Sequence record: MN850576.1
Origin: Escherichia phage ime
Direction: 5' to 3' (one strand)
Length of the DNA: 64,000 nt
The stretch's first letter is position 1. Each line of letters begins with the position of its first letter. The position numbers and the translations under genes were made by a program. The notes below the pieces were generated by a model. The model was not told the origin of the DNA, did not search any database, and worked only from the letters and a program-made list of their open reading frames with translations. Below, piece by piece: positions 1 to 64,000 of the stretch.

Positions 1-1373
1 ATCAACTCGTCCACTGGAATAGACCCGAAATGTTTGAACACTTTGATTTTTCCAGCTTTTGCCCATGATTGGTGAATCTCTGCGTGTTCTTGATCAGTTA
101 AAAACTGGCTAGGATCTTCAACAAACTCTTTAACATCAAACCCTAACTGGTTTGCATACAAGGAGTTAATTGCTTCCTCTGGGTCCTCCTCAAGATGGAT
201 CATACATAGACGATCATCCTCTTCATAGTCATCAGCCTTCGGGCATGTTGGGTCCATTAGGTATCTTGCAATACAATGTTCCAGTTTTTTAGCTACGGTT
301 GTTTTACCGCCACCTGATGGGCCTGTAAGCATTACAAGTGTCCCCTTGTGCAAGCCTTTTAACATTTTTTGCAGTTTTGGGAACTCTGCACTGATATCTA
401 CCCCGTTGGAAGTCTTTTTCCGCAAAGACTCGATAGAGAAGTCTTCTAAGTCCGACACAGCATCAGGCACGTATTTAACAGGATGCCGGAACATGTTGAC
501 AATATCTTCCAGCTTTTTAGCCTTCAGCATGTCACGGATATCTTTTACCCCGTCAGGGTCATTTACTTCACCAGGGTATTCTACGTGGTAAACGTTATCA
601 GCCATCAAAAATGCTGCGATATTGTGCGTGGCCTCAACACCTTTAATGACGTGTTTTTGCTTCTCTACCTCGTTGGCTGCATCGTTATCCATTGCCAGCA
701 CAACTGTTCCATAGCTACGGATAAACTTCTCATTGTTTGCAAAAGTATCTACTGCGTTTGCACATCCACAGTTAATTCCAACAAAAGGTAGGCAGGGTTT
801 TCCTGCCAGATCACCACCGTTGATAACTGCATCGATCCCGTCCTGGACCTCTTTAGCCCACTGTTTCACCTTTGCCGGGGCTTTAGCATTGGTGAGAATC
901 CCTTTTACTTGTATCTGATATGCAGCCTGCCATGCTGCAATAACATCGCCTTCCCCCTCACAAACGTTAATCTGCTTACGGTTGTTAGAAGATGCACACA
1001 GCTTTTGCCCAAACATTTGGGAGTTAGCCTTTACGATCCCAACCGTCGTAAAGTGCCCACGTTGCTCTTTGGGGATCGTCCAGTCACGCTTTTTGAAACC
1101 GGACAGATTCCCGTAGCGGTCGTAATATGGGAAATATGTTGCAGTAACTGTCACACCGTCTTCTTGGGACAATGCTGATCGCACACCAAAATATTGTGCA
1201 GCCATCAGACCGATATTTTGTTGTGGGACAGGGACAATTTTAGTATTTTCTAAAACAGTCTCTACAGTTTCAACTTCTTTTTCATCACGATAGTCTCGTT
1301 TCACACTTCCCCCACTTTTATACTTAGTTGCTTTCGGGTTTGGCTCACCGAAACGGTTGTATGCAGATGCCAT
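1..1373 (-). CDS. DNA primase-helicase (TOPRIM primase + RecA-like helicase), partial; 3' end runs off the window
   Basis: Minus-strand frame open from ATG at 1373-1371 to position 1 (absent from ORF track because the stop is outside the window). My translation contains TOPRIM-like acidic motifs (CEGEGD, AMDNDAAN) and Walker A GPSGGGKT (about 300-330). Overlaps and supersedes plus-strand ORFs 346-1178. Confidence 0.75.
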   Translation of the reverse strand, partial: MASAYNRFGEPNPKATKYKSGGSVKRDYRDEKEVETVETVLENTKIVPVPQQNIGLMAAQYFGVRSALSQEDGVTVTATYFPYYDRYGNLSGFKKRDWTIPKEQRGHFTTVGIVKANSQMFGQKLCASSNNRKQINVCEGEGDVIAAWQAAYQIQVKGILTNAKAPAKVKQWAKEVQDGIDAVINGGDLAGKPCLPFVGINCGCANAVDTFANNEKFIRSYGTVVLAMDNDAANEVEKQKHVIKGVEATHNIAAFLMADNVYHVEYPGEVNDPDGVKDIRDMLKAKKLEDIVNMFRHPVKYVPDAVSDLEDFSIESLRKKTSNGVDISAEFPKLQKMLKGLHKGTLVMLTGPSGGGKTTVAKKLEHCIARYLMDPTCPKADDYEEDDRLCMIHLEEDPEEAINSLYANQLGFDVKEFVEDPSQFLTDQEHAEIHQSWAKAGKIKVFKHFGSIPVDEL

Positions 1374-1377
1374 AAAT

Positions 1378-2172
1378 TTACTTCCCATTAATTCTGCTCC
1401 TTACTACAGGCTCGTTTGCTAAGAATACGGCTTTTGCCCAGCCACGTGGTGTGAGGCTTCGGATCATCTTCGTTCTTGCACTCTTCCCACCCAGCTTGGC
1501 GTGTTGCATGGAATACCCGCTAACCGCGTCAACTATTTGCGGGACAGGTTTTGTGGCCGGGATTATAAATCCATTACCTATCCAGCCGCAAGTTATTTTT
1601 GGATAGGCATCACGTGGAGCTATAAATTCAGGAAACCAGGGGTTTACATCATCCTCCGGTAAATACCCGCCATAGTCAGAAGGATGAAAACGGTAATCAG
1701 GTTTGCGCCACAGTGTGGACATAACACCAACAGGATTCTCTACATGCCACGGGCAATCGTAAATCTCTCCCAGCTCTTCCGCAACCCGAGCATCCTTTAC
1801 AGCATTAATTTGGATCAAAGGATCCTTAGCCAGCTTTTTCTTAAAATGTGCAGCACCTGATACCGCTAAATGCGTGCACGGAGGAAATGCAAGAATAAAG
1901 TCTGGAGCTGGATACATGCAAAAAGTTTCCTGAGGGAACCATGGGTCAATCCAATAATCCACATAGTGAATGTTAGGATGATCGGTTATCACCTCTGCAT
2001 AACTGCCGTGGTCAGCACCTTCTGCATTAAAGCACAGGCACAGGTACCCAGCTTTTGCCCAGTCAATAACTGCACCACCAGACCCGTCAAATAGACTCCA
2101 CACAACACCTTTGTGGTAGTGTTCTTTGTAGATGAATTTCAATTTGCTGTCTCCTAATGCAAAAAGCCCCAC
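1378..2172 (-). CDS. DNA cytosine-C5 methyltransferase-like protein (short, no obvious target-recognition domain)
   Basis: Motif I LFDGSGG (FxGxGG), motif IV FPPC, motif VI HVENPVG (ENV). Called start 2172 is GTG inside a terminator hairpin; a TTG about 2148 after AGGAG is a more likely start. Confidence 0.55.
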   Translation of the reverse strand: MGLFALGDSKLKFIYKEHYHKGVVWSLFDGSGGAVIDWAKAGYLCLCFNAEGADHGSYAEVITDHPNIHYVDYWIDPWFPQETFCMYPAPDFILAFPPCTHLAVSGAAHFKKKLAKDPLIQINAVKDARVAEELGEIYDCPWHVENPVGVMSTLWRKPDYRFHPSDYGGYLPEDDVNPWFPEFIAPRDAYPKITCGWIGNGFIIPATKPVPQIVDAVSGYSMQHAKLGGKSARTKMIRSLTPRGWAKAVFLANEPVVRSRINGK

Positions 2173-2187
2173 CCTTTCGGGCAGGGC
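2161..2187 (-). terminator. Rho-independent terminator/attenuator (9-bp stem, GAAA loop, U5)
   Basis: Minus-strand RNA GCCCUGCCC-GAAA-GGGUGGGGC followed by UUUUU; lies between the stop of 2194..2676 and the coding start of the C5-MTase-like gene. Confidence 0.6.
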
Positions 2188-2193
2188 CTAGTG

Positions 2194-2676
2194 TTAAACC
2201 CGGATACCTATTGTATACTCGGTGGATACCAATGTCAAATCTAAATTTAAAATTTCTTGCATCTCATAATATGCGTCCAGGGTTAGATACATTTCCCCAT
2301 CCTTTTCTACATACTTGTCCAAGTGCTTGAGGCATTTCGGATAACTATCAAGTGCAGCTTTCAGGCACTCAAACTCTGTGCTGTTGATGAATCCTTCCAT
2401 CTTGGCTACCCGTTCTGGGGTAATGATAGCACTGTAGTGAGATTTAGCTTCCTGAATGCAATGGGTCCAAGCATCAACCTTCTCTTCGAAAAGTCCAAAG
2501 AACTTCTTTTTGGTGAGCTTCAGATTCTTTAAGTGCTTAAGCACTCGGTTGCCGATTACAGCCACATCACGAAACTTAAGGATCACCTTGTCGATATCCT
2601 CGCGGCCTATTTTCACAAAGCAGGCTTCGCACATTTCAGGGGCTGCGTAACCTACTTTCCACATAAAATCTGACAT
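2194..2676 (-). CDS. Hypothetical protein with Cys motif WKxGYAAPxxCExC
   Basis: 160-aa ORF; N-terminal motif MWKVGYAAPEMCEAC shared with the protein of 21230..21430. Confidence 0.55.
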   Translation of the reverse strand: MSDFMWKVGYAAPEMCEACFVKIGREDIDKVILKFRDVAVIGNRVLKHLKNLKLTKKKFFGLFEEKVDAWTHCIQEAKSHYSAIITPERVAKMEGFINSTEFECLKAALDSYPKCLKHLDKYVEKDGEMYLTLDAYYEMQEILNLDLTLVSTEYTIGIRV

Positions 2677-2688
2677 ACCGCCTTCTCC

Positions 2689-3084
2689 TTATTCCTTAAA
2701 AGCTATGATATCATAGGAACTTGCAGATGATTCTGGTGAAGAATGACTCCAGTCCAGGTCATCAGAATAGTCAGCGTACTGTGCACCACTACGTAGTTTA
2801 TATTTTACCCACTTACCTGGTGCAGGGTTTTCACCACCTTCCCATACTTCCCAGCCTTCTGGCAGGCCGTCCTGGGGATAGTCATCCACCTCACTAATAA
2901 TCTTAGGGTTTGGCACCAAGATCCCTGCAGGCTCTTCCTTCCGGATAAGTGTCCACACAACGTAGGTGTCTGAGCAGGCGCATGATAGCAAAGTATATCC
3001 ACTATTCAGAACTTCTGCAAGCTCTTTTTCAGCATCTTCCAATTTGGTTAAGTGGTATTGGATAATCTTCACACCTGTAATCAT
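2689..3084 (-). CDS. Hypothetical protein
   Basis: 131-aa ORF tightly packed between neighbours on the same strand; no recognised motif. Confidence 0.5.
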   Translation of the reverse strand: MITGVKIIQYHLTKLEDAEKELAEVLNSGYTLLSCACSDTYVVWTLIRKEEPAGILVPNPKIISEVDDYPQDGLPEGWEVWEGGENPAPGKWVKYKLRSGAQYADYSDDLDWSHSSPESSASSYDIIAFKE

Positions 3085-3389
3085 CAGAAACCTCCCACTT
3101 CTTCAGCAAATGCAGCTGCTGTCGTCGCTGCATCCAGATAGGACTCTAGTTCACGGGCTGCACGTTTGTAAATTGAGTGGCGCATATCGTTTGGCAGTTG
3201 GTGGAAGTCCACCTCTTCACCGTTGTGGTAAACATGCACATCGGTGATTTGTCTAAATCCGTAACAGTCAACATCAGAATCCCGGCACTCCGGATCTGGC
3301 AACTGAACAACTGCCTGAGCTTCCACAGTAAACATATCGTCAAGTTCGAAATCGATTTCAAAAGTGTATGGTTTATAACGTTTCATCAT
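3084..3389 (-). CDS. Hypothetical protein
   Basis: 101-aa ORF, start overlaps upstream stop (ATGA); no recognised motif. Confidence 0.5.
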   Translation of the reverse strand: MMKRYKPYTFEIDFELDDMFTVEAQAVVQLPDPECRDSDVDCYGFRQITDVHVYHNGEEVDFHQLPNDMRHSIYKRAARELESYLDAATTAAAFAEEVGGF

Positions 3390-3402
3390 TTGATTGTACT
3401 CT

Positions 3403-4728
3403 TTATTGATCAGAATTATCTTTCGTAATTAAGGTCTGGGTAAGTTTGTAATAGCGGAAGCCACCGCCACCTTGCCAGCTTGCAGACTTAGAAATACCAC
3501 CTTGATCTTCACCATCAATCACTTTTTGCAAGCGAGGGATAATATGGGTATGACAATGATCACCCAGTTCGATCAAGATCCAACGTCTTTTCATCTTGTG
3601 GGCTACAGCAGCAGTAGTTCCCGAACCGCCGAATGAATCCAATACCAAATCACCTTCTCGCGTACACATTTCGAGAATCCGCTTCAAAAGCGCTTCTGGT
3701 TTTTTTCCATTTTTGAAACTAACGCCGCCTTCATTTGCTATTCCATTCCAACTAATGTCTGTCCAAACATCAGTTATTAGTTCCGCAGGTTGCATCTCAC
3801 CGTCAATTTCCAAAAGCCTGTTGGAGTAAAAGACCATTTGCCTACCATTTGCGATATAAAATCCTTCAACATCCTCATTCGGATGTGCATAAACCTTATC
3901 CCTATCTTTCTTTGACTTCTCGATAGTTTCTTTTCTCTTTATTTTAGCGCCACCACCAATTGCAACAGATTGAAATACACGTTCTGCATTATCAATTGCG
4001 AATTGTGCTAATTCATCATCGAATGTGTCAGGCAGTTTTTTCTTAGCTTCTTTTGCATCTTTATAGCCATTGGCCTTTGCAAACGCATCGGCAATACCGC
4101 ACCACGTCCAATTTTTATAATGGTCATCCGGGTTTAATAGGTATTTGTTATATCCTGTATCATACCCTTTAGGTATATAGATTTTGTTAAGCGGTTTCTG
4201 GGTGCGATCTTTTGCATATACAAGCAAAAAGTTTGCTGTGGAGAAAACTGTGGCTCCTGTTGCCTTAAATCCCGAAGGGGAATTTGTGGTCATCGATATG
4301 GTATTTAACTGATTTGCACGACCAAAAATCTCGTCCATCAAAACTTTTAAATACGCCATTTCGCAATCATCTAAGTGAACGAATATTACCCCATCATCAC
4401 TTAGAAGATTACGAATTATTTCTAACCTATCCCTCATTAAGCCCAGCCAAATGGAATGCTCAAGGCTATCATCGTAGTGCTCAAAAGCCCTTCCAGTATT
4501 GAATGGTGGGTCTATGTAAACACATTTCACTTTGCCTGCATACTCTTGCTCTAGCGCCTTCAATGCTAATAAGTTATCTCCAAAAATCAGTTTATTATCA
4601 AAAATATCGTTTTCGGTCACTTTCTGGCTGTGGTAAGACTTGCTAGAATCTTCTAACAAAATGTGCGGCTCTAACTTTTTGCGCTCGTTTTTACCTATCC
4701 AGGTTAGTTCTAATTTGGTTTTACTCAT
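3403..4728 (-). CDS. DNA amino-methyltransferase, beta class (N6-adenine or N4-cytosine)
   Basis: Motif IV YIDPPFNTG near N-terminus and motif I DSFGGSGTT near C-terminus (IV-TRD-I order = beta class). Confidence 0.8.
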   Translation of the reverse strand: MSKTKLELTWIGKNERKKLEPHILLEDSSKSYHSQKVTENDIFDNKLIFGDNLLALKALEQEYAGKVKCVYIDPPFNTGRAFEHYDDSLEHSIWLGLMRDRLEIIRNLLSDDGVIFVHLDDCEMAYLKVLMDEIFGRANQLNTISMTTNSPSGFKATGATVFSTANFLLVYAKDRTQKPLNKIYIPKGYDTGYNKYLLNPDDHYKNWTWCGIADAFAKANGYKDAKEAKKKLPDTFDDELAQFAIDNAERVFQSVAIGGGAKIKRKETIEKSKKDRDKVYAHPNEDVEGFYIANGRQMVFYSNRLLEIDGEMQPAELITDVWTDISWNGIANEGGVSFKNGKKPEALLKRILEMCTREGDLVLDSFGGSGTTAAVAHKMKRRWILIELGDHCHTHIIPRLQKVIDGEDQGGISKSASWQGGGGFRYYKLTQTLITKDNSDQ

Positions 4729-4789
4729 CGTTTGGTGCTCTCCTTAGTTTTTGTGGGGAGGAGTGCCTCCCCTTTATACTCACATCTTA

Positions 4790-5131
4790 CTACTCAAGGT
4801 CTTCAGAGTCAAGCTCAAAAAGAATCAAACTGTGCATACCTGCAGAGAGATTAACACACCCTGCAACAATAAGGGTTTGATAGTAAGGTTCAGCACCCTC
4901 AATGTCTTCGTTAAAATCCACAACAAGGTAGTCACCTTTGTTAAAGGTGTATTTGTCCGATGTAAACGCAAAACCTGCCCAGTCCCCTACTGCAGGATCT
5001 TTATCAGTCACCTTTGTTAGCAGTAGATCTTTTTCACGAGATCTTTTAGTAAAATCGTGAATCACAACATCCTTCTCTTCAGGAGTCGGATTGCCACACA
5101 CGTAGTTAACGATATTTCTCCACAAACTCAT
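4790..5131 (-). CDS. Hypothetical protein
   Basis: 113-aa ORF; overlaps helicase stop by 4 nt. Confidence 0.5.
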   Translation of the reverse strand: MSLWRNIVNYVCGNPTPEEKDVVIHDFTKRSREKDLLLTKVTDKDPAVGDWAGFAFTSDKYTFNKGDYLVVDFNEDIEGAEPYYQTLIVAGCVNLSAGMHSLILFELDSEDLE

Positions 5132-6498
5132 ACGTCCCCCTCTTCTGCTCTGGTTTCAAAATCTTTCCTGACAATTTTGTCTAAGTCAGGGAATGTTGTA
5201 TTGTAAAACTCTACTACTCGCGGGTCAACAATAATGTCAACTTCTCTTAGGGGACGCAACAAGTTTATTCCTTGTATTGTCTTAACTCTACTCAAAGCGA
5301 CATACGTCATCCCAGGAGAGAAAGCTCCGTTCTTTCCAAGGTCTAGGTTGTAACAATCTAGCGTAAGTCCTTGACTTTTATGAGATGTTACGGCGTACCC
5401 AGATTTCAGAGGAAGTTGCTTGTATGACCCAATCACTACCCTCTCTATAAACTTCTCCATCTTCCTTTCTGCAATGTTGTATCTCTGAGAGGGCTTATAC
5501 TCGTTATTCTCCCACAACCTCTGCTCTATGTCAACCTGTGTTCCATCTTCAAGCTCTACCACCACCGCCTTGTTCTTAAATTTAACAATTGTGGCACGTG
5601 TTCCGTTAACATAATAAGGTACTTTGTGCGTCGGGTCAACATCGTTGGCGGTTATCATAACTTTCATGCCAATTTTCAACTTCATCTCCTGCTCAACTGG
5701 CAGGGTGGAGGGAAACTTACCCTTCATTTCACCAGTGTATACCTTCTCTGGGGCGTTGATGGCATCATAGAACCTTCTGTTTACTTCCTCTGCTTGTTTG
5801 TTGGTGGCGCAAATTGTGAGAGCATCTGTTGGTACACCACCTTTGTAACAGCGAGCATTAAGTTCTGCTACAACCTCTTTTATGCGACGACCCTCACGAA
5901 CACAGTTGAGCATTGTGGCAAATCGAATAGACTCCTGTCGGAACTGATCTATTAGGGCTATGTTGTGGAGGTCAAGCTCTTTCCAAGATTCGGTGTAGCA
6001 ACACAGGTCCGTATGGTAGAAGTTGAAGTAGGCTTCCTTCTCCATAGAAGAGACAACAGGAGGTGCCTGGTAAAAATCGCCAAACAATATGACCTGTATG
6101 CCTCCGAAAGGTTTGTCATTTTTTCGAAGGAAGCGGAGTTTCCTATCCATCTCTATAAACTTATCAGCACGGATCATAGAGATTTCATCGATAATTAGGA
6201 TGGTAAATGCCTTGCTTTTCAAAGGCTTTGCTGTTTTTGCCCTTATTGCGGTCCAGTCCGACTCCATGCTCACACCTGCTGCAAGATCGAATGTTCGGTG
6301 TGCTGTTGCTCCATTAACGTTTAAAGCGGCTACCCCTGTCGGGGCAACCGTTATGCAAGAGTCTCCATACATTGACTGGATCATGTTGATGAGATACGTC
6401 TTCCCACAACCTGCAGGTCCTGAAACGAAGACATTCTCACCACTCATGATTGCAATGAGGGCAGCATCTGTGCCTACGTCATACTGCCCTTTTTCCAT
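5128..6498 (-). CDS. SF1 DNA helicase, Dda/RecD/Pif1-like
   Basis: Walker A VSGPAGCGKTY, Walker B IIDEISM; 456 aa. Confidence 0.8.
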   Translation of the reverse strand: MEKGQYDVGTDAALIAIMSGENVFVSGPAGCGKTYLINMIQSMYGDSCITVAPTGVAALNVNGATAHRTFDLAAGVSMESDWTAIRAKTAKPLKSKAFTILIIDEISMIRADKFIEMDRKLRFLRKNDKPFGGIQVILFGDFYQAPPVVSSMEKEAYFNFYHTDLCCYTESWKELDLHNIALIDQFRQESIRFATMLNCVREGRRIKEVVAELNARCYKGGVPTDALTICATNKQAEEVNRRFYDAINAPEKVYTGEMKGKFPSTLPVEQEMKLKIGMKVMITANDVDPTHKVPYYVNGTRATIVKFKNKAVVVELEDGTQVDIEQRLWENNEYKPSQRYNIAERKMEKFIERVVIGSYKQLPLKSGYAVTSHKSQGLTLDCYNLDLGKNGAFSPGMTYVALSRVKTIQGINLLRPLREVDIIVDPRVVEFYNTTFPDLDKIVRKDFETRAEEGDV

Positions 6499-7703
6499 TA
6501 CGCCTCCTCGTAGATAATGTCGATGATGTTACCATCACGGTCAACTACGTATTCAATCGGATCGCCATCTTTGCGTGATTCCGGTGCTGCTACGATTTCG
6601 TAGCGGCATGCACGGCACTTAGCACTGTTGTGTTGGTATGGCACACTAACCACATCCGCAGGGTCAACCATAACCATCATTATAGTGCCATAGCCCGCTG
6701 CATACTCTTTGCTGGCGCAGTGCAGGCCATAAGAACACGCAGCTTCCGGATCATCTTCTACAAAGTTACGAGGCATGGACACAAAAGCACCCTGGTATTG
6801 TGGAACTTTACCGCTGTGCCAATCCACCCACCTGCTCCCGTTAAACTGAACCCCCTTATAGCAAATGATTCGACCATCTTCTGCAACCTGGATGTCATTA
6901 GCCTGCATGAAATCGTAGAGCATGTTCACAGATTTTGCAGACGGGTTGCGTAGCAGACGGACAAGGAATTTAACATATCGGTCGTCCAGTGTTCCATCTA
7001 CATAATCTTCCTCAATTTTCTTTGCAATGGTGGATCGCATCTCTACACCGTAGTAGTAGAGCTTACCATCTTTCATGATCAGGTTGTCTGCAAGTGTGGT
7101 GAACTCATTCTTGCGTTCCAGCCAGACAAGGATTTCACCAATTGCCTCATCATATTCCTGAACAGAAATATGGTCGAAGACTTTCTGGTAAACTTCCTCA
7201 CTTTCGCTGCGGCGAATTTCAAAAATGCCTTCGTTGCAGGTGATCTGGAGGAGTTCCCCGCAAATAACTACCAAAGGCTCGATGCTTCGAGACTGTTGCT
7301 GAGACACACTGCTCACCACTTCCAGCACCGGATCTTTGACTTCTACTAAAGGTTCTTCTGACTTGATTGCTACCCCAGTGACCCCCGCACCGTGAACAAC
7401 ACACAGTGGGTATACCACGCCCCAACGTTTAACGGAACCTTCACCTGAATCTAAGATCATGGCGTACTTACCGTTGTCTTCCAGTCCGTAGCGGAATAAA
7501 CGGGCCTCTTCGCGGGTTTCAAAATCCTCACGGGTATAGCAGACACTGTCTCGGTCAGGATCAAACAGCTCTGGGGCACCTACTGCCAGTGTCCATGTTG
7601 TAGTACCTTTCTCAATAGCACATGTGAAACCCTTCTTCTCAAGTTCTGCACGGCGGTCGCGTGCTTCTTTACGAGTTTTGAAATGTTCGTAGATGAAAAT
7701 CAT
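6498..7703 (-). CDS. rIIB: rIIB-like protein
   Basis: Immediately downstream of the rIIA-like gene; C-terminal region (SYGLHCASK...DPADVVSVPY...CRACRYEIV) resembles my recollection of T4 rIIB; AAGGAG SD before the ATG. Confidence 0.5.
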   Translation of the reverse strand: MIFIYEHFKTRKEARDRRAELEKKGFTCAIEKGTTTWTLAVGAPELFDPDRDSVCYTREDFETREEARLFRYGLEDNGKYAMILDSGEGSVKRWGVVYPLCVVHGAGVTGVAIKSEEPLVEVKDPVLEVVSSVSQQQSRSIEPLVVICGELLQITCNEGIFEIRRSESEEVYQKVFDHISVQEYDEAIGEILVWLERKNEFTTLADNLIMKDGKLYYYGVEMRSTIAKKIEEDYVDGTLDDRYVKFLVRLLRNPSAKSVNMLYDFMQANDIQVAEDGRIICYKGVQFNGSRWVDWHSGKVPQYQGAFVSMPRNFVEDDPEAACSYGLHCASKEYAAGYGTIMMVMVDPADVVSVPYQHNSAKCRACRYEIVAAPESRKDGDPIEYVVDRDGNIIDIIYEEA

Positions 7704-7713
7704 AGCTGTCTCC

Positions 7714-9696
7714 TTATTTGGTGTTATTCTTTGCGTCGATCAGTTCACGGTATTCAATCATAGCAGGAGTGTCCCAATATTTCAAGCCCACATGCTTCAA
7801 AAGTGGATATTTCTTTTCCAATCTTGCAATATAGGCCTTCCCGCACTTGACTCGGTTGGCGATTAAGATTTTGGCACGATGATTTAGCTCACTGTGCTTC
7901 CACGCGGTGTTACCTTCCCACTTGTGGAAATGTGGCCGATAATTTCCAAAATCTTGCATGGGGATAATTTTCCCTAATTGTCTATACAGGCTGTCATATG
8001 AAGTTTCATTTGCTGCGCGAGTCAGTAAGAATTTCCAGGCGTCCTCTTTCAACAAATGTTCCACATTTTTCTCTGTAACATACTGGCAATCAGGATCAGT
8101 CCAAAGCAGACGAGATTCTGATACCAGGTACAGATCTTCCCCTTCAGGAATCTGGAGTGCCGCACGCACACGGTCATAATTTTGCTGGTAGATGTTACTT
8201 AGCTGTCCCAGCCAACAACTTCCACGTTGGATATCACCCTCATAAGGAATGCAGTGCTTAATCTTCTTGAACTCTGCCTTAGTAATACGTTCACGACGGA
8301 AGTAACCATCCTTCTCAAGCTTTTTAACCCAATAACCTGGCTCGTAATGAGTTTTTGTTTCACCTTTCTTCGCAGGTCGGCGAGGGAGCTCTGATAACAA
8401 TTTGACAGTATCTGCAAAGAACGGATGGTGTGCCGCCTCTTTAAACTCTTTCACCAGATCCGTGTTCCGGCAATAGAAAACGTTGCGTCCGGTGATTTCG
8501 CTTAAGTAGTTACACTTATTTCGGTTATATTTACCATCTCCGTCGTTAAATACAAGGTATACACCTCGTAAGAACTCCGACTTTCCGTAACGAGCATAGC
8601 CTATGCGGTCTTTATTTAAGCCGCCAGCGAAAATTTCACAATCGCCTAAGTCGCCAAGCCCTGTTTCTTCCCAACGGTTCCACATAAAGTTTTTGCCGAA
8701 GATGTGTCCGAACACTCCACTATTCTTCATCATTTCACGTGCTTCTGCGGAGGTTTTTGCCGTCTCCAGTTCTGCAATAACTTCTGCCCCGCGAAGACGT
8801 ATACCTTCTTTGACAAAGGCCTCCAGGCGATCCTGGAATCCACCGTCGTCATGGCCCTCTATGGTCCATTCACGCCCAGGGTTAATATTGCAATCCCCAA
8901 TAGGAATTTCCACGCAGATTGCAGGGTAATCGGTCAATGTCTCCAGGAACTTGGAGCGGTAAGGTTGGTGACCCATCACAACACGGCTCTCATCAGAACT
9001 GGTATAACCTTTCAGGATGGTCATTTTCCAGCCATCCTTCTCGTAATGATACTGTGCCTCAACCTTGTCACCTTCTAACATCTTACTGGTCATAGGATCG
9101 GTGACGATGAACGGAAACTTCGCATAGCGTAAGCACGATGCAATAGCAGTGCGATATTTCAGGACATGCTCTTTCTTAACATGGAACTGAACTTTTACCC
9201 CGTTGTGCTCTTCAGTCTTCCGCTCACGGATCTTGGTAACGTTTGGGATACCCTGATCCAAGAACAATAGATATGTGCTTTCAACACCATTGTGCACACT
9301 GATAACATCGAAAGTGTCCACCATACTGAACGGAGCCTTTGAACCAACACCTTTATTACCTACCAGAGCGTTGCTGTTGCGCTTGGTTGACTCCCCGAGA
9401 TTCATGAAAGTGTTGCGGACCATCTCTTCTGACATGCCCAATCCAACGTCCTGCACAAAGAAGTATGGTTCAAGGTCTGTAGGAGAGTGAATGATGATCG
9501 GTACATCACCCCGTCCAGACTCAACATGGGAGTCCACAGCATTGAAGATTGGTTCACGGCAGCTTGCCAGCACCTTATCTTCGTAAATCCCTTTAATGAT
9601 TAGCCCAAAAGTCTCTTTGTTCAGAGAAATTGAGCCCCTGGTGACCTCCATATTTCCGGTCAGCACTGCTTTAGTTTCATTACTGTTTACAATCAT
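7714..9696 (-). CDS. rIIA: rIIA-like protein with N-terminal GHKL/HSP90-like ATPase domain
   Basis: N-box-like FNAVDSH and G-loop GNKGVGSKAPFS (compare T4 rIIA GGFGLGSKSPFS, recalled from memory); 660 aa. Confidence 0.65.
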   Translation of the reverse strand: MIVNSNETKAVLTGNMEVTRGSISLNKETFGLIIKGIYEDKVLASCREPIFNAVDSHVESGRGDVPIIIHSPTDLEPYFFVQDVGLGMSEEMVRNTFMNLGESTKRNSNALVGNKGVGSKAPFSMVDTFDVISVHNGVESTYLLFLDQGIPNVTKIRERKTEEHNGVKVQFHVKKEHVLKYRTAIASCLRYAKFPFIVTDPMTSKMLEGDKVEAQYHYEKDGWKMTILKGYTSSDESRVVMGHQPYRSKFLETLTDYPAICVEIPIGDCNINPGREWTIEGHDDGGFQDRLEAFVKEGIRLRGAEVIAELETAKTSAEAREMMKNSGVFGHIFGKNFMWNRWEETGLGDLGDCEIFAGGLNKDRIGYARYGKSEFLRGVYLVFNDGDGKYNRNKCNYLSEITGRNVFYCRNTDLVKEFKEAAHHPFFADTVKLLSELPRRPAKKGETKTHYEPGYWVKKLEKDGYFRRERITKAEFKKIKHCIPYEGDIQRGSCWLGQLSNIYQQNYDRVRAALQIPEGEDLYLVSESRLLWTDPDCQYVTEKNVEHLLKEDAWKFLLTRAANETSYDSLYRQLGKIIPMQDFGNYRPHFHKWEGNTAWKHSELNHRAKILIANRVKCGKAYIARLEKKYPLLKHVGLKYWDTPAMIEYRELIDAKNNTK

Positions 9697-10193
9697 TTAT
9701 TGCGCTCCTTGTAGTAGATATGGCTCCCGAATTGAGCTGTCCTCTGCATCTTTTTTGCCCATTTCGGTCGTACTTTGGTTGTATGGTAGTGTGTTGCTCC
9801 ACCTGTTATGTCCATAGCCATGTATGCAACATGGTTGTTATTATAGACCTTTAGAAGCATCTTTGCAAGACTTTTAGCGTGATCCCATGAATCTTTTTCT
9901 GTCACCTTAAAAGTTTTGCCGTGGTTTGTCCACGAAAACTGGTTAGGTTGGTAGACAATCTTTCTTATAGTGTCTGGGTATTTAGGGTGGGATTTCCTGT
10001 TTAGTGTGGCAAACCCAGATGCCAGCATACCCATCGTGCCATCTCCTCTAGCTTCCCTGTAGATATTGCATGCCAGAATGTTTTCCTTAGTATCTGATGG
10101 CTTGCAAGTATGATATACTTTTTGTTTTTGTGCTGCAACAACAGGCAGCGATAAAAGTGCGCTCAAAATAATAGCAAAGATCTTAATTTTCAC
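9693..10193 (-). CDS. Secreted cell-wall hydrolase, SleB/Hydrolase_2-like
   Basis: N-terminal signal peptide (MKIKIFAIILSALLSLPVVAAQ); motifs NIYREARGDG and QPNQFSW. Confidence 0.55.
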   Translation of the reverse strand: MKIKIFAIILSALLSLPVVAAQKQKVYHTCKPSDTKENILACNIYREARGDGTMGMLASGFATLNRKSHPKYPDTIRKIVYQPNQFSWTNHGKTFKVTEKDSWDHAKSLAKMLLKVYNNNHVAYMAMDITGGATHYHTTKVRPKWAKKMQRTAQFGSHIYYKERNK

Positions 10194-10202
10194 AATGACT
10201 CC

Positions 10203-10230
10203 AAATAGAAAATCCCCGCCGAAGCGGGGG
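10203..10230 (-). terminator. Rho-independent terminator
   Basis: Minus-strand hairpin CCCCGC-UUCG-GCGGGG followed by AUUUUCUAUUU. Confidence 0.6.
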
Positions 10231-10242
10231 AGGTCTTAGAAA

Positions 10243-10671
10243 TTAATCGTAGTGTGCCAAAATCTCTCCATCGTTGCAAGTTCCCTCTACAAAGTTATGA
10301 AGATTCATGCACTCATCTTGATAGAAGAATTTACCGCTTTTCAGCCGTAGGCCAAACAACTCCGCATCTCCACGATGGCAAGCCTCTACAAGTTCATAGA
10401 TTTCATACGGCAACTCTCCGTCGTCATGGAAGAATCCAGCCTTATCGTTGACATAAATGAAGAAATAATCACTGCTATCGCAAGCGTCCAATATTTTAAA
10501 CCAGACTTCATCTACATCTTTTTCTCGGATATCGATCACGCAAGTGGAGCTGCATTCGTACTCCTTCTCCGGCTCCTCGGTCAATACCACCAGGTAGTTT
10601 CCCCGCTTACCTACTTTAGCCATACAACCCCCCTTAAGCTTTAGCCAAAATGGCGCTAAACTCTTCACCAA
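10243..10671 (-). CDS. Hypothetical protein (likely start 10623)
   Basis: Called start overlaps the AAA+ gene by 38 nt; internal ATG at 10623 (MAKVGK...) has a strong SD (AAGGGGGG) and is the more plausible start. Confidence 0.5.
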   Translation of the reverse strand: MVKSLAPFWLKLKGGCMAKVGKRGNYLVVLTEEPEKEYECSSTCVIDIREKDVDEVWFKILDACDSSDYFFIYVNDKAGFFHDDGELPYEIYELVEACHRGDAELFGLRLKSGKFFYQDECMNLHNFVEGTCNDGEILAHYD

Positions 10672-11818
10672 ACTCTTTTACAATCTTCATCAGGTTTGGG
10701 TATGCTTTGATCAGCTGAGCAACAATCTTGTCACGCCCTTTACCGATAAGCAAGGCATTTCCTAAGGCATTAGGTTTCATCATCGCCATAAAGACTGAGA
10801 ATACAAAATCTCGGTTCTCGTCCTTGAAGTTTTCCCAAAGGAAATCGAGGAAGTTTGCCACGCAGCTGACAAGATCTTCGTCTGAGATACTTGCATTTTC
10901 CATCATATTGCGAATAGCGATACAACCTTCAGATCCAAGAATCCACAAAATGTCTGGCTGCTTAGGACCTACGTATTCTTTGCAGCCACCTGCCATAATC
11001 CGACCGATTTCCGGTAAATTACGTTTCTTGGTGTGGTAAGTCCAGATCTCTACCGCTGCAGTGTGACCAATAGCACCTTGTAGAAGAACACGGGCCATAG
11101 CGTCAGAAATAATACCGCTGTCAAAATCGTGCAAGATGTCAGATGCAGCAACCCAAGATCGTGGTGTGGCAAAAGATGGACAATTAATCTCAGCCATAGC
11201 CTCATAATTATCAATAGCTGATGGAACTCTTTTCAGATACCCAATTACAGAGGAGTGAACCCCGTTGAGGAATGCGTAGTCCTCAATAAACACCTCTGCA
11301 TTGCTTGTAACCTCTACAATGATAAAACGGTTAGCCAGAGGGGCTTCGAGCGCCGAAAGAACCGCACCATCTGTAGAACGGTTACCCGCAGCCACAAAAA
11401 CAGAACCCTTAGGGAATGCATAGGTGCCGCACTTGTGGTCAAGCATAATTTGCATTGCAACCTTTTGCAGGTAGTTATCTGCATGAGTGAGCTCATCCAG
11501 AAAGATAATTCCGCTCCAGTCAGGATCCGCAGGCCAAAATTCTGGAATTGCAAACACTGTACGTGTAGTTCCATCCGCTTCTACAGGGATAGGTAGCCCA
11601 GATAAGTCGGCAGGATCTTTATCTGACAGTCGCACGTCAACAAGGTTGTCATCTCGCTCACCGAACATATTATCAGCGATCTGCTTCATCACCTGGCTTT
11701 TACCCACACCCATTGGTCCCAAAATTAGGACAGATCGGCTATGACGTTGGGCAAACTGAATAATAGCTGGCAACTCACGGACAGTGATTTGACCACTTTC
11801 GAATACGTTTCTTGACAT
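10634..11818 (-). CDS. MoxR-type AAA+ ATPase (CobS/NorQ-like)
   Basis: Walker A LILGPMGVGKSQ, Walker B GIIFLDELTHA; 394 aa. Confidence 0.75.
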   Translation of the reverse strand: MSRNVFESGQITVRELPAIIQFAQRHSRSVLILGPMGVGKSQVMKQIADNMFGERDDNLVDVRLSDKDPADLSGLPIPVEADGTTRTVFAIPEFWPADPDWSGIIFLDELTHADNYLQKVAMQIMLDHKCGTYAFPKGSVFVAAGNRSTDGAVLSALEAPLANRFIIVEVTSNAEVFIEDYAFLNGVHSSVIGYLKRVPSAIDNYEAMAEINCPSFATPRSWVAASDILHDFDSGIISDAMARVLLQGAIGHTAAVEIWTYHTKKRNLPEIGRIMAGGCKEYVGPKQPDILWILGSEGCIAIRNMMENASISDEDLVSCVANFLDFLWENFKDENRDFVFSVFMAMMKPNALGNALLIGKGRDKIVAQLIKAYPNLMKIVKEFGEEFSAILAKA

Positions 11819-12087
11819 TAGTAAAAGTCCTCTACTTGTGTGTAAGTGTTTTCAAAGTTTTCCAAAACAGATATCACATCGAATCTGTCAATATCATACG
11901 TGACTCTCCAGTTGTACGCAACCCTTTCTGCTGTTGCCTCTTCTGGCGCTAGTCGTCTGCTGGCATAAAAGAGTGTTGGAGTACACTTTCTTGCTTGCCC
12001 TCTAACTTTCCCATAATAATATCTGTGAATATCTTTGTCAAAATTTAACTCTTTTTCTGCACGAAGTTCATATTGCTGGTATAACAT
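11818..12087 (-). CDS. Hypothetical protein
   Basis: 89-aa ORF, start-stop coupled to the AAA+ gene. Confidence 0.45.
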   Translation of the reverse strand: MLYQQYELRAEKELNFDKDIHRYYYGKVRGQARKCTPTLFYASRRLAPEEATAERVAYNWRVTYDIDRFDVISVLENFENTYTQVEDFY

Positions 12088-12131
12088 CTCTACTACTCCT
12101 TAAGCAGCATCCTTGCCGCCATTCCTGCCCA

Positions 12132-12512
12132 CTAAAATGCAGTCCGAATCCAGACAAGGTTCTTATCTGCCCAATCATAGAGGCAAGTCATTGCACTATT
12201 GAATTGCTCACACGGAGGATAATCTTCTTCCATCTGGCGCATAGCAGAGCCTTGTGGGTAAAGCTCCCGTGCTGCAAACCACGCGTCGTAGTCATCAACG
12301 GTGTCGAAGTAGTATACAACATCCTCTAACTCAGGATCGAACTTTGAACTATCAGGATCCAGTTGTTCAGGGAACTTGGAGCGTAACTTGCCAGCCACAA
12401 TACTTGCCAACTCGCTAACATGCTTATTGTCCCACTCCACTAGCTTCCCGTCTTCAGTGATGCGTCCTAACCACTGATCATGAAGGTCAACTGTTGTCTT
12501 CCACTGAGCCAT
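12132..12512 (-). CDS. Hypothetical protein
   Basis: 126-aa ORF in a same-strand array. Confidence 0.5.
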   Translation of the reverse strand: MAQWKTTVDLHDQWLGRITEDGKLVEWDNKHVSELASIVAGKLRSKFPEQLDPDSSKFDPELEDVVYYFDTVDDYDAWFAARELYPQGSAMRQMEEDYPPCEQFNSAMTCLYDWADKNLVWIRTAF

Positions 12513-12514
12513 TA

Positions 12515-12775
12515 TCAGTCCACCTCTTCTTCTCGTTGTAGTTCAAGATACCCGTAGGTCTGGACATCTTGAAGGGTGTGGAACTCCCCCCCCTCTGCCG
12601 CTAAGGCACGAACAACTTGGCACAAAACCTTATGAGGAACTTCATCCAAACCTAGATTCAGTGCAGGAAACACCTTATCTAAGTCAACAAAATAAACGAA
12701 CTGTAGCTCACCAGCTTCAAAAGGTGTATCTTCAATAAACATCTTCTCGGCATTAGTCAAGATCTGCACTTTCAT
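12515..12775 (-). CDS. Hypothetical protein
   Basis: 86-aa ORF in a same-strand array. Confidence 0.45.
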   Translation of the reverse strand: MKVQILTNAEKMFIEDTPFEAGELQFVYFVDLDKVFPALNLGLDEVPHKVLCQVVRALAAEGGEFHTLQDVQTYGYLELQREEEVD

Positions 12776-13152
12776 TATTCTACCTCCTCTTCTTTTTCTT
12801 CGGCATTAGTTTCATGGCTACCCCACTCGGGAGTTTCCACCTCGATAGTAAACTCACGCACTACACGGTAATTGCCCATGAAGCGCTCTACTTCGTCAAG
12901 GCTTATGGAGAGGCCATTGGCAACCAGGTCTGCAGCACCCTCTTCTACCAGGTAGTCCAGATTGGCTTCCAGAGCCTCAGGTTCAAACCCTGTCAATGCA
13001 ATCAGATAACCTTCCCCTTCATCAGGGAGGACAATACAGCCCAATTGATTTTCTTTAAAAAGGCAGTGACCATCATTATTGATTGGGTGTTCATTGCAGT
13101 AAATAGCTGCACGATAAGTAACTTTAGACATCGGTAAGGTCTCCTTAGGCAA
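12775..13152 (-). CDS. Hypothetical protein (likely start 13131, MSKVTYRA...)
   Basis: In-frame ATG at 13131-13129 preceded by AAGGAG; this initiation region is part of a 29-nt inverted repeat shared with 14970-14998. Confidence 0.5.
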   Translation of the reverse strand: MPKETLPMSKVTYRAAIYCNEHPINNDGHCLFKENQLGCIVLPDEGEGYLIALTGFEPEALEANLDYLVEEGAADLVANGLSISLDEVERFMGNYRVVREFTIEVETPEWGSHETNAEEKEEEVE

Positions 13153-13423
13153 TTGTCGTTTTACATTCTTGAAATTTTAACACAAGACGGTGATTGTGTC
13201 TAGTGTCTAAAAAGATTTTTTCAACCATCAGGCACACGGTATAACCGTCAATCTTGTTGACAACAAAATCTCCAGGATGAGGGAGGATGTCTCCCGGATT
13301 GGGGAAACATAGTCCACTCAGAAAGGCATCGTCAGTGGTGGACTTAATAGATTTCCACACACTGTCTGCCTGAACATGTTCACCGACGTAATATACATTA
13401 CCACATGCCTTCATCATAGTCAA
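13145..13423 (-). CDS. Hypothetical protein
   Basis: 92-aa ORF in a same-strand array. Confidence 0.45.
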   Translation of the reverse strand: MTMMKACGNVYYVGEHVQADSVWKSIKSTTDDAFLSGLCFPNPGDILPHPGDFVVNKIDGYTVCLMVEKIFLDTRHNHRLVLKFQECKTTIA

Positions 13424-14319
13424 ACCCTCGCATAAATTAAACTTGTATCAGTATACTTCTTTAATGGGTAAATATCCTGTCCATAGATGCAATCATTAAA
13501 CACCTCATCTACCCAAAGGCTACACTTATATCCCATCATTTCTAAAACACCCATCTCTTCTTCGGTAAACTTATCACCGCTCTTGCAAGATGTCAATACC
13601 TCATTCTGAACTCTTGCTACCTCGAAGCGGTTATTGGCAATATCGCTATTGGCGATCAAATACTCACCTAGAGGGTGTGCGGCATTAAAGATGCACAGTG
13701 GACGGCTGACGTAATAGTCTCCAGGTGTATAAAAATTGTTGAGGTCTTTCACTAGAACATTCTTATCAGTCACTTCATTTATAACATCATGCATATCGCA
13801 CATCTTTATATGTTTGAGGATTCCATCCCCCATCACAAAATAAAAACTTGCTGAGACACTTTCGGCATAGATCTTACTAGATCCGTTGTAGTTGTATTTT
13901 ACTCGGATGCTAACGGGGGTTTTTCCTGTCGCGTTAGCCATCATCCAAAGAAATGGCAGCTCATACTTCTCCTCTGAGGAAACAAAAGGTGAGGTAGCCA
14001 GAGATCGAAAACCTCCAGAGAAGTTGAAAGTTACAGAACCGCTCCGGCGGTATGATACCGCGTATTCTACTTTTATATCGACATACCCATTGGAATAGGT
14101 GTGTCCTTCATTATCTAAATATGTCCACTTATCAGACCCAGATACCAATCTACGCTCAATAACCTTCATCACTATAGGAATTAATGGGTTGGTACAAACC
14201 GCTTTTGAAGTAGCTTTATCATCTAAAGCCTCGTAAATTGCAGAAAGGATGTCCCCAGCTGAAAGATTGGTTGTTATGTCCTGTTTCCACCGCGTACTAA
14301 AACTGTTAAGATTTGCCAT
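13420..14319 (-). CDS. Hypothetical protein
   Basis: 299-aa ORF, first gene of the minus-strand early block; promoter-like element upstream. Confidence 0.55.
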   Translation of the reverse strand: MANLNSFSTRWKQDITTNLSAGDILSAIYEALDDKATSKAVCTNPLIPIVMKVIERRLVSGSDKWTYLDNEGHTYSNGYVDIKVEYAVSYRRSGSVTFNFSGGFRSLATSPFVSSEEKYELPFLWMMANATGKTPVSIRVKYNYNGSSKIYAESVSASFYFVMGDGILKHIKMCDMHDVINEVTDKNVLVKDLNNFYTPGDYYVSRPLCIFNAAHPLGEYLIANSDIANNRFEVARVQNEVLTSCKSGDKFTEEEMGVLEMMGYKCSLWVDEVFNDCIYGQDIYPLKKYTDTSLIYARV

Positions 14320-14359
14320 AAGTAAGTGCTCCTATGTTAGTTTTCTTTCGAATGGGTGC

Positions 14360-14388
14360 ACTATATTGTGGAGTTAGAGTAAAGTCAA
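14360..14388 (-). promoter_or_regulatory. Sigma70-like promoter (TTGACT-N17-TATAGT) for the minus-strand early block
   Basis: Plus-strand agtcaa at 14383-14388 and actata at 14360-14365 (reverse complement TTGACT / TATAGT) with 17-nt spacer, in the divergent intergenic region. Confidence 0.5.
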
Positions 14389-14395
14389 CACGTTT

Positions 14396-15439
14396 TTGAT
14401 GTTGACATCTGTTGAGACAATTGATACGATTTCTTCACTTACAGAGCACGAGAGACGACTCATGAATCTTGAAAAATATTATACACCAGAAGAGTTAGAG
14501 CGCTTGCTCAAAAAATATAGACGCAAACAGAATAACGCACGGAAACGAGATATAGAGTTCGACCTGTCATGGGAAGAATACCTCCTATTTGGTAAAAAAC
14601 TTTTAGGAGATGGAGTATGCGACTATACCCTTATACCTTTTGACATGCACACAGATGAAAACGGGCTGGGGAATCCTTTCTACCCATCTCTGGAGCGGAT
14701 AGATGATGAAGGTCCTTATGCGGTTGATAACTGTTGTGTGGTGGGATTGAGATGCAACTCTCTAAAGGACTGTCTGGTAGATAAAAAGACTGCAGTCTTG
14801 ATTAAAGACGAAACTGATCGAAAAATTGTCCAGCAGATGATGCTCCACCTGAGCGAAGAGCGTATGGAGAAATTGAAAGGTGATTATACTTTTGAAGATT
14901 TCATCTTGCAATATGGAACGGAAGAGGATAAACTAGCACTCTTTGACGAAGAAGAGGAGGAAGATATGCTACCGATGTCTAAAGTTACTTATCGTGCACC
15001 CAAGAAGCACATTTCCGACATTGTAAACGAGCCTATCACAGAAGAGATTGAAGAAATGACGCAACAGGTGCATGAAGAGGAAAAAGAGACTCAGGAGGTC
15101 GAAGAGGAGCTTACAGAAGAGGTTCCTGCACTACCTGATGATGTTGAGATTGCCAAAGCTTACACTTTCTATTGTCAAACGTTCTACGATGTAGGTATGA
15201 AAGTTGATCTGTCGTTCAGCCAATTTAAGAGTTCGTATATTCGCAAATGCTGTGCTTTAACTGGTGAACGTCTTGGAGCTGGACTTAAACCCCTGTTGGT
15301 GACCGACTGGAATAAAGGTTTCACTAAAGGAAACTTTATGGTAGTATCTCCAATTATGGAGAAAGCTATGACAGATCTTATGAAGACCACCCGCATGACA
15401 ATGACCGAGTTGGCAGGTATTTTCAAACACGTTAAATAA
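14396..15439 (+). CDS. Composite ORF: HNH-like N-terminal region, acidic linker, C-terminal domain with internal SD+ATG
   Basis: MHTDENGLGN...SLERIDDEGPYAVDNCCVV resembles an HNH (His-Me finger) motif; EEEEED linker; in-frame internal ATG at 14975 preceded by GAGGAGG. Called ATG 14396 overlaps a TTGACA hexamer, so the true start is uncertain (alternative ATG 14462). Confidence 0.45.
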   Translation: MMLTSVETIDTISSLTEHERRLMNLEKYYTPEELERLLKKYRRKQNNARKRDIEFDLSWEEYLLFGKKLLGDGVCDYTLIPFDMHTDENGLGNPFYPSLERIDDEGPYAVDNCCVVGLRCNSLKDCLVDKKTAVLIKDETDRKIVQQMMLHLSEERMEKLKGDYTFEDFILQYGTEEDKLALFDEEEEEDMLPMSKVTYRAPKKHISDIVNEPITEEIEEMTQQVHEEEKETQEVEEELTEEVPALPDDVEIAKAYTFYCQTFYDVGMKVDLSFSQFKSSYIRKCCALTGERLGAGLKPLLVTDWNKGFTKGNFMVVSPIMEKAMTDLMKTTRMTMTELAGIFKHVK

Positions 15440-15451
15440 TGACAGGGGCCA

Positions 15452-16933
15452 ATGGCCCCTTCTGGAGTTTTAATGGATAGTAGAAGTTCAGAAATCATTG
15501 CCTCGCAGAAAGATGATGCCCTGAGAATGTTGCAGGCTGCACGTATGTATCTCCTTGAAAAGCTGCCGTTTTATGGCACACTACTGTCAGGGTTGCAGTT
15601 CGTAGAAAACCACACATGGTGCTCCACCATGGCAACCGACCATAAACGCATCTATTACAGTCCTGAGTTCATTATGGGATTGGCTGATGAACGCAAGGCT
15701 ATTCTTAAGGCTTCTCTAACTGACGAGCAGTTTGAGATGGCTGAAGTTTTCTATTCCCCAAAATCTGTGAAAGAGGTGGCCTTCCTTCTGTCACATGAGG
15801 TGGGGCATATTATCTGTGATCACCTAGTCCGTGGTAAAAGCTTTGAGCCGGAACTGTTCAATATTGCTTGTGATCACGTTATCAACACAGGCCTTGTGGT
15901 TGACTTTAGCAAACCTCCTTGTGTTTTCTTCCCGAAGGGGAAAAGCACTACGTTCATGAAAGGTAAGCCTTTTGGCTTCTTAGCCAGCTGCTACTGCGAC
16001 ATGAAGTTTCATGGATGGATTGCTGAGAACGTTTATGCAGTTCTTGATAAGCAAAGAGATCAGAATAACGGTAAAAGTAAGAACGGTAAAGGTGAGAACT
16101 CTCAAAGTGATAAGCGACAAACCGATGATCACATGAGTGGGAACGGTGGCACCAGTGATAATCTTGGAAAGGCTATGAGGTATGATCAGCCACAACCTGT
16201 AATCAGCCAATCTGATAAAGATCAGGCCATGCAGGACTCTGGTGATATGCTGGAGGCAGCAATGCAAGCGTCCGGAGGCCGTTGCCCTGAGGCGGTGCGT
16301 GAGTTTGTCAAGAACAGAGGTAAGCCTGTAATCAACTATATAGACATCATTAAGCAACGTATGTTGTCTAAAAGAAAGGCCGAACTGACCTACAGAAAAC
16401 CTGGTCGCCGATCTGGGTCTTTGACCAGCACAATGCGAAAAGTTGGGGCTATAAACAAGAACCAGCACGTTATTGTTCCTGGTCGTAATCCGGAAAACAC
16501 TATAGATATTGTGGTGGCTTTAGACGTTTCTGGCTCGATCTCTCAAAGAACTTTAAAGAAAATGTTCAATGAAATCACCGGATTGTGCAATCTGTATAAA
16601 GAGTTTAAGGTTACAATGTTCTGTTGGTCAACTGAGGTTGGAGAGGTTAAAGTATACACTCGCGGCAACATAGACGAGATGGTCAACTATGAGGTCCACT
16701 CAACATGGGGCACAACAGCTGCTTGCGTGTTCGAGTATCTGGATGCCAACATACCTAATGCAAAAGATGTCATCGTCCTGACCGACCTATACTTTGAGCA
16801 TAACTTTGAACAAAAGGTTGTTGACAACAAGTGGAAAAAGTACGATACTCTATGGGTCCTCACTGAGGGGTATAATAAAAATTATATCCCGAGCTTTGGG
16901 AAAACTGTGGAATTAATCGAGTACGCTAAGTAA
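15452..16933 (+). CDS. vWA-domain protein with N-terminal HExxH metallopeptidase-like region
   Basis: HExxH motif LSHEVGHIICDH; MIDAS motif VVALDVSGSIS (DxSxS); 493 aa. Confidence 0.7.
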   Translation: MAPSGVLMDSRSSEIIASQKDDALRMLQAARMYLLEKLPFYGTLLSGLQFVENHTWCSTMATDHKRIYYSPEFIMGLADERKAILKASLTDEQFEMAEVFYSPKSVKEVAFLLSHEVGHIICDHLVRGKSFEPELFNIACDHVINTGLVVDFSKPPCVFFPKGKSTTFMKGKPFGFLASCYCDMKFHGWIAENVYAVLDKQRDQNNGKSKNGKGENSQSDKRQTDDHMSGNGGTSDNLGKAMRYDQPQPVISQSDKDQAMQDSGDMLEAAMQASGGRCPEAVREFVKNRGKPVINYIDIIKQRMLSKRKAELTYRKPGRRSGSLTSTMRKVGAINKNQHVIVPGRNPENTIDIVVALDVSGSISQRTLKKMFNEITGLCNLYKEFKVTMFCWSTEVGEVKVYTRGNIDEMVNYEVHSTWGTTAACVFEYLDANIPNAKDVIVLTDLYFEHNFEQKVVDNKWKKYDTLWVLTEGYNKNYIPSFGKTVELIEYAK

Positions 16934-16948
16934 GAGAGGAGGTTATTT

Positions 16949-17212
16949 ATGGCAACAGAGTTAAAATTTGCATCAAACCGTAAAACTAAGAAGTATCTGT
17001 CCTCAGTAGCTCCAGGCACTGTGGTGATGTTTGTTGATGAACTTGGGGATGTGAATACAGCACTTGTTGTAAAATCACATCCTGCAAACATATATGTTGG
17101 GGTATTTGACCTGTTCAGAAAGGTGTTTGTAGAACTGCCTCACAGTTTGGTTGTTACAGAAATGGATGCCTGCATAGAAATTCTTGGCGAAGTTATGGTG
17201 GAGGAACAATAA
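16949..17212 (+). CDS. Small paralog family protein, copy 1 (87 aa)
   Basis: Strong SD GAGAGGAGG; shares MAT...GTVV...VVK...FDL...LP...VTE-D...ILGE pattern with copies 2-4. Confidence 0.65.
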   Translation: MATELKFASNRKTKKYLSSVAPGTVVMFVDELGDVNTALVVKSHPANIYVGVFDLFRKVFVELPHSLVVTEMDACIEILGEVMVEEQ

Positions 17213-17475
17213 TGGCTACCAGCATTGTATTCAATTCTAAGGTGAAGAACAAAAAGCGTGCAGACAGTTTTCCGTGTGGGACCGTGGTAAGTTGCGACGG
17301 AGACGGCATTCAAAACATAGTTATGATTGTCAAAACAGGAGAACATTGTGTGTGGGGGTTCGATTTAGAAAATAATGAGTTGTACGATCTGCCGCCAAAC
17401 ATGAAAGTTACAGAGCTTGACACCAAAATTACCATCCTTGGAGAGACAAGCTATTCAAAAGAAGGAGGAGAATAA
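17212..17475 (+). CDS. Small paralog family protein, copy 2 (87 aa)
   Basis: Start overlaps copy-1 stop (TAATG); SD GGAGGA; clear alignment with copy 1. Confidence 0.65.
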   Translation: MATSIVFNSKVKNKKRADSFPCGTVVSCDGDGIQNIVMIVKTGEHCVWGFDLENNELYDLPPNMKVTELDTKITILGETSYSKEGGE

Positions 17476-17738
17476 TGACCACAAAAATCACTATCGCAGA
17501 ACCGAAAGCTAACACTCAGCCTATCGAAAAGTTTAAGTGCGGTGAGGTGGTAACATTCACACCAGATAATGAAGATGCTAAGATTTTCGCAATGGTCACA
17601 GCTGAGTGGATGTGTGACAACACCACACAGGTTCTGCGTTTTGACACCTATCTTACCGATGAAATCAGGAACGACAAGATTGTGACTGGTGTGGATACTG
17701 AGATTGTTTTCTACAAGAGCTTTTTAGAGGGTTTCTGA
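17475..17738 (+). CDS. Small paralog family protein, copy 3 (87 aa)
   Basis: Start overlaps copy-2 stop (TAATG); SD AAGGAGGAG; diverged but same pattern (CGEVV, DTEIV). Confidence 0.6.
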   Translation: MTTKITIAEPKANTQPIEKFKCGEVVTFTPDNEDAKIFAMVTAEWMCDNTTQVLRFDTYLTDEIRNDKIVTGVDTEIVFYKSFLEGF

Positions 17739-17739
17739 T

Positions 17740-17973
17740 ATGGCAAAAATTAGAAAATTATCTAGCAATCAGGTTGTGAAAGACTTCGAATCTGGAGAGA
17801 TTCTTTATGTTCGTGATGCAGATGACGAAGGTGAAGATCTCGTTATGTTGGTGGGGCACGCTGAGGACGGATGCATCCAAGCTGTTTTTCTTGAAACAGC
17901 TATGGTGCACTGGATAGAGCTGGACCTGAAAGCACGAAAACCTAAAGCAGAAATCCTGATTTACGAAGATTAA
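17740..17973 (+). CDS. Small paralog family protein, copy 4 (77 aa)
   Basis: Directly follows copy 3; weaker similarity (SGEILYV, VMLVGH). Confidence 0.5.
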   Translation: MAKIRKLSSNQVVKDFESGEILYVRDADDEGEDLVMLVGHAEDGCIQAVFLETAMVHWIELDLKARKPKAEILIYED

Positions 17974-17989
17974 CAAAAAGGAGATAGCC

Positions 17990-18439
17990 GTGTTGAGCAA
18001 ACGTGAATGCGACAGCATTAGCCTGAATTCTTATAAGAAACAATGGTTTGGGGTGGAAGTTTGCCGACTGCGGCTAGGCTCCTACCTGAACTTCGTTTAT
18101 TATGAGAGTGACAGTCGTATCGTTTCTTATGAAGTGTTCTACACTAAGAACACATTCGAACTGCGCCGTAAAGTAGATGGCGGGAGAACTACCACCCAGA
18201 ATAATTGGGAAACTATTCTGCCTCCAGATGTTATAGGAAGTCCCCTGAATGTATCTGAAGATGAAAATCTTATGGTTCATGCTATGATGGGACTTGACAG
18301 CTTAGAGCTGGCAATCTATGATATGTCCATCGAAGCAGTTAAGCTGGACTACATCGAAAACACTTTAGAGGAAGGTATCAAGAAGTTTCTCAGTGAGAAA
18401 TTAAAAGACCACTTTCATAAGGAGCTATATCTGTTATGA
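17990..18439 (+). CDS. Hypothetical protein
   Basis: 149-aa ORF, GTG start after AAGGAG. Confidence 0.5.
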   Translation: MLSKRECDSISLNSYKKQWFGVEVCRLRLGSYLNFVYYESDSRIVSYEVFYTKNTFELRRKVDGGRTTTQNNWETILPPDVIGSPLNVSEDENLMVHAMMGLDSLELAIYDMSIEAVKLDYIENTLEEGIKKFLSEKLKDHFHKELYLL

Positions 18440-18681
18440 AGACCCGTAAAGAACGTAACAAAATTTTACCTGGAGCTCTCGAACACCTGATGAAGTGCAG
18501 ATCTATTTGGCACTCTGCCAAGGAAGGGCAGAAGGTGGTTGTGGTTAGTGACAATACCAACCCGTTTGGAGATTATACCACCATGATGGCTCCATATGTC
18601 CGTGATGGCGTTGTAGAAGTGGTCCCTTACAACGGTTTGCATGAACGGCACTTTGAAAGCACTTTGCTAGTGGAGCTATAG
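18436..18681 (+). CDS. Hypothetical protein
   Basis: 81-aa ORF, coupled start/stop. Confidence 0.45.
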   Translation: MKTRKERNKILPGALEHLMKCRSIWHSAKEGQKVVVVSDNTNPFGDYTTMMAPYVRDGVVEVVPYNGLHERHFESTLLVEL

Positions 18682-18683
18682 TC

Positions 18684-19250
18684 ATGGCGGTCAATGTGGC
18701 TTACAACACAGGAAAGCTTGACAGAGACATTGGGTGTCTTGTCCTTTCAGATACAGAAGAGTATTGGGGTTATGGGTTGCTGTCAGACCCACACCCGAGC
18801 AACCTTGTATCAACAGTGCTATACCGCTACGACCCTGTGCCAACGGTACACGACAGAGACATTCACGACCTTCGGATCAAGTGTCTGGAAGATCTGCTGA
18901 ACAATGGTTGCAACGATCTGCGGGTAGCCAAGGAGAAGCTTACAAACATTCACAAAGAGGAAGTGATGAGTACCCTCAGTAAAAGATCAGTGCACAAAAA
19001 GATGATGCTGAACTTTGCAATGGGTATCTACATGGATGGGTATAAGGGAGGGGATCCGATCCTCAAGCTTCGCTGCCCGACACTGTGGGAAAGAGTGGTT
19101 GACAGTAAGGACGGTACTGCCCTGCTCGAACTCCACACTGCAGGTTGGATTTGGCGGTATGTAGACGGATACCCTCTGTGGGCATGTGGACCTGGGGAAT
19201 TTGTTGACAGACCTAGCGCGGTGGTGGACTTACTATTGCAGTTTGAATAA
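18684..19250 (+). CDS. Hypothetical protein
   Basis: 188-aa ORF. Confidence 0.5.
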   Translation: MAVNVAYNTGKLDRDIGCLVLSDTEEYWGYGLLSDPHPSNLVSTVLYRYDPVPTVHDRDIHDLRIKCLEDLLNNGCNDLRVAKEKLTNIHKEEVMSTLSKRSVHKKMMLNFAMGIYMDGYKGGDPILKLRCPTLWERVVDSKDGTALLELHTAGWIWRYVDGYPLWACGPGEFVDRPSAVVDLLLQFE

Positions 19251-19307
19251 AAAGGTGAGTTATAAGGTATTCATACACCTACCAACAATACAACAGGAGA
19301 GACTAAG

Positions 19308-19583
19308 ATGACGAAAGAAGAGGCCGACGTATTAGATTTTGCACTAGAGGCTACGCAGGAGGCTTTGGTGTTAGCTTGGAAAATGAACCAGCGTGCTGCA
19401 GAATGCAACCGCCGCATCAATGAGATCTTGGGCATGTCTATGTATGATTTCACCATGCATGCCGGAGAGATTCCTGAATTAACTGCCGAGATGAATGATC
19501 TTGACGATAAAATTAATATCATTCTGAAGACAGCAGAAACAACTCACCAAACCGCCCGTAAATTTATCAACGAGAAGGTGTGA
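19308..19583 (+). CDS. Hypothetical protein
   Basis: 91-aa ORF with SD CAGGAGAG. Confidence 0.5.
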   Translation: MTKEEADVLDFALEATQEALVLAWKMNQRAAECNRRINEILGMSMYDFTMHAGEIPELTAEMNDLDDKINIILKTAETTHQTARKFINEKV

Positions 19584-20050
19584 ATATGGACTACAGCTAC
19601 TGCGGGGAAGAAGTCCCTTTTAATTACAGCAATCTTACCACGAGCAATCCATATGAGACTCGCCACGGCACGCACATCATTGCCATCGACTTTGATGGAA
19701 CGTTTAATGCGAGCCCTTTCATCTTCTCCAGCCTGATCAGGGATCTGAAGAAGGAGGGGTGGACAGTCTACCTTGTGACTTTCCGATTCATTACTCAAGA
19801 CAATGTAGACATTGAGTATTGGCGCAAGGAGCTCGATGTTGGTGTGTTCTACACAGGTGGTGTTCAGAAGGCAGCCTACCTGGCGCAGTTTGATATCTAC
19901 CCAGATATCTGGATTGATGATTCTCCGGCATGTATTCCGGCTAAGAATCAGTTAGAGTTTGCAATGAAGGAGATTGAGTATAAGTCTGAGGCTAAGCGGA
20001 ACGGATGGCCCTTTATTATTGAAGATTACCCAGATCCTGAACCGGAGTAA
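19580..20050 (+). CDS. HAD-superfamily phosphatase (possible nucleotidase)
   Basis: HAD motif I IIAIDFDGTF (DxDGT); 156 aa. Confidence 0.55.
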   Translation: MNMDYSYCGEEVPFNYSNLTTSNPYETRHGTHIIAIDFDGTFNASPFIFSSLIRDLKKEGWTVYLVTFRFITQDNVDIEYWRKELDVGVFYTGGVQKAAYLAQFDIYPDIWIDDSPACIPAKNQLEFAMKEIEYKSEAKRNGWPFIIEDYPDPEPE

Positions 20051-20276
20051 GAGCCATGAGGCGAAGATATCATTACCTGATGTGGAAGTTATATCAAAAT
20101 GCTGCCAAAGCCTATCATATCATGTTTGGCAATGACGATCACTACATCATGTTACATCTCACCGCTATTGAGCATCACAATGAGTGGATTCATGCAATCG
20201 TGGCAGGTGATAAAGACTTTAAGTAAAGTATACCTCAAAAACGTATAGTGCGGCTTTCTAGACGGAGACTGATTAA

Positions 20277-20657
20277 ATGTGCAAGTGTAAATCCTATAAT
20301 TGGAAAGTGAAAGGTGCCAAGCATCCAAATGTTATCGTTGATGTGCCTAAAAATCTTCGTGACGGCAAAAAACGTGTGTGCCTTGATAAGTGTATGGCTA
20401 AGCCTATCATGAGTTTGTGGGCAGCAGGTTTGAAAACGCTAAACTGCTGCTGTGGTCATAACAAAGATATTCCAAGCATCATTATCCCAGAAGATGCAGA
20501 TCCTAAAGCTTATGCCAAAATACTGACCCGCTATCCCAGCACCTTCCTGATCGGAAAATGGTGTCACGATGAACTCCAATGGTGGATAGCCTATGGTAGT
20601 ATAGGCACTACTTTTGGCTTCCCAGCTTTGTCAGAGCGCTATGTCAAAGTGCCATAA
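20277..20657 (+). CDS. Cys-rich hypothetical protein
   Basis: 126-aa ORF with clustered cysteines (CKCKS, CLDKC, NCCCGH). Confidence 0.45.
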   Translation: MCKCKSYNWKVKGAKHPNVIVDVPKNLRDGKKRVCLDKCMAKPIMSLWAAGLKTLNCCCGHNKDIPSIIIPEDADPKAYAKILTRYPSTFLIGKWCHDELQWWIAYGSIGTTFGFPALSERYVKVP

Positions 20658-20666
20658 TAGAATTTA

Positions 20667-20684
20667 AGGCCTCAAACGAGGCCT
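20667..20684 (+). other. Stable stem-loop without U-tract (RNA processing site or weak terminator)
   Basis: AGGCCTC-AAAC-GAGGCCT perfect 7-bp inverted repeat directly after the stop of 20277..20657. Confidence 0.4.
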
Positions 20685-20761
20685 GTGCCTTCATAAATTT
20701 CTCCACCCTGTGCGATTGCCTTCCTGAATAAAATACCCTCTCAGATCTCTTAAAATTAAGC

Positions 20762-20790
20762 TTGACACCACCACCAGATCTATATATAAT
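20762..20790 (+). promoter_or_regulatory. Perfect consensus sigma70 promoter (TTGACA-N17-TATAAT) with AT-rich upstream region
   Basis: TTGACA at 20762-20767, 17-nt spacer, TATAAT at 20785-20790; AAAATTAA upstream. Confidence 0.7.
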
Positions 20791-20819
20791 TCTCACCAAC
20801 CAAACAGAGGAGATCGTCA

Positions 20820-21226
20820 TGGATAATCTTGCAGATGTAAATGTCGAAATTGTTAAACTAAAGTTCTTGGGCTTTCGAGACCCTTATTCTTTAACAGCCA
20901 TACTAATGGATACTCACTTCACACCAGGTAAAGAGTACACTGCCTTCCGTTATATTTGCGGAGATCACGAATCAGCTTACAGTGTGAATACAAACCTCGG
21001 CGAGGGATATTTCATCAGAGATATCACAGATCACTTGTGGGGTATGTGGGAGTTGGTGGAGGAAGAGAATAAATCCCTTCCTAAAGAGATTTGGGTGCAC
21101 ACCTTCCACACAGGTAAGTTTGGAGGTACGGAACATAAGTCTATCCACTATGATGAAGAAAGTGCCATCAAACAACAAGCTGTGCTTGGTGGATCTATAG
21201 AAAAATTTGTTAAATGCGAGGACTGA
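20820..21226 (+). CDS. Hypothetical protein driven by the consensus promoter
   Basis: ATG at 20820 preceded by AGAGGAG; the ORF-track start at 20762 is the TTG of the -35 hexamer and is rejected. Confidence 0.55.
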
Positions 21227-21229
21227 GAA

Positions 21230-21430
21230 ATGGCTGATTTTTGTAAAGATTGCTCTGAAGAGTTGTTTGGCTTTGACTGCAAAGATTTGGAAGGTCTGAT
21301 CACTGAGGATCAGTGGAAGGAAGGCTATGCAGCACCTGTTATTTGTGAAGGTTGTGGCTATACCTATGTTGACCATAAAGGTAAGCGCGTCAAGCCGTCT
21401 GAAGATGGGGCATGTTGGGAGTATTACTAA
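21230..21430 (+). CDS. Small Cys-rich (zinc-ribbon-like) protein with WKxGYAAPxxCExC motif
   Basis: CKDC...WKEGYAAPVICEGCG; same motif as the protein of 2194..2676. Confidence 0.5.
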   Translation: MADFCKDCSEELFGFDCKDLEGLITEDQWKEGYAAPVICEGCGYTYVDHKGKRVKPSEDGACWEYY

Positions 21431-21442
21431 CTATAAAAAGAA

Positions 21443-21468
21443 AGGGGCCGTTTGGCCCCTTTTTATTT
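21443..21468. terminator. Bidirectional rho-independent terminator at the convergence of plus and minus blocks
   Basis: AGGGGCC-GTTT-GGCCCCT followed by TTTTTATTT on plus and preceded by AAAAAGAAA (U-rich on minus). Confidence 0.75.
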
Positions 21469-21477
21469 ACCACCTTG

Positions 21478-24036
21478 TTAACGAGAAAAGGTTGCGTAGG
21501 CTTCTAGACGATACTGCTGGTCACCAGGGAACATAACACCTATAGAGGCTGTCCCTAGAATCCTGCCTTCCTTTCCAGACTCCATTCTGAACCCTACCCA
21601 TCCTGAACTCCTTGCAGCCTCGATGTTGTCGCTATACCCGAAAGTGGCAAGATCGTCAACACCAGCCCCAAACAGCAACTGAAGCTGACTTCTCGGAAGC
21701 CCTATAATTTCAGGAATATACGCACCAAAGTACACCATCTGCCCTACCTTAGGACCGCTGCCGTACTCCATCGGTTTGCTTGTAGAGAAAGTCTTCATAC
21801 CAGAAGTACCTGCCGGATTAGGGTATGCCCCGTTTGTTGCTGTACCTATCCACATTCTCCACTGTGGTGCCATCTGTTTGACAGTAAAAGATGTTGAAGA
21901 CGTTTTGCGCCCTGCATCATCTGTAACTACAAACTTTATGGTGACATTCCCAGTAGCTTTAAATGTTACCAGTCCTGTGGTGGCATCCACTGTTGCAATG
22001 TTGGTATTACTACTTTCCCAAGTCTTTCTAATCCCGGATACGTTGGAAGGGGTAATAGAAGGTTCCTGCATCTGCAGTTTACCACCCACAATCCCTATGC
22101 CGTTGCCCGGATTATACAGCACACCAACCTCGTCTATAATGTTCCCTGCTTTGAGACTATACTTCCTTGAGAAGTTGTAGGTTCCGTTATAAGTGTGTGT
22201 CCCTGAGAAGGTGACATCTGCCTTCCCGTAAGAGATGCAAACCAAAGCATACTTCCTGTCAGGCAACGTTTCTCCAGTCTCTGGGTGAGTTTTACCTACC
22301 TGGAACACACTCGGGTCAGTAGAGTCGTGACTATCACTAACGGAGCTTGGACCGCCCATCAACTGTGACAAACAATTCCTTACCCATGTCCAGTTATTAT
22401 CGCTGGAGAAGTCCACAGTCAAATCAAACACAACCCACTCATTTGGCTTCCACACAGGTGTTGTAATGGACTTGCCTACACCACCTCCTTGGAGTGTTGC
22501 CGACTGTTCGGTGATCAGGGCCGTATAGGCCAGAGTTCCTAAACTCAGAGTCTGGCTTGCTGTCCTCACTACCTTAGAATCAGCATCTGTGAAGTTGTTG
22601 ATGATTTGGAATGTGCCATAAGTGTTTTTACAGGTAATTCTGGCGTTCAGCGTGTCAATCTTCCTCACATCTGCCATAGCAGTGTTAGACACAGAGAAGT
22701 CAGAAGCTTTAGCTGAGTTTGCCGCAACAGCAGGATCAACGTTAAGAGTTGCGTTGAACTGACAGGCAGGGGTAACCAGCAGCTTGTTATCACCTATTTG
22801 CTTCCATGAAATACTTTGGACAGGTAGATTCCATTTAATACCTGAGAAAACTTTAGCAACCCTTGGCCCCAAAGCTCCAGTCCTGTTGTCTTTACAGCAC
22901 ATAGACATGGTGATCGTTGACGGAGTTGCCTGACCAAATAATTGCTGTGCTTTTGCAGAGGACATAGTGTAGAAATTGTCCTTAACAAACTCATCAGCAG
23001 CTAAAGATCCATCAGCTCTCCACCACTGAACCTGGTACCCTGTTTTGTCCCAACCACCGACCTGCTTCAAGTCCTCCCAGGAGATTTCTAGATCCCCAGT
23101 GGTAGGGTTGATTGCAGCAGTTCCCGGTGTTCCGGGTGACCACAATGGAATATCGAACCACGCTGGTTTAACCGACTGCACTGCGCTGGGACCTATTGCG
23201 GCAGCAAGTTGCTGGCCCATCAATACGCGAGCATCTTTCACCAGACCCCACTCGATCATAGACCCAGAGTAACCTTCTTTCTTGTAGGCTGAGGATCCGT
23301 TCAAATGGATGAGTCGGCTTGTGCCAAAGTTATGTGCTCCACCACCGTTGTCGTCTGCAAAATTGGTTATGATTCTATCCCTGATATTTTTCCATGCCCT
23401 GCCCCCAATCTCATAGTCATGGTCATAACATCTTTGCAGTGTTGTCCAGCAAATGATCGCCATCCTTCTACCATCGCTGAATCCAAAGGCCTGATCGTTA
23501 AGCTCTCTCCACAAGTAGCAGTTAGTGGTCCACATGGCCCTATGAATGTTAAACCAGTTTATAGATTTGGCTGAGTTGTCCCACTGAGTCCCAGGTAATT
23601 CAGGCCATACTGCATTAACCAGCATGTCTTCTGTTCCTGCATCAACCAAGAACCCTCTTACCTTCTTACCCATGCCTACCCTATCTTTTGCAATCCAGCT
23701 GCCAAACAATCTCAGTTTTGGACCGTAGACAACATCTTCCGGATGCTCAAAAGAAACATATTTTAGGTATATTGTAGGGTCACCATAGGTGCCATCACAA
23801 ACAGCTTTGTGCATGTTCTCGCCAAGGTCTAGACGAAGTCCTGTTACAACTTTAGACGTGTCGGTGAATTTGTCTGTTAAATCAAACTCATACCACCACC
23901 AACCTGCACCCAACAATACTTTCTTACAACGCTGTGCGTCTGTATCAGATATTCTCTTCCCCTGCAAAAGGTGAGTCAGCAAACTGATAGTGCAGAGCGA
24001 TCTCAAAAGGATGTGTGGATGTCCCGTTTTCTGCAA
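21478..24036 (-). CDS. Large virion-associated protein with C-terminal Big_2 (Ig-like) domain
   Basis: C-terminal ITPSNVSGIRKTWESSNTNIATVDATTGLVTFKATGNVTIKFVVTD matches a Big_2 pattern; called TTG start overlaps the upstream gene by 92 nt, so the true start is probably further downstream. Confidence 0.55.
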   Translation of the reverse strand: MQKTGHPHILLRSLCTISLLTHLLQGKRISDTDAQRCKKVLLGAGWWWYEFDLTDKFTDTSKVVTGLRLDLGENMHKAVCDGTYGDPTIYLKYVSFEHPEDVVYGPKLRLFGSWIAKDRVGMGKKVRGFLVDAGTEDMLVNAVWPELPGTQWDNSAKSINWFNIHRAMWTTNCYLWRELNDQAFGFSDGRRMAIICWTTLQRCYDHDYEIGGRAWKNIRDRIITNFADDNGGGAHNFGTSRLIHLNGSSAYKKEGYSGSMIEWGLVKDARVLMGQQLAAAIGPSAVQSVKPAWFDIPLWSPGTPGTAAINPTTGDLEISWEDLKQVGGWDKTGYQVQWWRADGSLAADEFVKDNFYTMSSAKAQQLFGQATPSTITMSMCCKDNRTGALGPRVAKVFSGIKWNLPVQSISWKQIGDNKLLVTPACQFNATLNVDPAVAANSAKASDFSVSNTAMADVRKIDTLNARITCKNTYGTFQIINNFTDADSKVVRTASQTLSLGTLAYTALITEQSATLQGGGVGKSITTPVWKPNEWVVFDLTVDFSSDNNWTWVRNCLSQLMGGPSSVSDSHDSTDPSVFQVGKTHPETGETLPDRKYALVCISYGKADVTFSGTHTYNGTYNFSRKYSLKAGNIIDEVGVLYNPGNGIGIVGGKLQMQEPSITPSNVSGIRKTWESSNTNIATVDATTGLVTFKATGNVTIKFVVTDDAGRKTSSTSFTVKQMAPQWRMWIGTATNGAYPNPAGTSGMKTFSTSKPMEYGSGPKVGQMVYFGAYIPEIIGLPRSQLQLLFGAGVDDLATFGYSDNIEAARSSGWVGFRMESGKEGRILGTASIGVMFPGDQQYRLEAYATFSR

Positions 24037-27000
24037 GAACTTGTTTACCTATCAGGTCGCACTTAATGATCATCACAACACGTTTGTATCCGTTTGTTAC
24101 CGGAATTTGCATGGACATGGATGTCCCATCCATGTTTGATCTCAGTGCAGTCATGATGATATAAGGGTCAACTGCATTGCCCAAAGTCTCAGGACCGGGG
24201 ATTATCTTATACTTCTTGACCTGCCCCATGATGTAGTCACTTGCGTAAGTTGCCTCATTCAAGCAAGATCCCCCACCAGGTAACTCACCAGGTCCCCAGA
24301 AAAATGCGCCGTAACAGTTGTAGAACCACTTGTTAGGATCGTATTTATTCTTGAAGGTCTGAACCTCGTTGGCCTGTTTTGTCAAGAAAACCTGCGTGTC
24401 TGTGAAGATTGCAGGGTTTACTCTCGCCTGTCTTGGAGGGTAACCTGTAGTTTGGTTAAACCACAAATTACAAGAGTAATCCCTCATATAGTCATAATCA
24501 GAGTATTTGTTTACATCTTCGTTCCAACACATGTTTAGGTTGGTACCGCCCATGCATACAATATATTCTGCGACATACTTATCACTTCTGGTAGGAATAC
24601 CTATGAACCATCTGTTAACAGGCTCATCCCAAGCTGTGCGCTCATCTTTAACGCAGATAGCAATCCAGTCATGTGTTCCTGTTTTCTTGCACACATCTCG
24701 CTTCATGCCATAGTAGAACTCTTTAGTATTCGGCTCAGGTGCATTTATCAGGTAACTCCATGCCTGATTTGCATAAGTTCCATTGGTGCGTGGATCATGA
24801 TCAAAGGCATACATGATGATCCTTTCCCCACCAAGATGTTCGCCAAGAGTAACTTTGACATTCACATCGCCGTAACCATTGCGAACAACATCCATATTAT
24901 CAATAGAGATACCTCTGGGCGTGTAGGCAATTTTCAGCGAGTTATCTTCACTAGTGCCGCCAAGTGTAATCCCTATGTTGTTTGTTGTCCCGTCGACATA
25001 TCTTACTGTAGCTTCCCAGCGTATTCCGAAATATCCTGCATCATGGCTGACAATTTTCAGTGTACGAGCTCCCGGGTGAGGTTTTCCAGGATCAGGCCAA
25101 GGGTCTGGGTGTTCGTGAACAGTCAACGACGTTCCGTTCTGCTCATTAACCTGCAACATTTTACCACCCTTGCCATTAGGATTGAACTCCCACAAGGCTT
25201 GTGTTTTCACAATATTGTCATACGTGGCGCGTCTTTGATCGTAGATCTCTTGGGTCACATCATAAGTGACTGATCCAGCATCCATTCTGTGGAGTCTGAC
25301 CATATACGATGTATCCCCTTCTACTGCAGGTTGGGTCCCATTCAGCCCAAAGTATACAGTATCGTTAACATGGAACTGCTTGTTTCTACCAACGGTATGC
25401 CACTTGCCGTTGGACGGATACGCAGGAACTATGGTGTTCCAGTTCAAAGTCCTTGTCGTGTGAGTTCTGCCTGTGCCATGCTTGTCATGATAGGTTATTT
25501 TTACAGAGTACAGGCCACGTCTGTTAACATTTCTGTTATACTGGGTAACAACAACTTCGTTGGCCCCGCCGTGGTTCCAGTTGGTGGAGAATTGGTAATT
25601 TGCATCTGTAACAACCGTACCTGCAGCATTCACCAGTTCAATCTTGTCAATGATGAACGTAGCTCCCTCTGGCTGAGGCTTCAATTTCATCTTGACCGTG
25701 TCACCAATGTAGATATTGCTAACACTACTAACACCATTAACGTCGAAAATATCATCAACGCCCCAACTGTCTACTGGGACATTTTTATACCAATTCTCAG
25801 GAACCTCTGTGAACCCCTGACTATTAAGTCTGCCGCCAAACAGGTTATTAGAGCCTGCAAAACTTCCCCTTGGGATGCCTGACCACCAAAGTTTGCCATT
25901 AACAACAGTAAAGGTCCCTAAGAAACCTTCTCTGTGGATACCCTGGAAATAAACACTTTCTGTCCAGCTTACTGGCATCCGTTGCTCGACGTATTTAGCC
26001 GTAGCCAGAGCCTGATAGTGAATAAAATTAGCCCTAGGACTGTTGTTTGCAGATTGTGCACCAATATCATTGCACAGATTGCGAGAGAAGCCACGATACT
26101 GTTTGGTGCCATTATTGAAGAAAATGCCACTTGTGCCGTATCCACGAGCCATTATCACCTCATGGGTGTAGGTGATATTTAAGGAACGCCATGTGTCATC
26201 TCCCCAGACGTCTTGCCCGTAGAATACGTTAACAAGCTGTTGGTCATCAGGTTTGTGCATCCTTTCTGTGGCTATAATTGCACCATTAGGTCCACACATG
26301 AACCCTTTCCATGTCTCGCCCACCGGGATGCCTTTAAACTGGTCAAGAGTCACATGCTCGGCTGGATAAACTAGTGTGTTTTTGCTGTTATTTCTTAAGA
26401 AATCGTAACCTGCAATCCAGAATCCGTTAGGACCACCAAAAATAACCGAGTTGTCATGCACCTCGCAGTTGATGCTTGGGTTTTTCCAAGGGCCTGTTTC
26501 AGGATTTTCCGATGTCTCGCCGATCTTTACGGGAGTTGCATGCTGATTTTTATCTACATGCAAAGATCCGTAGGTGTTGTTACCAGACCCATACAGGTTC
26601 AGTATGCCAGTGCCTTCTGCCTCTGCAATAACCCAGACAGTGTTGTTAATACCACCCATCACCTCAACAAGGCGTTCTGGGTGGGTGTCAAGGTGCAATC
26701 CTTTAACAATCTGCTCTGGGAGTGGTGTCCACTCGTTTACGCAAACATCATTACCGCCTGCCGCAGTGGATCCGATAAGACCTGCAGTGCAGCCGATGTA
26801 GAAAAACTGGTTATCAAAAGTCCGGATCACAAACGCGCGGTCTGCTCTCCACACATGATCAACATTCCAGGCTGTTTCGCTCGGATAGTTTATAGGGCTA
26901 CGATCCCCAGTGCGGCACTCTCCGAACTTGTTATAGCCAGTAATATTAAGCTGACCATCATCAAAAAGTATAGCTAAGCTATTTACATAGGATACTGTGT

Positions 27001-27112
27001 TGCTTGTACCATCACTGTTGTCTATTGGGTATGACAGAACAGCAAGTTCCTTAATTCCACCCCTCTTATCGAGGAAATGACGACCAAGTTTTAGCAAAGG
27101 GATTGGAAGCAT
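23945..27112 (-). CDS. Large tail fibre/spike-like protein with possible N-terminal RCC1-like repeats
   Basis: 1055 aa, rich in G/N/T/W/Y; N-terminal glycine-rich repeats reminiscent of a beta-propeller. Confidence 0.5.
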   Translation of the reverse strand: MLPIPLLKLGRHFLDKRGGIKELAVLSYPIDNSDGTSNTVSYVNSLAILFDDGQLNITGYNKFGECRTGDRSPINYPSETAWNVDHVWRADRAFVIRTFDNQFFYIGCTAGLIGSTAAGGNDVCVNEWTPLPEQIVKGLHLDTHPERLVEVMGGINNTVWVIAEAEGTGILNLYGSGNNTYGSLHVDKNQHATPVKIGETSENPETGPWKNPSINCEVHDNSVIFGGPNGFWIAGYDFLRNNSKNTLVYPAEHVTLDQFKGIPVGETWKGFMCGPNGAIIATERMHKPDDQQLVNVFYGQDVWGDDTWRSLNITYTHEVIMARGYGTSGIFFNNGTKQYRGFSRNLCNDIGAQSANNSPRANFIHYQALATAKYVEQRMPVSWTESVYFQGIHREGFLGTFTVVNGKLWWSGIPRGSFAGSNNLFGGRLNSQGFTEVPENWYKNVPVDSWGVDDIFDVNGVSSVSNIYIGDTVKMKLKPQPEGATFIIDKIELVNAAGTVVTDANYQFSTNWNHGGANEVVVTQYNRNVNRRGLYSVKITYHDKHGTGRTHTTRTLNWNTIVPAYPSNGKWHTVGRNKQFHVNDTVYFGLNGTQPAVEGDTSYMVRLHRMDAGSVTYDVTQEIYDQRRATYDNIVKTQALWEFNPNGKGGKMLQVNEQNGTSLTVHEHPDPWPDPGKPHPGARTLKIVSHDAGYFGIRWEATVRYVDGTTNNIGITLGGTSEDNSLKIAYTPRGISIDNMDVVRNGYGDVNVKVTLGEHLGGERIIMYAFDHDPRTNGTYANQAWSYLINAPEPNTKEFYYGMKRDVCKKTGTHDWIAICVKDERTAWDEPVNRWFIGIPTRSDKYVAEYIVCMGGTNLNMCWNEDVNKYSDYDYMRDYSCNLWFNQTTGYPPRQARVNPAIFTDTQVFLTKQANEVQTFKNKYDPNKWFYNCYGAFFWGPGELPGGGSCLNEATYASDYIMGQVKKYKIIPGPETLGNAVDPYIIMTALRSNMDGTSMSMQIPVTNGYKRVVMIIKCDLIGKQVLAENGTSTHPFEIALHYQFADSPFAGEENI

Positions 27113-27124
27113 TGTGTTCTCCAG

Positions 27125-27150
27125 ATAAGAAAACCGCCCCGTCAGGAGCG
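27125..27150 (-). terminator. Rho-independent terminator-like hairpin
   Basis: Minus-strand CCGCUCC-UGAC-GGGGCGG followed by UUUUCUUAUC. Confidence 0.45.
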
Positions 27151-27160
27151 GTTAGATATA

Positions 27161-28906
27161 TTAACGTTGTGCAATTACTACGTCTACGATATCACCAACA
27201 CCACAATACGTTAATTGCAGCAAGGTAACACTGTTAGCCTTGTTGTTAATAACAGGTGTTGCCGACAGGATAGCATACTTATCGTGCAAAGTCACGTTGT
27301 GACCTACAGCATCCTGAATTACATAGATAACCGCAGTGAATGGATAAGGTTTATCTTCCGCTGATGTCCCAGGCCACTGTCCTATTGTAAAATCCCCTTT
27401 CGCGTGAACAACATACATACTGGCCTGCCCGTTAGGTGTCCATGTCCCACTGGACGCGTCAACCTCCTCTAAATCAAAATCTACCTTTCCTGCGTGGAAA
27501 GTAGGGGCAGTAATGGTTTTACCCGCCTCAATTTCTTGAGAGGTGGTTATCTTGCCACTGGAGTTAATGCCATTACAGACAAAGTTGACATTAGAGAAGT
27601 CAGGCAACCACCCAGTCACCGTGCCGGATATTTCAAGGTTGTGAACAGAGGTGGTGCCAGTCCCTGCTGCGTTTAAACTGACATCTCCATTTACCTGCAA
27701 GTTGCGGGTAACGTTGCAGTTTTCAGAGTTTGCAGTTGTTGCAGTTAAAGTGGTTGTTGTCAGCTCGGTAATTACACCTTTGTTGGCTGTAAGCCCTTCT
27801 CCTTCAAAAGTTGCACGCTCATTGACTCTTAAGGTATTCAGAGCTATGTTTTGGATAGAGGCCGTACCTCGAATAACTACAGACCCGCCAACCTCCAAAT
27901 CGCCATTTATCAATGCATCACCAGTGCTTTCAATATAGCTAGGGTAGATCATGGTGCCATCGACAGAGTATGTTATCCCTGTAACGGTACCTGTCACCTC
28001 AAGGTTCTTAACCCTGGTGGTCCCATCTACCTGCAATGTCGGTTCGGTTGCTGCCTTCATGGCATTACCACGAATGTACACGTAGTCAAAAAAGTTATTA
28101 CCCAGACCATCAAAATGCACATCGTTATTATTAGCCACTGGTTTCCCAGAAGTTATAGTGTCAGCTATAACCCTGTGGGTGGACACTTCATGAGGTTGCA
28201 GCTCTGTACTTCTCCAGTCTGCATGCTTAGGATCGCTCCACGCAAAAGTAAGTGTAGAAGTATTTGCCGTGAGGATTAGATTCCTAAAGCGTGCAGTAGA
28301 ATCTGCCCCATTAACAGGTCCATGTAAGGTAAGGGTGCCACCAACTATAGTGTTAGCGAGTTCTGTAAGACCTTTTACCACCAAAGACCCTACAGTAACT
28401 TTCATCCCCTCCATGGCTTTAAATATGCTATCAACATAGTCAACAACAAACTCTGTGTTTGCTATGGACTCTGACTTATCGTCCATTGGAGGTGTAGGTA
28501 CTCGTGGGTCACCTTCGAACCTCGGGCTGTTAAGTTTTGCGTAGTATTTTGCCATTACTGCAGAGTCGGTATATAATCTCCAGTTTGGAGATTGTGAAGG
28601 ATCTGCTGGCATTCTAACCGGGTTAGATTTTGATGCTGCGGGAGCGTACCACCACTGAGGGCCTGTGTCCCCTTTAAACTCGTACAGCTGGTTAAAAACT
28701 GTTGTGGATGCACCATACGCCCAAGGGATCGGTGGCGTTTTAAAATAAAGGGTGTCAAGCATGGCTTTTCGTACCGTAGGGATGGTGGTCCCATCCTCTA
28801 CGACAACTTCATCCACAGCGTTACCGTTGACAACCAAGTGCAAACGTTCAGAATCAACAATTACTTGATCTACCGCCTGCTCAAAGCTTGTCATGTCTTG
28901 CGCCAT
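27161..28906 (-). CDS. Tail fibre-like protein
   Basis: 581 aa, T/N/G-rich repetitive composition typical of fibre shafts. Confidence 0.5.
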   Translation of the reverse strand: MAQDMTSFEQAVDQVIVDSERLHLVVNGNAVDEVVVEDGTTIPTVRKAMLDTLYFKTPPIPWAYGASTTVFNQLYEFKGDTGPQWWYAPAASKSNPVRMPADPSQSPNWRLYTDSAVMAKYYAKLNSPRFEGDPRVPTPPMDDKSESIANTEFVVDYVDSIFKAMEGMKVTVGSLVVKGLTELANTIVGGTLTLHGPVNGADSTARFRNLILTANTSTLTFAWSDPKHADWRSTELQPHEVSTHRVIADTITSGKPVANNNDVHFDGLGNNFFDYVYIRGNAMKAATEPTLQVDGTTRVKNLEVTGTVTGITYSVDGTMIYPSYIESTGDALINGDLEVGGSVVIRGTASIQNIALNTLRVNERATFEGEGLTANKGVITELTTTTLTATTANSENCNVTRNLQVNGDVSLNAAGTGTTSVHNLEISGTVTGWLPDFSNVNFVCNGINSSGKITTSQEIEAGKTITAPTFHAGKVDFDLEEVDASSGTWTPNGQASMYVVHAKGDFTIGQWPGTSAEDKPYPFTAVIYVIQDAVGHNVTLHDKYAILSATPVINNKANSVTLLQLTYCGVGDIVDVVIAQR

Positions 28907-28915
28907 GATTTCTCC

Positions 28916-29182
28916 TTAAGCTTTTTGCTCTTCGTTTTTAACGTGGTCAGGGTGCTGGCAACCCCACCGGAGCGAGATGAATTTGCTAATAAGCTGGGGG
29001 CAAGCTACTGAAGGCGCGTATATCCACGCATACCATTCAGGAAGCGTATCATTATACCCCATATGAATAAACACCCCAGTCATCACCGCCATGCCTATGT
29101 TCGACCATAGCTTAGATTGGGATACTTTCGTAGGGTCATCAGATGCCGCAACCAGTCCCCATAAAAACTGAGTTAGTTTCAT
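28916..29182 (-). CDS. Small membrane protein (holin-like?)
   Basis: 88 aa with hydrophobic segment NIGMAVMTGVFIHMGY. Confidence 0.4.
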   Translation of the reverse strand: MKLTQFLWGLVAASDDPTKVSQSKLWSNIGMAVMTGVFIHMGYNDTLPEWYAWIYAPSVACPQLISKFISLRWGCQHPDHVKNEEQKA

Positions 29183-29193
29183 TTACCCTCTTT

Positions 29194-30240
29194 TTAAGCA
29201 TAAGATATAGTGATCCATTGACCGTTTACAAGTTTTTGGATAGCACCTGTCCAGTAATCACCTTGATAAGGGTGTTTATAAGCGTAGTTACCAGAGCACA
29301 TCACATGTCCAGGGTAGACTCTTGACTCTCTGTAGGTGGTTTTGAAACGGTTCGCTATCCTTACATCGTCAACCCCTCTACTGGGCATAGGGACAGTAAG
29401 GTTACCACTACCGTCTGCGCTGTTACCGTTTACCCTGCGGACCACGTTTCTTCCACCAACGGTTGCATATTGGCCTCTAACGGTTTCATCGTTACAATCA
29501 ACTCTTCCACCTATTTGAGCGCTTCCGCAGGATTGTTGTCCGTTAACAGTGGCTCTTGGTATCGTGACCGCATTGGCATTTGCAGAGGAACTTTTTGCAT
29601 CGTTGCATTCAAGATTTCCTTGGATAGCCAGTCTTGCACGGTTGGCAGTTATAGCATTGAGCTTCATAGCCGAAAACACAGGCTGCCCACCAGAAGGTTG
29701 AAATCTCCAACGGAACCCGTCTATTTGGTGAGAAGGATCATCAAGGTCTGTGCCGTCAGCACCACCGATGTTGTCCATAATCCAGAAGTCCATCGTCGTC
29801 TTGTCTGGAGTTATGGTGGTATATATTGCCGCATTGTCTGTTGACGCAGATGCAAACTCGATTCTTTGAAGGCCTAAAGTTTGAGTCTGAGTCATTATGT
29901 CTCCAGACTTGTCAACATACAGATCGTCCATTTCTTCAGGCGAGTATACATTGAGAACTTGACGTGCAGCAGCTTTGTCTGGAACGTCTGCTAGATTATT
30001 AGTGACCCTTAAGAATCTATTATCCCATCCTGGGACAACATCTTCTGTTAAATGCTTTAACCACGCAGAAAGCATGTGAAGTTCAAAGTTAACAACTTCA
30101 CATGCCACTCTTTGTGTCATATCCCAACCTTTCAATCTCTCTTCTTTTTTTGGTTGAGACTTATTCAACTCTCCCGTATTTTCAAGCACAACATCCTGAT
30201 TGGCCCAAATATCAAGAGGGATAACTGGTTTAGTCATCAC
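29194..30240 (-). CDS. Tail fibre protein, paralog A
   Basis: 348 aa; paralog of 31252..32292 (shared PLDIWA/PLEIWA N-terminus, GDxMTxxxxLGLQRI, C-terminal QKLVNGQWIT-SYA). Confidence 0.6.
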   Translation of the reverse strand: MMTKPVIPLDIWANQDVVLENTGELNKSQPKKEERLKGWDMTQRVACEVVNFELHMLSAWLKHLTEDVVPGWDNRFLRVTNNLADVPDKAAARQVLNVYSPEEMDDLYVDKSGDIMTQTQTLGLQRIEFASASTDNAAIYTTITPDKTTMDFWIMDNIGGADGTDLDDPSHQIDGFRWRFQPSGGQPVFSAMKLNAITANRARLAIQGNLECNDAKSSSANANAVTIPRATVNGQQSCGSAQIGGRVDCNDETVRGQYATVGGRNVVRRVNGNSADGSGNLTVPMPSRGVDDVRIANRFKTTYRESRVYPGHVMCSGNYAYKHPYQGDYWTGAIQKLVNGQWITISYA

Positions 30241-30267
30241 GTTCTCCTGAGAAAATTCCTTAGGACT

Positions 30268-30296
30268 ATTTTAACACTTTAGGGAACAAAATGCAA
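30268..30296 (-). promoter_or_regulatory. Sigma70-like promoter TTGCAT-N17-(TGt)TAAAAT
   Basis: Plus-strand atgcaa 30291-30296 and atttta 30268-30273 with 17-nt spacer; upstream of the start of 29194..30240. Confidence 0.5.
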
Positions 30297-30326
30297 GAAC
30301 GGAGTCCTTTCCGTTCTGACCTTTGT

Positions 30327-30641
30327 TTACCTTTTACTATGCTCTACGAGCATGTGCAAAATCTTTTGTACATCGGCTCTGATGCCTGAGACATCTGTCC
30401 TGACATCCTGCTTAAGGTCGTTAATATCGGCCTCTAGCTTGCTTAACCGGGTCTCTATAACGGAATCAAGTTTATCTTTTGTAACCATACTGTTTTTCAC
30501 TAAGATGAGGTCTTTCTCCAGCTCATCCAACCTCTTGGAAATGCCTTTCCATTTGGTGTGCCACTGGTTGAAAGCCCATACACAGATCGGGACAACGGTG
30601 CCCATGCAGATACCGTACAATGCCGCCAAATCCAACTCCAC
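30327..30641 (-). CDS. Small membrane-anchored coiled-coil protein
   Basis: 104 aa with N-terminal hydrophobic helix (ALYGICMGTVVPICVWAF) and heptad-like C-terminus. Confidence 0.45.
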   Translation of the reverse strand: MELDLAALYGICMGTVVPICVWAFNQWHTKWKGISKRLDELEKDLILVKNSMVTKDKLDSVIETRLSKLEADINDLKQDVRTDVSGIRADVQKILHMLVEHSKR

Positions 30642-30652
30642 AACACCTCCTC

Positions 30653-31237
30653 TTAGAGGGTAGGTCGCTCCGGGAAGAAAATGTCAGGGGCTTTAGATGT
30701 ATCTATTTCAAGAAGTTTTACCCTGTACATTTTCAAATCTCTGATGTTACGTTTCTGGTCATCAGTAAGATCATATTCAAGGTCAATCATGTCTTGATAG
30801 GCACCAATTCTAGCAGTAGCCCAAGCAAGTTCTGTCTCTATGACACCCTCTGCCTGTTGAACAAAGAATTCATTGTCTGTGACAAATTCATCACCAACTA
30901 AACGCAAAGCGTCGTGGTGAAGCATAATGTTTTCTGGTACCTCTTCTTTTTTGGCGATAACCACACGAAGACCTGGAGCAGGCCATAAGGCATCAGGTTC
31001 TTCTGTAGATGTCTTAAGAATTCCCTTCTCGTCAACAAGTAGGAAGATACACCCTGGATTTTCTTGTCGTAATGTTCGTGACTGCACATACCAATCACCA
31101 TCATCATTACGTAAAAAATACCCAGTGTATGCGGTGTAATCCTCGACCTCTTGAGGGGTCAGCTCCTTGGTTTCCTTGTTGGAGTGGTATTCGCCAGATC
31201 CCGGTTGGTAAAGTTTAAACTCTTGAAGTATTTTCAT
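30653..31237 (-). CDS. Hypothetical protein (possible fibre assembly factor by position)
   Basis: 194-aa ORF immediately downstream of fibre paralog B. Confidence 0.45.
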   Translation of the reverse strand: MKILQEFKLYQPGSGEYHSNKETKELTPQEVEDYTAYTGYFLRNDDGDWYVQSRTLRQENPGCIFLLVDEKGILKTSTEEPDALWPAPGLRVVIAKKEEVPENIMLHHDALRLVGDEFVTDNEFFVQQAEGVIETELAWATARIGAYQDMIDLEYDLTDDQKRNIRDLKMYRVKLLEIDTSKAPDIFFPERPTL

Positions 31238-31251
31238 GCTAGTCCTCCGAT

Positions 31252-32292
31252 CTATGCATAATTAACAGTGATCCATTGACCATTTACAAGTTTTTGTAAA
31301 GGTCCTGCCCAGTAGGTTGAACCACGCATCTCTTTTTTGTCACCGAAATGCCAGCCTGTGACAACGTATCCGTTGCGGATTGGAGATTCAGAAACGCCGT
31401 CCACAAGTCTTGCACCGATTCTGATGTCTTGCACACCTGTCTGCGGGATAGTGATCGTTACATCACCGTTACCGTTAGCCGTCACTCCATTCACGGAGCG
31501 CACCACATTTCTGTTACCGACAACACAGTGCTGGCTTCTTACAACCATACTGTCACAACTTGCACCACCATTGACATATACTGACCCAGCCGTCAACTGA
31601 CTGGCCACATTACAGTTGGTGAATGTTGCTGTATTGCTGATAGTAAGGTTATTGCACCTCATGTTATCGACAACTTCAACATTGCCTACCACTTTCAACA
31701 GCGCACGATTAGCCGTGATCGCGTTAAGGTACATCAAAGTGAACTCTGGATTAATATCCGGCTGAGTTGGCTGGAATCTCCAACGAAACGCATCTACTGT
31801 AGATGTACCACCATCATCAAACGACCCGGTATTATCACTTAACCCAAAGTCGAGGGTTGTCTTATCTGGGCCAATAGTTGTCTCTATCCAAGCCTTATCT
31901 GTCTCGGCAGCTTTAAAGTTGATACGTTGCAACCCCAAGGGGCCTGTCATTGTATCACCTGTAACTTTTACATACCTGGCGTCTGCCTCTTCCTTAGTGA
32001 TAATCCCAAGGTTTCTACGGGCAACAGGAATGTTCAAAAGATCGCTCAAGTTATTATCACGTACCAGATAACGGCCTTCTTGAGCTGGGATCTGCTCGTC
32101 AGCAATGTATTTTGCCCAAGTCCCGAGCATATTGAAAATATAGTTAAGTTCTTCACATGAGGGCTTTTGACCAAGATCCCAACCTTTTCTCCACAAATCA
32201 TCAATCGGGCGTAGCCTGTTCTGTCTGTGGGTGTTAGGCAGAACCTGATCCTCCTCTGCCCAAATCTCTAATGGAAAACTAGGTTTTGACAT
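31252..32292 (-). CDS. Tail fibre protein, paralog B
   Basis: 346 aa; paralog of 29194..30240. Confidence 0.6.
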   Translation of the reverse strand: MSKPSFPLEIWAEEDQVLPNTHRQNRLRPIDDLWRKGWDLGQKPSCEELNYIFNMLGTWAKYIADEQIPAQEGRYLVRDNNLSDLLNIPVARRNLGIITKEEADARYVKVTGDTMTGPLGLQRINFKAAETDKAWIETTIGPDKTTLDFGLSDNTGSFDDGGTSTVDAFRWRFQPTQPDINPEFTLMYLNAITANRALLKVVGNVEVVDNMRCNNLTISNTATFTNCNVASQLTAGSVYVNGGASCDSMVVRSQHCVVGNRNVVRSVNGVTANGNGDVTITIPQTGVQDIRIGARLVDGVSESPIRNGYVVTGWHFGDKKEMRGSTYWAGPLQKLVNGQWITVNYA

Positions 32293-32304
32293 TTTATCTC
32301 CTGA

Positions 32305-34377
32305 TTATGAGAAGTCTGGCGGGACAACATCTTCTACATACCCTTTCAGAGCAACCTGCCCCATATGAAGCACGGTAGAATCTCTAGCGGTAACAGTGAT
32401 GCTGTCAGACATTACTTGCGGGTATGCCCACACATACTGTTTTACCTCAGGATATCTATACTCTATAGTTGCCATGTTTCCGCAAATACATCTCCATAAA
32501 AATTCTTGGTAATTCCTGGTTGGGTCGTAACCATATACCGGAGCAAGCTCTTTACTAGGAACGAACCCTGCAAGGTATTGTATTTCAGACGGTTGCCAAC
32601 CTAACTTAACGATAGGTATGTTTACAGACTCTTTTGCCTTTTCAATACCTCCCTGCATCACCCAATCGTAGCACTCGGTGCAGAAGAAATCAAGAGCACC
32701 TGCTTCCTTTTTATATTGGTCAGCAAGGTTAAGCTTTTGCGTAAGCTCGGTTTCCATAATGGTTGGGAAAAACAGCAGAGCTGTCATCTGAGCTGATGCA
32801 GCGTGTGCCTTTATTGCCTTTGAAATAGCCGCAATACGAGCGCCAAGCTTACCACGACAAAATGCTACATACTTATCGTAAACACCGCCAGTTTTAGGAT
32901 CGTCAATAGTCCCAATATCTAATGCATACTCGCCTGTCTCATCATAAAACGCCTGTTTTGTAGGGTAATCATAAATACAAGGTCTACGAGTATCGGTATT
33001 GTACCACCACCACGGTTCACCAACCTGCATAATCACTGGCAGGTTGTTTCTCATAGCGGCTGATGCAAAATTCTTAAATACTGCAGTAAGGAAATTCATA
33101 CCCTCTTCAATGGTTGGAGACAGGAGGTAGCTACAAGGTGTATACCCTGTTTTAGCGTAGTTATCGTTCCAGTCTCTTTGGGTCCATTCCAACGGGCAGG
33201 CATCGCTGAAAAGCTCAAAACTTACAGATTGCATAACGTCGAAGTTATGTCGTTTGGCATTGTACATAAAATCATCATGCCATTTATAAGCTGCAGCGTT
33301 TAGCGCTCCTGTTCTGTTTATAGACCATTGGGTTCCTGACCATGTGTAGTCATAATAATGACTCATACCAACATAATGGTTTATGGTTCCGGTATAGCCC
33401 AGACGCTTGATATTGTTCAACACCCTTAAAGGAGACACGTTCCACATATCATCATATGCGGTGCAGATCCCAACATCGTGCTCTCTCACCTGGATATTGT
33501 TAAGTTGCATCATTTTCCAGCCTGTGTCTGGCTGAAGCAGATCTAGGCGCAACTCACACTCTACATTTTCCGTTCTCGGGTCTGTGCTATTACTTACCCA
33601 GTCTTTAGGCATAAGCGGTATTAAAATCCTTCTCACCTGCCGAGGATCAACACCCATCATGCTGTTGTTCTGGTCCATCCCGACGCAGTCCTCAAAATCA
33701 ATATGAATTTCTGCAACATTCTTATCCTCTGAGATGCTGACAGCATATTGAGCTAAAGGAACATAGATGATTGTGCCATCAACAAGGTCTACAGTCATAA
33801 TCATCTTTTCAGGAGTGGAGAAGTTGCTGGCGTTGGTTATTGACATTCTGAACCAGAGCTTGGTGTTTCTCATCTCATAATGATCATCAAACCCAATGCC
33901 GAAATGGTCATACTTGTCAACTGTTTCCCAAATGCACCCAGCCATACCTCCATATGTTCTTGACACTAAACGGTTAATACAACAGTTGTTATCTGCAACA
34001 ATACAGGTACTTTCAGTCTGCTGAGTAGTTGTAACCCAATATCTTGGGTGGAACATTCTCTCCTCAACAGTATCCCAAGATATCCTGTCGAGATTCTCAT
34101 CTGAAACTATTGTACATTTCGCCCTTTGTGTTCCAATCATTACCCCTTGGGATTTTGATGAAAACTCCATAAAGAAGCTTCTTGGTAACCTGTTGGGTAA
34201 TTTGTCAACAATTTCCACGGGGATCTCAACACTGGTTGCCCCAATTGGGATAGTTACATCGCCCTCAACATGATTATAATCTCTACCAGGAACGGCAGTA
34301 TCCTGAACTGTTCGGTAATGAAACTGTGCAGCCATTGTAGAGTAATCACGGTAAGGTTTAAAAACAGCTGTTGCCAT
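32305..34377 (-). CDS. Virion-associated protein with N-terminal Calx-beta-like motif and large C-terminal domain (possible glycanase)
   Basis: N-terminal DTAVPGRDYNHVEGDVTIPIGATSVEIPVEIVDK pattern; 690 aa. Confidence 0.45.
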   Translation of the reverse strand: MATAVFKPYRDYSTMAAQFHYRTVQDTAVPGRDYNHVEGDVTIPIGATSVEIPVEIVDKLPNRLPRSFFMEFSSKSQGVMIGTQRAKCTIVSDENLDRISWDTVEERMFHPRYWVTTTQQTESTCIVADNNCCINRLVSRTYGGMAGCIWETVDKYDHFGIGFDDHYEMRNTKLWFRMSITNASNFSTPEKMIMTVDLVDGTIIYVPLAQYAVSISEDKNVAEIHIDFEDCVGMDQNNSMMGVDPRQVRRILIPLMPKDWVSNSTDPRTENVECELRLDLLQPDTGWKMMQLNNIQVREHDVGICTAYDDMWNVSPLRVLNNIKRLGYTGTINHYVGMSHYYDYTWSGTQWSINRTGALNAAAYKWHDDFMYNAKRHNFDVMQSVSFELFSDACPLEWTQRDWNDNYAKTGYTPCSYLLSPTIEEGMNFLTAVFKNFASAAMRNNLPVIMQVGEPWWWYNTDTRRPCIYDYPTKQAFYDETGEYALDIGTIDDPKTGGVYDKYVAFCRGKLGARIAAISKAIKAHAASAQMTALLFFPTIMETELTQKLNLADQYKKEAGALDFFCTECYDWVMQGGIEKAKESVNIPIVKLGWQPSEIQYLAGFVPSKELAPVYGYDPTRNYQEFLWRCICGNMATIEYRYPEVKQYVWAYPQVMSDSITVTARDSTVLHMGQVALKGYVEDVVPPDFS

Positions 34378-35063
34378 TAACCCTCCTGTCTAGTTGCGTT
34401 TACTGTAATACTTTCACAATAAATGGTTGTGGTGTCCCAATCAGGTCTTACGTCAGGAACATATAGCAAAGTAGCCAGCCCACCAACTCCGAATTGGTTT
34501 TCTTCCCATACTGATCCGAAGCCAAGAGCTGTAGAGTCCCCTTCAAAACCAAAAGCTTGCCCTTGCGATTCTGTAAGACGCAAATGACAAGGCAATGGTA
34601 GCATATCTAAGATCTGATCGATAGACTGCAATATGTCAAAGCAAGTTTTTCTAATATTTATGTCAAACCTGAAGTTGTCTCCTTTCCACGTATCGAAATT
34701 GTCTCTTCCGAACAATTGTCGCAAGGTGGAGATGACATCTTCGCGAGTCCCGCCCCTTGATGCTGCGGCCTGCTGAATAATTAGTGTGGCACGAAAATCA
34801 GCATCTGAAAGTCCATTCCTAAGAATACCAAGTTGATTACCAACTTCGTCAAGGTATCTTCCGCTGGCATTGTTAAGCAATCTTCCTTCAGCCAAACCTA
34901 CCAGCATCTTATCAACATCCTCCAACCTTTTAAGGTATACGGTTAAGAATGTGACTAAATTAACCTTCTCAGCCAGAAAATCTCCAGGCAGGTAGTCAAG
35001 ACCTCCCTGAACAAAATCTGGCAGAGTGTGGATGTGGTTAACATCCGACTTAATCTCTGCCAT
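34377..35063 (-). CDS. Tail/baseplate-associated protein (by position)
   Basis: 228-aa ORF, stop/start coupled to neighbours. Confidence 0.45.
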   Translation of the reverse strand: MAEIKSDVNHIHTLPDFVQGGLDYLPGDFLAEKVNLVTFLTVYLKRLEDVDKMLVGLAEGRLLNNASGRYLDEVGNQLGILRNGLSDADFRATLIIQQAAASRGGTREDVISTLRQLFGRDNFDTWKGDNFRFDINIRKTCFDILQSIDQILDMLPLPCHLRLTESQGQAFGFEGDSTALGFGSVWEENQFGVGGLATLLYVPDVRPDWDTTTIYCESITVNATRQEG

Positions 35064-35074
35064 ATCTCGCCGCC

Positions 35075-36565
35075 TTAAATAGTTTGTTGGAAAGTTATAT
35101 TACTTTCGTCGAGGTCAAACACCTCAGTCATGTTCGCAACAATATCGTTTGTAGTGTAAGCTTCATCAGAAGCTCCTACGGATTTAACTTGAATTACCAG
35201 TCTATTAAATCTGCCTATTGACACAGCAGCAGATGCAGCACCTACCAATTGGATATTATACAACGTATCTGCAACATCCAGTCCGTTAACAACCTGCAAA
35301 AGAGCCTCTATAATGGCATCTTTTTCGGTTGTGGAAAGCGCAGCACCGGAGTAGGTAATTCTCATATCCAGGCGGTAGGTATTTGCCTTGGAGTAATAAA
35401 TTCTTTCAGTCTGACCGTCAGATGTAGTGACATCGTAGAAAATATTACCATAAGTCCTGTTCGTACAGGCTATAGTTTGGTAAAGTGCCTGGCAGATATC
35501 CTCTGTTGCACCACCAAACACCACCACTTGAAACTTATAAGGTGGTATACCTTTCGCATCCGTTTTATCGGTGTTGTTAGAGAACACTCTTACTTTCTCA
35601 ACACCTTTCACCTCGCTTACAGCGCTAAGGATTGCAGGACGGGTAGCCTTAGATGTTAACTGTTTTGTGCTGGAAGCTCTTAAGCGATACTCTGAGTCTT
35701 TCTCAACATCCCTGCCCTCATTGAATCTTTCTCTGTTGGTAAGCTTGATAAATCCACTGGGAGTAGGTGACATTGTTGTCACGGTTTCTGCTTCTCTTGA
35801 CAGCTCACCAGCCTCGTTAGCGATAACATCCAGTGTGATAGTTCTTTCCCCTACAATCGGGGATACTCTGAAATCTACCCTACTGTTAAGTCCAACTTGA
35901 TCAAGATTCGAATTGTACCCTATCCACAACGTTCCTGTCAACATATCGATCTGAATCAAATCGTCGTTCAACAGGGTTGTATTATCGACAATGAATTGCT
36001 TAATCTCTCCGTAAAAGCTTGGCAAATCAGAAGAGTCCAGAGATTTATCTGTTAAAACCAGGCTTTTTGTTTTGATACTTCCATCTGTCTGGTTGGTAAT
36101 TTGGAAGTTGTATTTCCCAATCCTTAGGTCTGGAGCATTTATTCTGTGAGCAATAAGATTCCCTGCTACTTGCACATCGTTGCTAAGAACAAAGTTGCCA
36201 CTGTCCAGCGTATAAGTTTTGGAATCATAAATCATATTGTACGGCACAGTTGTGTTGATTGTCAACTGGCAGGTACCTGATGATTTAGAACGGCCTCTTC
36301 GGTAAATACCCTGTCTTCCAAGAAGCTCATCTAGGTAGATACCTTCTGCCCCATACAGCGTCTGTGATGCGTATACAGATGCTGCCATAAGAATAAGTTG
36401 ATACTCTCGCTCGTTGAAGATAGTGGTCAGCTTATCTGCAACGGAGTTACTCTGTACGTTGAAGTTTTCGCCAAAAGCACGGATCAGGCTTTGCTTAGTT
36501 TCAACGATTAGGTCATTTAGGGTTGGTATAACGAAACCAGCCTCTGTCAATCCATACTTAGCCAC
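35075..36565 (-). CDS. Tail/baseplate-associated protein (by position)
   Basis: 496-aa ORF, GTG start after GGAGG. Confidence 0.45.
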   Translation of the reverse strand: MAKYGLTEAGFVIPTLNDLIVETKQSLIRAFGENFNVQSNSVADKLTTIFNEREYQLILMAASVYASQTLYGAEGIYLDELLGRQGIYRRGRSKSSGTCQLTINTTVPYNMIYDSKTYTLDSGNFVLSNDVQVAGNLIAHRINAPDLRIGKYNFQITNQTDGSIKTKSLVLTDKSLDSSDLPSFYGEIKQFIVDNTTLLNDDLIQIDMLTGTLWIGYNSNLDQVGLNSRVDFRVSPIVGERTITLDVIANEAGELSREAETVTTMSPTPSGFIKLTNRERFNEGRDVEKDSEYRLRASSTKQLTSKATRPAILSAVSEVKGVEKVRVFSNNTDKTDAKGIPPYKFQVVVFGGATEDICQALYQTIACTNRTYGNIFYDVTTSDGQTERIYYSKANTYRLDMRITYSGAALSTTEKDAIIEALLQVVNGLDVADTLYNIQLVGAASAAVSIGRFNRLVIQVKSVGASDEAYTTNDIVANMTEVFDLDESNITFQQTI

Positions 36566-36598
36566 GTCACTCCTCCGGTATGAAAATCTCTACAAGGT

Positions 36599-36627
36599 AT
36601 TTTACCAAATTTTGTAACAATAGTCAA
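36599..36627 (-). promoter_or_regulatory. Sigma70-like promoter TTGACT-N17-(TGg)TAAAAT
   Basis: Plus-strand agtcaa 36622-36627 and atttta 36599-36604 with 17-nt spacer; between the terminator and the start of 35075..36565. Confidence 0.5.
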
Positions 36628-36636
36628 TCTGAGCAT

Positions 36637-36662
36637 AAAAATAAACCCCGCCGAAGCGGGGC
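36637..36662 (-). terminator. Rho-independent terminator
   Basis: Minus-strand CCCCGC-UUCG-GCGGGG followed by UUUAUUUUU, directly after the stop of the J-like gene. Confidence 0.65.
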
Positions 36663-36670
36663 TTTAAAGG

Positions 36671-39600
36671 TTAGTCGTGAGACTCGTTCCAAGGTCCCTG
36701 GAAGCTTGAGTTAGAACGACTAACGATCACAGTGGGACAGGAGATTGTGACACCTGTCACGCTAGACGTTGACCACGGTGTGTAAATCTCGACAATAATG
36801 TCTATAGTTTGTTCACCTAGACCAGTTATCCCTACCGCACACATGCCGTTGTTGTCGTTTCCGTACTTCTTACCTGCAAGGATTTGATGTCCGGCTATCC
36901 AAACGTTAAGCTGGGAGCCAGACAATGTCCCGTTTAGTTTAAAGAAGAATGTTACGTTCTTACCTTGTCCTGAAACGTTGTCCACATATCTCCACCTCCA
37001 ACGGCAAACCCTCTGCTGCGAGTTGTATACTGGAGGACAGTCACCGTAGGTTCTGTGTGCAACTATTGCACCTTCGAACTGGTTAGCACGGATAACAGAA
37101 GCTTCTACACGCCCACGGAAGGTACCTCCAGTTGCATCTATGGTACCCCTAAAGTTACCATTATTGGCATAAACATCTCCACGGAAGGTACCACTGGTGG
37201 CGTTAACTGCCCCTGTGAAGTTACCAGAACTGGCGTTGATGTTGCCTTTCACCCACACATCCATAAATTGGGCGTGCCCGTTCTTGTTAATGTACCAACC
37301 GTATTTATGGTACCCGTTGCCATCGTAGTTGTTTGACGAAATTTCTTGTGCGATCTTGGCAGAGGAGATCGTGCCATTCTCTATAAAAGCGTCTTTCAAG
37401 AACGCTTGGTTGTTCTTGATTGCGAAAGCAAGGGTTGCTGTTCCATTTCCAGGGTTGTATACCGCAAAATTGTTTGCACTAACCATGAAGTAGGATTGAA
37501 CTTGTCCTCCAGACCCCTCCATGCCTAGCTGGATACCTGCAACATACTTATTCCCTGCAGAGTCTACCTGAATCTTAGCTCCCCACTGAGCATTTATTTT
37601 ACCCTCAAGTGTTGTTACAGCTTTAGAGGTATTAGATACTGTAGCCCTGAGCTCATCAATATTACCCATTTCGTCAACAATTTCTTGTTTTGCAGAGGTA
37701 AGTTCTTGACGGATCGCTGTGGCTGTATTATTAACAAGATCAACTGTTGTACTATTAGTTTCTTGAATAGATGCTTGCAGATTGGCAACCTCTTTCTGCA
37801 CATCATCTTCCAGCTTGGTGATCTTCCCTGTAGCTGCCACCAGATCCTGCTTAATAGCTTCCGTTGTCTTATTTAGCAGATCTGTTGTTGCCTTGTTGGT
37901 TTCTTGAATAGAGGAGTTAAGTTTACTCTCAGTGTTCTTCAACTCTTCCCGCAGAGTACCTTGAGTTGCAGTTATTTGCTCACTCAATGCTTGAGTTTTA
38001 CGATTAACAAGATCAACGGTTGATCTATTTGTTGTCTCGATTAGTGACCCAAGCCTACCAGACTCTGCTGCAAGTTTATCGTCAAATGATTGCTGAGCTG
38101 CTACCAGCTTACTGTTAAGGGCAGAAATTTCTCCATTAACCCCTGTAAATTTTTCTGTCGTCTCTCTGACAACACCCTCTATTGTATCCCCAAGCTCTTC
38201 AAAAATGCTAGTAACACGGTCATTGACTGCACCAACATTTTTATCCATTTCCTTGACTGCATTATCAAGATTGGCGGTAAGCTCTTTATAAGTCTCTGTC
38301 TTTTTGAACTCAGCATCAATCTGTGGCATAAGATCTTCTATGGATGTGTAACAGTGGGCTGCACACTCCACAAAAGCAGATGAACCAAAAGCATTTGTTG
38401 TCCTGATATACCAGTAATAAATCTTATCGTTCTGCAGACCTTCAGATGTCCAAGTTGAACCAACACCCATACGAGTGGCTTTTGAAGTAACGGTTGCATC
38501 ACTGGTATCTGGCAATCTTGTCATCCCAGATGTCCAAAAGTCGTACTGGGTGCTTACACTAGCCAAGTCTCTGCTGTGCGGGATCAGGGTAATAGCAAAG
38601 TATCCCTGTTTAACTTCTACAGAAACCGGAGCCTCAGGTGCCTGAATGTTAAACTCACAGTATGCTTCTGGAGATACACCACCTTTATAAGATGTTGCAA
38701 CAACAGTGGCTGTGTAGGAACCTTTAGTCAGACCTTCAACACGGACAAACTGCTCAACTGTCTGCGCTGTCCAGACAATCTCTCCGTTTTTCCTGACCTG
38801 CACAATGTTTTGAGCATAAGTCCCAACGTTGTCCCAAGCCAAAACACCGTGAGTTACTTCTCCAGCTTGGAGAACGGAATATCTGAAGTTTTGCGGTTGA
38901 GCTACACCAGATGGAGATATCGGAATATCTACATCGCCAGAATCCGGAAGTTGCCCTGTGGCATCATTCCACTCTTTAGCATCTTGACGAAGTTTTACCT
39001 TGACACCCCCCTTTTTGGTAAACTCCCATTCAAGAACTCTCATTTCTTGGCCCACTATACCAATACTTGGGAGGTCCATTGTAACGTAACGACCAGGTTT
39101 AAATTTGAAACCTCGCATATTGCAGGTGACTTCAATAATCCTGCCAGCTCTGGCACGTCTTAGGAAGATTGCAGAAACACGCTGAGCTTGATAAGGACTG
39201 GTAACAAAGCGATAGTCTATATCGATTATCTTTCTTTCTCCATCCTTCTCTATCCACTCTGGGACAAACACTGATGGAAAATCTGTTTCAGAATACCCTT
39301 TGGTAGGACTGGTGAATCTGCCAGTTATTGTGTTGGATCTTTTGTCAAATGAGGCTTCCGGATAGATCTTGACCTCACCACAGACACAATCCTCACTCAG
39401 TGTCATTGTTGCCGGGCCATAGTATGCACCAACCAGCAAACCATACTTACCAGCTACATAGCTGAGATCTGCACCACAAGCTTTCAGCATTTCTGCCATA
39501 ATGCTTGCTGGGGCCTCATCCATGTCAAACTCACCGTTAATGGTGTAACGTCGCTCACTGGTTCCGTCAGCGTTTTTTACCGCCTCGTCGCATATGTTGG

Positions 39601-40270
39601 CAGCCTCCTTGAAGGACTCCCAGTTAATGGTTTCGTCAGGACATTTAAGGTACGTTCTTAAATAGTCTAGGATCACCAAGGCCGCGTTATTGGTATACAC
39701 CTCTTTACTGATACGAGGATCATAGCATTTTTTACCAACCTTGACAAGTGTAACGTTTGGCAACCCAAAAGGAAACTTGTTAGGGTCAAACCTGAAGCTG
39801 GCACGTAGCCAACTGATCCCTCTACCTATCATGTCGGGTGACCATGATGGGCAGTGTGTACCCATGAAAGGATCAGATGTTTTTCTGTCGTTATGTAGCT
39901 CCCACGATACCAGATCTCCATACGAGGAAATAGGATTACCGTCGATAAGTATATCTTCTATACCTTCCAGAGGGTGATTGGCAAGAACAATAGCACAATG
40001 GAGGGTTCTGTCGCTATCCTGCTCCAAAAACGCAAGCAATCCGGATGTGCGTGTCTTCCCATACACTACAGAGCAGGGTGCAGCAGAAGATCTGAGAAGC
40101 TTTTGTCTATCTTGCTGACTTCTGTAAGATTTGTTGCCCTCAAAAATCTTATCCAGAGTTCTGGTGGTAACAGTGTTCAGGCTGTCAGCCAGAGCTGCCT
40201 TGGATGCGTTCCAGTCATAACTTGAAGATCTTGCAGAAGCAACGATGTTATCAATCATTGCAATTGGCAT
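36671..40270 (-). CDS. Central tail fibre / host-specificity protein, lambda J-like
   Basis: 1199 aa; regions resembling my recollection of lambda J (NAALVILDYL...C...; YVAGIQLGMEGSGGQ...FMVSANNFAV), plus a coiled-coil segment. Confidence 0.6.
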   Translation of the reverse strand: MPIAMIDNIVASARSSSYDWNASKAALADSLNTVTTRTLDKIFEGNKSYRSQQDRQKLLRSSAAPCSVVYGKTRTSGLLAFLEQDSDRTLHCAIVLANHPLEGIEDILIDGNPISSYGDLVSWELHNDRKTSDPFMGTHCPSWSPDMIGRGISWLRASFRFDPNKFPFGLPNVTLVKVGKKCYDPRISKEVYTNNAALVILDYLRTYLKCPDETINWESFKEAANICDEAVKNADGTSERRYTINGEFDMDEAPASIMAEMLKACGADLSYVAGKYGLLVGAYYGPATMTLSEDCVCGEVKIYPEASFDKRSNTITGRFTSPTKGYSETDFPSVFVPEWIEKDGERKIIDIDYRFVTSPYQAQRVSAIFLRRARAGRIIEVTCNMRGFKFKPGRYVTMDLPSIGIVGQEMRVLEWEFTKKGGVKVKLRQDAKEWNDATGQLPDSGDVDIPISPSGVAQPQNFRYSVLQAGEVTHGVLAWDNVGTYAQNIVQVRKNGEIVWTAQTVEQFVRVEGLTKGSYTATVVATSYKGGVSPEAYCEFNIQAPEAPVSVEVKQGYFAITLIPHSRDLASVSTQYDFWTSGMTRLPDTSDATVTSKATRMGVGSTWTSEGLQNDKIYYWYIRTTNAFGSSAFVECAAHCYTSIEDLMPQIDAEFKKTETYKELTANLDNAVKEMDKNVGAVNDRVTSIFEELGDTIEGVVRETTEKFTGVNGEISALNSKLVAAQQSFDDKLAAESGRLGSLIETTNRSTVDLVNRKTQALSEQITATQGTLREELKNTESKLNSSIQETNKATTDLLNKTTEAIKQDLVAATGKITKLEDDVQKEVANLQASIQETNSTTVDLVNNTATAIRQELTSAKQEIVDEMGNIDELRATVSNTSKAVTTLEGKINAQWGAKIQVDSAGNKYVAGIQLGMEGSGGQVQSYFMVSANNFAVYNPGNGTATLAFAIKNNQAFLKDAFIENGTISSAKIAQEISSNNYDGNGYHKYGWYINKNGHAQFMDVWVKGNINASSGNFTGAVNATSGTFRGDVYANNGNFRGTIDATGGTFRGRVEASVIRANQFEGAIVAHRTYGDCPPVYNSQQRVCRWRWRYVDNVSGQGKNVTFFFKLNGTLSGSQLNVWIAGHQILAGKKYGNDNNGMCAVGITGLGEQTIDIIVEIYTPWSTSSVTGVTISCPTVIVSRSNSSFQGPWNESHD

Positions 40271-40707
40271 TAATACCTCCAGACATCAACAACTATAGAA
40301 TCTTTCATGTCGAACATAAAGACCCCTTTATCACCTTTCGCCCAAAGCTGGTTGTTCCAGAACACACCAGCGGTGAGCCCGTTCAGACCTTCGAAGATAA
40401 CAATATCGCCACGCTGAACCTGTTTAGGAGTATCTAGTCGAGTCATAAAGAGATCAAAAATAGTAGGCAGGTGTGTGGTTTTGAAACGGAGCATGCACCA
40501 TCTTTTGCTTTCCAACTCTGTTTTATACGTTCCTTCGAAGTTAGAAAGAAAATCTGTTCCGTATTGGGCATCAACACACTTAGCTGCAAAGGTGCAGCAA
40601 TCGTGGAATCCCCATTCAAAAGGTATGGTGGCCTCTTCGTCAAACACTTTCCACAATCTTTCTTGCCAATCCACTAAACGAGGGTGTGTGCTCATTAAAC
40701 CTCCCAA
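40270..40707 (-). CDS. Tail tip assembly protein (possible NlpC/P60-like)
   Basis: 145 aa; FHDCCTF and GDIVIF motifs; lies in the four-gene set preceding the J-like gene. Confidence 0.35.
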   Translation of the reverse strand: MGGLMSTHPRLVDWQERLWKVFDEEATIPFEWGFHDCCTFAAKCVDAQYGTDFLSNFEGTYKTELESKRWCMLRFKTTHLPTIFDLFMTRLDTPKQVQRGDIVIFEGLNGLTAGVFWNNQLWAKGDKGVFMFDMKDSIVVDVWRY

Positions 40708-41261
40708 ATGATCGGGCGGCTCGCCACCTGATCCACATATTTAAAAAATCTGTCATTATCGTTTCTTGAGCTGTGGCTTTCCTCCGTGTACCGATAAGGA
40801 AAACCTCTTAACCAACTGTTGAAGATGGAAGAAATGGATATGGACAAAGCACTATTCTCACCCGTCTGAATAGCCATATCTGTTATAAGGCCGTCAAACA
40901 AGCCATTGGTTGTAACAGGCAGACCATTCTCCATAGCGGTAATGTACAACGTGGCACGACACCCAGAATACTCCGTCTTCAGCAGATCACCCACATACTT
41001 AGGATCAAACCCGTTCAATGTCGCTACCACAGATCCGAAGTTGGTGGCATCTTTCTCAGACACAGCAGTTAATGTTGCTGATCCACCTATCCCTATAAAA
41101 TGTTGCCCCTCAATTACTACAACACCAGTGCCTGAGCACACCCTGACAGTTCCTGTGGGTAGCTCCAGCTTTGCAGCAATTAAGATCTCAACACCATCAA
41201 GCTCCAGCTTTTCAAGAAATAAATTATCTAACGGCGCTCTGATCATCTTAGAAATCCTCAA
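40695..41261 (-). CDS. Minor tail protein (tail tip complex, by position)
   Basis: 188 aa; position equivalent to lambda L/K/I genes. Confidence 0.35.
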   Translation of the reverse strand: MRISKMIRAPLDNLFLEKLELDGVEILIAAKLELPTGTVRVCSGTGVVVIEGQHFIGIGGSATLTAVSEKDATNFGSVVATLNGFDPKYVGDLLKTEYSGCRATLYITAMENGLPVTTNGLFDGLITDMAIQTGENSALSISISSIFNSWLRGFPYRYTEESHSSRNDNDRFFKYVDQVASRPIIWEV

Positions 41262-41838
41262 AGAAGTTGATAACTATATTATCACCTTTTTGCATAGCAT
41301 CGACTTTTTGCTTAATTTTATAAATATCTCTGATATGAAACCTACCCTTCGGGGATTGAGTTATTATCTTCATAGTGTCCCCTGCGGCAATAGGTTTTCT
41401 AAGTCTTGGAGATATGCCTATAACAGCAGACCCAACACCATCGCTACGCACTGGAGCTGTTACCACTTTCAATTCATCATTGACAGATATTTTATCCCCA
41501 GCTCTGGCTATGTCTCTGTTCGGCTCCCACCCAACCGTCTTCAAAAAATCGTCGTTACCAGTAGGCCCAAGGGCGATTGGCTCATTAGCTGTTACTGAGT
41601 GACCGTAAGTTTTAATGAGAAAGATGTTCCCATCTTTATACACCTGATCAACAAAGCTCTTAAGCTCTAGCAACTGTGACTCGCTGATATTGGAAACCGT
41701 CAAAGTGCCTTTCCAGTTAGGTGTGGCATAGGTTACTTTTTGCGTTTTACCTGTAAACGGACTTTTAAACGTAACAATATCTGCCAGCAGCTCCAATCTA
41801 ATATCTGGAAGGTATCTAGGCCTTTCCCATAAAAACAT
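41248..41838 (-). CDS. Minor tail protein (tail tip complex, by position)
   Basis: 196 aa; follows a terminator-promoter cassette. Confidence 0.35.
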   Translation of the reverse strand: MFLWERPRYLPDIRLELLADIVTFKSPFTGKTQKVTYATPNWKGTLTVSNISESQLLELKSFVDQVYKDGNIFLIKTYGHSVTANEPIALGPTGNDDFLKTVGWEPNRDIARAGDKISVNDELKVVTAPVRSDGVGSAVIGISPRLRKPIAAGDTMKIITQSPKGRFHIRDIYKIKQKVDAMQKGDNIVINFFEDF

Positions 41839-41859
41839 TGTGCCTCCAGGTTAAACAAT

Positions 41860-41888
41860 CATGATAGTTATTTTACCAGATTTTGAGT
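41860..41888 (-). promoter_or_regulatory. Sigma70-like promoter TTGCGT-N17-(TGg)TAAAAT
   Basis: Plus-strand acgcaa 41883-41888 and atttta 41860-41865 with 17-nt spacer. Confidence 0.45.
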
Positions 41889-41900
41889 TAATACGCAATA

Positions 41901-41930
41901 CAAACAAAAAGCCCCCGCCGAAGCGAGGGC
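41901..41930 (-). terminator. Rho-independent terminator
   Basis: Minus-strand GCCCUCGC-UUCG-GCGGGGGC followed by UUUUUGUUUG. Confidence 0.6.
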
Positions 41931-41936
41931 AATACT

Positions 41937-42269
41937 TTAAAGTGCTTCCAAGGTGGATACTGATGGGTCGAACATGTTCAACCTTATCGAATCTACAACT
42001 TTTCCGCTTTTAGAGATGATGTTTTCTGCATCCTCGTCCAGAGCCAGAACGTTAACATAAAACAATTCACTTTTCTCGCAAACTGGGTAGACAACCATGT
42101 TGCCAAATTCATCTTCGGCCTCATAAGTGTCTCCAGTCTCTGTGTAAATGAACCCGACAACCTCTACAAGAAGGGTGTTTTGCAACACCTCATTCTCGTA
42201 AAAGCCGATTTCGTCCATGAAACCGTTAAAATCCTCCCTGTCAGTAAATCCAAGGGTAAAAGTATTCAT
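41937..42269 (-). CDS. Minor tail protein (by position)
   Basis: 110 aa; stop/start coupled to the 1479-aa gene. Confidence 0.35.
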   Translation of the reverse strand: MNTFTLGFTDREDFNGFMDEIGFYENEVLQNTLLVEVVGFIYTETGDTYEAEDEFGNMVVYPVCEKSELFYVNVLALDEDAENIISKSGKVVDSIRLNMFDPSVSTLEAL

Positions 42270-45200
42270 TATTCAACACTCTCCATCATAAGCTGGGTGT
42301 CTGTCAGTGCAGAGTTCCAAACTCTTATGTCCTTAATATGACCAAATAAGTGTCTTTCACCTGTCGCCGTTTGACCACCAATGCGGATGAAAGCACCTCC
42401 TGCCAGGAATTCCCAAGAAGACTGCGTTTCTGAGCTCACCAGTCCGTTAGCAAAAGAGCAGGTTTTACCGTCATCTTTTATCCTGAACCCAACTTTCAAT
42501 TTACGAACTTTAGCCATCTCGTAAACACGTCTGTTTGACCCTCCAATATCACAGTATGGATAACCATCATCCGCAATATTTGTTGCAGAGCCAAATCCCA
42601 TGATAAATGCAGCACCGGATTGATGACCCTCTGTATCGATAACCCTAGGAGCTGCGTTAGGAGCTTTACCCCAACCTCTCCAGTTGGCATCCACCGTAGC
42701 AGCGATAGTGAATGGTCTAGGCGCTAAGTTATCCGTCATTGGGAATTTACAAAGATCTGCCGCCCTGGTTACAGGTGAAGATCCTGTAGGGATAAACGAG
42801 GACTCACAAGATCCTAACTCAAACTGAGGTATTGCAACGTCAACCCAATCCCCTACGGCATGTTGAGAACTCTCCGGCGGGGCAATCTGAAACTGGCACC
42901 CGATCTTTCTGTCAGAGGCCACTGCCTCAAACGTAGCAACAACCCTTGTCCAAGCAGGTCCGGCTGTTTGCCATCTCTCAGCTTTTACTTTAATTCTCCC
43001 CGCTGCACCCCCTGTTGTTTTCACTTCAAGTGTTGACAGGTTAACATAAGCATCACCTTGATATGTTGTGGTGGATCCGTCGTACATGTCGAATCTTATA
43101 CGCAGTCTCTGGTGAGCTTTACCGCCTCTTGCAATGATAGACCCAGTACAGAATTTCTCATCACCTGTTACATCGGCACCTCTGGTGGCTGGAACTACAG
43201 CCAAGTTTAACGCCGTTGTTTCTACACCGGACGTGGTGTTTACTGTAAATCTTGCACCTTTTGTGCCGTTGGTGTTTGTTACAGTGCTACCGACAGTAAT
43301 CGCCTGCTGTGCACCCCATTTACTCGGGTCTTCACTGTTAAGCATTAGGTTTGTCCTTTGCCCTTCAATAAGCAGACCATCTCTTTCAAACCGAGGCTGA
43401 TCGTTCTGAGCAGTAACCATCACACCGCGTTTAGAAAAGTATGTTGCTGTAGAAGGTCTGGAAAATACCATCTCTCCCTCACCAAGTGCAGGTTTTAAGT
43501 TGGAGGTCAAAGGTAACCAAAGATCAGGCATAACTGGGGCTGTTGTGCTTTCAGGGAAGCTTGTCCTCTTCCAAGGACTCCAAGCCATTCCACTACCAGT
43601 GTTATTATAATACCTTTCCCATGTTCCACCAAGGTACATCTTATAGATCTGAATACAGCCCGTGCCTTCGTTAGCAGAGTTTCTAAGAACAATCAGCGTA
43701 CCAGCCATCTGCTGTCCAGGCGGGTAATGTCTTTCAGCTGTAGCATTAGCATTCGCCTCTTGATGGTAGATACCTTCACGATCTGCTTTATAATCGTTAA
43801 GGTCGCTATTCCCCAGTCCTTGACCACGGTGCTGAATAACCTTGTTCCACGCTCTGTGATTTCCCTGCTCTATGGAACGAGTATACAGCTGATCTAAGCG
43901 ACCTGCTATCTGGAAAGCATAGTTCCCAGAGAATGCCACAGACAACCCGCCAACAACCATCGAACCTTCAGGTCCGTTGACGTTACCAGCCATTATTTTA
44001 GAAGGGTTGTTATTCCCGAACTGGTTGTTCCAGTCTGCACCTGTGTGGCATACAAAACCACCAGGGGCTGAGAAAGTGCCATCTTTGTTGAAGTTGTAGA
44101 ATCTGTGAGCAGAACCTACAACATCACGAACAATAACTTGACCAGCCTCTGGAGTAGATCTGAACTCTGCCTGGCCTTTGAGACCAGCACCATTACCGCA
44201 TTTAGAGGTAAACGTACCGTTAGTCAGATCCTCTGTCCCATCTGATGCACACTGGAAGCCTGCATTAGAGAATAACGCCTTTCTAGGACTGCCGTAGCAC
44301 AAATAGTCAAGACCGTCTGCCCATAACTCGACTTTTGGCATATTCATTTTGCTCATCACAGCATAGCGTTCAGCAGTACCTATATAGTGCCACTGTGTGC
44401 CGCCACCAGTGTAGAACCCTGAAGTCCCTTTGAAGTCAACAATAGGTCTGGTGTTGGTATTATTATCTCCAAGAACAGCAAGATTCAAATCTGCTGACTG
44501 GAGAGGTGCAACGAACTTAACACCGTCCTGATTGTCTGTTACAGAGCCAACCTGGTAATCTTGCTCCCTGGTAAACACCTCGACAACATTTCTACTTGCG
44601 TATATGCTGACAGGGAAAGCACGCGCCTCCGCATAGAAAGCAACATATTCTTGTTTACCCCTTGTTGGAGCAACCATCCCAAGAATTGCTTTTTCATTCT
44701 GGTAGAAATTTACTACCCCGTAGAAAGAGTCTCCTCTGTCTGTCCAACCACCAGTTCTATAGTGACACTGTAAGGTCGCACAGTTCATAGGGTCACCGCC
44801 GGATGACGATCTGGTAACTATGGTAATATCAGTGCCAGTTGCTGGAGCATAGTACGGATCTGTTCTAACGATAATTGGGTAGTATTTCCCATCTTCCATC
44901 CCTGCGGTTCTTGGCAGTGTTAAGAAGTCTTTTACACCTGCTGCTATAGGAACTTTGAACAGATTCTGAGCATCTGCTAAAGTTGTAGCCCCAGTGCCAC
45001 CTGCGGCTTGAGGTAGAGGTTCCCACTTGGCCTTCCGGTTGTTATAAACACCCCATTCCAGAGCGCCGTTACCGGATTCGTCCATCCCACCATCCCAGAT
45101 AACCATCTTGGCGGCTTTCTTGGACCCCCAGAAGCCTCTTTCTGCTCCTGAACTACGAATCCATTCTCCAAGACCCCAGTTTGTCAGCTGACCAGTAAGA

Positions 45201-46708
45201 TCCCCAACCTGCATATATTTAGGGCAGTCTAATACGCCGTCTTCGCGGAAACCTAAATATTTATGAGTTTCAGATCCTTTTGCACCTTTGTGCAGGTGGA
45301 TTGTCAGCCAAGCCTTATTGTCGTTTCTTACCTCAGAGTAGATCCTATATCCATGCTCAAGAACACCATCGGTGTTATATTTATCTCCATGGAGAATACC
45401 TGAGGCCGATTTAACATCTCCAGAGTATTGAGCTAAGTAAAGGTGCCCGAAGGCTGGCGAGTTGTTTTTACCAAGGCCAATATGAGATCTAAAGGTATCA
45501 TCGTTACGAGGTCTGACCATCGGCTGCCATGCAGTCCACTGATTTGTGTTGGCCTGATAGGTTCTCAAATACCAAACATCTACGTTAGAGAATGGATAGT
45601 ATTCCTGACGACAACCTGTACCTCCGTTAGCATTGTTCTGCCAAACAATCAAGTGACCAGCACCAGAACCTGCAGGGTAACCATTTGCCTCAGTTGCATA
45701 AGCAGTCATTGGCTGGTAGTATACACCATCCTGATTACCAGTCAAGTTATTGATATTGAAATTTGGCTCAAGGGCTGCACGTTGCTTATAGAAAGCACCG
45801 ATATTGATACGGACTCCAGCGGCATCTCTAGCCCCTGTGCCGCCTTGCTCTATAGCAAGAGGTTGCCACGAAGCTGTTTGTTGGTTCCACATACCCCAAC
45901 GGCCTGTTGCATCAAGCTGCAAGTACCCTGCCGTATTTAAATCATCTCCAGCACGGATAACTGTTCTTGTTGGGTTGTTTGCCTCTAGGCGTTTAAATTC
46001 ATCACGAAGTGCTATTCTTTTCGTTGTTGCTACACCGTTGGTTACTGCAATGGTGTACATGGCTCCGGTGGTAGCGCCACGGAAAATACCATCAACAGTT
46101 GTAGTATCACGACGAGACACCACACCGTTCAGAAATTTTTCACCAGCTGCTACAGAAGGGTAGTTGGTAGTTCTTCCCTCTTCAATAACTGCAGGGCCAA
46201 CAAAGTTATCAAGGTGAATAACATCGCCTACAGTGTGCACTGTACCAAAATCTACACGCTGTGCAAGTGCTTTGGCATCGTTAGCTGTCTGAACAGTAAC
46301 ATCCATTACATCCTGGACAGACTGCCCTTCGGCTGTCATGATCATAGATGCGCCAATGGTAGATTCCAGCTCCTCCCTTAAGGACGGGTCAGTATATACC
46401 ATCCATGCAGCGTCAGTAATCCCACCATCGGAGTACGGTGAAGACAGTGCAGGAACAGTGTGTGGAAATTCGCCTTTCCAACGCAGGTAGAGGTCTTCCT
46501 CTTCGAAGTAGGCAAAATCCATTGGGCCGTTTAACTTACCACCTTCCTTAAAGGAGATTACATGAGAAACAGTCCCATCAACATGGACAACATCGCCAAT
46601 TTTTACACGACGGGTCAGGTCTGGTTGTTGAACAACCAGGTAATCATCCTCTGTCACTGAGGTAGTGGCAGGAAGAGATTCAATTCTGACAACTTTAATA
46701 TCAGCCAT
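42269..46708 (-). CDS. Very large tail fibre / receptor-binding protein with conserved N-terminal attachment module
   Basis: 1479 aa, G/T/N/W/Y-rich; first ~100 aa are homologous to the N-terminus of 49343..50011. Confidence 0.55.
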   Translation of the reverse strand: MADIKVVRIESLPATTSVTEDDYLVVQQPDLTRRVKIGDVVHVDGTVSHVISFKEGGKLNGPMDFAYFEEEDLYLRWKGEFPHTVPALSSPYSDGGITDAAWMVYTDPSLREELESTIGASMIMTAEGQSVQDVMDVTVQTANDAKALAQRVDFGTVHTVGDVIHLDNFVGPAVIEEGRTTNYPSVAAGEKFLNGVVSRRDTTTVDGIFRGATTGAMYTIAVTNGVATTKRIALRDEFKRLEANNPTRTVIRAGDDLNTAGYLQLDATGRWGMWNQQTASWQPLAIEQGGTGARDAAGVRINIGAFYKQRAALEPNFNINNLTGNQDGVYYQPMTAYATEANGYPAGSGAGHLIVWQNNANGGTGCRQEYYPFSNVDVWYLRTYQANTNQWTAWQPMVRPRNDDTFRSHIGLGKNNSPAFGHLYLAQYSGDVKSASGILHGDKYNTDGVLEHGYRIYSEVRNDNKAWLTIHLHKGAKGSETHKYLGFREDGVLDCPKYMQVGDLTGQLTNWGLGEWIRSSGAERGFWGSKKAAKMVIWDGGMDESGNGALEWGVYNNRKAKWEPLPQAAGGTGATTLADAQNLFKVPIAAGVKDFLTLPRTAGMEDGKYYPIIVRTDPYYAPATGTDITIVTRSSSGGDPMNCATLQCHYRTGGWTDRGDSFYGVVNFYQNEKAILGMVAPTRGKQEYVAFYAEARAFPVSIYASRNVVEVFTREQDYQVGSVTDNQDGVKFVAPLQSADLNLAVLGDNNTNTRPIVDFKGTSGFYTGGGTQWHYIGTAERYAVMSKMNMPKVELWADGLDYLCYGSPRKALFSNAGFQCASDGTEDLTNGTFTSKCGNGAGLKGQAEFRSTPEAGQVIVRDVVGSAHRFYNFNKDGTFSAPGGFVCHTGADWNNQFGNNNPSKIMAGNVNGPEGSMVVGGLSVAFSGNYAFQIAGRLDQLYTRSIEQGNHRAWNKVIQHRGQGLGNSDLNDYKADREGIYHQEANANATAERHYPPGQQMAGTLIVLRNSANEGTGCIQIYKMYLGGTWERYYNNTGSGMAWSPWKRTSFPESTTAPVMPDLWLPLTSNLKPALGEGEMVFSRPSTATYFSKRGVMVTAQNDQPRFERDGLLIEGQRTNLMLNSEDPSKWGAQQAITVGSTVTNTNGTKGARFTVNTTSGVETTALNLAVVPATRGADVTGDEKFCTGSIIARGGKAHQRLRIRFDMYDGSTTTYQGDAYVNLSTLEVKTTGGAAGRIKVKAERWQTAGPAWTRVVATFEAVASDRKIGCQFQIAPPESSQHAVGDWVDVAIPQFELGSCESSFIPTGSSPVTRAADLCKFPMTDNLAPRPFTIAATVDANWRGWGKAPNAAPRVIDTEGHQSGAAFIMGFGSATNIADDGYPYCDIGGSNRRVYEMAKVRKLKVGFRIKDDGKTCSFANGLVSSETQSSWEFLAGGAFIRIGGQTATGERHLFGHIKDIRVWNSALTDTQLMMESVE

Positions 46709-46743
46709 TCTTTCTCCTGAAAGGGGGCAAACAGCCCCCTATG

Positions 46744-49341
46744 TTAAAGGTACAATCCACGGTATTGAGCATAGAGGCCCAGACCGCGAAGGATTTCGCC
46801 AGAGTGATAGCCTACCGGATCAGAAACTGCCCAGCAGCCGTTTAAAACATTATCCCCATTAATGAAGTGGTGCTTTTGCAGTAGCTTCACACAGGCCTCT
46901 ACAACAATATCTATTTGAGGTATTGTCTCTGAATACCCGCACAGACCTAGCCAGCAGCAACCTGCAAGCCATTCACCTACCACCCACATCCTGTCCCCTC
47001 TGTCTTGATAAGAATATCCCCCAGAGGTGTTAAAGTCTGTAGGCAGATTTCCTGAATGAGATGACTGGAATCTGTTGAGGAACCATGCCCATTTCTGGCA
47101 GAACAGGAACAGTCTTTCATCAACAGGTTCTTTATGTTTCTTGAGCTCATATATTGTGCGGCACGCAGCAACAAAAGATCTTGACTGGAGCTTAGAGTTA
47201 TCTACCATCTCCCACCAACCAGTCAACCCTTCATTACCTCTCTGCCATACATAACGTGAGGCAACTGGACCCTCTGTCTTAAATGTATTATTATACCAGA
47301 CTTGAGCGTCATACAGAAAGCCTATTGTATTTGACAATCTATGGCGATCTATGTTTTCTGCACCCATGCAGTAGACTGCTGGGTATTGCATGCCTGGGTA
47401 GGGCCAATTTGGCCTTTCCTCTAAGAGATAGTTTTCCTTATCTATCACCTTTCCGGCAGGGAACACACCTGGTGTGTGCCTGTATGCACCTTGCTTGTAG
47501 TTTCTAACATAGCAATCACCAACCTTAGCGGTTGATTCTGTCTTGCTTGCCATCCATACGCTAAACCAGATTAGATAAGCATCCCTATCTGCAATATAGA
47601 ATTGCGGCAGTGTGTTGACGCAATATAGATCAAACAAGCCATTACCTATCTGCCTGTCGCTTAGGGTGAAATCTACAGAGGTGAGTCCCTTAGGATTAGC
47701 AAAGAAAGGTTTAATCTCTTCTTCAGTGTGATGAGGTTGTGTCGGATCTAGTTTGAAATCTCCTAGAGTAAGAGTTTCTGTTATCCATTGTCCATTAGTG
47801 GCATATAGATCAGCATACCATAACCACCTGTCTTTGTCAAGAAATTTGACCCTTACCATCTCATCATCTGATCGATAAGTTACTGAGTTTAAAGAAATCT
47901 CTCTTCCAAAATTGAAAGTTACTTTGCCTCTTGCTATATTACAACGGGTGAAGTTGTCAGAGTGGTTGTAAATGTCAGTAGCGTACTGCATACTAACACT
48001 GGCACCACCGCTCACGGCAATATTTTCCTCTTTAGGTAAAAGGTACGGATTACCGTCTTTACCAACTACCTCTACGAAATCAGTAACCTTGGCAACTATT
48101 TCTGTTACCTCTGCCCCTCCAAAAGGAACCCCTATCCTGTACTGTTTTTTGTTATTGTTGCCATCATTAAGGATGAAATGTGGCTGGAACAGAACCCCTT
48201 CTCCTCCGAAATTCATAACAATTTCAGCATCTCTGCCTATTTTGTATGTAGTCCCTTTTTGAATTATTTCGCAAGGCTGGCGTGCGTTCATTCTAAAGTT
48301 GATATACCCGTCACTGTCTCTGCTCATGACAGGAACTGTTCCTGCAACAAGACAAGTACCGTCTGTAAACGGTGCCTTAATCAACGTGGTCTTTCTAAAC
48401 AGCTTGTCGTAGGCGTTTATATCACTGAAATTAAGCAACTTGTTGTAAGACTGTTTAAATGCGGTGTAATACTTTTCCTCACCTGTCAAGGTGTAGAGTT
48501 GATAACAAGCGTCACACCACATTTCTTCCCCGTCCAACTCTGGGGCCTGATTATCTGCAACCACGTTTATAGGATTTACAATTACAGGGGATCCAGCAGG
48601 TATCACCGATCCGCCCTGCTCTTGAGGTAATCTTACACAATAGGTCACCTTGTGGCTGCCTGTAACACCCTTATCTTGTAATTGGATTGTGCCGAACTCT
48701 ACAGACGTATGACCACTGTCGGCTATGCTACCGTTAGCCCAATAGCGGTTACCATCCCATGCTATGTACCACTCAACCCACCAACTTAATCCGGATGTTG
48801 TCCAATCTGGGTTAGCATCTGTGCCACCGTAAACATCAGAGTCTACAGTGTTTCTTCCTAACACACCGTTATACGCTTGGAATGCCTTGTCCAGGTATTC
48901 CCCCCATGTCGGAGATCCAGCTGGGATTTTTCCTCTACCGTTGGTAAAAGACACCACCACATCTTTAAACCCACCGTGTGATGGAACCCCATCTGTGGAT
49001 AGAGGGTAGTGGGACAATCTTTGCATTTTACTTTCTACGGCATATGCACCCAGAAGATGACTATTGTAAGCTTCCCAAGCATCTTTTGCCCTATCCAGAT
49101 AGAAATCGCTTTTCGATGCCCTATATGCTTCAATGTATCCCAGAATCAACACAGCTTGGGACTCATGCATTGCCCAATCATTATTTATCTTATTACCTGC
49201 CCACCCTGCAGCTATAAGACCATCAGGGTTTACTAGCTTATTTTGTGTAGGGGTGTTGGTAATACCTGTGTTGTTATCGAGGCACTTCCTGTGCCCCTCA
49301 ATCATCTGAAATACGTTATCAATGTTGTGTTGAATACGCAT
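46744..49341 (-). CDS. Tail-associated protein, possible glycosidase/depolymerase
   Basis: 865 aa, W/Y-rich; sits between two fibre genes that share an N-terminal module. Enzymatic call is weak. Confidence 0.35.
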   Translation of the reverse strand: MRIQHNIDNVFQMIEGHRKCLDNNTGITNTPTQNKLVNPDGLIAAGWAGNKINNDWAMHESQAVLILGYIEAYRASKSDFYLDRAKDAWEAYNSHLLGAYAVESKMQRLSHYPLSTDGVPSHGGFKDVVVSFTNGRGKIPAGSPTWGEYLDKAFQAYNGVLGRNTVDSDVYGGTDANPDWTTSGLSWWVEWYIAWDGNRYWANGSIADSGHTSVEFGTIQLQDKGVTGSHKVTYCVRLPQEQGGSVIPAGSPVIVNPINVVADNQAPELDGEEMWCDACYQLYTLTGEEKYYTAFKQSYNKLLNFSDINAYDKLFRKTTLIKAPFTDGTCLVAGTVPVMSRDSDGYINFRMNARQPCEIIQKGTTYKIGRDAEIVMNFGGEGVLFQPHFILNDGNNNKKQYRIGVPFGGAEVTEIVAKVTDFVEVVGKDGNPYLLPKEENIAVSGGASVSMQYATDIYNHSDNFTRCNIARGKVTFNFGREISLNSVTYRSDDEMVRVKFLDKDRWLWYADLYATNGQWITETLTLGDFKLDPTQPHHTEEEIKPFFANPKGLTSVDFTLSDRQIGNGLFDLYCVNTLPQFYIADRDAYLIWFSVWMASKTESTAKVGDCYVRNYKQGAYRHTPGVFPAGKVIDKENYLLEERPNWPYPGMQYPAVYCMGAENIDRHRLSNTIGFLYDAQVWYNNTFKTEGPVASRYVWQRGNEGLTGWWEMVDNSKLQSRSFVAACRTIYELKKHKEPVDERLFLFCQKWAWFLNRFQSSHSGNLPTDFNTSGGYSYQDRGDRMWVVGEWLAGCCWLGLCGYSETIPQIDIVVEACVKLLQKHHFINGDNVLNGCWAVSDPVGYHSGEILRGLGLYAQYRGLYL

Positions 49342-49342
49342 C

Positions 49343-50011
49343 TTAGATAGCTCCTGCGATAATCAGTGCCCCGTACCAAGTTAACCCGTTGTCGTAGGTT
49401 TCCAACTTGAAAATGTCTGTTGCACCAGCTGTAAATGTTAGGATAGGATCTCTTCCGTAGGACCATTTAACATTACCAGGCCAATAGACTTTGTTGCCGC
49501 CAGAGGTCTGAGTAATGCATACGGTTATAGTTCTCGCCACCCCTTCAAGACCTTCTGTTTGATTTTCAAAAGAGATTGTGGTATTTGAAGTTAGTCGAAC
49601 CTTAAAGGTATCCGCAACTTCAAGATCCATATCAAGCTGACCACCGATAGATCCGTAATCAACTATTCTGCCAGAAGAAGTTGCAGCAAGCTCACCAAAA
49701 ACAGACCAGGCATTTGCAGACACACCCCCAGCACCCTCTACAGTGGAGTCTGGGAGGATTATTTTAGGATAATCCCCGTTCCACGTGTAGTAGCGCTTAG
49801 TTTCTGGATCATAAGCAAAGTCCTTCTTGCTCTTAAGATAACCACCCTCTGTGAAATAGACTATTTTAGTAATGCTGAGATCGTTGACAACATCATCAAT
49901 CTTAGCCTTTCTTGTCCCATCAGTCTGGTTGACAACCAAGAAGTCATCACTCAGGACTGTTTCTGCATCTTCAAGATCTGGAATTGGTATTGTAGGATAA
50001 GCTACAGCCAT
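49343..50011 (-). CDS. Short fibre/adaptor protein with the same N-terminal attachment module
   Basis: 222 aa; LSDDFLVVNQTDGTRKAKIDDVV...FTEGG...DFAY aligns with the 1479-aa protein N-terminus. Confidence 0.5.
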   Translation of the reverse strand: MAVAYPTIPIPDLEDAETVLSDDFLVVNQTDGTRKAKIDDVVNDLSITKIVYFTEGGYLKSKKDFAYDPETKRYYTWNGDYPKIILPDSTVEGAGGVSANAWSVFGELAATSSGRIVDYGSIGGQLDMDLEVADTFKVRLTSNTTISFENQTEGLEGVARTITVCITQTSGGNKVYWPGNVKWSYGRDPILTFTAGATDIFKLETYDNGLTWYGALIIAGAI

Positions 50012-50020
50012 GATTTCTCC

Positions 50021-50737
50021 TTAGTTAACATCGATAGCACGACCAGACTGGTTGGCAATAGCCTCATCATTGGAGGTAGCAATAACACCAGAGTATTCGC
50101 GCTCATCTGGAGCAAGCGTCCAGGTATTGCGGTTAATGGTTTGTTCTGCCTCAGTCATCAGCAGATCTTTATCCTGAGTCAACAGAGAGCCTACAGGGAT
50201 CGGGTTTTCCATCTCAGGACCAGCATACTGGTTCCACCATGTGGCATCTCCGGTTCTAGGCAATCTGAAGTTGATCAGGTAGTACAGTTTATTAGCCCAC
50301 TTAATCCAACCTTCATCATCACAGAGAGAGGTTGTCCCAGAATCAGGCTGTGGGTAGGTAAACTGATCAAGACCTACAAAAGCCAGCCTTACAATCTCGT
50401 TCTCTTTGGTAACAACCTCAAAGAACGCTTGGTATGTTCTCGATCTTCGATCCATGGTAGACTGGAAGTTTACGATGTTTAGCACATCCGGCTCTTGTCT
50501 TGCCACTTCCATAATCTTGTTATCAAGAACAGTCTTCATGACCTTCTTACTGAGAAAGTCCATATAAGGGAAGCCAAACAACTCGTCAAAGTACCAGCTC
50601 CCCTTCCACGTATTAAACCTCATCCACAAGCGCTGGCGTAGACTTACCTGGTTTGAATCTATCAACTCAAGACCTTTGTCTATCGCCAAATCGCCTGTCT
50701 GTGGGTCCATCAATATATCACTATAAAGCGTAGCCAT
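50021..50737 (-). CDS. Baseplate/tail structural protein (by position)
   Basis: 238-aa ORF. Confidence 0.4.
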   Translation of the reverse strand: MATLYSDILMDPQTGDLAIDKGLELIDSNQVSLRQRLWMRFNTWKGSWYFDELFGFPYMDFLSKKVMKTVLDNKIMEVARQEPDVLNIVNFQSTMDRRSRTYQAFFEVVTKENEIVRLAFVGLDQFTYPQPDSGTTSLCDDEGWIKWANKLYYLINFRLPRTGDATWWNQYAGPEMENPIPVGSLLTQDKDLLMTEAEQTINRNTWTLAPDEREYSGVIATSNDEAIANQSGRAIDVN

Positions 50738-50749
50738 GAAAGCCCTCTA

Positions 50750-51427
50750 TTAGTGCGGTCCACTTGTCTCGCCATCAGGGCAAGAGTGGGTATGACCTTT
50801 ATATTCTGCATAGAATGAATCCAAATCCACGCCAGCAGCAGTTATAATTCTACCAGATGGGTCTATTGTAGCACCATTCATTCTGATATTCCCATCCACA
50901 GCAGCTCGCAAATTGGCAGCCCCGTTAGTGAAAGAAAACTCCCCGCTGCTGTCGCACCGTAATGTCCCACCAGGTGTTTGAAGCTCAAAATCGCCAGAAG
51001 GTGTCAGTTTAAAATAAACCCTATCATTCCATAACTCTACGTTATCAGGATCGATCTGTAAGGAGTTTGAGTCTGAATGAACAGAGGTGATTGCCCACCC
51101 TGGAAACAGGCCGTGAGTTTGTTGATCGTCGTTATTGTTTTCATTTCTCTCTGAAAACTGCAATCCTACAACATCTCCAGCCTTAATAGGGAGTGTTAAC
51201 CTTGCCTTTCCGCTGTTTGCAGACATCACCTGAATTGGAACGTCATAGATAAGAGGGTATCTCTCCACATCTCCGTCATCAAACGTAGTTTCAGCTATTG
51301 GCTGCACGGCTGCAGAAGGTATACTGTAGTCTACACTGACAACTCTGGCCCTGATACTGGTGTGGTAGTCCCTCATTATTTTTTCTATAAAAGATCTTAC
51401 AGCAGCATCTTTCCTATTTATTGCCAT
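50750..51427 (-). CDS. Baseplate spike-like protein (gpV/gp5 OB-fold-like)
   Basis: 225 aa; PIKAGDVVGLQFSERNEN resembles the P-x-GD-V-F-GD pattern of spike OB-folds. Confidence 0.35.
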   Translation of the reverse strand: MAINRKDAAVRSFIEKIMRDYHTSIRARVVSVDYSIPSAAVQPIAETTFDDGDVERYPLIYDVPIQVMSANSGKARLTLPIKAGDVVGLQFSERNENNNDDQQTHGLFPGWAITSVHSDSNSLQIDPDNVELWNDRVYFKLTPSGDFELQTPGGTLRCDSSGEFSFTNGAANLRAAVDGNIRMNGATIDPSGRIITAAGVDLDSFYAEYKGHTHSCPDGETSGPH

Positions 51428-52431
51428 TATACCTCCTCAGTTTTGTCAACAACTCCACCCACTGTTTCCCCAAGGCCAAGCTCTGTAGTGTAATCACCAC
51501 CTTCTATGGTGCCCTTATGATGCACCGTGATCACCTTATAGAAGCCTGTATATTGCTTGCTTTTAAGATAAATAGTGGACTCTGGGAGGATAGCTCCGTT
51601 AAGGCATGTGGTTACAGTAAGGCCAACATCCTCTCTCGGGTTTTTCTTTTTCTTTTTAGATGTCGAACCACCTTTGGCAGCAGCTTTAGCTTTTCGTTTT
51701 TTAGCAGGTTCTGGGTTTTTAGGGGTAGGAGATCCGTGCATCCCAGACTCTGCACTTATTTCAAACACAGAGTCTTTGAACCTTTTTCCAACCTTGGTCC
51801 AATACAAAGCCCCATCCTGAACGCTAAATGTTGAGTTGGTCAGCCTTGCAAACCTGCGGAGGTTCTCTGCAGTGTTTCCAGAGAAAGCCATAGAGTATTG
51901 CAAAGTCTGGTTTCCAAAACCAACAACCCTACCTTTTGGCAAGTTCATATCCTTCAGTAGGTCATTAAGCACAGAGTTCAGAGGTGTGCCTTTCTGATAA
52001 GATCTTGTGCTTTGGCACTTAATGATGTTCTCAGTGCCATCCCCAAAGATGAACTTAGTTTTTCTGGTAGGACCTTCCCATCTGTCTTCAACAAACTCCA
52101 CAGTTCCGGAGAATATCAACTGGTTCTCATTATCATAGCCAGCTTCAAACATAACTGCAAGGGCATCAGCCTGATGCATATCCAAGTAGTTAACTGTATC
52201 GTCAGACAGGTTGTAAACTGTCACATAACCTTTGTTTGGCTCTTTGGTATTGTCCTTTTGTATGTCAAACTCTATATTGGCGGCACCAGTGTCCGAGCTA
52301 ACTTCATAAACTCCGGAATCACTCTCCCCTTTCTTTTCAACAGATTTTGGGATATTGGTTTTTGATTTGCCGCCATGTTCTACAGGACGACCAAACAATA
52401 ATCGCCATGTTCTACGTCTGTACTCTGCCAT
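51427..52431 (-). CDS. Baseplate/tail protein with internal poly-Lys tract
   Basis: 334 aa; basic low-complexity tract PEPAKKRKAKAAAKGGSTSKKKKKNPRE encoded about 51660-51745. Confidence 0.45.
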   Translation of the reverse strand: MAEYRRRTWRLLFGRPVEHGGKSKTNIPKSVEKKGESDSGVYEVSSDTGAANIEFDIQKDNTKEPNKGYVTVYNLSDDTVNYLDMHQADALAVMFEAGYDNENQLIFSGTVEFVEDRWEGPTRKTKFIFGDGTENIIKCQSTRSYQKGTPLNSVLNDLLKDMNLPKGRVVGFGNQTLQYSMAFSGNTAENLRRFARLTNSTFSVQDGALYWTKVGKRFKDSVFEISAESGMHGSPTPKNPEPAKKRKAKAAAKGGSTSKKKKKNPREDVGLTVTTCLNGAILPESTIYLKSKQYTGFYKVITVHHKGTIEGGDYTTELGLGETVGGVVDKTEEV

Positions 52432-52811
52432 TATTCTAACCCTTGCTGTTCCTTGTAAAGATCAACCGGGGTGCCGTATACAAGTTGTAGCTCAGATCTC
52501 GCCCCAAGGTTATATCTTCCAACCCTGCCCCAATATTGATCGTCTTTAAACGACAGCGCCATCAGTCTACCTTTCGGTAAATCATCTCTGTAATGCAGTC
52601 CGTCTAAAATATCTTGACAAGCTGTTACTTTTCTGGTTACTAAAGGGCTGTCACCTACTGGACCAAGAGATAACCACCAGGACTCATCCCTCTCATTCCA
52701 TTGCATACGCATTTCATACGTTTCATTGTCTAAAACAACACGCATGGTTTGGTCAGGAAAGCCGTCAATGTCCCACACAAAGGTGATTATGCACCAATCT
52801 TTAAGCTCCAT
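52431..52811 (-). CDS. Hypothetical tail protein
   Basis: 126-aa ORF. Confidence 0.4.
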   Translation of the reverse strand: MELKDWCIITFVWDIDGFPDQTMRVVLDNETYEMRMQWNERDESWWLSLGPVGDSPLVTRKVTACQDILDGLHYRDDLPKGRLMALSFKDDQYWGRVGRYNLGARSELQLVYGTPVDLYKEQQGLE

Positions 52812-52823
52812 TATACGCTCCCC

Positions 52824-53708
52824 TTATTTCCCGTTAACTTTGTTGTAGTTTCCCTGCTCAGATGGGACTATGGTAGAAGGTCTTCCATATTCCTGATAAT
52901 ACCAATCCGCAGCCGATTGGGTAACACCGTTTTCATCTGTCCACATCATAGATTTGTATGGCTGCCACTCCTCTGCAGCGTTTGTGGATGCAGTGTCTGC
53001 GAATGCTCCTGTGTCCCTCTTGTTACCTACGTTACTACCATTCTTACAGTCGTTGACAGCACCTTTTTGTTGGGTCTTGCCTACTTTCTTAGGATTGCTG
53101 TATACAGTTGCATTAACAACCTTGTTCAAGTAGAATGTGCGGAACTCTGTAAGTTCTACATCAAAAACCATTGCAGCACCTTCACCAACAGACTTGTTGG
53201 CAGAAAGACTGGTTATGATGTAGTTCTCAAGAAGTCTCTCCTCGGTAACCAAAGAAACCAACTGTCGCTTATTGATAATCTCAGTCAAAGCCTCCAATGC
53301 AGCGCCTGGTCGCATAGATGCTGCAGGGTTTTTAGAGTCAGTATTCCTATCAATGTAGTTTTGCTCATAAATTATATGTGGGGATGTATTTACCCTACCA
53401 GTAAAAGAAAATACACCATCTTTAATTACAGCGTGGTCTGACATGGTAGATTTATCTTCCACTGCAAAACCAGTTTTATCAACAGAATGTTTGAAAGAAT
53501 AGTTCTCAACCTGGTCGAAGATAATGGCAAGATCGTTAGTAAAGTTTTTACCCTTCATCTCCGTATTGCGACCACCATAGTTAAGACCGCTGACAAACAT
53601 AGTATACTTTACATCGCTTTCAGTTTGCTGCTCTGCCTTTTCAGCCTTTGGAGATTTAACCTCTTGAGGCTTGTACAGGTCTTTTTCATCAACTATATTG
53701 CTTGGCAT
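52824..53708 (-). CDS. Hypothetical tail protein downstream of the tape measure
   Basis: 294-aa ORF. Confidence 0.45.
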   Translation of the reverse strand: MPSNIVDEKDLYKPQEVKSPKAEKAEQQTESDVKYTMFVSGLNYGGRNTEMKGKNFTNDLAIIFDQVENYSFKHSVDKTGFAVEDKSTMSDHAVIKDGVFSFTGRVNTSPHIIYEQNYIDRNTDSKNPAASMRPGAALEALTEIINKRQLVSLVTEERLLENYIITSLSANKSVGEGAAMVFDVELTEFRTFYLNKVVNATVYSNPKKVGKTQQKGAVNDCKNGSNVGNKRDTGAFADTASTNAAEEWQPYKSMMWTDENGVTQSAADWYYQEYGRPSTIVPSEQGNYNKVNGK

Positions 53709-53772
53709 AACCTCTCCAGGACACTCCTATACCATCTAGATATTGTATCATAAAATAGCTGTTTTTACAACA

Positions 53773-53801
53773 CCGATAAAATAAAGGGGGCCGGAGCCCC
53801 C
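53773..53801 (-). terminator. Rho-independent terminator after the tape-measure gene
   Basis: Minus-strand GGGGGCUCCGGCCCCC hairpin followed by UUUAUUUUAU. Confidence 0.6.
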
Positions 53802-53812
53802 TTCACAGTTTA

Positions 53813-56149
53813 TTACCAAAGGTCGGTAGACATGAAGTTGATATCTTTATTGTTCTCCCACTCAAGTTTTGCATCAAATATTTTGTTAAACTCACCCTCA
53901 TCTATTGAAATCGTGATTTTCCCATCACTGATCTCTAAAGGTAGCATTTCCATAGTTCTTAATTGAGAAGCAAAACCAGGGCCACCCGGCAACGGAAGAG
54001 TCCCGCCAGGTAAGGTGTCCAAAGGATTAACAAACCCGTTACCTCCCGATATGATATCTTTGCGAATCATATCGCTGATAGTATCCAGCTGCTGATTTCT
54101 TTCACTTAGTGGGTTGTAACGGTCATTAAATAATTCCCCGGCGCTTAGTATTGTACCGATAATGCCCAGCTTACCGAGCAGACCAACTTTGCCACCAGGT
54201 GTCTTGAGGCCACCCCCACCTTTTCCTGCCGGAGCTCCACCACCAGATCCTTCTGTAGTAGCGGCACCCGCTGCTCCAGCTGCACCCCTTAGAGAGTTAA
54301 GGAATTTAAAGGTTTTTACAAGCATGGATGCCATGACAAAACCTTTTGTTAGGGCGTTGACTACCAGCATGATGGCAGCAGCAAACCCTGCCCATTTAGC
54401 ATAGCTAAAGGTGTCATGAAGCTCTTCAGAATATTCCTTCGTCTTAGCTGTTATGAATCCCCATTTAATCCCCCATTCAAGGAAAAACATGCGGATCTTG
54501 ACTATAGTGTTGTTTAGTTCACCAACTGCCCAGTTAAGGCCTCTCACAAACCCGCTAACAAAATCACCAGAGGCATCCCACACAAATTGCAGAGTCTCAC
54601 CAGTGCGGATTAGTGTATAATAGAACTCTGTTAGTTCGTCAGACCAACGGGTGAACAGTTTCTGACGAGTCAGTTCGATGAAGGTTTTCAGTCTGTTTTC
54701 TGCCAGCACGTTAGACTTCTGCATTCTTTCATAACCAGCTGCAGATGCCTCGTTCATGTACTTAGCCACATACTTCATGATCTTGGCTGTTTTAACCTCA
54801 CCTTTCTTCATCATGTCCATGAACTGATCCATGGAGAGTTCAGAAAGACCAAAAGCCTCTTTGGTGGCCTTGATAAAAGGTTCGTATGCACCAGGCAATG
54901 CTTCAGCAAGTTGTTGCTTCAGTTCTTCGGACATTACTTGTCCCTTGCCAAGCATCTGTTGGATAGCCATAATACCGCGCTGGTATTTTACCTCATCGGC
55001 ACCATAAGCAGCAGCATACTGTGAGTATGCAGAAAACAGCTCATGCACTTCCTGATTTGTCATCTGGTTTTTGGCGTTTACCGACATCTGGGCGTAACCT
55101 TGAAGACCAGATTTGAGATCAAAACCAAGACGCATAGCCTCTTGCTGGACAAACGCAACCTCACTGTTGGCTTTGTTTGGATCTCCAGTAACAGCAGTAA
55201 GAGCAGCACTTGCCCCCTCCATCATGTGACCGGATCTGTTAACCGCAGCAAATCCAGAAAAAGCCGTATACGCAGCTGTTGCATTAATAACAGATCTACG
55301 TAAGTCTCTCATGGCATCGCCTAGTGTAAGCGTTTGGCTGGTGGCGCTTTTAAATCCAGACTGCAGCGCTGACAAGTGGGCGTTAAATGTTGACTTTTTC
55401 ATCTCCCCACGAGCAAACCTGGACTCTAACTCTGAGTATCCTGGCAAGCTTCCACGGAATCCGGCACCATACTTGGCAGAAAGTCTTATCGCGGAGTTGT
55501 AGAGGTGGGTTCTCCTTGCCTCACGATCCGACATAAGCCTATTATCCATGCCAGCCTTACCGTCCCTTCTTAGCTGTCTATGATAACGATTCATAGCGGC
55601 TGTCTGCGCTTTCACAAGATTAGGGTCGGAAGCCACACCACCCATATTAGGGTTACCGGGGATATATTTGAAAGATTTGGCATTAGCCAGAACTCTTGCC
55701 TTAGGTGCCTTATAACCACCGTAAGACACTGGTGCAGATTTGGCAGCCTTTTTGGCCTCTTTAGCTTGCTGCTGGTAGAACTTACGCATCCTAGCCATTT
55801 CTGGATTTTTAGCGGTAAGATTGCCTACAGCTTGTTTACGTCTCGCATTCTCCCTACGTTCTATTGCAGCTCTTACTGCAGCCTCTTTCTTGGCCTGTGC
55901 TACGCTCTCCCTGTGCAGCTTAGCATTTGCCTGAGATTGCTGTCTGGCAACCCGCTGCATTGTCTGCTGGGTTTTAACAGCTACCGCCTGCCATCTGCTC
56001 ATGGGGTTGGCTGAGTTAAAATCCTCACCTAGTTTCCTGAACTCCCTCCCAATACTGCGAATTTTCTCTACAGCTTTTTTGTAGGAGGAGTTCTCTATCT
56101 CAAAGCCAATCTTGTTGACTGTTGTGGCAACTATTTTGTTTGTAGCCAT
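53813..56149 (-). CDS. Tail tape measure protein
   Basis: 778 aa, A/K/Q/R-rich helical composition; immediately downstream of the frameshifted chaperone pair; SD GAGGAAACC before the ATG. Confidence 0.7.
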   Translation of the reverse strand: MATNKIVATTVNKIGFEIENSSYKKAVEKIRSIGREFRKLGEDFNSANPMSRWQAVAVKTQQTMQRVARQQSQANAKLHRESVAQAKKEAAVRAAIERRENARRKQAVGNLTAKNPEMARMRKFYQQQAKEAKKAAKSAPVSYGGYKAPKARVLANAKSFKYIPGNPNMGGVASDPNLVKAQTAAMNRYHRQLRRDGKAGMDNRLMSDREARRTHLYNSAIRLSAKYGAGFRGSLPGYSELESRFARGEMKKSTFNAHLSALQSGFKSATSQTLTLGDAMRDLRRSVINATAAYTAFSGFAAVNRSGHMMEGASAALTAVTGDPNKANSEVAFVQQEAMRLGFDLKSGLQGYAQMSVNAKNQMTNQEVHELFSAYSQYAAAYGADEVKYQRGIMAIQQMLGKGQVMSEELKQQLAEALPGAYEPFIKATKEAFGLSELSMDQFMDMMKKGEVKTAKIMKYVAKYMNEASAAGYERMQKSNVLAENRLKTFIELTRQKLFTRWSDELTEFYYTLIRTGETLQFVWDASGDFVSGFVRGLNWAVGELNNTIVKIRMFFLEWGIKWGFITAKTKEYSEELHDTFSYAKWAGFAAAIMLVVNALTKGFVMASMLVKTFKFLNSLRGAAGAAGAATTEGSGGGAPAGKGGGGLKTPGGKVGLLGKLGIIGTILSAGELFNDRYNPLSERNQQLDTISDMIRKDIISGGNGFVNPLDTLPGGTLPLPGGPGFASQLRTMEMLPLEISDGKITISIDEGEFNKIFDAKLEWENNKDINFMSTDLW

Positions 56150-56163
56150 GGTTTCCTCATAAT

Positions 56164-56198
56164 AAAAAGGGCCAGATCCCAGAAAAGGAATCCGGCCC
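56164..56198 (-). terminator. Strong hairpin plus U-tract between chaperone and tape-measure genes (attenuator?)
   Basis: Minus-strand GGGCCGGAUUCC-UUUUCU-GGGAUCUGGCCC (12-bp stem, 2 G-U pairs) followed by UUUUUAUUAU, ending about 15 nt before the tape-measure ATG. Confidence 0.5.
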
Positions 56199-56203
56199 TT
56201 AGA

Positions 56204-56568
56204 TTATCCTCTCCTGCGCTTAGCTTTCGCAGCAGCTGCGGCAGCCTTCTGCTCCCGCTCCATTTCCCTGTTTTGGACGGTATCTAGGAATTCTTCGATA
56301 TCAAGATACTCACAGAGCTTCAGAAAATACGCCATATCTGCAAGATTTAGCGATTCAAAATTTTCCCCTTTGAAATTCTTGAGCACCCTGCACCAAAGAA
56401 AGTCGAACCAGTTGAGTGAACTGTTCTTGGCTGCCCACTCACTGGCCCTCACAACAACCTTGCTTATTCCTGCTCTTCCGGAGTCTGATCCAGGTTGTTC
56501 ACCTGCTGAATCATACCCATCTGCTGTAACATCTCCAGAAGGCTTCCTAAACCGTCTTGTGTGAAAAA
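56204..56568 (-). CDS. Tail assembly chaperone -1 frameshift extension (GT-like)
   Basis: The -1 frame relative to 56464..56937 is open from the slippery site 56563-56569 to the stop at 56204; the listed ORF 56204..56452 is the tail of this frame. Confidence 0.6.
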
Positions 56569-56937
56569 ACAGCCGTAGTTAACCTCCAGAACCTTACCTG
56601 CCAGCTTAATCATCTCCAGCAGATGCCCTGCAAACACAACATCTGGGTTAAGCTTATCCACACCATCTACGGTAATATCTTCGAACAAGATTTTAAATAA
56701 CTCTTCAATAGAGCTATCATCAAGTTCTTGGAACAGGTAAGCCAGAGCAGTAGGAAGGACCTCTGCCATATTCTGACCACCAGAGATAATAGATCCACCG
56801 ATAGCACCTAGCGGGACAGCCACAATCTTACCGATTTTAGGCATGTTTTTCATTGCTTTCATCGGTCCCCAGTGGGTGATCACAAAGTTGTGCCCTGCTA
56901 AATCAATCTCTGTTGTAGGTCTAAAGTTTATAGCCAT
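56464..56937 (-). CDS. Tail assembly chaperone (G-like)
   Basis: 157 aa, directly upstream of the tape measure; contains slippery heptamer T-TTT-TTC in the zero frame near its 3' end. Confidence 0.65.
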   Translation of the reverse strand: MAINFRPTTEIDLAGHNFVITHWGPMKAMKNMPKIGKIVAVPLGAIGGSIISGGQNMAEVLPTALAYLFQELDDSSIEELFKILFEDITVDGVDKLNPDVVFAGHLLEMIKLAGKVLEVNYGCFFTQDGLGSLLEMLQQMGMIQQVNNLDQTPEEQE

Positions 56938-56980
56938 TTTATAGCATCCTTATTAGTCATGTTGTGCACCATATTTGTGT

Positions 56981-57009
56981 ATTTTACCATGATTATGGTG
57001 CATTGTCAA
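56981..57009 (-). promoter_or_regulatory. Sigma70-like promoter TTGACA-N17-(TGg)TAAAAT
   Basis: Plus-strand tgtcaa 57004-57009 and atttta 56981-56986 with 17-nt spacer; between the terminator and the chaperone gene. Confidence 0.55.
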
Positions 57010-57050
57010 TTTAACCTTTCAAGCAATTCAAGAACGTGTGTCAAAACCAT

Positions 57051-57083
57051 AAAAGCAAAAAGCCCCACCCGAAGGTGAGGCTT
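57051..57083 (-). terminator. Rho-independent terminator
   Basis: Minus-strand GCCUCACC-UUCG-GGUGGGGC followed by UUUUUGCUUUU, after the stop of 57100..57573. Confidence 0.6.
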
Positions 57084-57099
57084 ATGCTAAAGTGTGCCC

Positions 57100-57573
57100 T
57101 TAGATAATACCTGCAAGACCTGCGAGGCCAGTAAGAGCACCAGTGATGTTATCACGGTTGAGCCATGCATCCAGAATACCGATATCCCAGTCCAGCTGAC
57201 CTACTTCGGTTCCGTAAGTCAGGTCAGGCTGTTTCTGGATCCAACCAATTGTGGAAATACCAGGACCCTGGCTACCTTCCAGCAGAACTGGGAAGAATAC
57301 CAGACCAGTAATCGATGCCTGTTTCTGCCAGTCAGAAAGGTAAGCGTTCCATACAGAAGTGTTCTGCAAAGATACAGTCATAACACCAGATTGGTTACGA
57401 GACAGGGCCGCAGACATTTCGCCATCCACACCAACGTGAGGGTAGATGTTGTCTTCGTTTCTTGAAACAACGATCTTGGTGTCAGCAGCGAAGCCAGTGA
57501 CACGCTGCTGCATCAGGTACAGTTTGACCTTTTTAGGGTCATACGCATAAGGAGTTAAAATTTGAGTTTCCAT
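57100..57573 (-). CDS. Tail tube-like protein (by position)
   Basis: 157 aa between the 458-aa protein and the chaperones. Confidence 0.35.
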   Translation of the reverse strand: METQILTPYAYDPKKVKLYLMQQRVTGFAADTKIVVSRNEDNIYPHVGVDGEMSAALSRNQSGVMTVSLQNTSVWNAYLSDWQKQASITGLVFFPVLLEGSQGPGISTIGWIQKQPDLTYGTEVGQLDWDIGILDAWLNRDNITGALTGLAGLAGII

Positions 57574-57583
57574 CTAGTCTTCC

Positions 57584-58960
57584 TTATTCAGTCATTGCAA
57601 CAGCATTGGTGGATTTAGAACCAACTTTGTCCAGAAGAACGTTGATCCGGATACGAACGAAGTGCAGGGCGTTGTTATACACCAGTTCTACTTTCACACC
57701 TTCCAGAACACGAGCAGCCAACTGATTGGTTGGGATTTCTGCACGTTTAGGAACTGTGATGATCGGGTCGTAGAATACATTATTGTCTTCGTCGAAACCT
57801 GTCAGGATCGCACCATTCTTAATGCCAGTGTTGATTGGGTTGTTCATCAGGACAGACTTGATAACCGGAAGATCATCATCAGACATCTTCATGCTTAAAC
57901 CCATGTTGGAGCGACGATGCATGTACCCAAACATAGATTCTTCAGATCTGAACTTGATCCAGTGTGCAAAACGAATAGCGTCTGCATACTGACCTGAAGC
58001 ACACTTACCTTCCCAGAAAGCGCCAACACCGTTAATCATTCTGTAGAAGTTAACGTGGTTTTCCCAAATAGCCATACGCTGAGTTAAAGTCAGAGACGGT
58101 GCAATCACACCTGGCATCTGTTTTAAGTGCAAGCTGTCGCCGTAAGACGGATCGTTGGATGCCATAGCACCTATGATACCACCCTCCGGGAAGTCCTTAT
58201 CTGCACGAGGATCGTACATGCCGACACTGTCATATTGTGCAGCTTTCAGTTTGGTGGCGATGTTATTATCTTTACCAGTCACATCTTCTGCAGTAGAGTA
58301 GACATGCAGCTTGTAGTTAGCCTGAGCCCACTTAGCACATGCTTCAATGTCGGTGTGGTCTTCATGGCACAGGAAGTACCAATTGTCACGCTCAGCATTG
58401 ATCTTATCAACTACTGTAGAAGGTTTTTCAGCATTGGCGATATTTTTGATTGTATAGTTACCAGTATGGTAACCAACAGTACAGTCACCAGTGATGGTGA
58501 TAACACCATCAGCAGCCTCTACAGTGATATCGTCCAAGTTATCATCTGCTTCGATTTTAGTCTTCATTGACTCTGCAATCTGAGTTGCAGCTGTTCCACC
58601 AGAGATAGGGACTATCAAAGAGGTATTGTAGCTACCTTTTGCAATAGTCATTACGACATCGGTATCAGCTGCGGCAGCAATACCTTTAAAATCTACAGTG
58701 GTCTTTTCTTTGGCCTGTCTGCCGATCATAACGTATTGTGGAGGGAATACACCACCAAAAGCTTTTGCTGCAAACTCATACGCTGCAGAGCCTTGTGCGA
58801 AACCATCTTCCACCATCTGATCCAGCTCTGCATATACGCGAGCTCGCTCAGTAAAGTTGTTGTGGATAGCGATGAACAGGGGAGTTTCGAAACCTACAGT
58901 GTCAATAGGCTGGGTTCCGAGGTTAACTGTAACATCTACCACTTTATCTAAATATGGCAT
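57584..58960 (-). CDS. Tail sheath-like or major tail protein
   Basis: 458 aa, first tail gene after the neck genes; cannot tell sheath from major tail protein without structure or homology search. Confidence 0.4.
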   Translation of the reverse strand: MPYLDKVVDVTVNLGTQPIDTVGFETPLFIAIHNNFTERARVYAELDQMVEDGFAQGSAAYEFAAKAFGGVFPPQYVMIGRQAKEKTTVDFKGIAAAADTDVVMTIAKGSYNTSLIVPISGGTAATQIAESMKTKIEADDNLDDITVEAADGVITITGDCTVGYHTGNYTIKNIANAEKPSTVVDKINAERDNWYFLCHEDHTDIEACAKWAQANYKLHVYSTAEDVTGKDNNIATKLKAAQYDSVGMYDPRADKDFPEGGIIGAMASNDPSYGDSLHLKQMPGVIAPSLTLTQRMAIWENHVNFYRMINGVGAFWEGKCASGQYADAIRFAHWIKFRSEESMFGYMHRRSNMGLSMKMSDDDLPVIKSVLMNNPINTGIKNGAILTGFDEDNNVFYDPIITVPKRAEIPTNQLAARVLEGVKVELVYNNALHFVRIRINVLLDKVGSKSTNAVAMTE

Positions 58961-59032
58961 TTGTTTCCTCTTAATATCTGTGCACGGATATCAAACACGC
59001 AGTGTAATCATTACACTACACAATTATAACGA

Positions 59033-59584
59033 TTACTGACCACTGTCTGTAACCGCTTTACCAGAATTGGGTGAAGGGAAGTGTGTGGTTATTTCAGCCT
59101 TAATTCCCTGAAGATCCTCAAAAGCCCCAATGTCTGTTTCAACAAACCTTACGTTAAATGTCAGCATCACAGTGGCTCTATTTTCATACGTCTGCTTATT
59201 CAACGGCACTCTTTGAGGTGAGATTGTTGAATTGTTAGAGTAGGCAAAGCACGATCCCAGAGGGAAATACTTGTCATAAAACATTGGAAGGTTTATTGCT
59301 TGCAATACTCTGCTAAGTGCAGCATGTGCCCTGCCACGATAAGCTGTTAACAGATAGGTAACAGTGTAACTGTGTGTTACGTAAGCATTACCCTCCGCAT
59401 CTTGAAACTCATTATCTTCCCAAGTGGTGGGATTGATCGCCAAGGTTTGTAAAAGTACAAACTCACCTTCCGGCTTCGGTATGGTAGAGCTTTCTGCCAG
59501 AACTACAGTTCTTCCTGTGGCAACCTTGACAAGCTTAGCAATGGTTGTTTCAAGATCAGAAAAAACTTTTTCGAAAGCTTCCAT
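59033..59584 (-). CDS. Neck/tail completion protein (by position)
   Basis: 183-aa ORF. Confidence 0.4.
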   Translation of the reverse strand: MEAFEKVFSDLETTIAKLVKVATGRTVVLAESSTIPKPEGEFVLLQTLAINPTTWEDNEFQDAEGNAYVTHSYTVTYLLTAYRGRAHAALSRVLQAINLPMFYDKYFPLGSCFAYSNNSTISPQRVPLNKQTYENRATVMLTFNVRFVETDIGAFEDLQGIKAEITTHFPSPNSGKAVTDSGQ

Positions 59585-60009
59585 CAGTCTTCTCCTTCAG
59601 GCTCTTCTACCACAAAAAATCTATATCTTCCACCACCAGACGTGACATATGCATCGCATTTTAAAACGGTAAACCATTTCAAGTCACCACGGATGTCAGG
59701 CAGCTGAATTTGATCAGCCATTGCATATGTTCCTTCATCTGGACTATACAACTTGGTTGAGGAGTAAACTGTAAAAGCCTCGTACTGTCTGTCACCTTCT
59801 GGATTTATTTGAGAGGAGTAATCTTTAGCTGCCCTTCCTGTCAACGGCTGCACAACACACTCTAAGACATCAAACTCTTCATACTCAAGTTCTAACCCCT
59901 CGTTAGCAAAAGGACCACCAACTGTTTTGTTATACACTCTGTGGCGACCTTTGAATGTTTTACGGGGTATTAGCCTGTTCTTTCCTATCAGCTTATAACC
60001 TGCTGCCAC
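59584..60009 (-). CDS. Head-tail connector/neck protein (by position)
   Basis: 141-aa ORF, stop/start coupled. Confidence 0.4.
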   Translation of the reverse strand: MAAGYKLIGKNRLIPRKTFKGRHRVYNKTVGGPFANEGLELEYEEFDVLECVVQPLTGRAAKDYSSQINPEGDRQYEAFTVYSSTKLYSPDEGTYAMADQIQLPDIRGDLKWFTVLKCDAYVTSGGGRYRFFVVEEPEGED

Positions 60010-60018
60010 TCAACCCCC

Positions 60019-60498
60019 TTATTTTTGCTGTCCAATTTTAAAGGTTGCAGATTCCAGCAGCACATCGTAATGCCGCATAGCCTCGTTGAAGCCCTTCTCT
60101 TGTGCCCACTGCTCACTAACAGTAGGGTTACTAAACTGACCAGCCTCAATAACAAACTGGATAGCTTTGGCCCCTGTGTCCCCCATCTGCTTAAGAATAG
60201 CCTCTGCACTTGATCCTCTAGCCATAGCTCTCAACAATTTTTCTGTCAAGGTCTGTAGTTGAGTGCTGTGAAATGCAAAAGCTGTCTCCATGAAATTGCG
60301 AACAGGCAGCCCGTTCCAACCGAAGTTGTGAATGGCTGCCAATGTTGCCATATTTAAGCCTGACGGGTGAGGTTCGTCATAAAAGCCGTAGGTTATTGTT
60401 TTACTTTCAAGTCTCACAAGTTCTTTGTAGAAGCGATCTAAACGCTTTAGGTTGAACCTTGTTTGACATTTAACCTTTAGCATTATTATATCCCTCAC
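60019..60498 (-). CDS. Head-tail adaptor protein (by position)
   Basis: 159-aa ORF with its own promoter-like element upstream. Confidence 0.4.
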   Translation of the reverse strand: MRDIIMLKVKCQTRFNLKRLDRFYKELVRLESKTITYGFYDEPHPSGLNMATLAAIHNFGWNGLPVRNFMETAFAFHSTQLQTLTEKLLRAMARGSSAEAILKQMGDTGAKAIQFVIEAGQFSNPTVSEQWAQEKGFNEAMRHYDVLLESATFKIGQQK

Positions 60499-60504
60499 TA
60501 ATGT

Positions 60505-60533
60505 ATTTTACCACAAAGATACATCAAAAGCAA
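60505..60533 (-). promoter_or_regulatory. Sigma70-like promoter TTGCTT-N17-(TGg)TAAAAT
   Basis: Plus-strand aagcaa 60528-60533 and atttta 60505-60510 with 17-nt spacer. Confidence 0.45.
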
Positions 60534-60539
60534 CAATTT

Positions 60540-61217
60540 TTAAAAACTGCGTTTGCGTCTTGGGTGGCGAGGAGGTTGGTTATTTAGACCACTGATAGGT
60601 GTAATCCCCTGGACATCGAACGGTCCGTTGCTGTTTTCATTAAATTTAACCCGAATTCCTTCATCTACACGAACACCACCAATGATAATCATTCTGCTGT
60701 AAGCATCCAGCTCAGAATCTACATAGTCCGGGTGTGCCAGCAGCCAATCAAGGAAATCTTTCCACTGGGCGTAGGAAGATCCACCACGGATCTCTATAGT
60801 CTCATCACCTATCTTTTCCAAACGGGAAGTTATACTTGCATTACCACTAGACACTTCCTGCATCATCAGCCACCGCACAAGCTGCACAAGCACATTGTAC
60901 TTAAGCAGGGGTAGCTTATCAGGGTCTGCCGGATAATTTAGTTTCAGCTTCTCCATGTCAAGGAATGTTTTAATTACTCCGTCAGGGAGTGTTTCCTCAT
61001 CAACATTGCCAAGCAATAACCTCATAATATCAATAAGAGGTTGGTCTGGATCAGGTTCCGGAGGTACAGGATCTTCTTTTGGTGGTTCTTCTGGGGTATC
61101 GACTACACCATCATGGTTAGGCGGGGACGGGATAATCTCTTCATCTTCATACCATGCCATTTGAAAATACCTCGTAAAAATAAAGCCCCATTCCTGATTT
61201 GGAAGGGGCCTTAACAA
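60540..61217 (-). CDS. Virion protein with Pro/Glu-rich linker
   Basis: 225 aa; PEEPPKEDPVPPEPDPDQP low-complexity segment. Confidence 0.45.
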   Translation of the reverse strand: MLRPLPNQEWGFIFTRYFQMAWYEDEEIIPSPPNHDGVVDTPEEPPKEDPVPPEPDPDQPLIDIMRLLLGNVDEETLPDGVIKTFLDMEKLKLNYPADPDKLPLLKYNVLVQLVRWLMMQEVSSGNASITSRLEKIGDETIEIRGGSSYAQWKDFLDWLLAHPDYVDSELDAYSRMIIIGGVRVDEGIRVKFNENSNGPFDVQGITPISGLNNQPPRHPRRKRSF

Positions 61218-61219
61218 AA

Positions 61220-62047
61220 TTATGCCAGTGCAGCCTCAAAATCTTTCATCATATTTTGGAAAGTTTTTGCCTTACTTAAGGTAACACCGTACTCTTTAGC
61301 GAAGGCTTGAAGTGCATCTTTTGAACCACTTTTGTCATCTTCGTTGTTAAGAGCTGCGGCCTGTTTAAGGATTTCATCCTTATTCTCAATGGCTACAAAT
61401 GAGGAAGAGGATACAGTCACATCTTGCGGATCTGCTACAGTAACTTCACCGTCACCACCAGGTTCAGTAGGACCTACAGGCGGCTCCGGCTCTGGTTCAG
61501 GCGGTGGAGCTATCGTAGAGACCAGTCCAAGATTTACAACCTGAGAACGTTTCTTAGGCCACTCAATGGTGAAAGTTTGGGTATCTTCTTCATAAACAAT
61601 GTTGCATTGCTCATCGTTTATGGTCACTTTTTTAGGCATCCCTACAGGGTCCCATAGATGGCCCTCTGCCACGGAAACTTGGAAAGCAGCATCTACCTCT
61701 TTAAACACTGAAGGAGTTAGTGTGATATTGACATCCCCGCTTTGCAGTGTTAAAGTGCTTTCATCAAGGTTCTCTGTGAAGAACAGAAGAATAACACCCA
61801 TACGGATAGTTGAAATACCAGTATCAATTGGCAGGCCTGTGTGTTTTGCAATCTTCTGGAAGAAGTCTACAATCGTTCTGCATGGATAGTGAACACTGCC
61901 AATAACGAATTCTGTTGGTGGCAGAAGAGCTGATAAACCAACATTGATTTCTGGATTGTATTGTGCTAAAAATTGATAAAAACTTAACTGATTGTTGAAA
62001 ACTCTTAATAGAGGATCATACTCAACTGGATATACGACTCTCTTCAC
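61220..62047 (-). CDS. Virion protein with Pro-rich linker
   Basis: 275 aa; PPPEPEPEPPVGPTEP linker. Confidence 0.45.
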   Translation of the reverse strand: MKRVVYPVEYDPLLRVFNNQLSFYQFLAQYNPEINVGLSALLPPTEFVIGSVHYPCRTIVDFFQKIAKHTGLPIDTGISTIRMGVILLFFTENLDESTLTLQSGDVNITLTPSVFKEVDAAFQVSVAEGHLWDPVGMPKKVTINDEQCNIVYEEDTQTFTIEWPKKRSQVVNLGLVSTIAPPPEPEPEPPVGPTEPGGDGEVTVADPQDVTVSSSSFVAIENKDEILKQAAALNNEDDKSGSKDALQAFAKEYGVTLSKAKTFQNMMKDFEAALA

Positions 62048-62131
62048 GGGACACTCCTGTTAAACCCTAATAAATAAATAAAAAGGGGAGGGGAGAACCC
62101 CCTCCCCGTATGGGATGAATCACCTTAGTGA

Positions 62132-63142
62132 TTAGCCACCGTTTTTCAGAGTTACTTTAACAACCAGCTCTGGACGGGTGTTAACTGCCAGCATAGAAGT
62201 TTCAGATTCAATCTTCTCTTCACGCAGGTATGCAGAGTGTTTATACCACATATACAGTTCCTGTGCTGGGGTATTTGCTTCGTTAACATCGTCTGCCGGA
62301 GCAAAGTGCAGCTGGAACATCTGATCAATACCCATCGGCAGAATGCGAGCTTCTTTCTTAGGAATATTGCCAGAGATATCTTCGATAAAGGTGATACCTT
62401 TATGTTCGAACACACGATAAACGCTGTCCTGACCGCCAGCACCCAGACGACGACGCAGAGGTTCCTGAGCAGAGCCGTAGTAGGTGTATGCCAGCTCTAC
62501 CAGAGGGTGGTGAGTGATTGCACTGAAGAACTCAGGCGAGCACAGAGCCACGATACGGTAGCCAGCAGCGTTGTCACCAGCTTGCAGGGCGATATGCAGA
62601 CGAGCGTCTTCCAGAACTTCCATCGGGTCCTGATCTGCTTTTGCTGGATCGATTTCTACAGATTTCTGATCTACGCCCCACAGAGTGTAGTAGTCATACT
62701 GACAGGTTGTGTCACCAGGTGCATAGGATTTACCCAGAATAGCCTGGAACAGCGCTTTCTCACGCAGTGCTTCATGAGAAACACGGATACGGCGAACAAC
62801 GCGGGTTACTACGTCCTGAACAGTTTTCGGAGCATCAGGGGTGAAGTAACGACGGAAGTTCTGAACATCTGCTGCGGTGATGCCTTTGTCCAGAGGGAAG
62901 AACGGGATGTTCAGGTTTTTAACCTGAGCACGTTCACTACCCACGTAGTTACGCTCACCACCACGACGGCGTGCCGGAATGTCGGTTACAACTTCATCAA
63001 CACGCTCAATCTGAGCAATTGTTGAGGTGCCGAGACGGGTTTCGAACAGATCCATACCAGTAATCAGGCGGAATTGACGCGGAACAAGGTCCAGAGTAGC
63101 ACCTAAATCAACAATGCCAAATTCATCTTTACGAGTAATCAT
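62132..63142 (-). CDS. Major capsid protein, lambda gpE-like
   Basis: 336 aa; RRIRVSHEALREKALFQAILGKSY resembles the lambda E RRRIIMQN...AVLKGKY region as I recall it; preceded by a small D-like gene and scaffold, as in lambda. Confidence 0.6.
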   Translation of the reverse strand: MITRKDEFGIVDLGATLDLVPRQFRLITGMDLFETRLGTSTIAQIERVDEVVTDIPARRRGGERNYVGSERAQVKNLNIPFFPLDKGITAADVQNFRRYFTPDAPKTVQDVVTRVVRRIRVSHEALREKALFQAILGKSYAPGDTTCQYDYYTLWGVDQKSVEIDPAKADQDPMEVLEDARLHIALQAGDNAAGYRIVALCSPEFFSAITHHPLVELAYTYYGSAQEPLRRRLGAGGQDSVYRVFEHKGITFIEDISGNIPKKEARILPMGIDQMFQLHFAPADDVNEANTPAQELYMWYKHSAYLREEKIESETSMLAVNTRPELVVKVTLKNGG

Positions 63143-63190
63143 TTATTTCTCCAAAGTAAAACTTAAATATTTTCCCGAACAATTTATGGC

Positions 63191-63580
63191 TTACTCTTCA
63201 CCAAGAGTCTGGACCTGAATCTTGTTACCCAGAGCCTCAAGCTTGTCTAACACAGCCTGTTCTGCTTTAGCACCACCAGTTGCCAGCAATTTATCCTTGG
63301 CAAAAGTAACACCACGCACAGCAACAACCAGTTTATATTTCTTTGTGCCAAGAGGTTCAGCGATATGTACTTTACCAGCAGCGTCTGGAATTAAAGCACG
63401 ATCCACCAGAACGCCATAGGCGTCTGAACCGTCCTGATTGGCAATGCTACCATCTTTGGTCACAACCGTGCCAGCATGATGGTGCTCTGTCAGTGTAATT
63501 TCCATCTCTTTAAAATTGTAGCCAGCATCGCTAGAATCAACTTTGCCGAGCACGATATCAGAATATTGAGCGGTAATCAT
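63191..63580 (-). CDS. Head decoration protein (gpD-like, by position)
   Basis: 129-aa ORF between scaffold and major capsid genes. Confidence 0.4.
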   Translation of the reverse strand: MITAQYSDIVLGKVDSSDAGYNFKEMEITLTEHHHAGTVVTKDGSIANQDGSDAYGVLVDRALIPDAAGKVHIAEPLGTKKYKLVVAVRGVTFAKDKLLATGGAKAEQAVLDKLEALGNKIQVQTLGEE

Positions 63581-63600
63581 TTATTTCCCCCGTTAATGTC

Positions 63601-64000
63601 TTATTTGGTAGATTCTGCACGTGCACGAGCAAGTGCTTTTGCAACGTTTTCAGCAAGAATTTCTTCTGCGGATTTTGCAATATCATCCACAACAGGTTCG
63701 CCATCATTACCATGTTCAGTGGTGGCAAACTCTTCTTTGGTTTTATGCACCTCTGCTTCCAGCTCTTCAATTTTTGCTTGAGCTTTCTCCAGCATAGCTA
63801 CGATAGGTTCGTTAGCTTTTTCCAGCATGAAGTCAACCAGGGTTGCATGATCTTCTTCACCAACAAAGCTTAAAGCTTGAGCCTTAGTCAGCATTTTAGC
63901 TTTTTCAACTTCAACCTGGGCCTTGATGATTTCTTCAGCTTTACTCTGGGTTGCTTTCAGCTCTTCTACTTGCTTCAGCAGATCCAGATACTCTTTAGTT
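63601..64000 (-). CDS. Capsid scaffolding protein, partial; 5' end beyond the window
   Basis: Frame of ORF 63601..63894 stays open upstream to position 64000; coiled-coil, A/E/K-rich composition. Confidence 0.5.
   Translation of the reverse strand, partial: TKEYLDLLKQVEELKATQSKAEEIIKAQVEVEKAKMLTKAQALSFVGEEDHATLVDFMLEKANEPIVAMLEKAQAKIEELEAEVHKTKEEFATTEHGNDGEPVVDDIAKSAEEILAENVAKALARARAESTK

What the first reader, a model, noticed from the sequence alone, without database searches (positions are those of the whole stretch)
56204..56937. Programmed -1 ribosomal frameshift in the tail assembly chaperone genes
The zero frame of 56464..56937 contains the slippery heptamer T-TTT-TTC (plus coordinates 56563-56569, read on the minus strand) about 33 codons before its stop. 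The -1 frame is open from there, through the GTG of ORF 56204..56452, to the stop at 56204. This predicts a G product of about 157 aa and a GT fusion of about 245 aa, the conserved arrangement upstream of tape-measure genes.
Basis: partly seen in the sequence, partly recalled or inferred. Interest (0 to 1): 0.45.

Follow-up and report, generated by a model that had tools for sequence, protein, structure and literature searches.

The report
Tail chaperone frameshift, rV5-like phage
This is the usual two-for-one tail-assembly chaperone gene of a long-tailed phage, here an E. coli rV5-like myovirus: a small share of ribosomes probably slip back one base at T-TTT-TTC and make a longer protein. The biology is ordinary and expected, but no database record I inspected for this phage group annotates it.

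Summary
The window is an rV5-like Vequintavirus, 100% identical to Escherichia phages nimi and CarlMeissner. Its minus-strand tail module runs sheath, tube, chaperone G (56464-56937, Pfam Phage_TAC_15), a short ORF, then tape measure.

- **Slip site:** G contains exactly one in-frame X_XXY_YYZ heptamer, T_TTT_TTC at 56569-56563 (codons 123-125 of 157).
- **-1 frame:** It opens three codons upstream of the heptamer and runs 124 codons to the stop at 56206-56204. This predicts G of 157 aa and a G-T fusion of 244 aa.
- **Conservation:** Fourteen of 15 independently sampled relatives (down to about 28% identity) and 34 of 34 analysable IMG/VR loci keep TTTTTTC at the same codon, with synonymous choices frozen. 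The -1 ORF is 110-141 codons in all of them. The one exception carries lambda's G_GGA_AAG three codons downstream.
- **T part:** It evolves as coding sequence but has no conserved start codon.
- **Known homologue:** Felix-O1-like phage Moogle has a homologous chaperone with the same heptamer, annotated as a joined frameshift CDS.
- **Stimulators:** I found no conserved downstream RNA structure. An SD-like GGAGG lies 13 nt upstream.

Verdict: a -1 programmed frameshift of the lambda G/GT type. It is a new, unannotated member of a known kind and is not proven experimentally. Interest is low.

The parts
56464..56937 (-). Tail assembly chaperone gene 'G' (zero-frame product, 157 aa)
   Evidence: ORF and translation. 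Pfam PF21822 Phage_TAC_15, E 3.3e-23; PHROG 3840 'tail assembly chaperone', E 6.5e-69. AF2 model: residues 8-123 mostly above pLDDT 70 apart from a low-confidence stretch at about 41-60; residues 124-157 below 50.
56563..56569 (-). Slippery heptamer T_TTT_TTC (codons 123-125 of G: TG-T TTT TTC)
   Evidence: Only in-frame XXXYYYZ in G. Kept in 14/15 independently sampled relatives and 34/34 analysable IMG/VR loci. In the codon alignment of 12 relatives plus the window, the first Phe is TTT 12/12, the second TTC 12/12, and the preceding codon always ends in T, whereas other conserved Phe codons split 6:6. U_UU.U_UU.C is listed among the efficient E. coli -1 motifs (PMC4066793).
56204..56578 (-). 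-1 frame open window (124 sense codons plus stop). It is the 'T' extension of the fusion and overlaps G by 115 nt. The predicted fusion CDS is join(56937..56563, 56563..56204), 244 aa
   Evidence: The C-terminal 82 aa match PHROG 10409 (E 1.9e-51, unknown function). Protein conservation is shown. Differences by codon position 1/2/3 are 18/15/56 against a relative whose chaperone is 74% identical. rV5 RefSeq annotates the same ORF as gp050 with a CTG start.
56204..56452 (-). GTG-initiated 82-aa ORF, as gene callers usually report the T part
   Evidence: The start is not conserved: relatives are called at 43-102 aa with different starts.
56583..56587 (-). Internal Shine-Dalgarno-like GGAGG, 13 nt 5' of the heptamer (candidate stimulator; inferred)
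   Evidence: Duplex energy with the 16S 3' end is -10.5 kcal/mol. Only 3% of 25-nt windows in the tail-module mRNA reach -9. An equally strong element at the same spacing occurs in 9 of 18 lineages examined and, by sequence, in Moogle, where GGAGG also lies 13 nt upstream.
56981..57009 (-). Sigma-70-type promoter-like site TTGACA-17-TAAAAT (11/12 match, TG extended -10) upstream of G
   Evidence: Annotated as promoter P51 in rV5 NC_011041.
57060..57083 (-). Terminator-like hairpin after the tail tube gene
56167..56200 (-). Terminator-like hairpin (14-bp stem plus T run) directly after the T stop and before the tape measure gene
   Evidence: Annotated as a rho-independent terminator in rV5.
53813..56149 (-). 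Tape measure protein gene (778 aa), the presumed client of the chaperone
   Evidence: Pfam TMP_3, E 1.3e-18; PHROG 5255, E 0.
57100..57573 (-). Tail tube protein gene (157 aa)
   Evidence: Pfam PF11681, PHROG 280. Identified as the tube protein gp52 in rV5 virions (PMC3606486).
57584..58960 (-). Tail sheath gene (458 aa)
   Evidence: PHROG 205 'tail sheath', E 4.5e-118. rV5 gp53.

Best explanation
Genes 56464-56937 and 56204-56452 form one tail assembly chaperone locus of the lambda G/GT type, in an rV5-like E. coli myovirus.

- **Main product.** Most ribosomes translate the zero frame and make G (157 aa). G consists of a chaperone domain ending at about residue 123, followed by a 32-residue tail that the model predicts with low confidence.
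- **Slip (inferred).** A minority of ribosomes slip while tRNA-Phe occupies both the P site (UUU) and the A site (UUC) on U_UUU_UUC. Both tRNAs re-pair one base upstream on UUU_UUU, so base C56563 is read twice.
- **Fusion product (inferred).** Translation continues in the -1 frame for 119 further residues. The result is GT (244 aa): the same chaperone domain, a variable Gly/Ser-rich linker, and a conserved C-terminal T domain.
- **Function (inferred by analogy with lambda).** The shared G part coats the tape measure protein. The T domain of the rarer GT recruits tail tube subunits. The G:GT ratio is set by slip efficiency. Neither protein is expected in the virion.
- **Stimulators.** Slipping probably relies on the intrinsically shifty heptamer, perhaps helped by the SD-like GGAGG 13 nt upstream. 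It does not appear to use a downstream RNA structure.

Shown here: the sequence anatomy, family membership, and deep conservation of the site and of both reading frames. Inferred: the slip itself, its efficiency, and the roles of G and GT.
For: - **Anatomy:**
- **Context:** sheath-tube-TAC-T-TMP synteny and the Pfam Phage_TAC_15 hit. The synteny is kept in 12 annotated relatives.
- **Site conservation:** TTTTTTC sits at the aligned codon in 11/12 GenBank relatives (28-55% aa identity), 3/3 metagenomic relatives and 34/34 analysable IMG/VR loci. A -1 ORF of 110-141 codons is present in every one.
- **Synonymous freezing:** TTT 12/12, TTC 12/12, and the preceding codon is xxT whether it encodes Cys, Pro or Ser. 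Other conserved Phe codons split 6:6, and the flanking Tyr and Gly codons vary.
- **Heptamer substitution:** Rheinheimera phage Barba5A has G_GGA_AAG three codons downstream instead.
- **T part is coding:** third-position differences are about 3 times first- and second-position differences against close relatives, and the domain aligns well.
- **No own start:** no in-frame start codon precedes the conserved T motif in 9 of 16 lineages. Gene callers report fragments of 43-102 aa. One relative has no T gene called at all.
- **Domain boundary:** the slip site lies where the confidently modelled part of the AF2 model ends.
- **Annotated homologue:** Moogle's chaperone (E 7e-07) has the same N[YF]G-x-FF motif, the same heptamer and the same GGAGG spacing, and is annotated as a joined frameshift CDS.
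- **Related families:** a conserved -1 PRF at a GTTTTT motif has been argued for Vandenendeviridae and Andersonviridae (PMC12846349).
- **Motif efficiency:** U_UU.U_UU.C is among the efficient E. coli motifs (PMC4066793).
Against: - There is no direct evidence for the fusion protein. No paper or database record I inspected reports it for rV5-like phages.
- There is no conserved or significantly stable downstream RNA structure (z = -1.27 and +0.87; no consensus pairs).
- The upstream SD-like element is strong in only about half of the lineages, and it overlaps conserved Leu-Glu-Val codons.
- The heptamer also encodes a conserved Phe-Phe. Part of its conservation is therefore protein-level, and the IMG/VR set was ascertained with an FF-containing pattern.
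- In this particular phage a GTG with a weak AAGG lies 12 nt after the G stop, so separate initiation cannot be excluded from sequence alone.
Confidence: 0.85

Rival explanations
1. T is a separate small protein. It would be made by independent initiation, or by termination-reinitiation, at the GTG at 56452, 12 nt after the G stop. No fusion would be made.
For: The GTG at 56452 has a weak AAGG 5 nt upstream. Most GenBank records and PHROG 10409 treat it as a stand-alone 82-aa ORF.
Against: - The start is not conserved. In 9 of 16 lineages no ATG/GTG/TTG precedes the conserved T motif.
- Called T ORFs range from 43 to 102 aa, and one relative has none.
- This model does not explain the 115-nt overlap, the -1 frame staying open from the heptamer onward in every lineage, the frozen synonymous sites at the heptamer, or the swap to GGGAAAG.
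Confidence: 0.06
2. The same G-T fusion is made, but by transcriptional slippage. RNA polymerase would add one extra U at the T6 run, so a subpopulation of mRNAs carries the fusion in frame.
For: The site is a homopolymeric run of six T. [quoted passage not shown] I know that paper only by its title, as cited.
Against: - From general knowledge, six residues is short for efficient polymerase slippage, which usually needs about 8-9 or more.
- The conserved feature is the full X_XXY_YYZ register, including the xxT third position of the preceding codon and the C at position 7, not merely a T run.
- Barba5A substitutes GGGAAAG, a ribosomal heptamer with no long homopolymer.
Confidence: 0.05
3. There is no recoding and no function. 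The long -1 ORF and the heptamer would be by-products of coding constraints on G (a Phe-Phe motif) and of sequence composition.
For: In-frame heptamers are common: 40 of 91 ORFs in the window have one. The heptamer encodes a conserved FF.
Against: - The -1 ORF extends 224-296 nt beyond the G stop in every annotated relative (248-278 nt in the IMG/VR loci), despite saturation at synonymous sites.
- Its sequence shows a clear codon-position signature and 24-70% aa identity across lineages.
- The codon choice at FF is invariant, whereas other conserved Phe codons split 6:6.
Confidence: 0.02

Closest known systems
Phage lambda gpG/gpGT and the conserved tail-chaperone frameshift of long-tailed dsDNA phages (Levin et al. 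1993 and Xu, Hendrix & Duda 2004, as cited in PMC8785237, and PMC10885494; mechanistic details from my own knowledge)
   Same: Two overlapping ORFs lie between the major tail/tube gene and the tape measure gene. [quoted passage not shown] The products are a short major one and a longer minor fusion. No downstream structure is required. One relative here (Barba5A) even uses lambda's G_GGA_AAG.
   Different: The heptamer is T_TTT_TTC rather than G_GGA_AAG. The chaperone belongs to a different Pfam family (Phage_TAC_15) and I found no sequence similarity to lambda G. The host phage is a 137-kb contractile-tailed virulent phage. The gene pair appears to have its own promoter and flanking terminators. 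It has not been tested experimentally.
Citrobacter phage Moogle (Felix-O1-like, Ounavirinae) 'tape measure chaperone', annotated with a translational frameshift (KM236239, CPT_Moogle67/68; PMC4319497)
   Same: The chaperone is homologous (24% identity, pairwise E 7e-07). It shares the LE-x-N[YF]G-x-FF motif, the T_TTT_TTC heptamer at the aligned position, and a GGAGG 13 nt upstream. The -1 tail begins FF-x-x-[RK]-[RH]-F-[RQ]-K-P in both. The locus sits directly upstream of the tape measure gene.
   Different: Moogle's G is 133 aa with only 14 sense codons after the TTC of the heptamer, and its T part is 95 codons. In Moogle the frameshift is in the record as a joined CDS. In every Vequintavirinae and Stephanstirmvirinae record I inspected it is not.
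Proposed conserved -1 PRF at a GTTTTT motif in the chaperone locus of Vandenendeviridae (Pakpunavirus Adele) and Andersonviridae (PMC12846349, Dec 2025)
   Same: The argument is the same: an uninterrupted -1 frame across divergent genomes, a conserved poly-T motif at the 3' end of TAC-N, and a downstream 'hypothetical protein' that is really the C-terminal domain of the long isoform. That paper shows these families to be structurally related to Vequintavirinae.
   Different: In the passages I read, that paper does not analyse the Vequintavirinae or Stephanstirmvirinae locus. In Stephanstirmvirinae the motif here is CCT TTT TTC, without the G.
Phage P2 E/E' tail chaperone frameshift (Christie et al. 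2002; recalled from memory, not checked here)
   Same: It is a contractile-tailed phage with a poly-T heptamer (T_TTT_TTG, as I recall) and a -1 shift that yields an extended chaperone upstream of the tape measure gene.
   Different: It belongs to a different protein family and a temperate phage. P2 has experimental support; this locus has none.
E. coli dnaX -1 frameshift (upstream SD-like stimulator; general knowledge and PMC4066793)
   Same: An internal SD-like sequence lies within the 6-17 nt window used by Sharma et al.. Here it is GGAGG at 13 nt.
   Different: dnaX also needs a strong downstream hairpin and produces a shorter product. Here I found no hairpin, and the SD-like element is absent from several relatives.

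Membership tests
G/GT-type tail assembly chaperone with programmed -1 frameshift (Xu et al. 2004 class) | Locus lies between the major tail (tube) gene and the tape measure gene, on the same strand | tested here: met
   Tube 57100-57573, G 56464-56937, T 56204-56452, TMP 53813-56149, all on the minus strand. Same order in 12 relatives.
G/GT-type tail assembly chaperone with programmed -1 frameshift (Xu et al. 2004 class) | Second ORF is in the -1 frame relative to the first and overlaps its 3' end | tested here: met
   The -1 window 56578-56204 overlaps G by 115 nt. The +1 frame is closed.
G/GT-type tail assembly chaperone with programmed -1 frameshift (Xu et al. 2004 class) | Canonical X_XXY_YYZ slippery heptamer, in register, inside the overlap | tested here: met
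   T_TTT_TTC at 56569-56563 is the only one in G. It is an efficient motif in E. coli (PMC4066793).
G/GT-type tail assembly chaperone with programmed -1 frameshift (Xu et al. 2004 class) | Slip site and two-frame arrangement conserved among diverged relatives, beyond what the protein sequence requires | tested here: met
   14/15 independently sampled relatives and 34/34 analysable IMG/VR loci keep TTTTTTC. One uses GGGAAAG. Synonymous sites are frozen only at the heptamer and in the dual-coded stretch.
G/GT-type tail assembly chaperone with programmed -1 frameshift (Xu et al. 2004 class) | Downstream (T) part is a conserved protein segment without its own conserved initiation site | tested here: met
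   (coding signature). (no conserved start; fragments of 43-102 aa; none called in L053).
G/GT-type tail assembly chaperone with programmed -1 frameshift (Xu et al. 2004 class) | First ORF belongs to a tail assembly chaperone family or fold | tested here: met
   [not shown]
G/GT-type tail assembly chaperone with programmed -1 frameshift (Xu et al. 2004 class) | Both the short product and the fusion are actually made, in a fixed ratio | not testable with these tools
   This needs proteomics, western blotting or a reporter assay. I found no published data.
G/GT-type tail assembly chaperone with programmed -1 frameshift (Xu et al. 2004 class) | Both products are required for tail assembly and absent from virions | not testable with these tools
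   The main text of the rV5 virion proteomics lists gp49, gp52 and gp53 but not gp50 or gp51, and the supplements held as text have no hit. This is weak and only consistent.
dnaX/IS-type stimulated -1 frameshift (upstream SD and/or downstream structure) | SD-like sequence 6-17 nt upstream of the heptamer | tested here: inconclusive
   Present in the window (GGAGG at 13 nt, -10.5 kcal/mol), in 9 of 18 lineages examined, and by sequence in Moogle. It is weak or absent in the others and is confounded by Leu-Glu-Val coding.
dnaX/IS-type stimulated -1 frameshift (upstream SD and/or downstream structure) | Stable, conserved hairpin or pseudoknot 5-9 nt downstream | tested here: not met
   The window fold has z = -1.27 (its stem starts 20 nt downstream) and z = +0.87. 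RNAalifold on 12 lineages gives zero consensus pairs.

The most novel reading that the evidence does not exclude
The frameshift in this clade would be stimulated from upstream only. An internal Shine-Dalgarno-like GGAGG sits at a fixed 13-nt spacing and is shared by rV5-like phages and the distant Felix-O1-like Moogle. It would pair with 16S rRNA and push the ribosome back on U_UUU_UUC, with no downstream structure. Lineages that lost the element would then have lower, or otherwise compensated, GT levels. The nearly invariant GGT TTC nine to twelve nucleotides downstream, and the [RH]-F-[RQ]-K-P junction it encodes in the -1 frame, could be a further sequence-specific or nascent-chain element rather than simple dual coding.
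Probability: 0.3. Interest if true: 0.3.

Novelty: new member of a known kind. Interest (0 to 1): 0.2.

Why it matters
The main value is better annotation. More than 100 sequenced rV5-like phages, and several hundred relatives in Vequintavirinae and Stephanstirmvirinae, include many phage-therapy and biocontrol candidates and BASEL collection members. In every record I inspected, this locus is a 'tail assembly chaperone' plus an unrelated 'hypothetical protein' of arbitrary length. rV5 RefSeq gives that protein a CTG start placed at the slip site.

Recognising one G/GT locus corrects those records. It assigns a function to PHROG 10409, 8811 and 16039. It also gives a concrete target for engineering or for tail-assembly studies: a synonymous knockout of the heptamer.

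The finding further shows that the same slip site, T_TTT_TTC within an N[YF]G-x-FF motif, is shared between rV5-like and Felix-O1-like phages. That points to an ancient, homologous recoding site. It does not change any concept.

Tried and rejected
- **Downstream stimulatory RNA structure.** I folded 93 nt and 60 nt of the window and ran RNAalifold on 12 lineages. Nothing was significant or conserved.
- **Natural in-frame G-T fusions.** I looked for proteins of about 250 aa covering both halves. The word-indexed search gave 73 hits, all 149-159 aa and G-only. The exhaustive HMMER search with the T part returned only short fragments, plus four long repeat proteins that look compositional. This is neutral for the hypothesis.
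- **Solved structures by sequence.** None matched.
- **Prior description for rV5 or Vequintavirus.** I checked the rV5 genome/proteome paper and its supplements, the phiTE cryo-EM paper, the CB7 Certrevirus paper, a 'Vequintavirus + frameshift' full-text search, and the PRFect supplement. None mentions it.
- **Vladimirov et al. 2022 (T4-like chaperones).** I could not read it because it is not held.
- **Length of the -1 window spanning the stop, across all window ORFs, as a null.** I rejected this control. Long windows are simply the next gene in that frame.
- **+1 frameshift.** Rejected, because the +1 frame is open for only 19 codons.
- **Phage-encoded tRNA-Phe.** No tRNA genes were found in this window.
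Full report
**What the window is.** Region 56100-57100 is 100% identical to Escherichia phages nimi (MN850626) and CarlMeissner (MZ501054), and 99.8% identical to rV5 (NC_011041). In all, 121 phage records match at 80% identity or more. The window is therefore an rV5-like Vequintavirus, a virulent 137-kb myovirus of E. coli. The minus strand carries a standard contractile-tail module:

| Gene | Coordinates | Evidence |
|---|---|---|
| Tail sheath | 57584-58960 | PHROG 205 |
| Tail tube | 57100-57573 | PF11681 |
| 157-aa ORF (G) | 56464-56937 | Pfam PF21822 Phage_TAC_15, 83 bits vs cut-off 22; PHROG 3840 'tail assembly chaperone' |
| 82-aa ORF (T) | 56204-56452 | PHROG 10409, function unknown |
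| Tape measure | 53813-56149 | PF20155, PHROG 5255 |

**Checking the observation.** The zero frame of the chaperone gene reads ...AAC TAC GGC TGT TTT TTC ACA....
- T_TTT_TTC occupies 56569-56563 in the X_XXY_YYZ register, at codons 123-125 of 157.
- It is the only such heptamer in the gene.
- The -1 frame has a TAA at 56581-56579, three codons upstream. It is then open for 124 codons, through the GTG at 56452, to the TAA at 56206-56204.
- A -1 slip gives a 244-aa fusion...VLEVNYGCFF|HTRRFRKPSG....
- The +1 frame is closed.

A heptamer alone is unremarkable, since 40 of 91 ORFs of at least 100 aa in the window have one. Only three ORFs have a heptamer whose -1 frame reads past the ORF's own stop. 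One of the other two is antisense to a 1479-aa gene. The other carries TTTAAAT/AAATTTA heptamers, which are not among the motifs listed as most efficient in E. coli, with a 107-nt extension.

**Comparative test.** A tblastn search with G found 490 phage records. I fetched 12 that span the identity range:
- Seunavirus PVP-SE1
- Henunavirus pEa_SNUABM_55
- a Klebsiella phage
- Avunavirus 18-1-2
- W70
- Certrevirus PBES02 and F5M2A
- Phapecoctavirus phAPEC8
- Justusliebigvirus FKP3, and the unclassified Escherichia phage Eryne
- Aeromonas Plateaulakevirus phiA009
- Rheinheimera Barbavirus Barba5A

All have the order sheath, tube, chaperone, short 'hypothetical protein', tape measure. None has a joined CDS.

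Eleven of the 12 have TTTTTTC in register at the aligned codon. All 12 have a -1 ORF of 119-141 codons that starts 1-31 codons before the heptamer and extends 224-296 nt past the G stop. The exception, Barba5A, has lambda's G_GGA_AAG three codons further on.

Three more lineages came from ENA, JGI and Logan assemblies through an unbiased protein search (74%, 49% and 41% identity). They show the same arrangement. So do 34 of 34 analysable IMG/VR loci. That last set was retrieved with a peptide pattern containing FF. It therefore informs only on codon choice, not on whether FF is present.

**Synonymous sites.** The codon alignment covers the window and the 12 GenBank relatives.

| Position | Codon usage |
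|---|---|
| First Phe of the motif | TTT 12/12 |
| Second Phe of the motif | TTC 12/12 |
| Preceding codon | ends in T in all 12, whether Cys (TGT), Pro (CCT) or Ser (AGT) |
| Other two near-invariant Phe (F18, F102) | 6 TTT : 6 TTC |
| Adjacent Tyr | TAC/TAT 8:5 |
| Adjacent Gly | GGC/GGA 9:2 |

A gut relative outside this alignment has Ser TCT as the preceding codon, which again ends in T. This pattern is what selection on the nucleotide heptamer predicts.

**The T part is a real coding segment without its own start.**
- The -1 translations align well. After FF there is a conserved basic junction (R-R-F-R-K/R-P), then a variable Gly/Ser-rich linker, then a conserved C-terminal domain (...KNSSLxW[FY]D[YF]L...L.EYLD[IV][EQ][ED][FY]...).
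- Downstream of the G stop, differences from the window by codon position 1/2/3 are 18/15/56 for the closest relative. Third positions also differ most in all 14 other comparisons, although the excess shrinks in the most distant ones.
- The window's T tail is 24-70% identical in amino acids to the relatives.
- In 9 of 16 lineages no ATG, GTG or TTG lies in frame upstream of the conserved motif.
- An exhaustive HMMER search of 1.84 billion representatives finds the T domain only as fragments of 43-102 aa beginning at different positions.
- In one relative no T gene was called at all, although the -1 ORF and domain are intact.
- I found no natural in-frame G-T fusions. This is neutral for the hypothesis.

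**Where the slip falls in the protein.** An AlphaFold2 model of G has mean pLDDT 65 and pTM 0.60. Confidence is mostly above 70 across residues 8-123, apart from a low-confidence stretch at about 41-60. It is below 50 for residues 124-157, which are exactly the residues after the slip site. G and GT therefore share the whole chaperone domain and differ only in what follows.

**Stimulatory elements.** There is no significant or conserved downstream structure.
- The 93 nt after the heptamer fold with z = -1.27, and the stem starts 20 nt away.
- The first 60 nt fold with z = +0.87.
- RNAalifold on 12 lineages predicts no pairs.

Upstream, GGAGG (56587-56583) lies 13 nt from the heptamer and pairs with the 16S 3' end at -10.5 kcal/mol. 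Only 3% of 25-nt windows in this mRNA reach -9. An equally strong element at the same spacing is present in 9 of 18 lineages, a weaker one in 3, and none in 6. It overlaps conserved Leu-Glu-Val codons, so its role is only a possibility.

Sharma et al. report that U_UU.Y is the second most shift-prone A-site tetramer in E. coli, and that H_HH.U_UU.Y heptamers are among the most efficient. They name U_UU.U_UU.C explicitly, and they searched for SD-like stimulators 6-17 nt upstream (PMC4066793).

**Comparison with known cases.** Xu, Hendrix and Duda (2004) established the G/GT arrangement as conserved in long-tailed phages (cited). The nearest documented relative is Citrobacter phage Moogle (Felix-O1-like). 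[quoted passage not shown]

Moogle's 133-aa chaperone aligns with the window's G (24% identity, E 7e-07). The alignment pairs LEANFGSFF with LEVNYGCFF. The slip site is again AGT TTT TTC with GGAGG 13 nt upstream, and the -1 tail starts FFRGKHFQKP against FFHTRRFRKP.

A December 2025 paper argues from the same kind of evidence for a conserved -1 PRF at a GTTTTT motif in Vandenendeviridae and Andersonviridae. It shows that these families are related to Vequintavirinae, but the passages I read do not treat the Vequintavirinae locus (PMC12846349).

I found no statement of the frameshift for rV5-like phages in any of these sources:
- the rV5 genome and proteome paper, or its supplements;
- the phiTE structure paper;
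- the CB7 paper;
- full-text searches;
- the 15 relevant GenBank and RefSeq records I inspected.

rV5 RefSeq annotates the entire -1 ORF as gp050, a 122-aa 'hypothetical protein'. Its start is a CTG immediately 5' of the T run, and its translation is LFFHTRRFRK....

**Mechanism and confidence.** The best explanation is a -1 programmed ribosomal frameshift (0.85). Tandem slippage of two tRNA-Phe on U_UUU_UUC would yield a major 157-aa G and a minor 244-aa GT. By analogy with lambda, G and GT would coat the tape measure protein and recruit tube subunits.

| Rival | Confidence | Main objection |
|---|---|---|
| Separate initiation of T at the GTG | 0.06 | The start is not conserved |
| Transcriptional slippage at the T6 run | 0.05 | Full heptamer register is conserved; Barba5A uses GGGAAAG |
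| Chance or no function | 0.02 | Contradicted |

The slip itself, its efficiency and the roles of the two proteins are inferred, not shown.

**Verdict.** The locus is an unannotated but entirely expected member of a well-known recoding class, homologous to an already annotated site in Felix-O1-like phages. Its value is mainly for annotation, so interest is low.

Noticed in passing
window 56167-56200, 56981-57009, 57060-57083 (minus strand): The chaperone locus looks like its own transcription unit inside the tail module. A terminator-like hairpin follows the tube gene. A near-consensus extended -10 promoter (TTGACA-17-TG-TAAAAT) precedes G. A 14-bp-stem terminator lies between the T stop and the tape measure start. 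The promoter and the terminator after T are also annotated in rV5. This may help set chaperone levels relative to tube and tape measure.
   Followed up: partly
L001 3105-3473 (rV5 NC_011041 gp050) = window 56204-56572: RefSeq rV5 annotates the whole -1 ORF as a separate 122-aa hypothetical protein. Its start is a CTG placed immediately 5' of the T run, and it overlaps gp051 by 109 nt. This is an annotation artefact of the unrecognised frameshift.
   Followed up: yes
GenBank MG0656xx records (and one search hit lists): About 20 unannotated records named 'Campylobacter phage' (host given as C. jejuni) are 99-100% identical to E. coli rV5-like phages over this locus. They are probably mislabelled or contaminant assemblies.
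   Followed up: no
L051 1-1397 (human gut metagenome contig, relative with 74% identical chaperone): A 512-aa gene with DUF723 hits, possibly homing-endonuclease-like, sits immediately upstream of the chaperone gene, where the tube gene lies in the window.
   Followed up: no
L012 (Rheinheimera phage Barba5A) 1830-1836 and 2132-2770: Barba5A uses G_GGA_AAG instead of T_TTT_TTC. It also has a reverse-oriented 'putative DNA binding protein' gene inserted between the T ORF and the tape measure gene.
   Followed up: partly
window 56535-56552 and aligned positions in relatives: The codons GGT TTC, 9-14 nt downstream of the heptamer, are invariant in 11 of 11 lineages that have Gly-Phe there. They encode a conserved basic junction, [RH]-F-[RQ]-[KR]-P, in the -1 frame, and Moogle also has it (HFQKP). 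This is probably dual-coding constraint, but a role in frameshifting was not excluded.
   Followed up: partly
[not shown]
   Followed up: no
window 2194-2676 (minus strand): This 160-aa ORF has overlapping TTTAAAT/AAATTTA heptamers 18-19 codons before its stop, and their -1 frame reads 107 nt past the stop. The motifs are not among those listed as most efficient in E. coli and the extension is short, so this is probably chance.
   Followed up: no
P0081, P0083, P0084, P0090: Four long proteins (737-1311 aa) match the T domain weakly (E 5e-06 to 9e-04) in several repeated stretches. This is likely compositional or coiled-coil similarity. I did not examine them.
   Followed up: no
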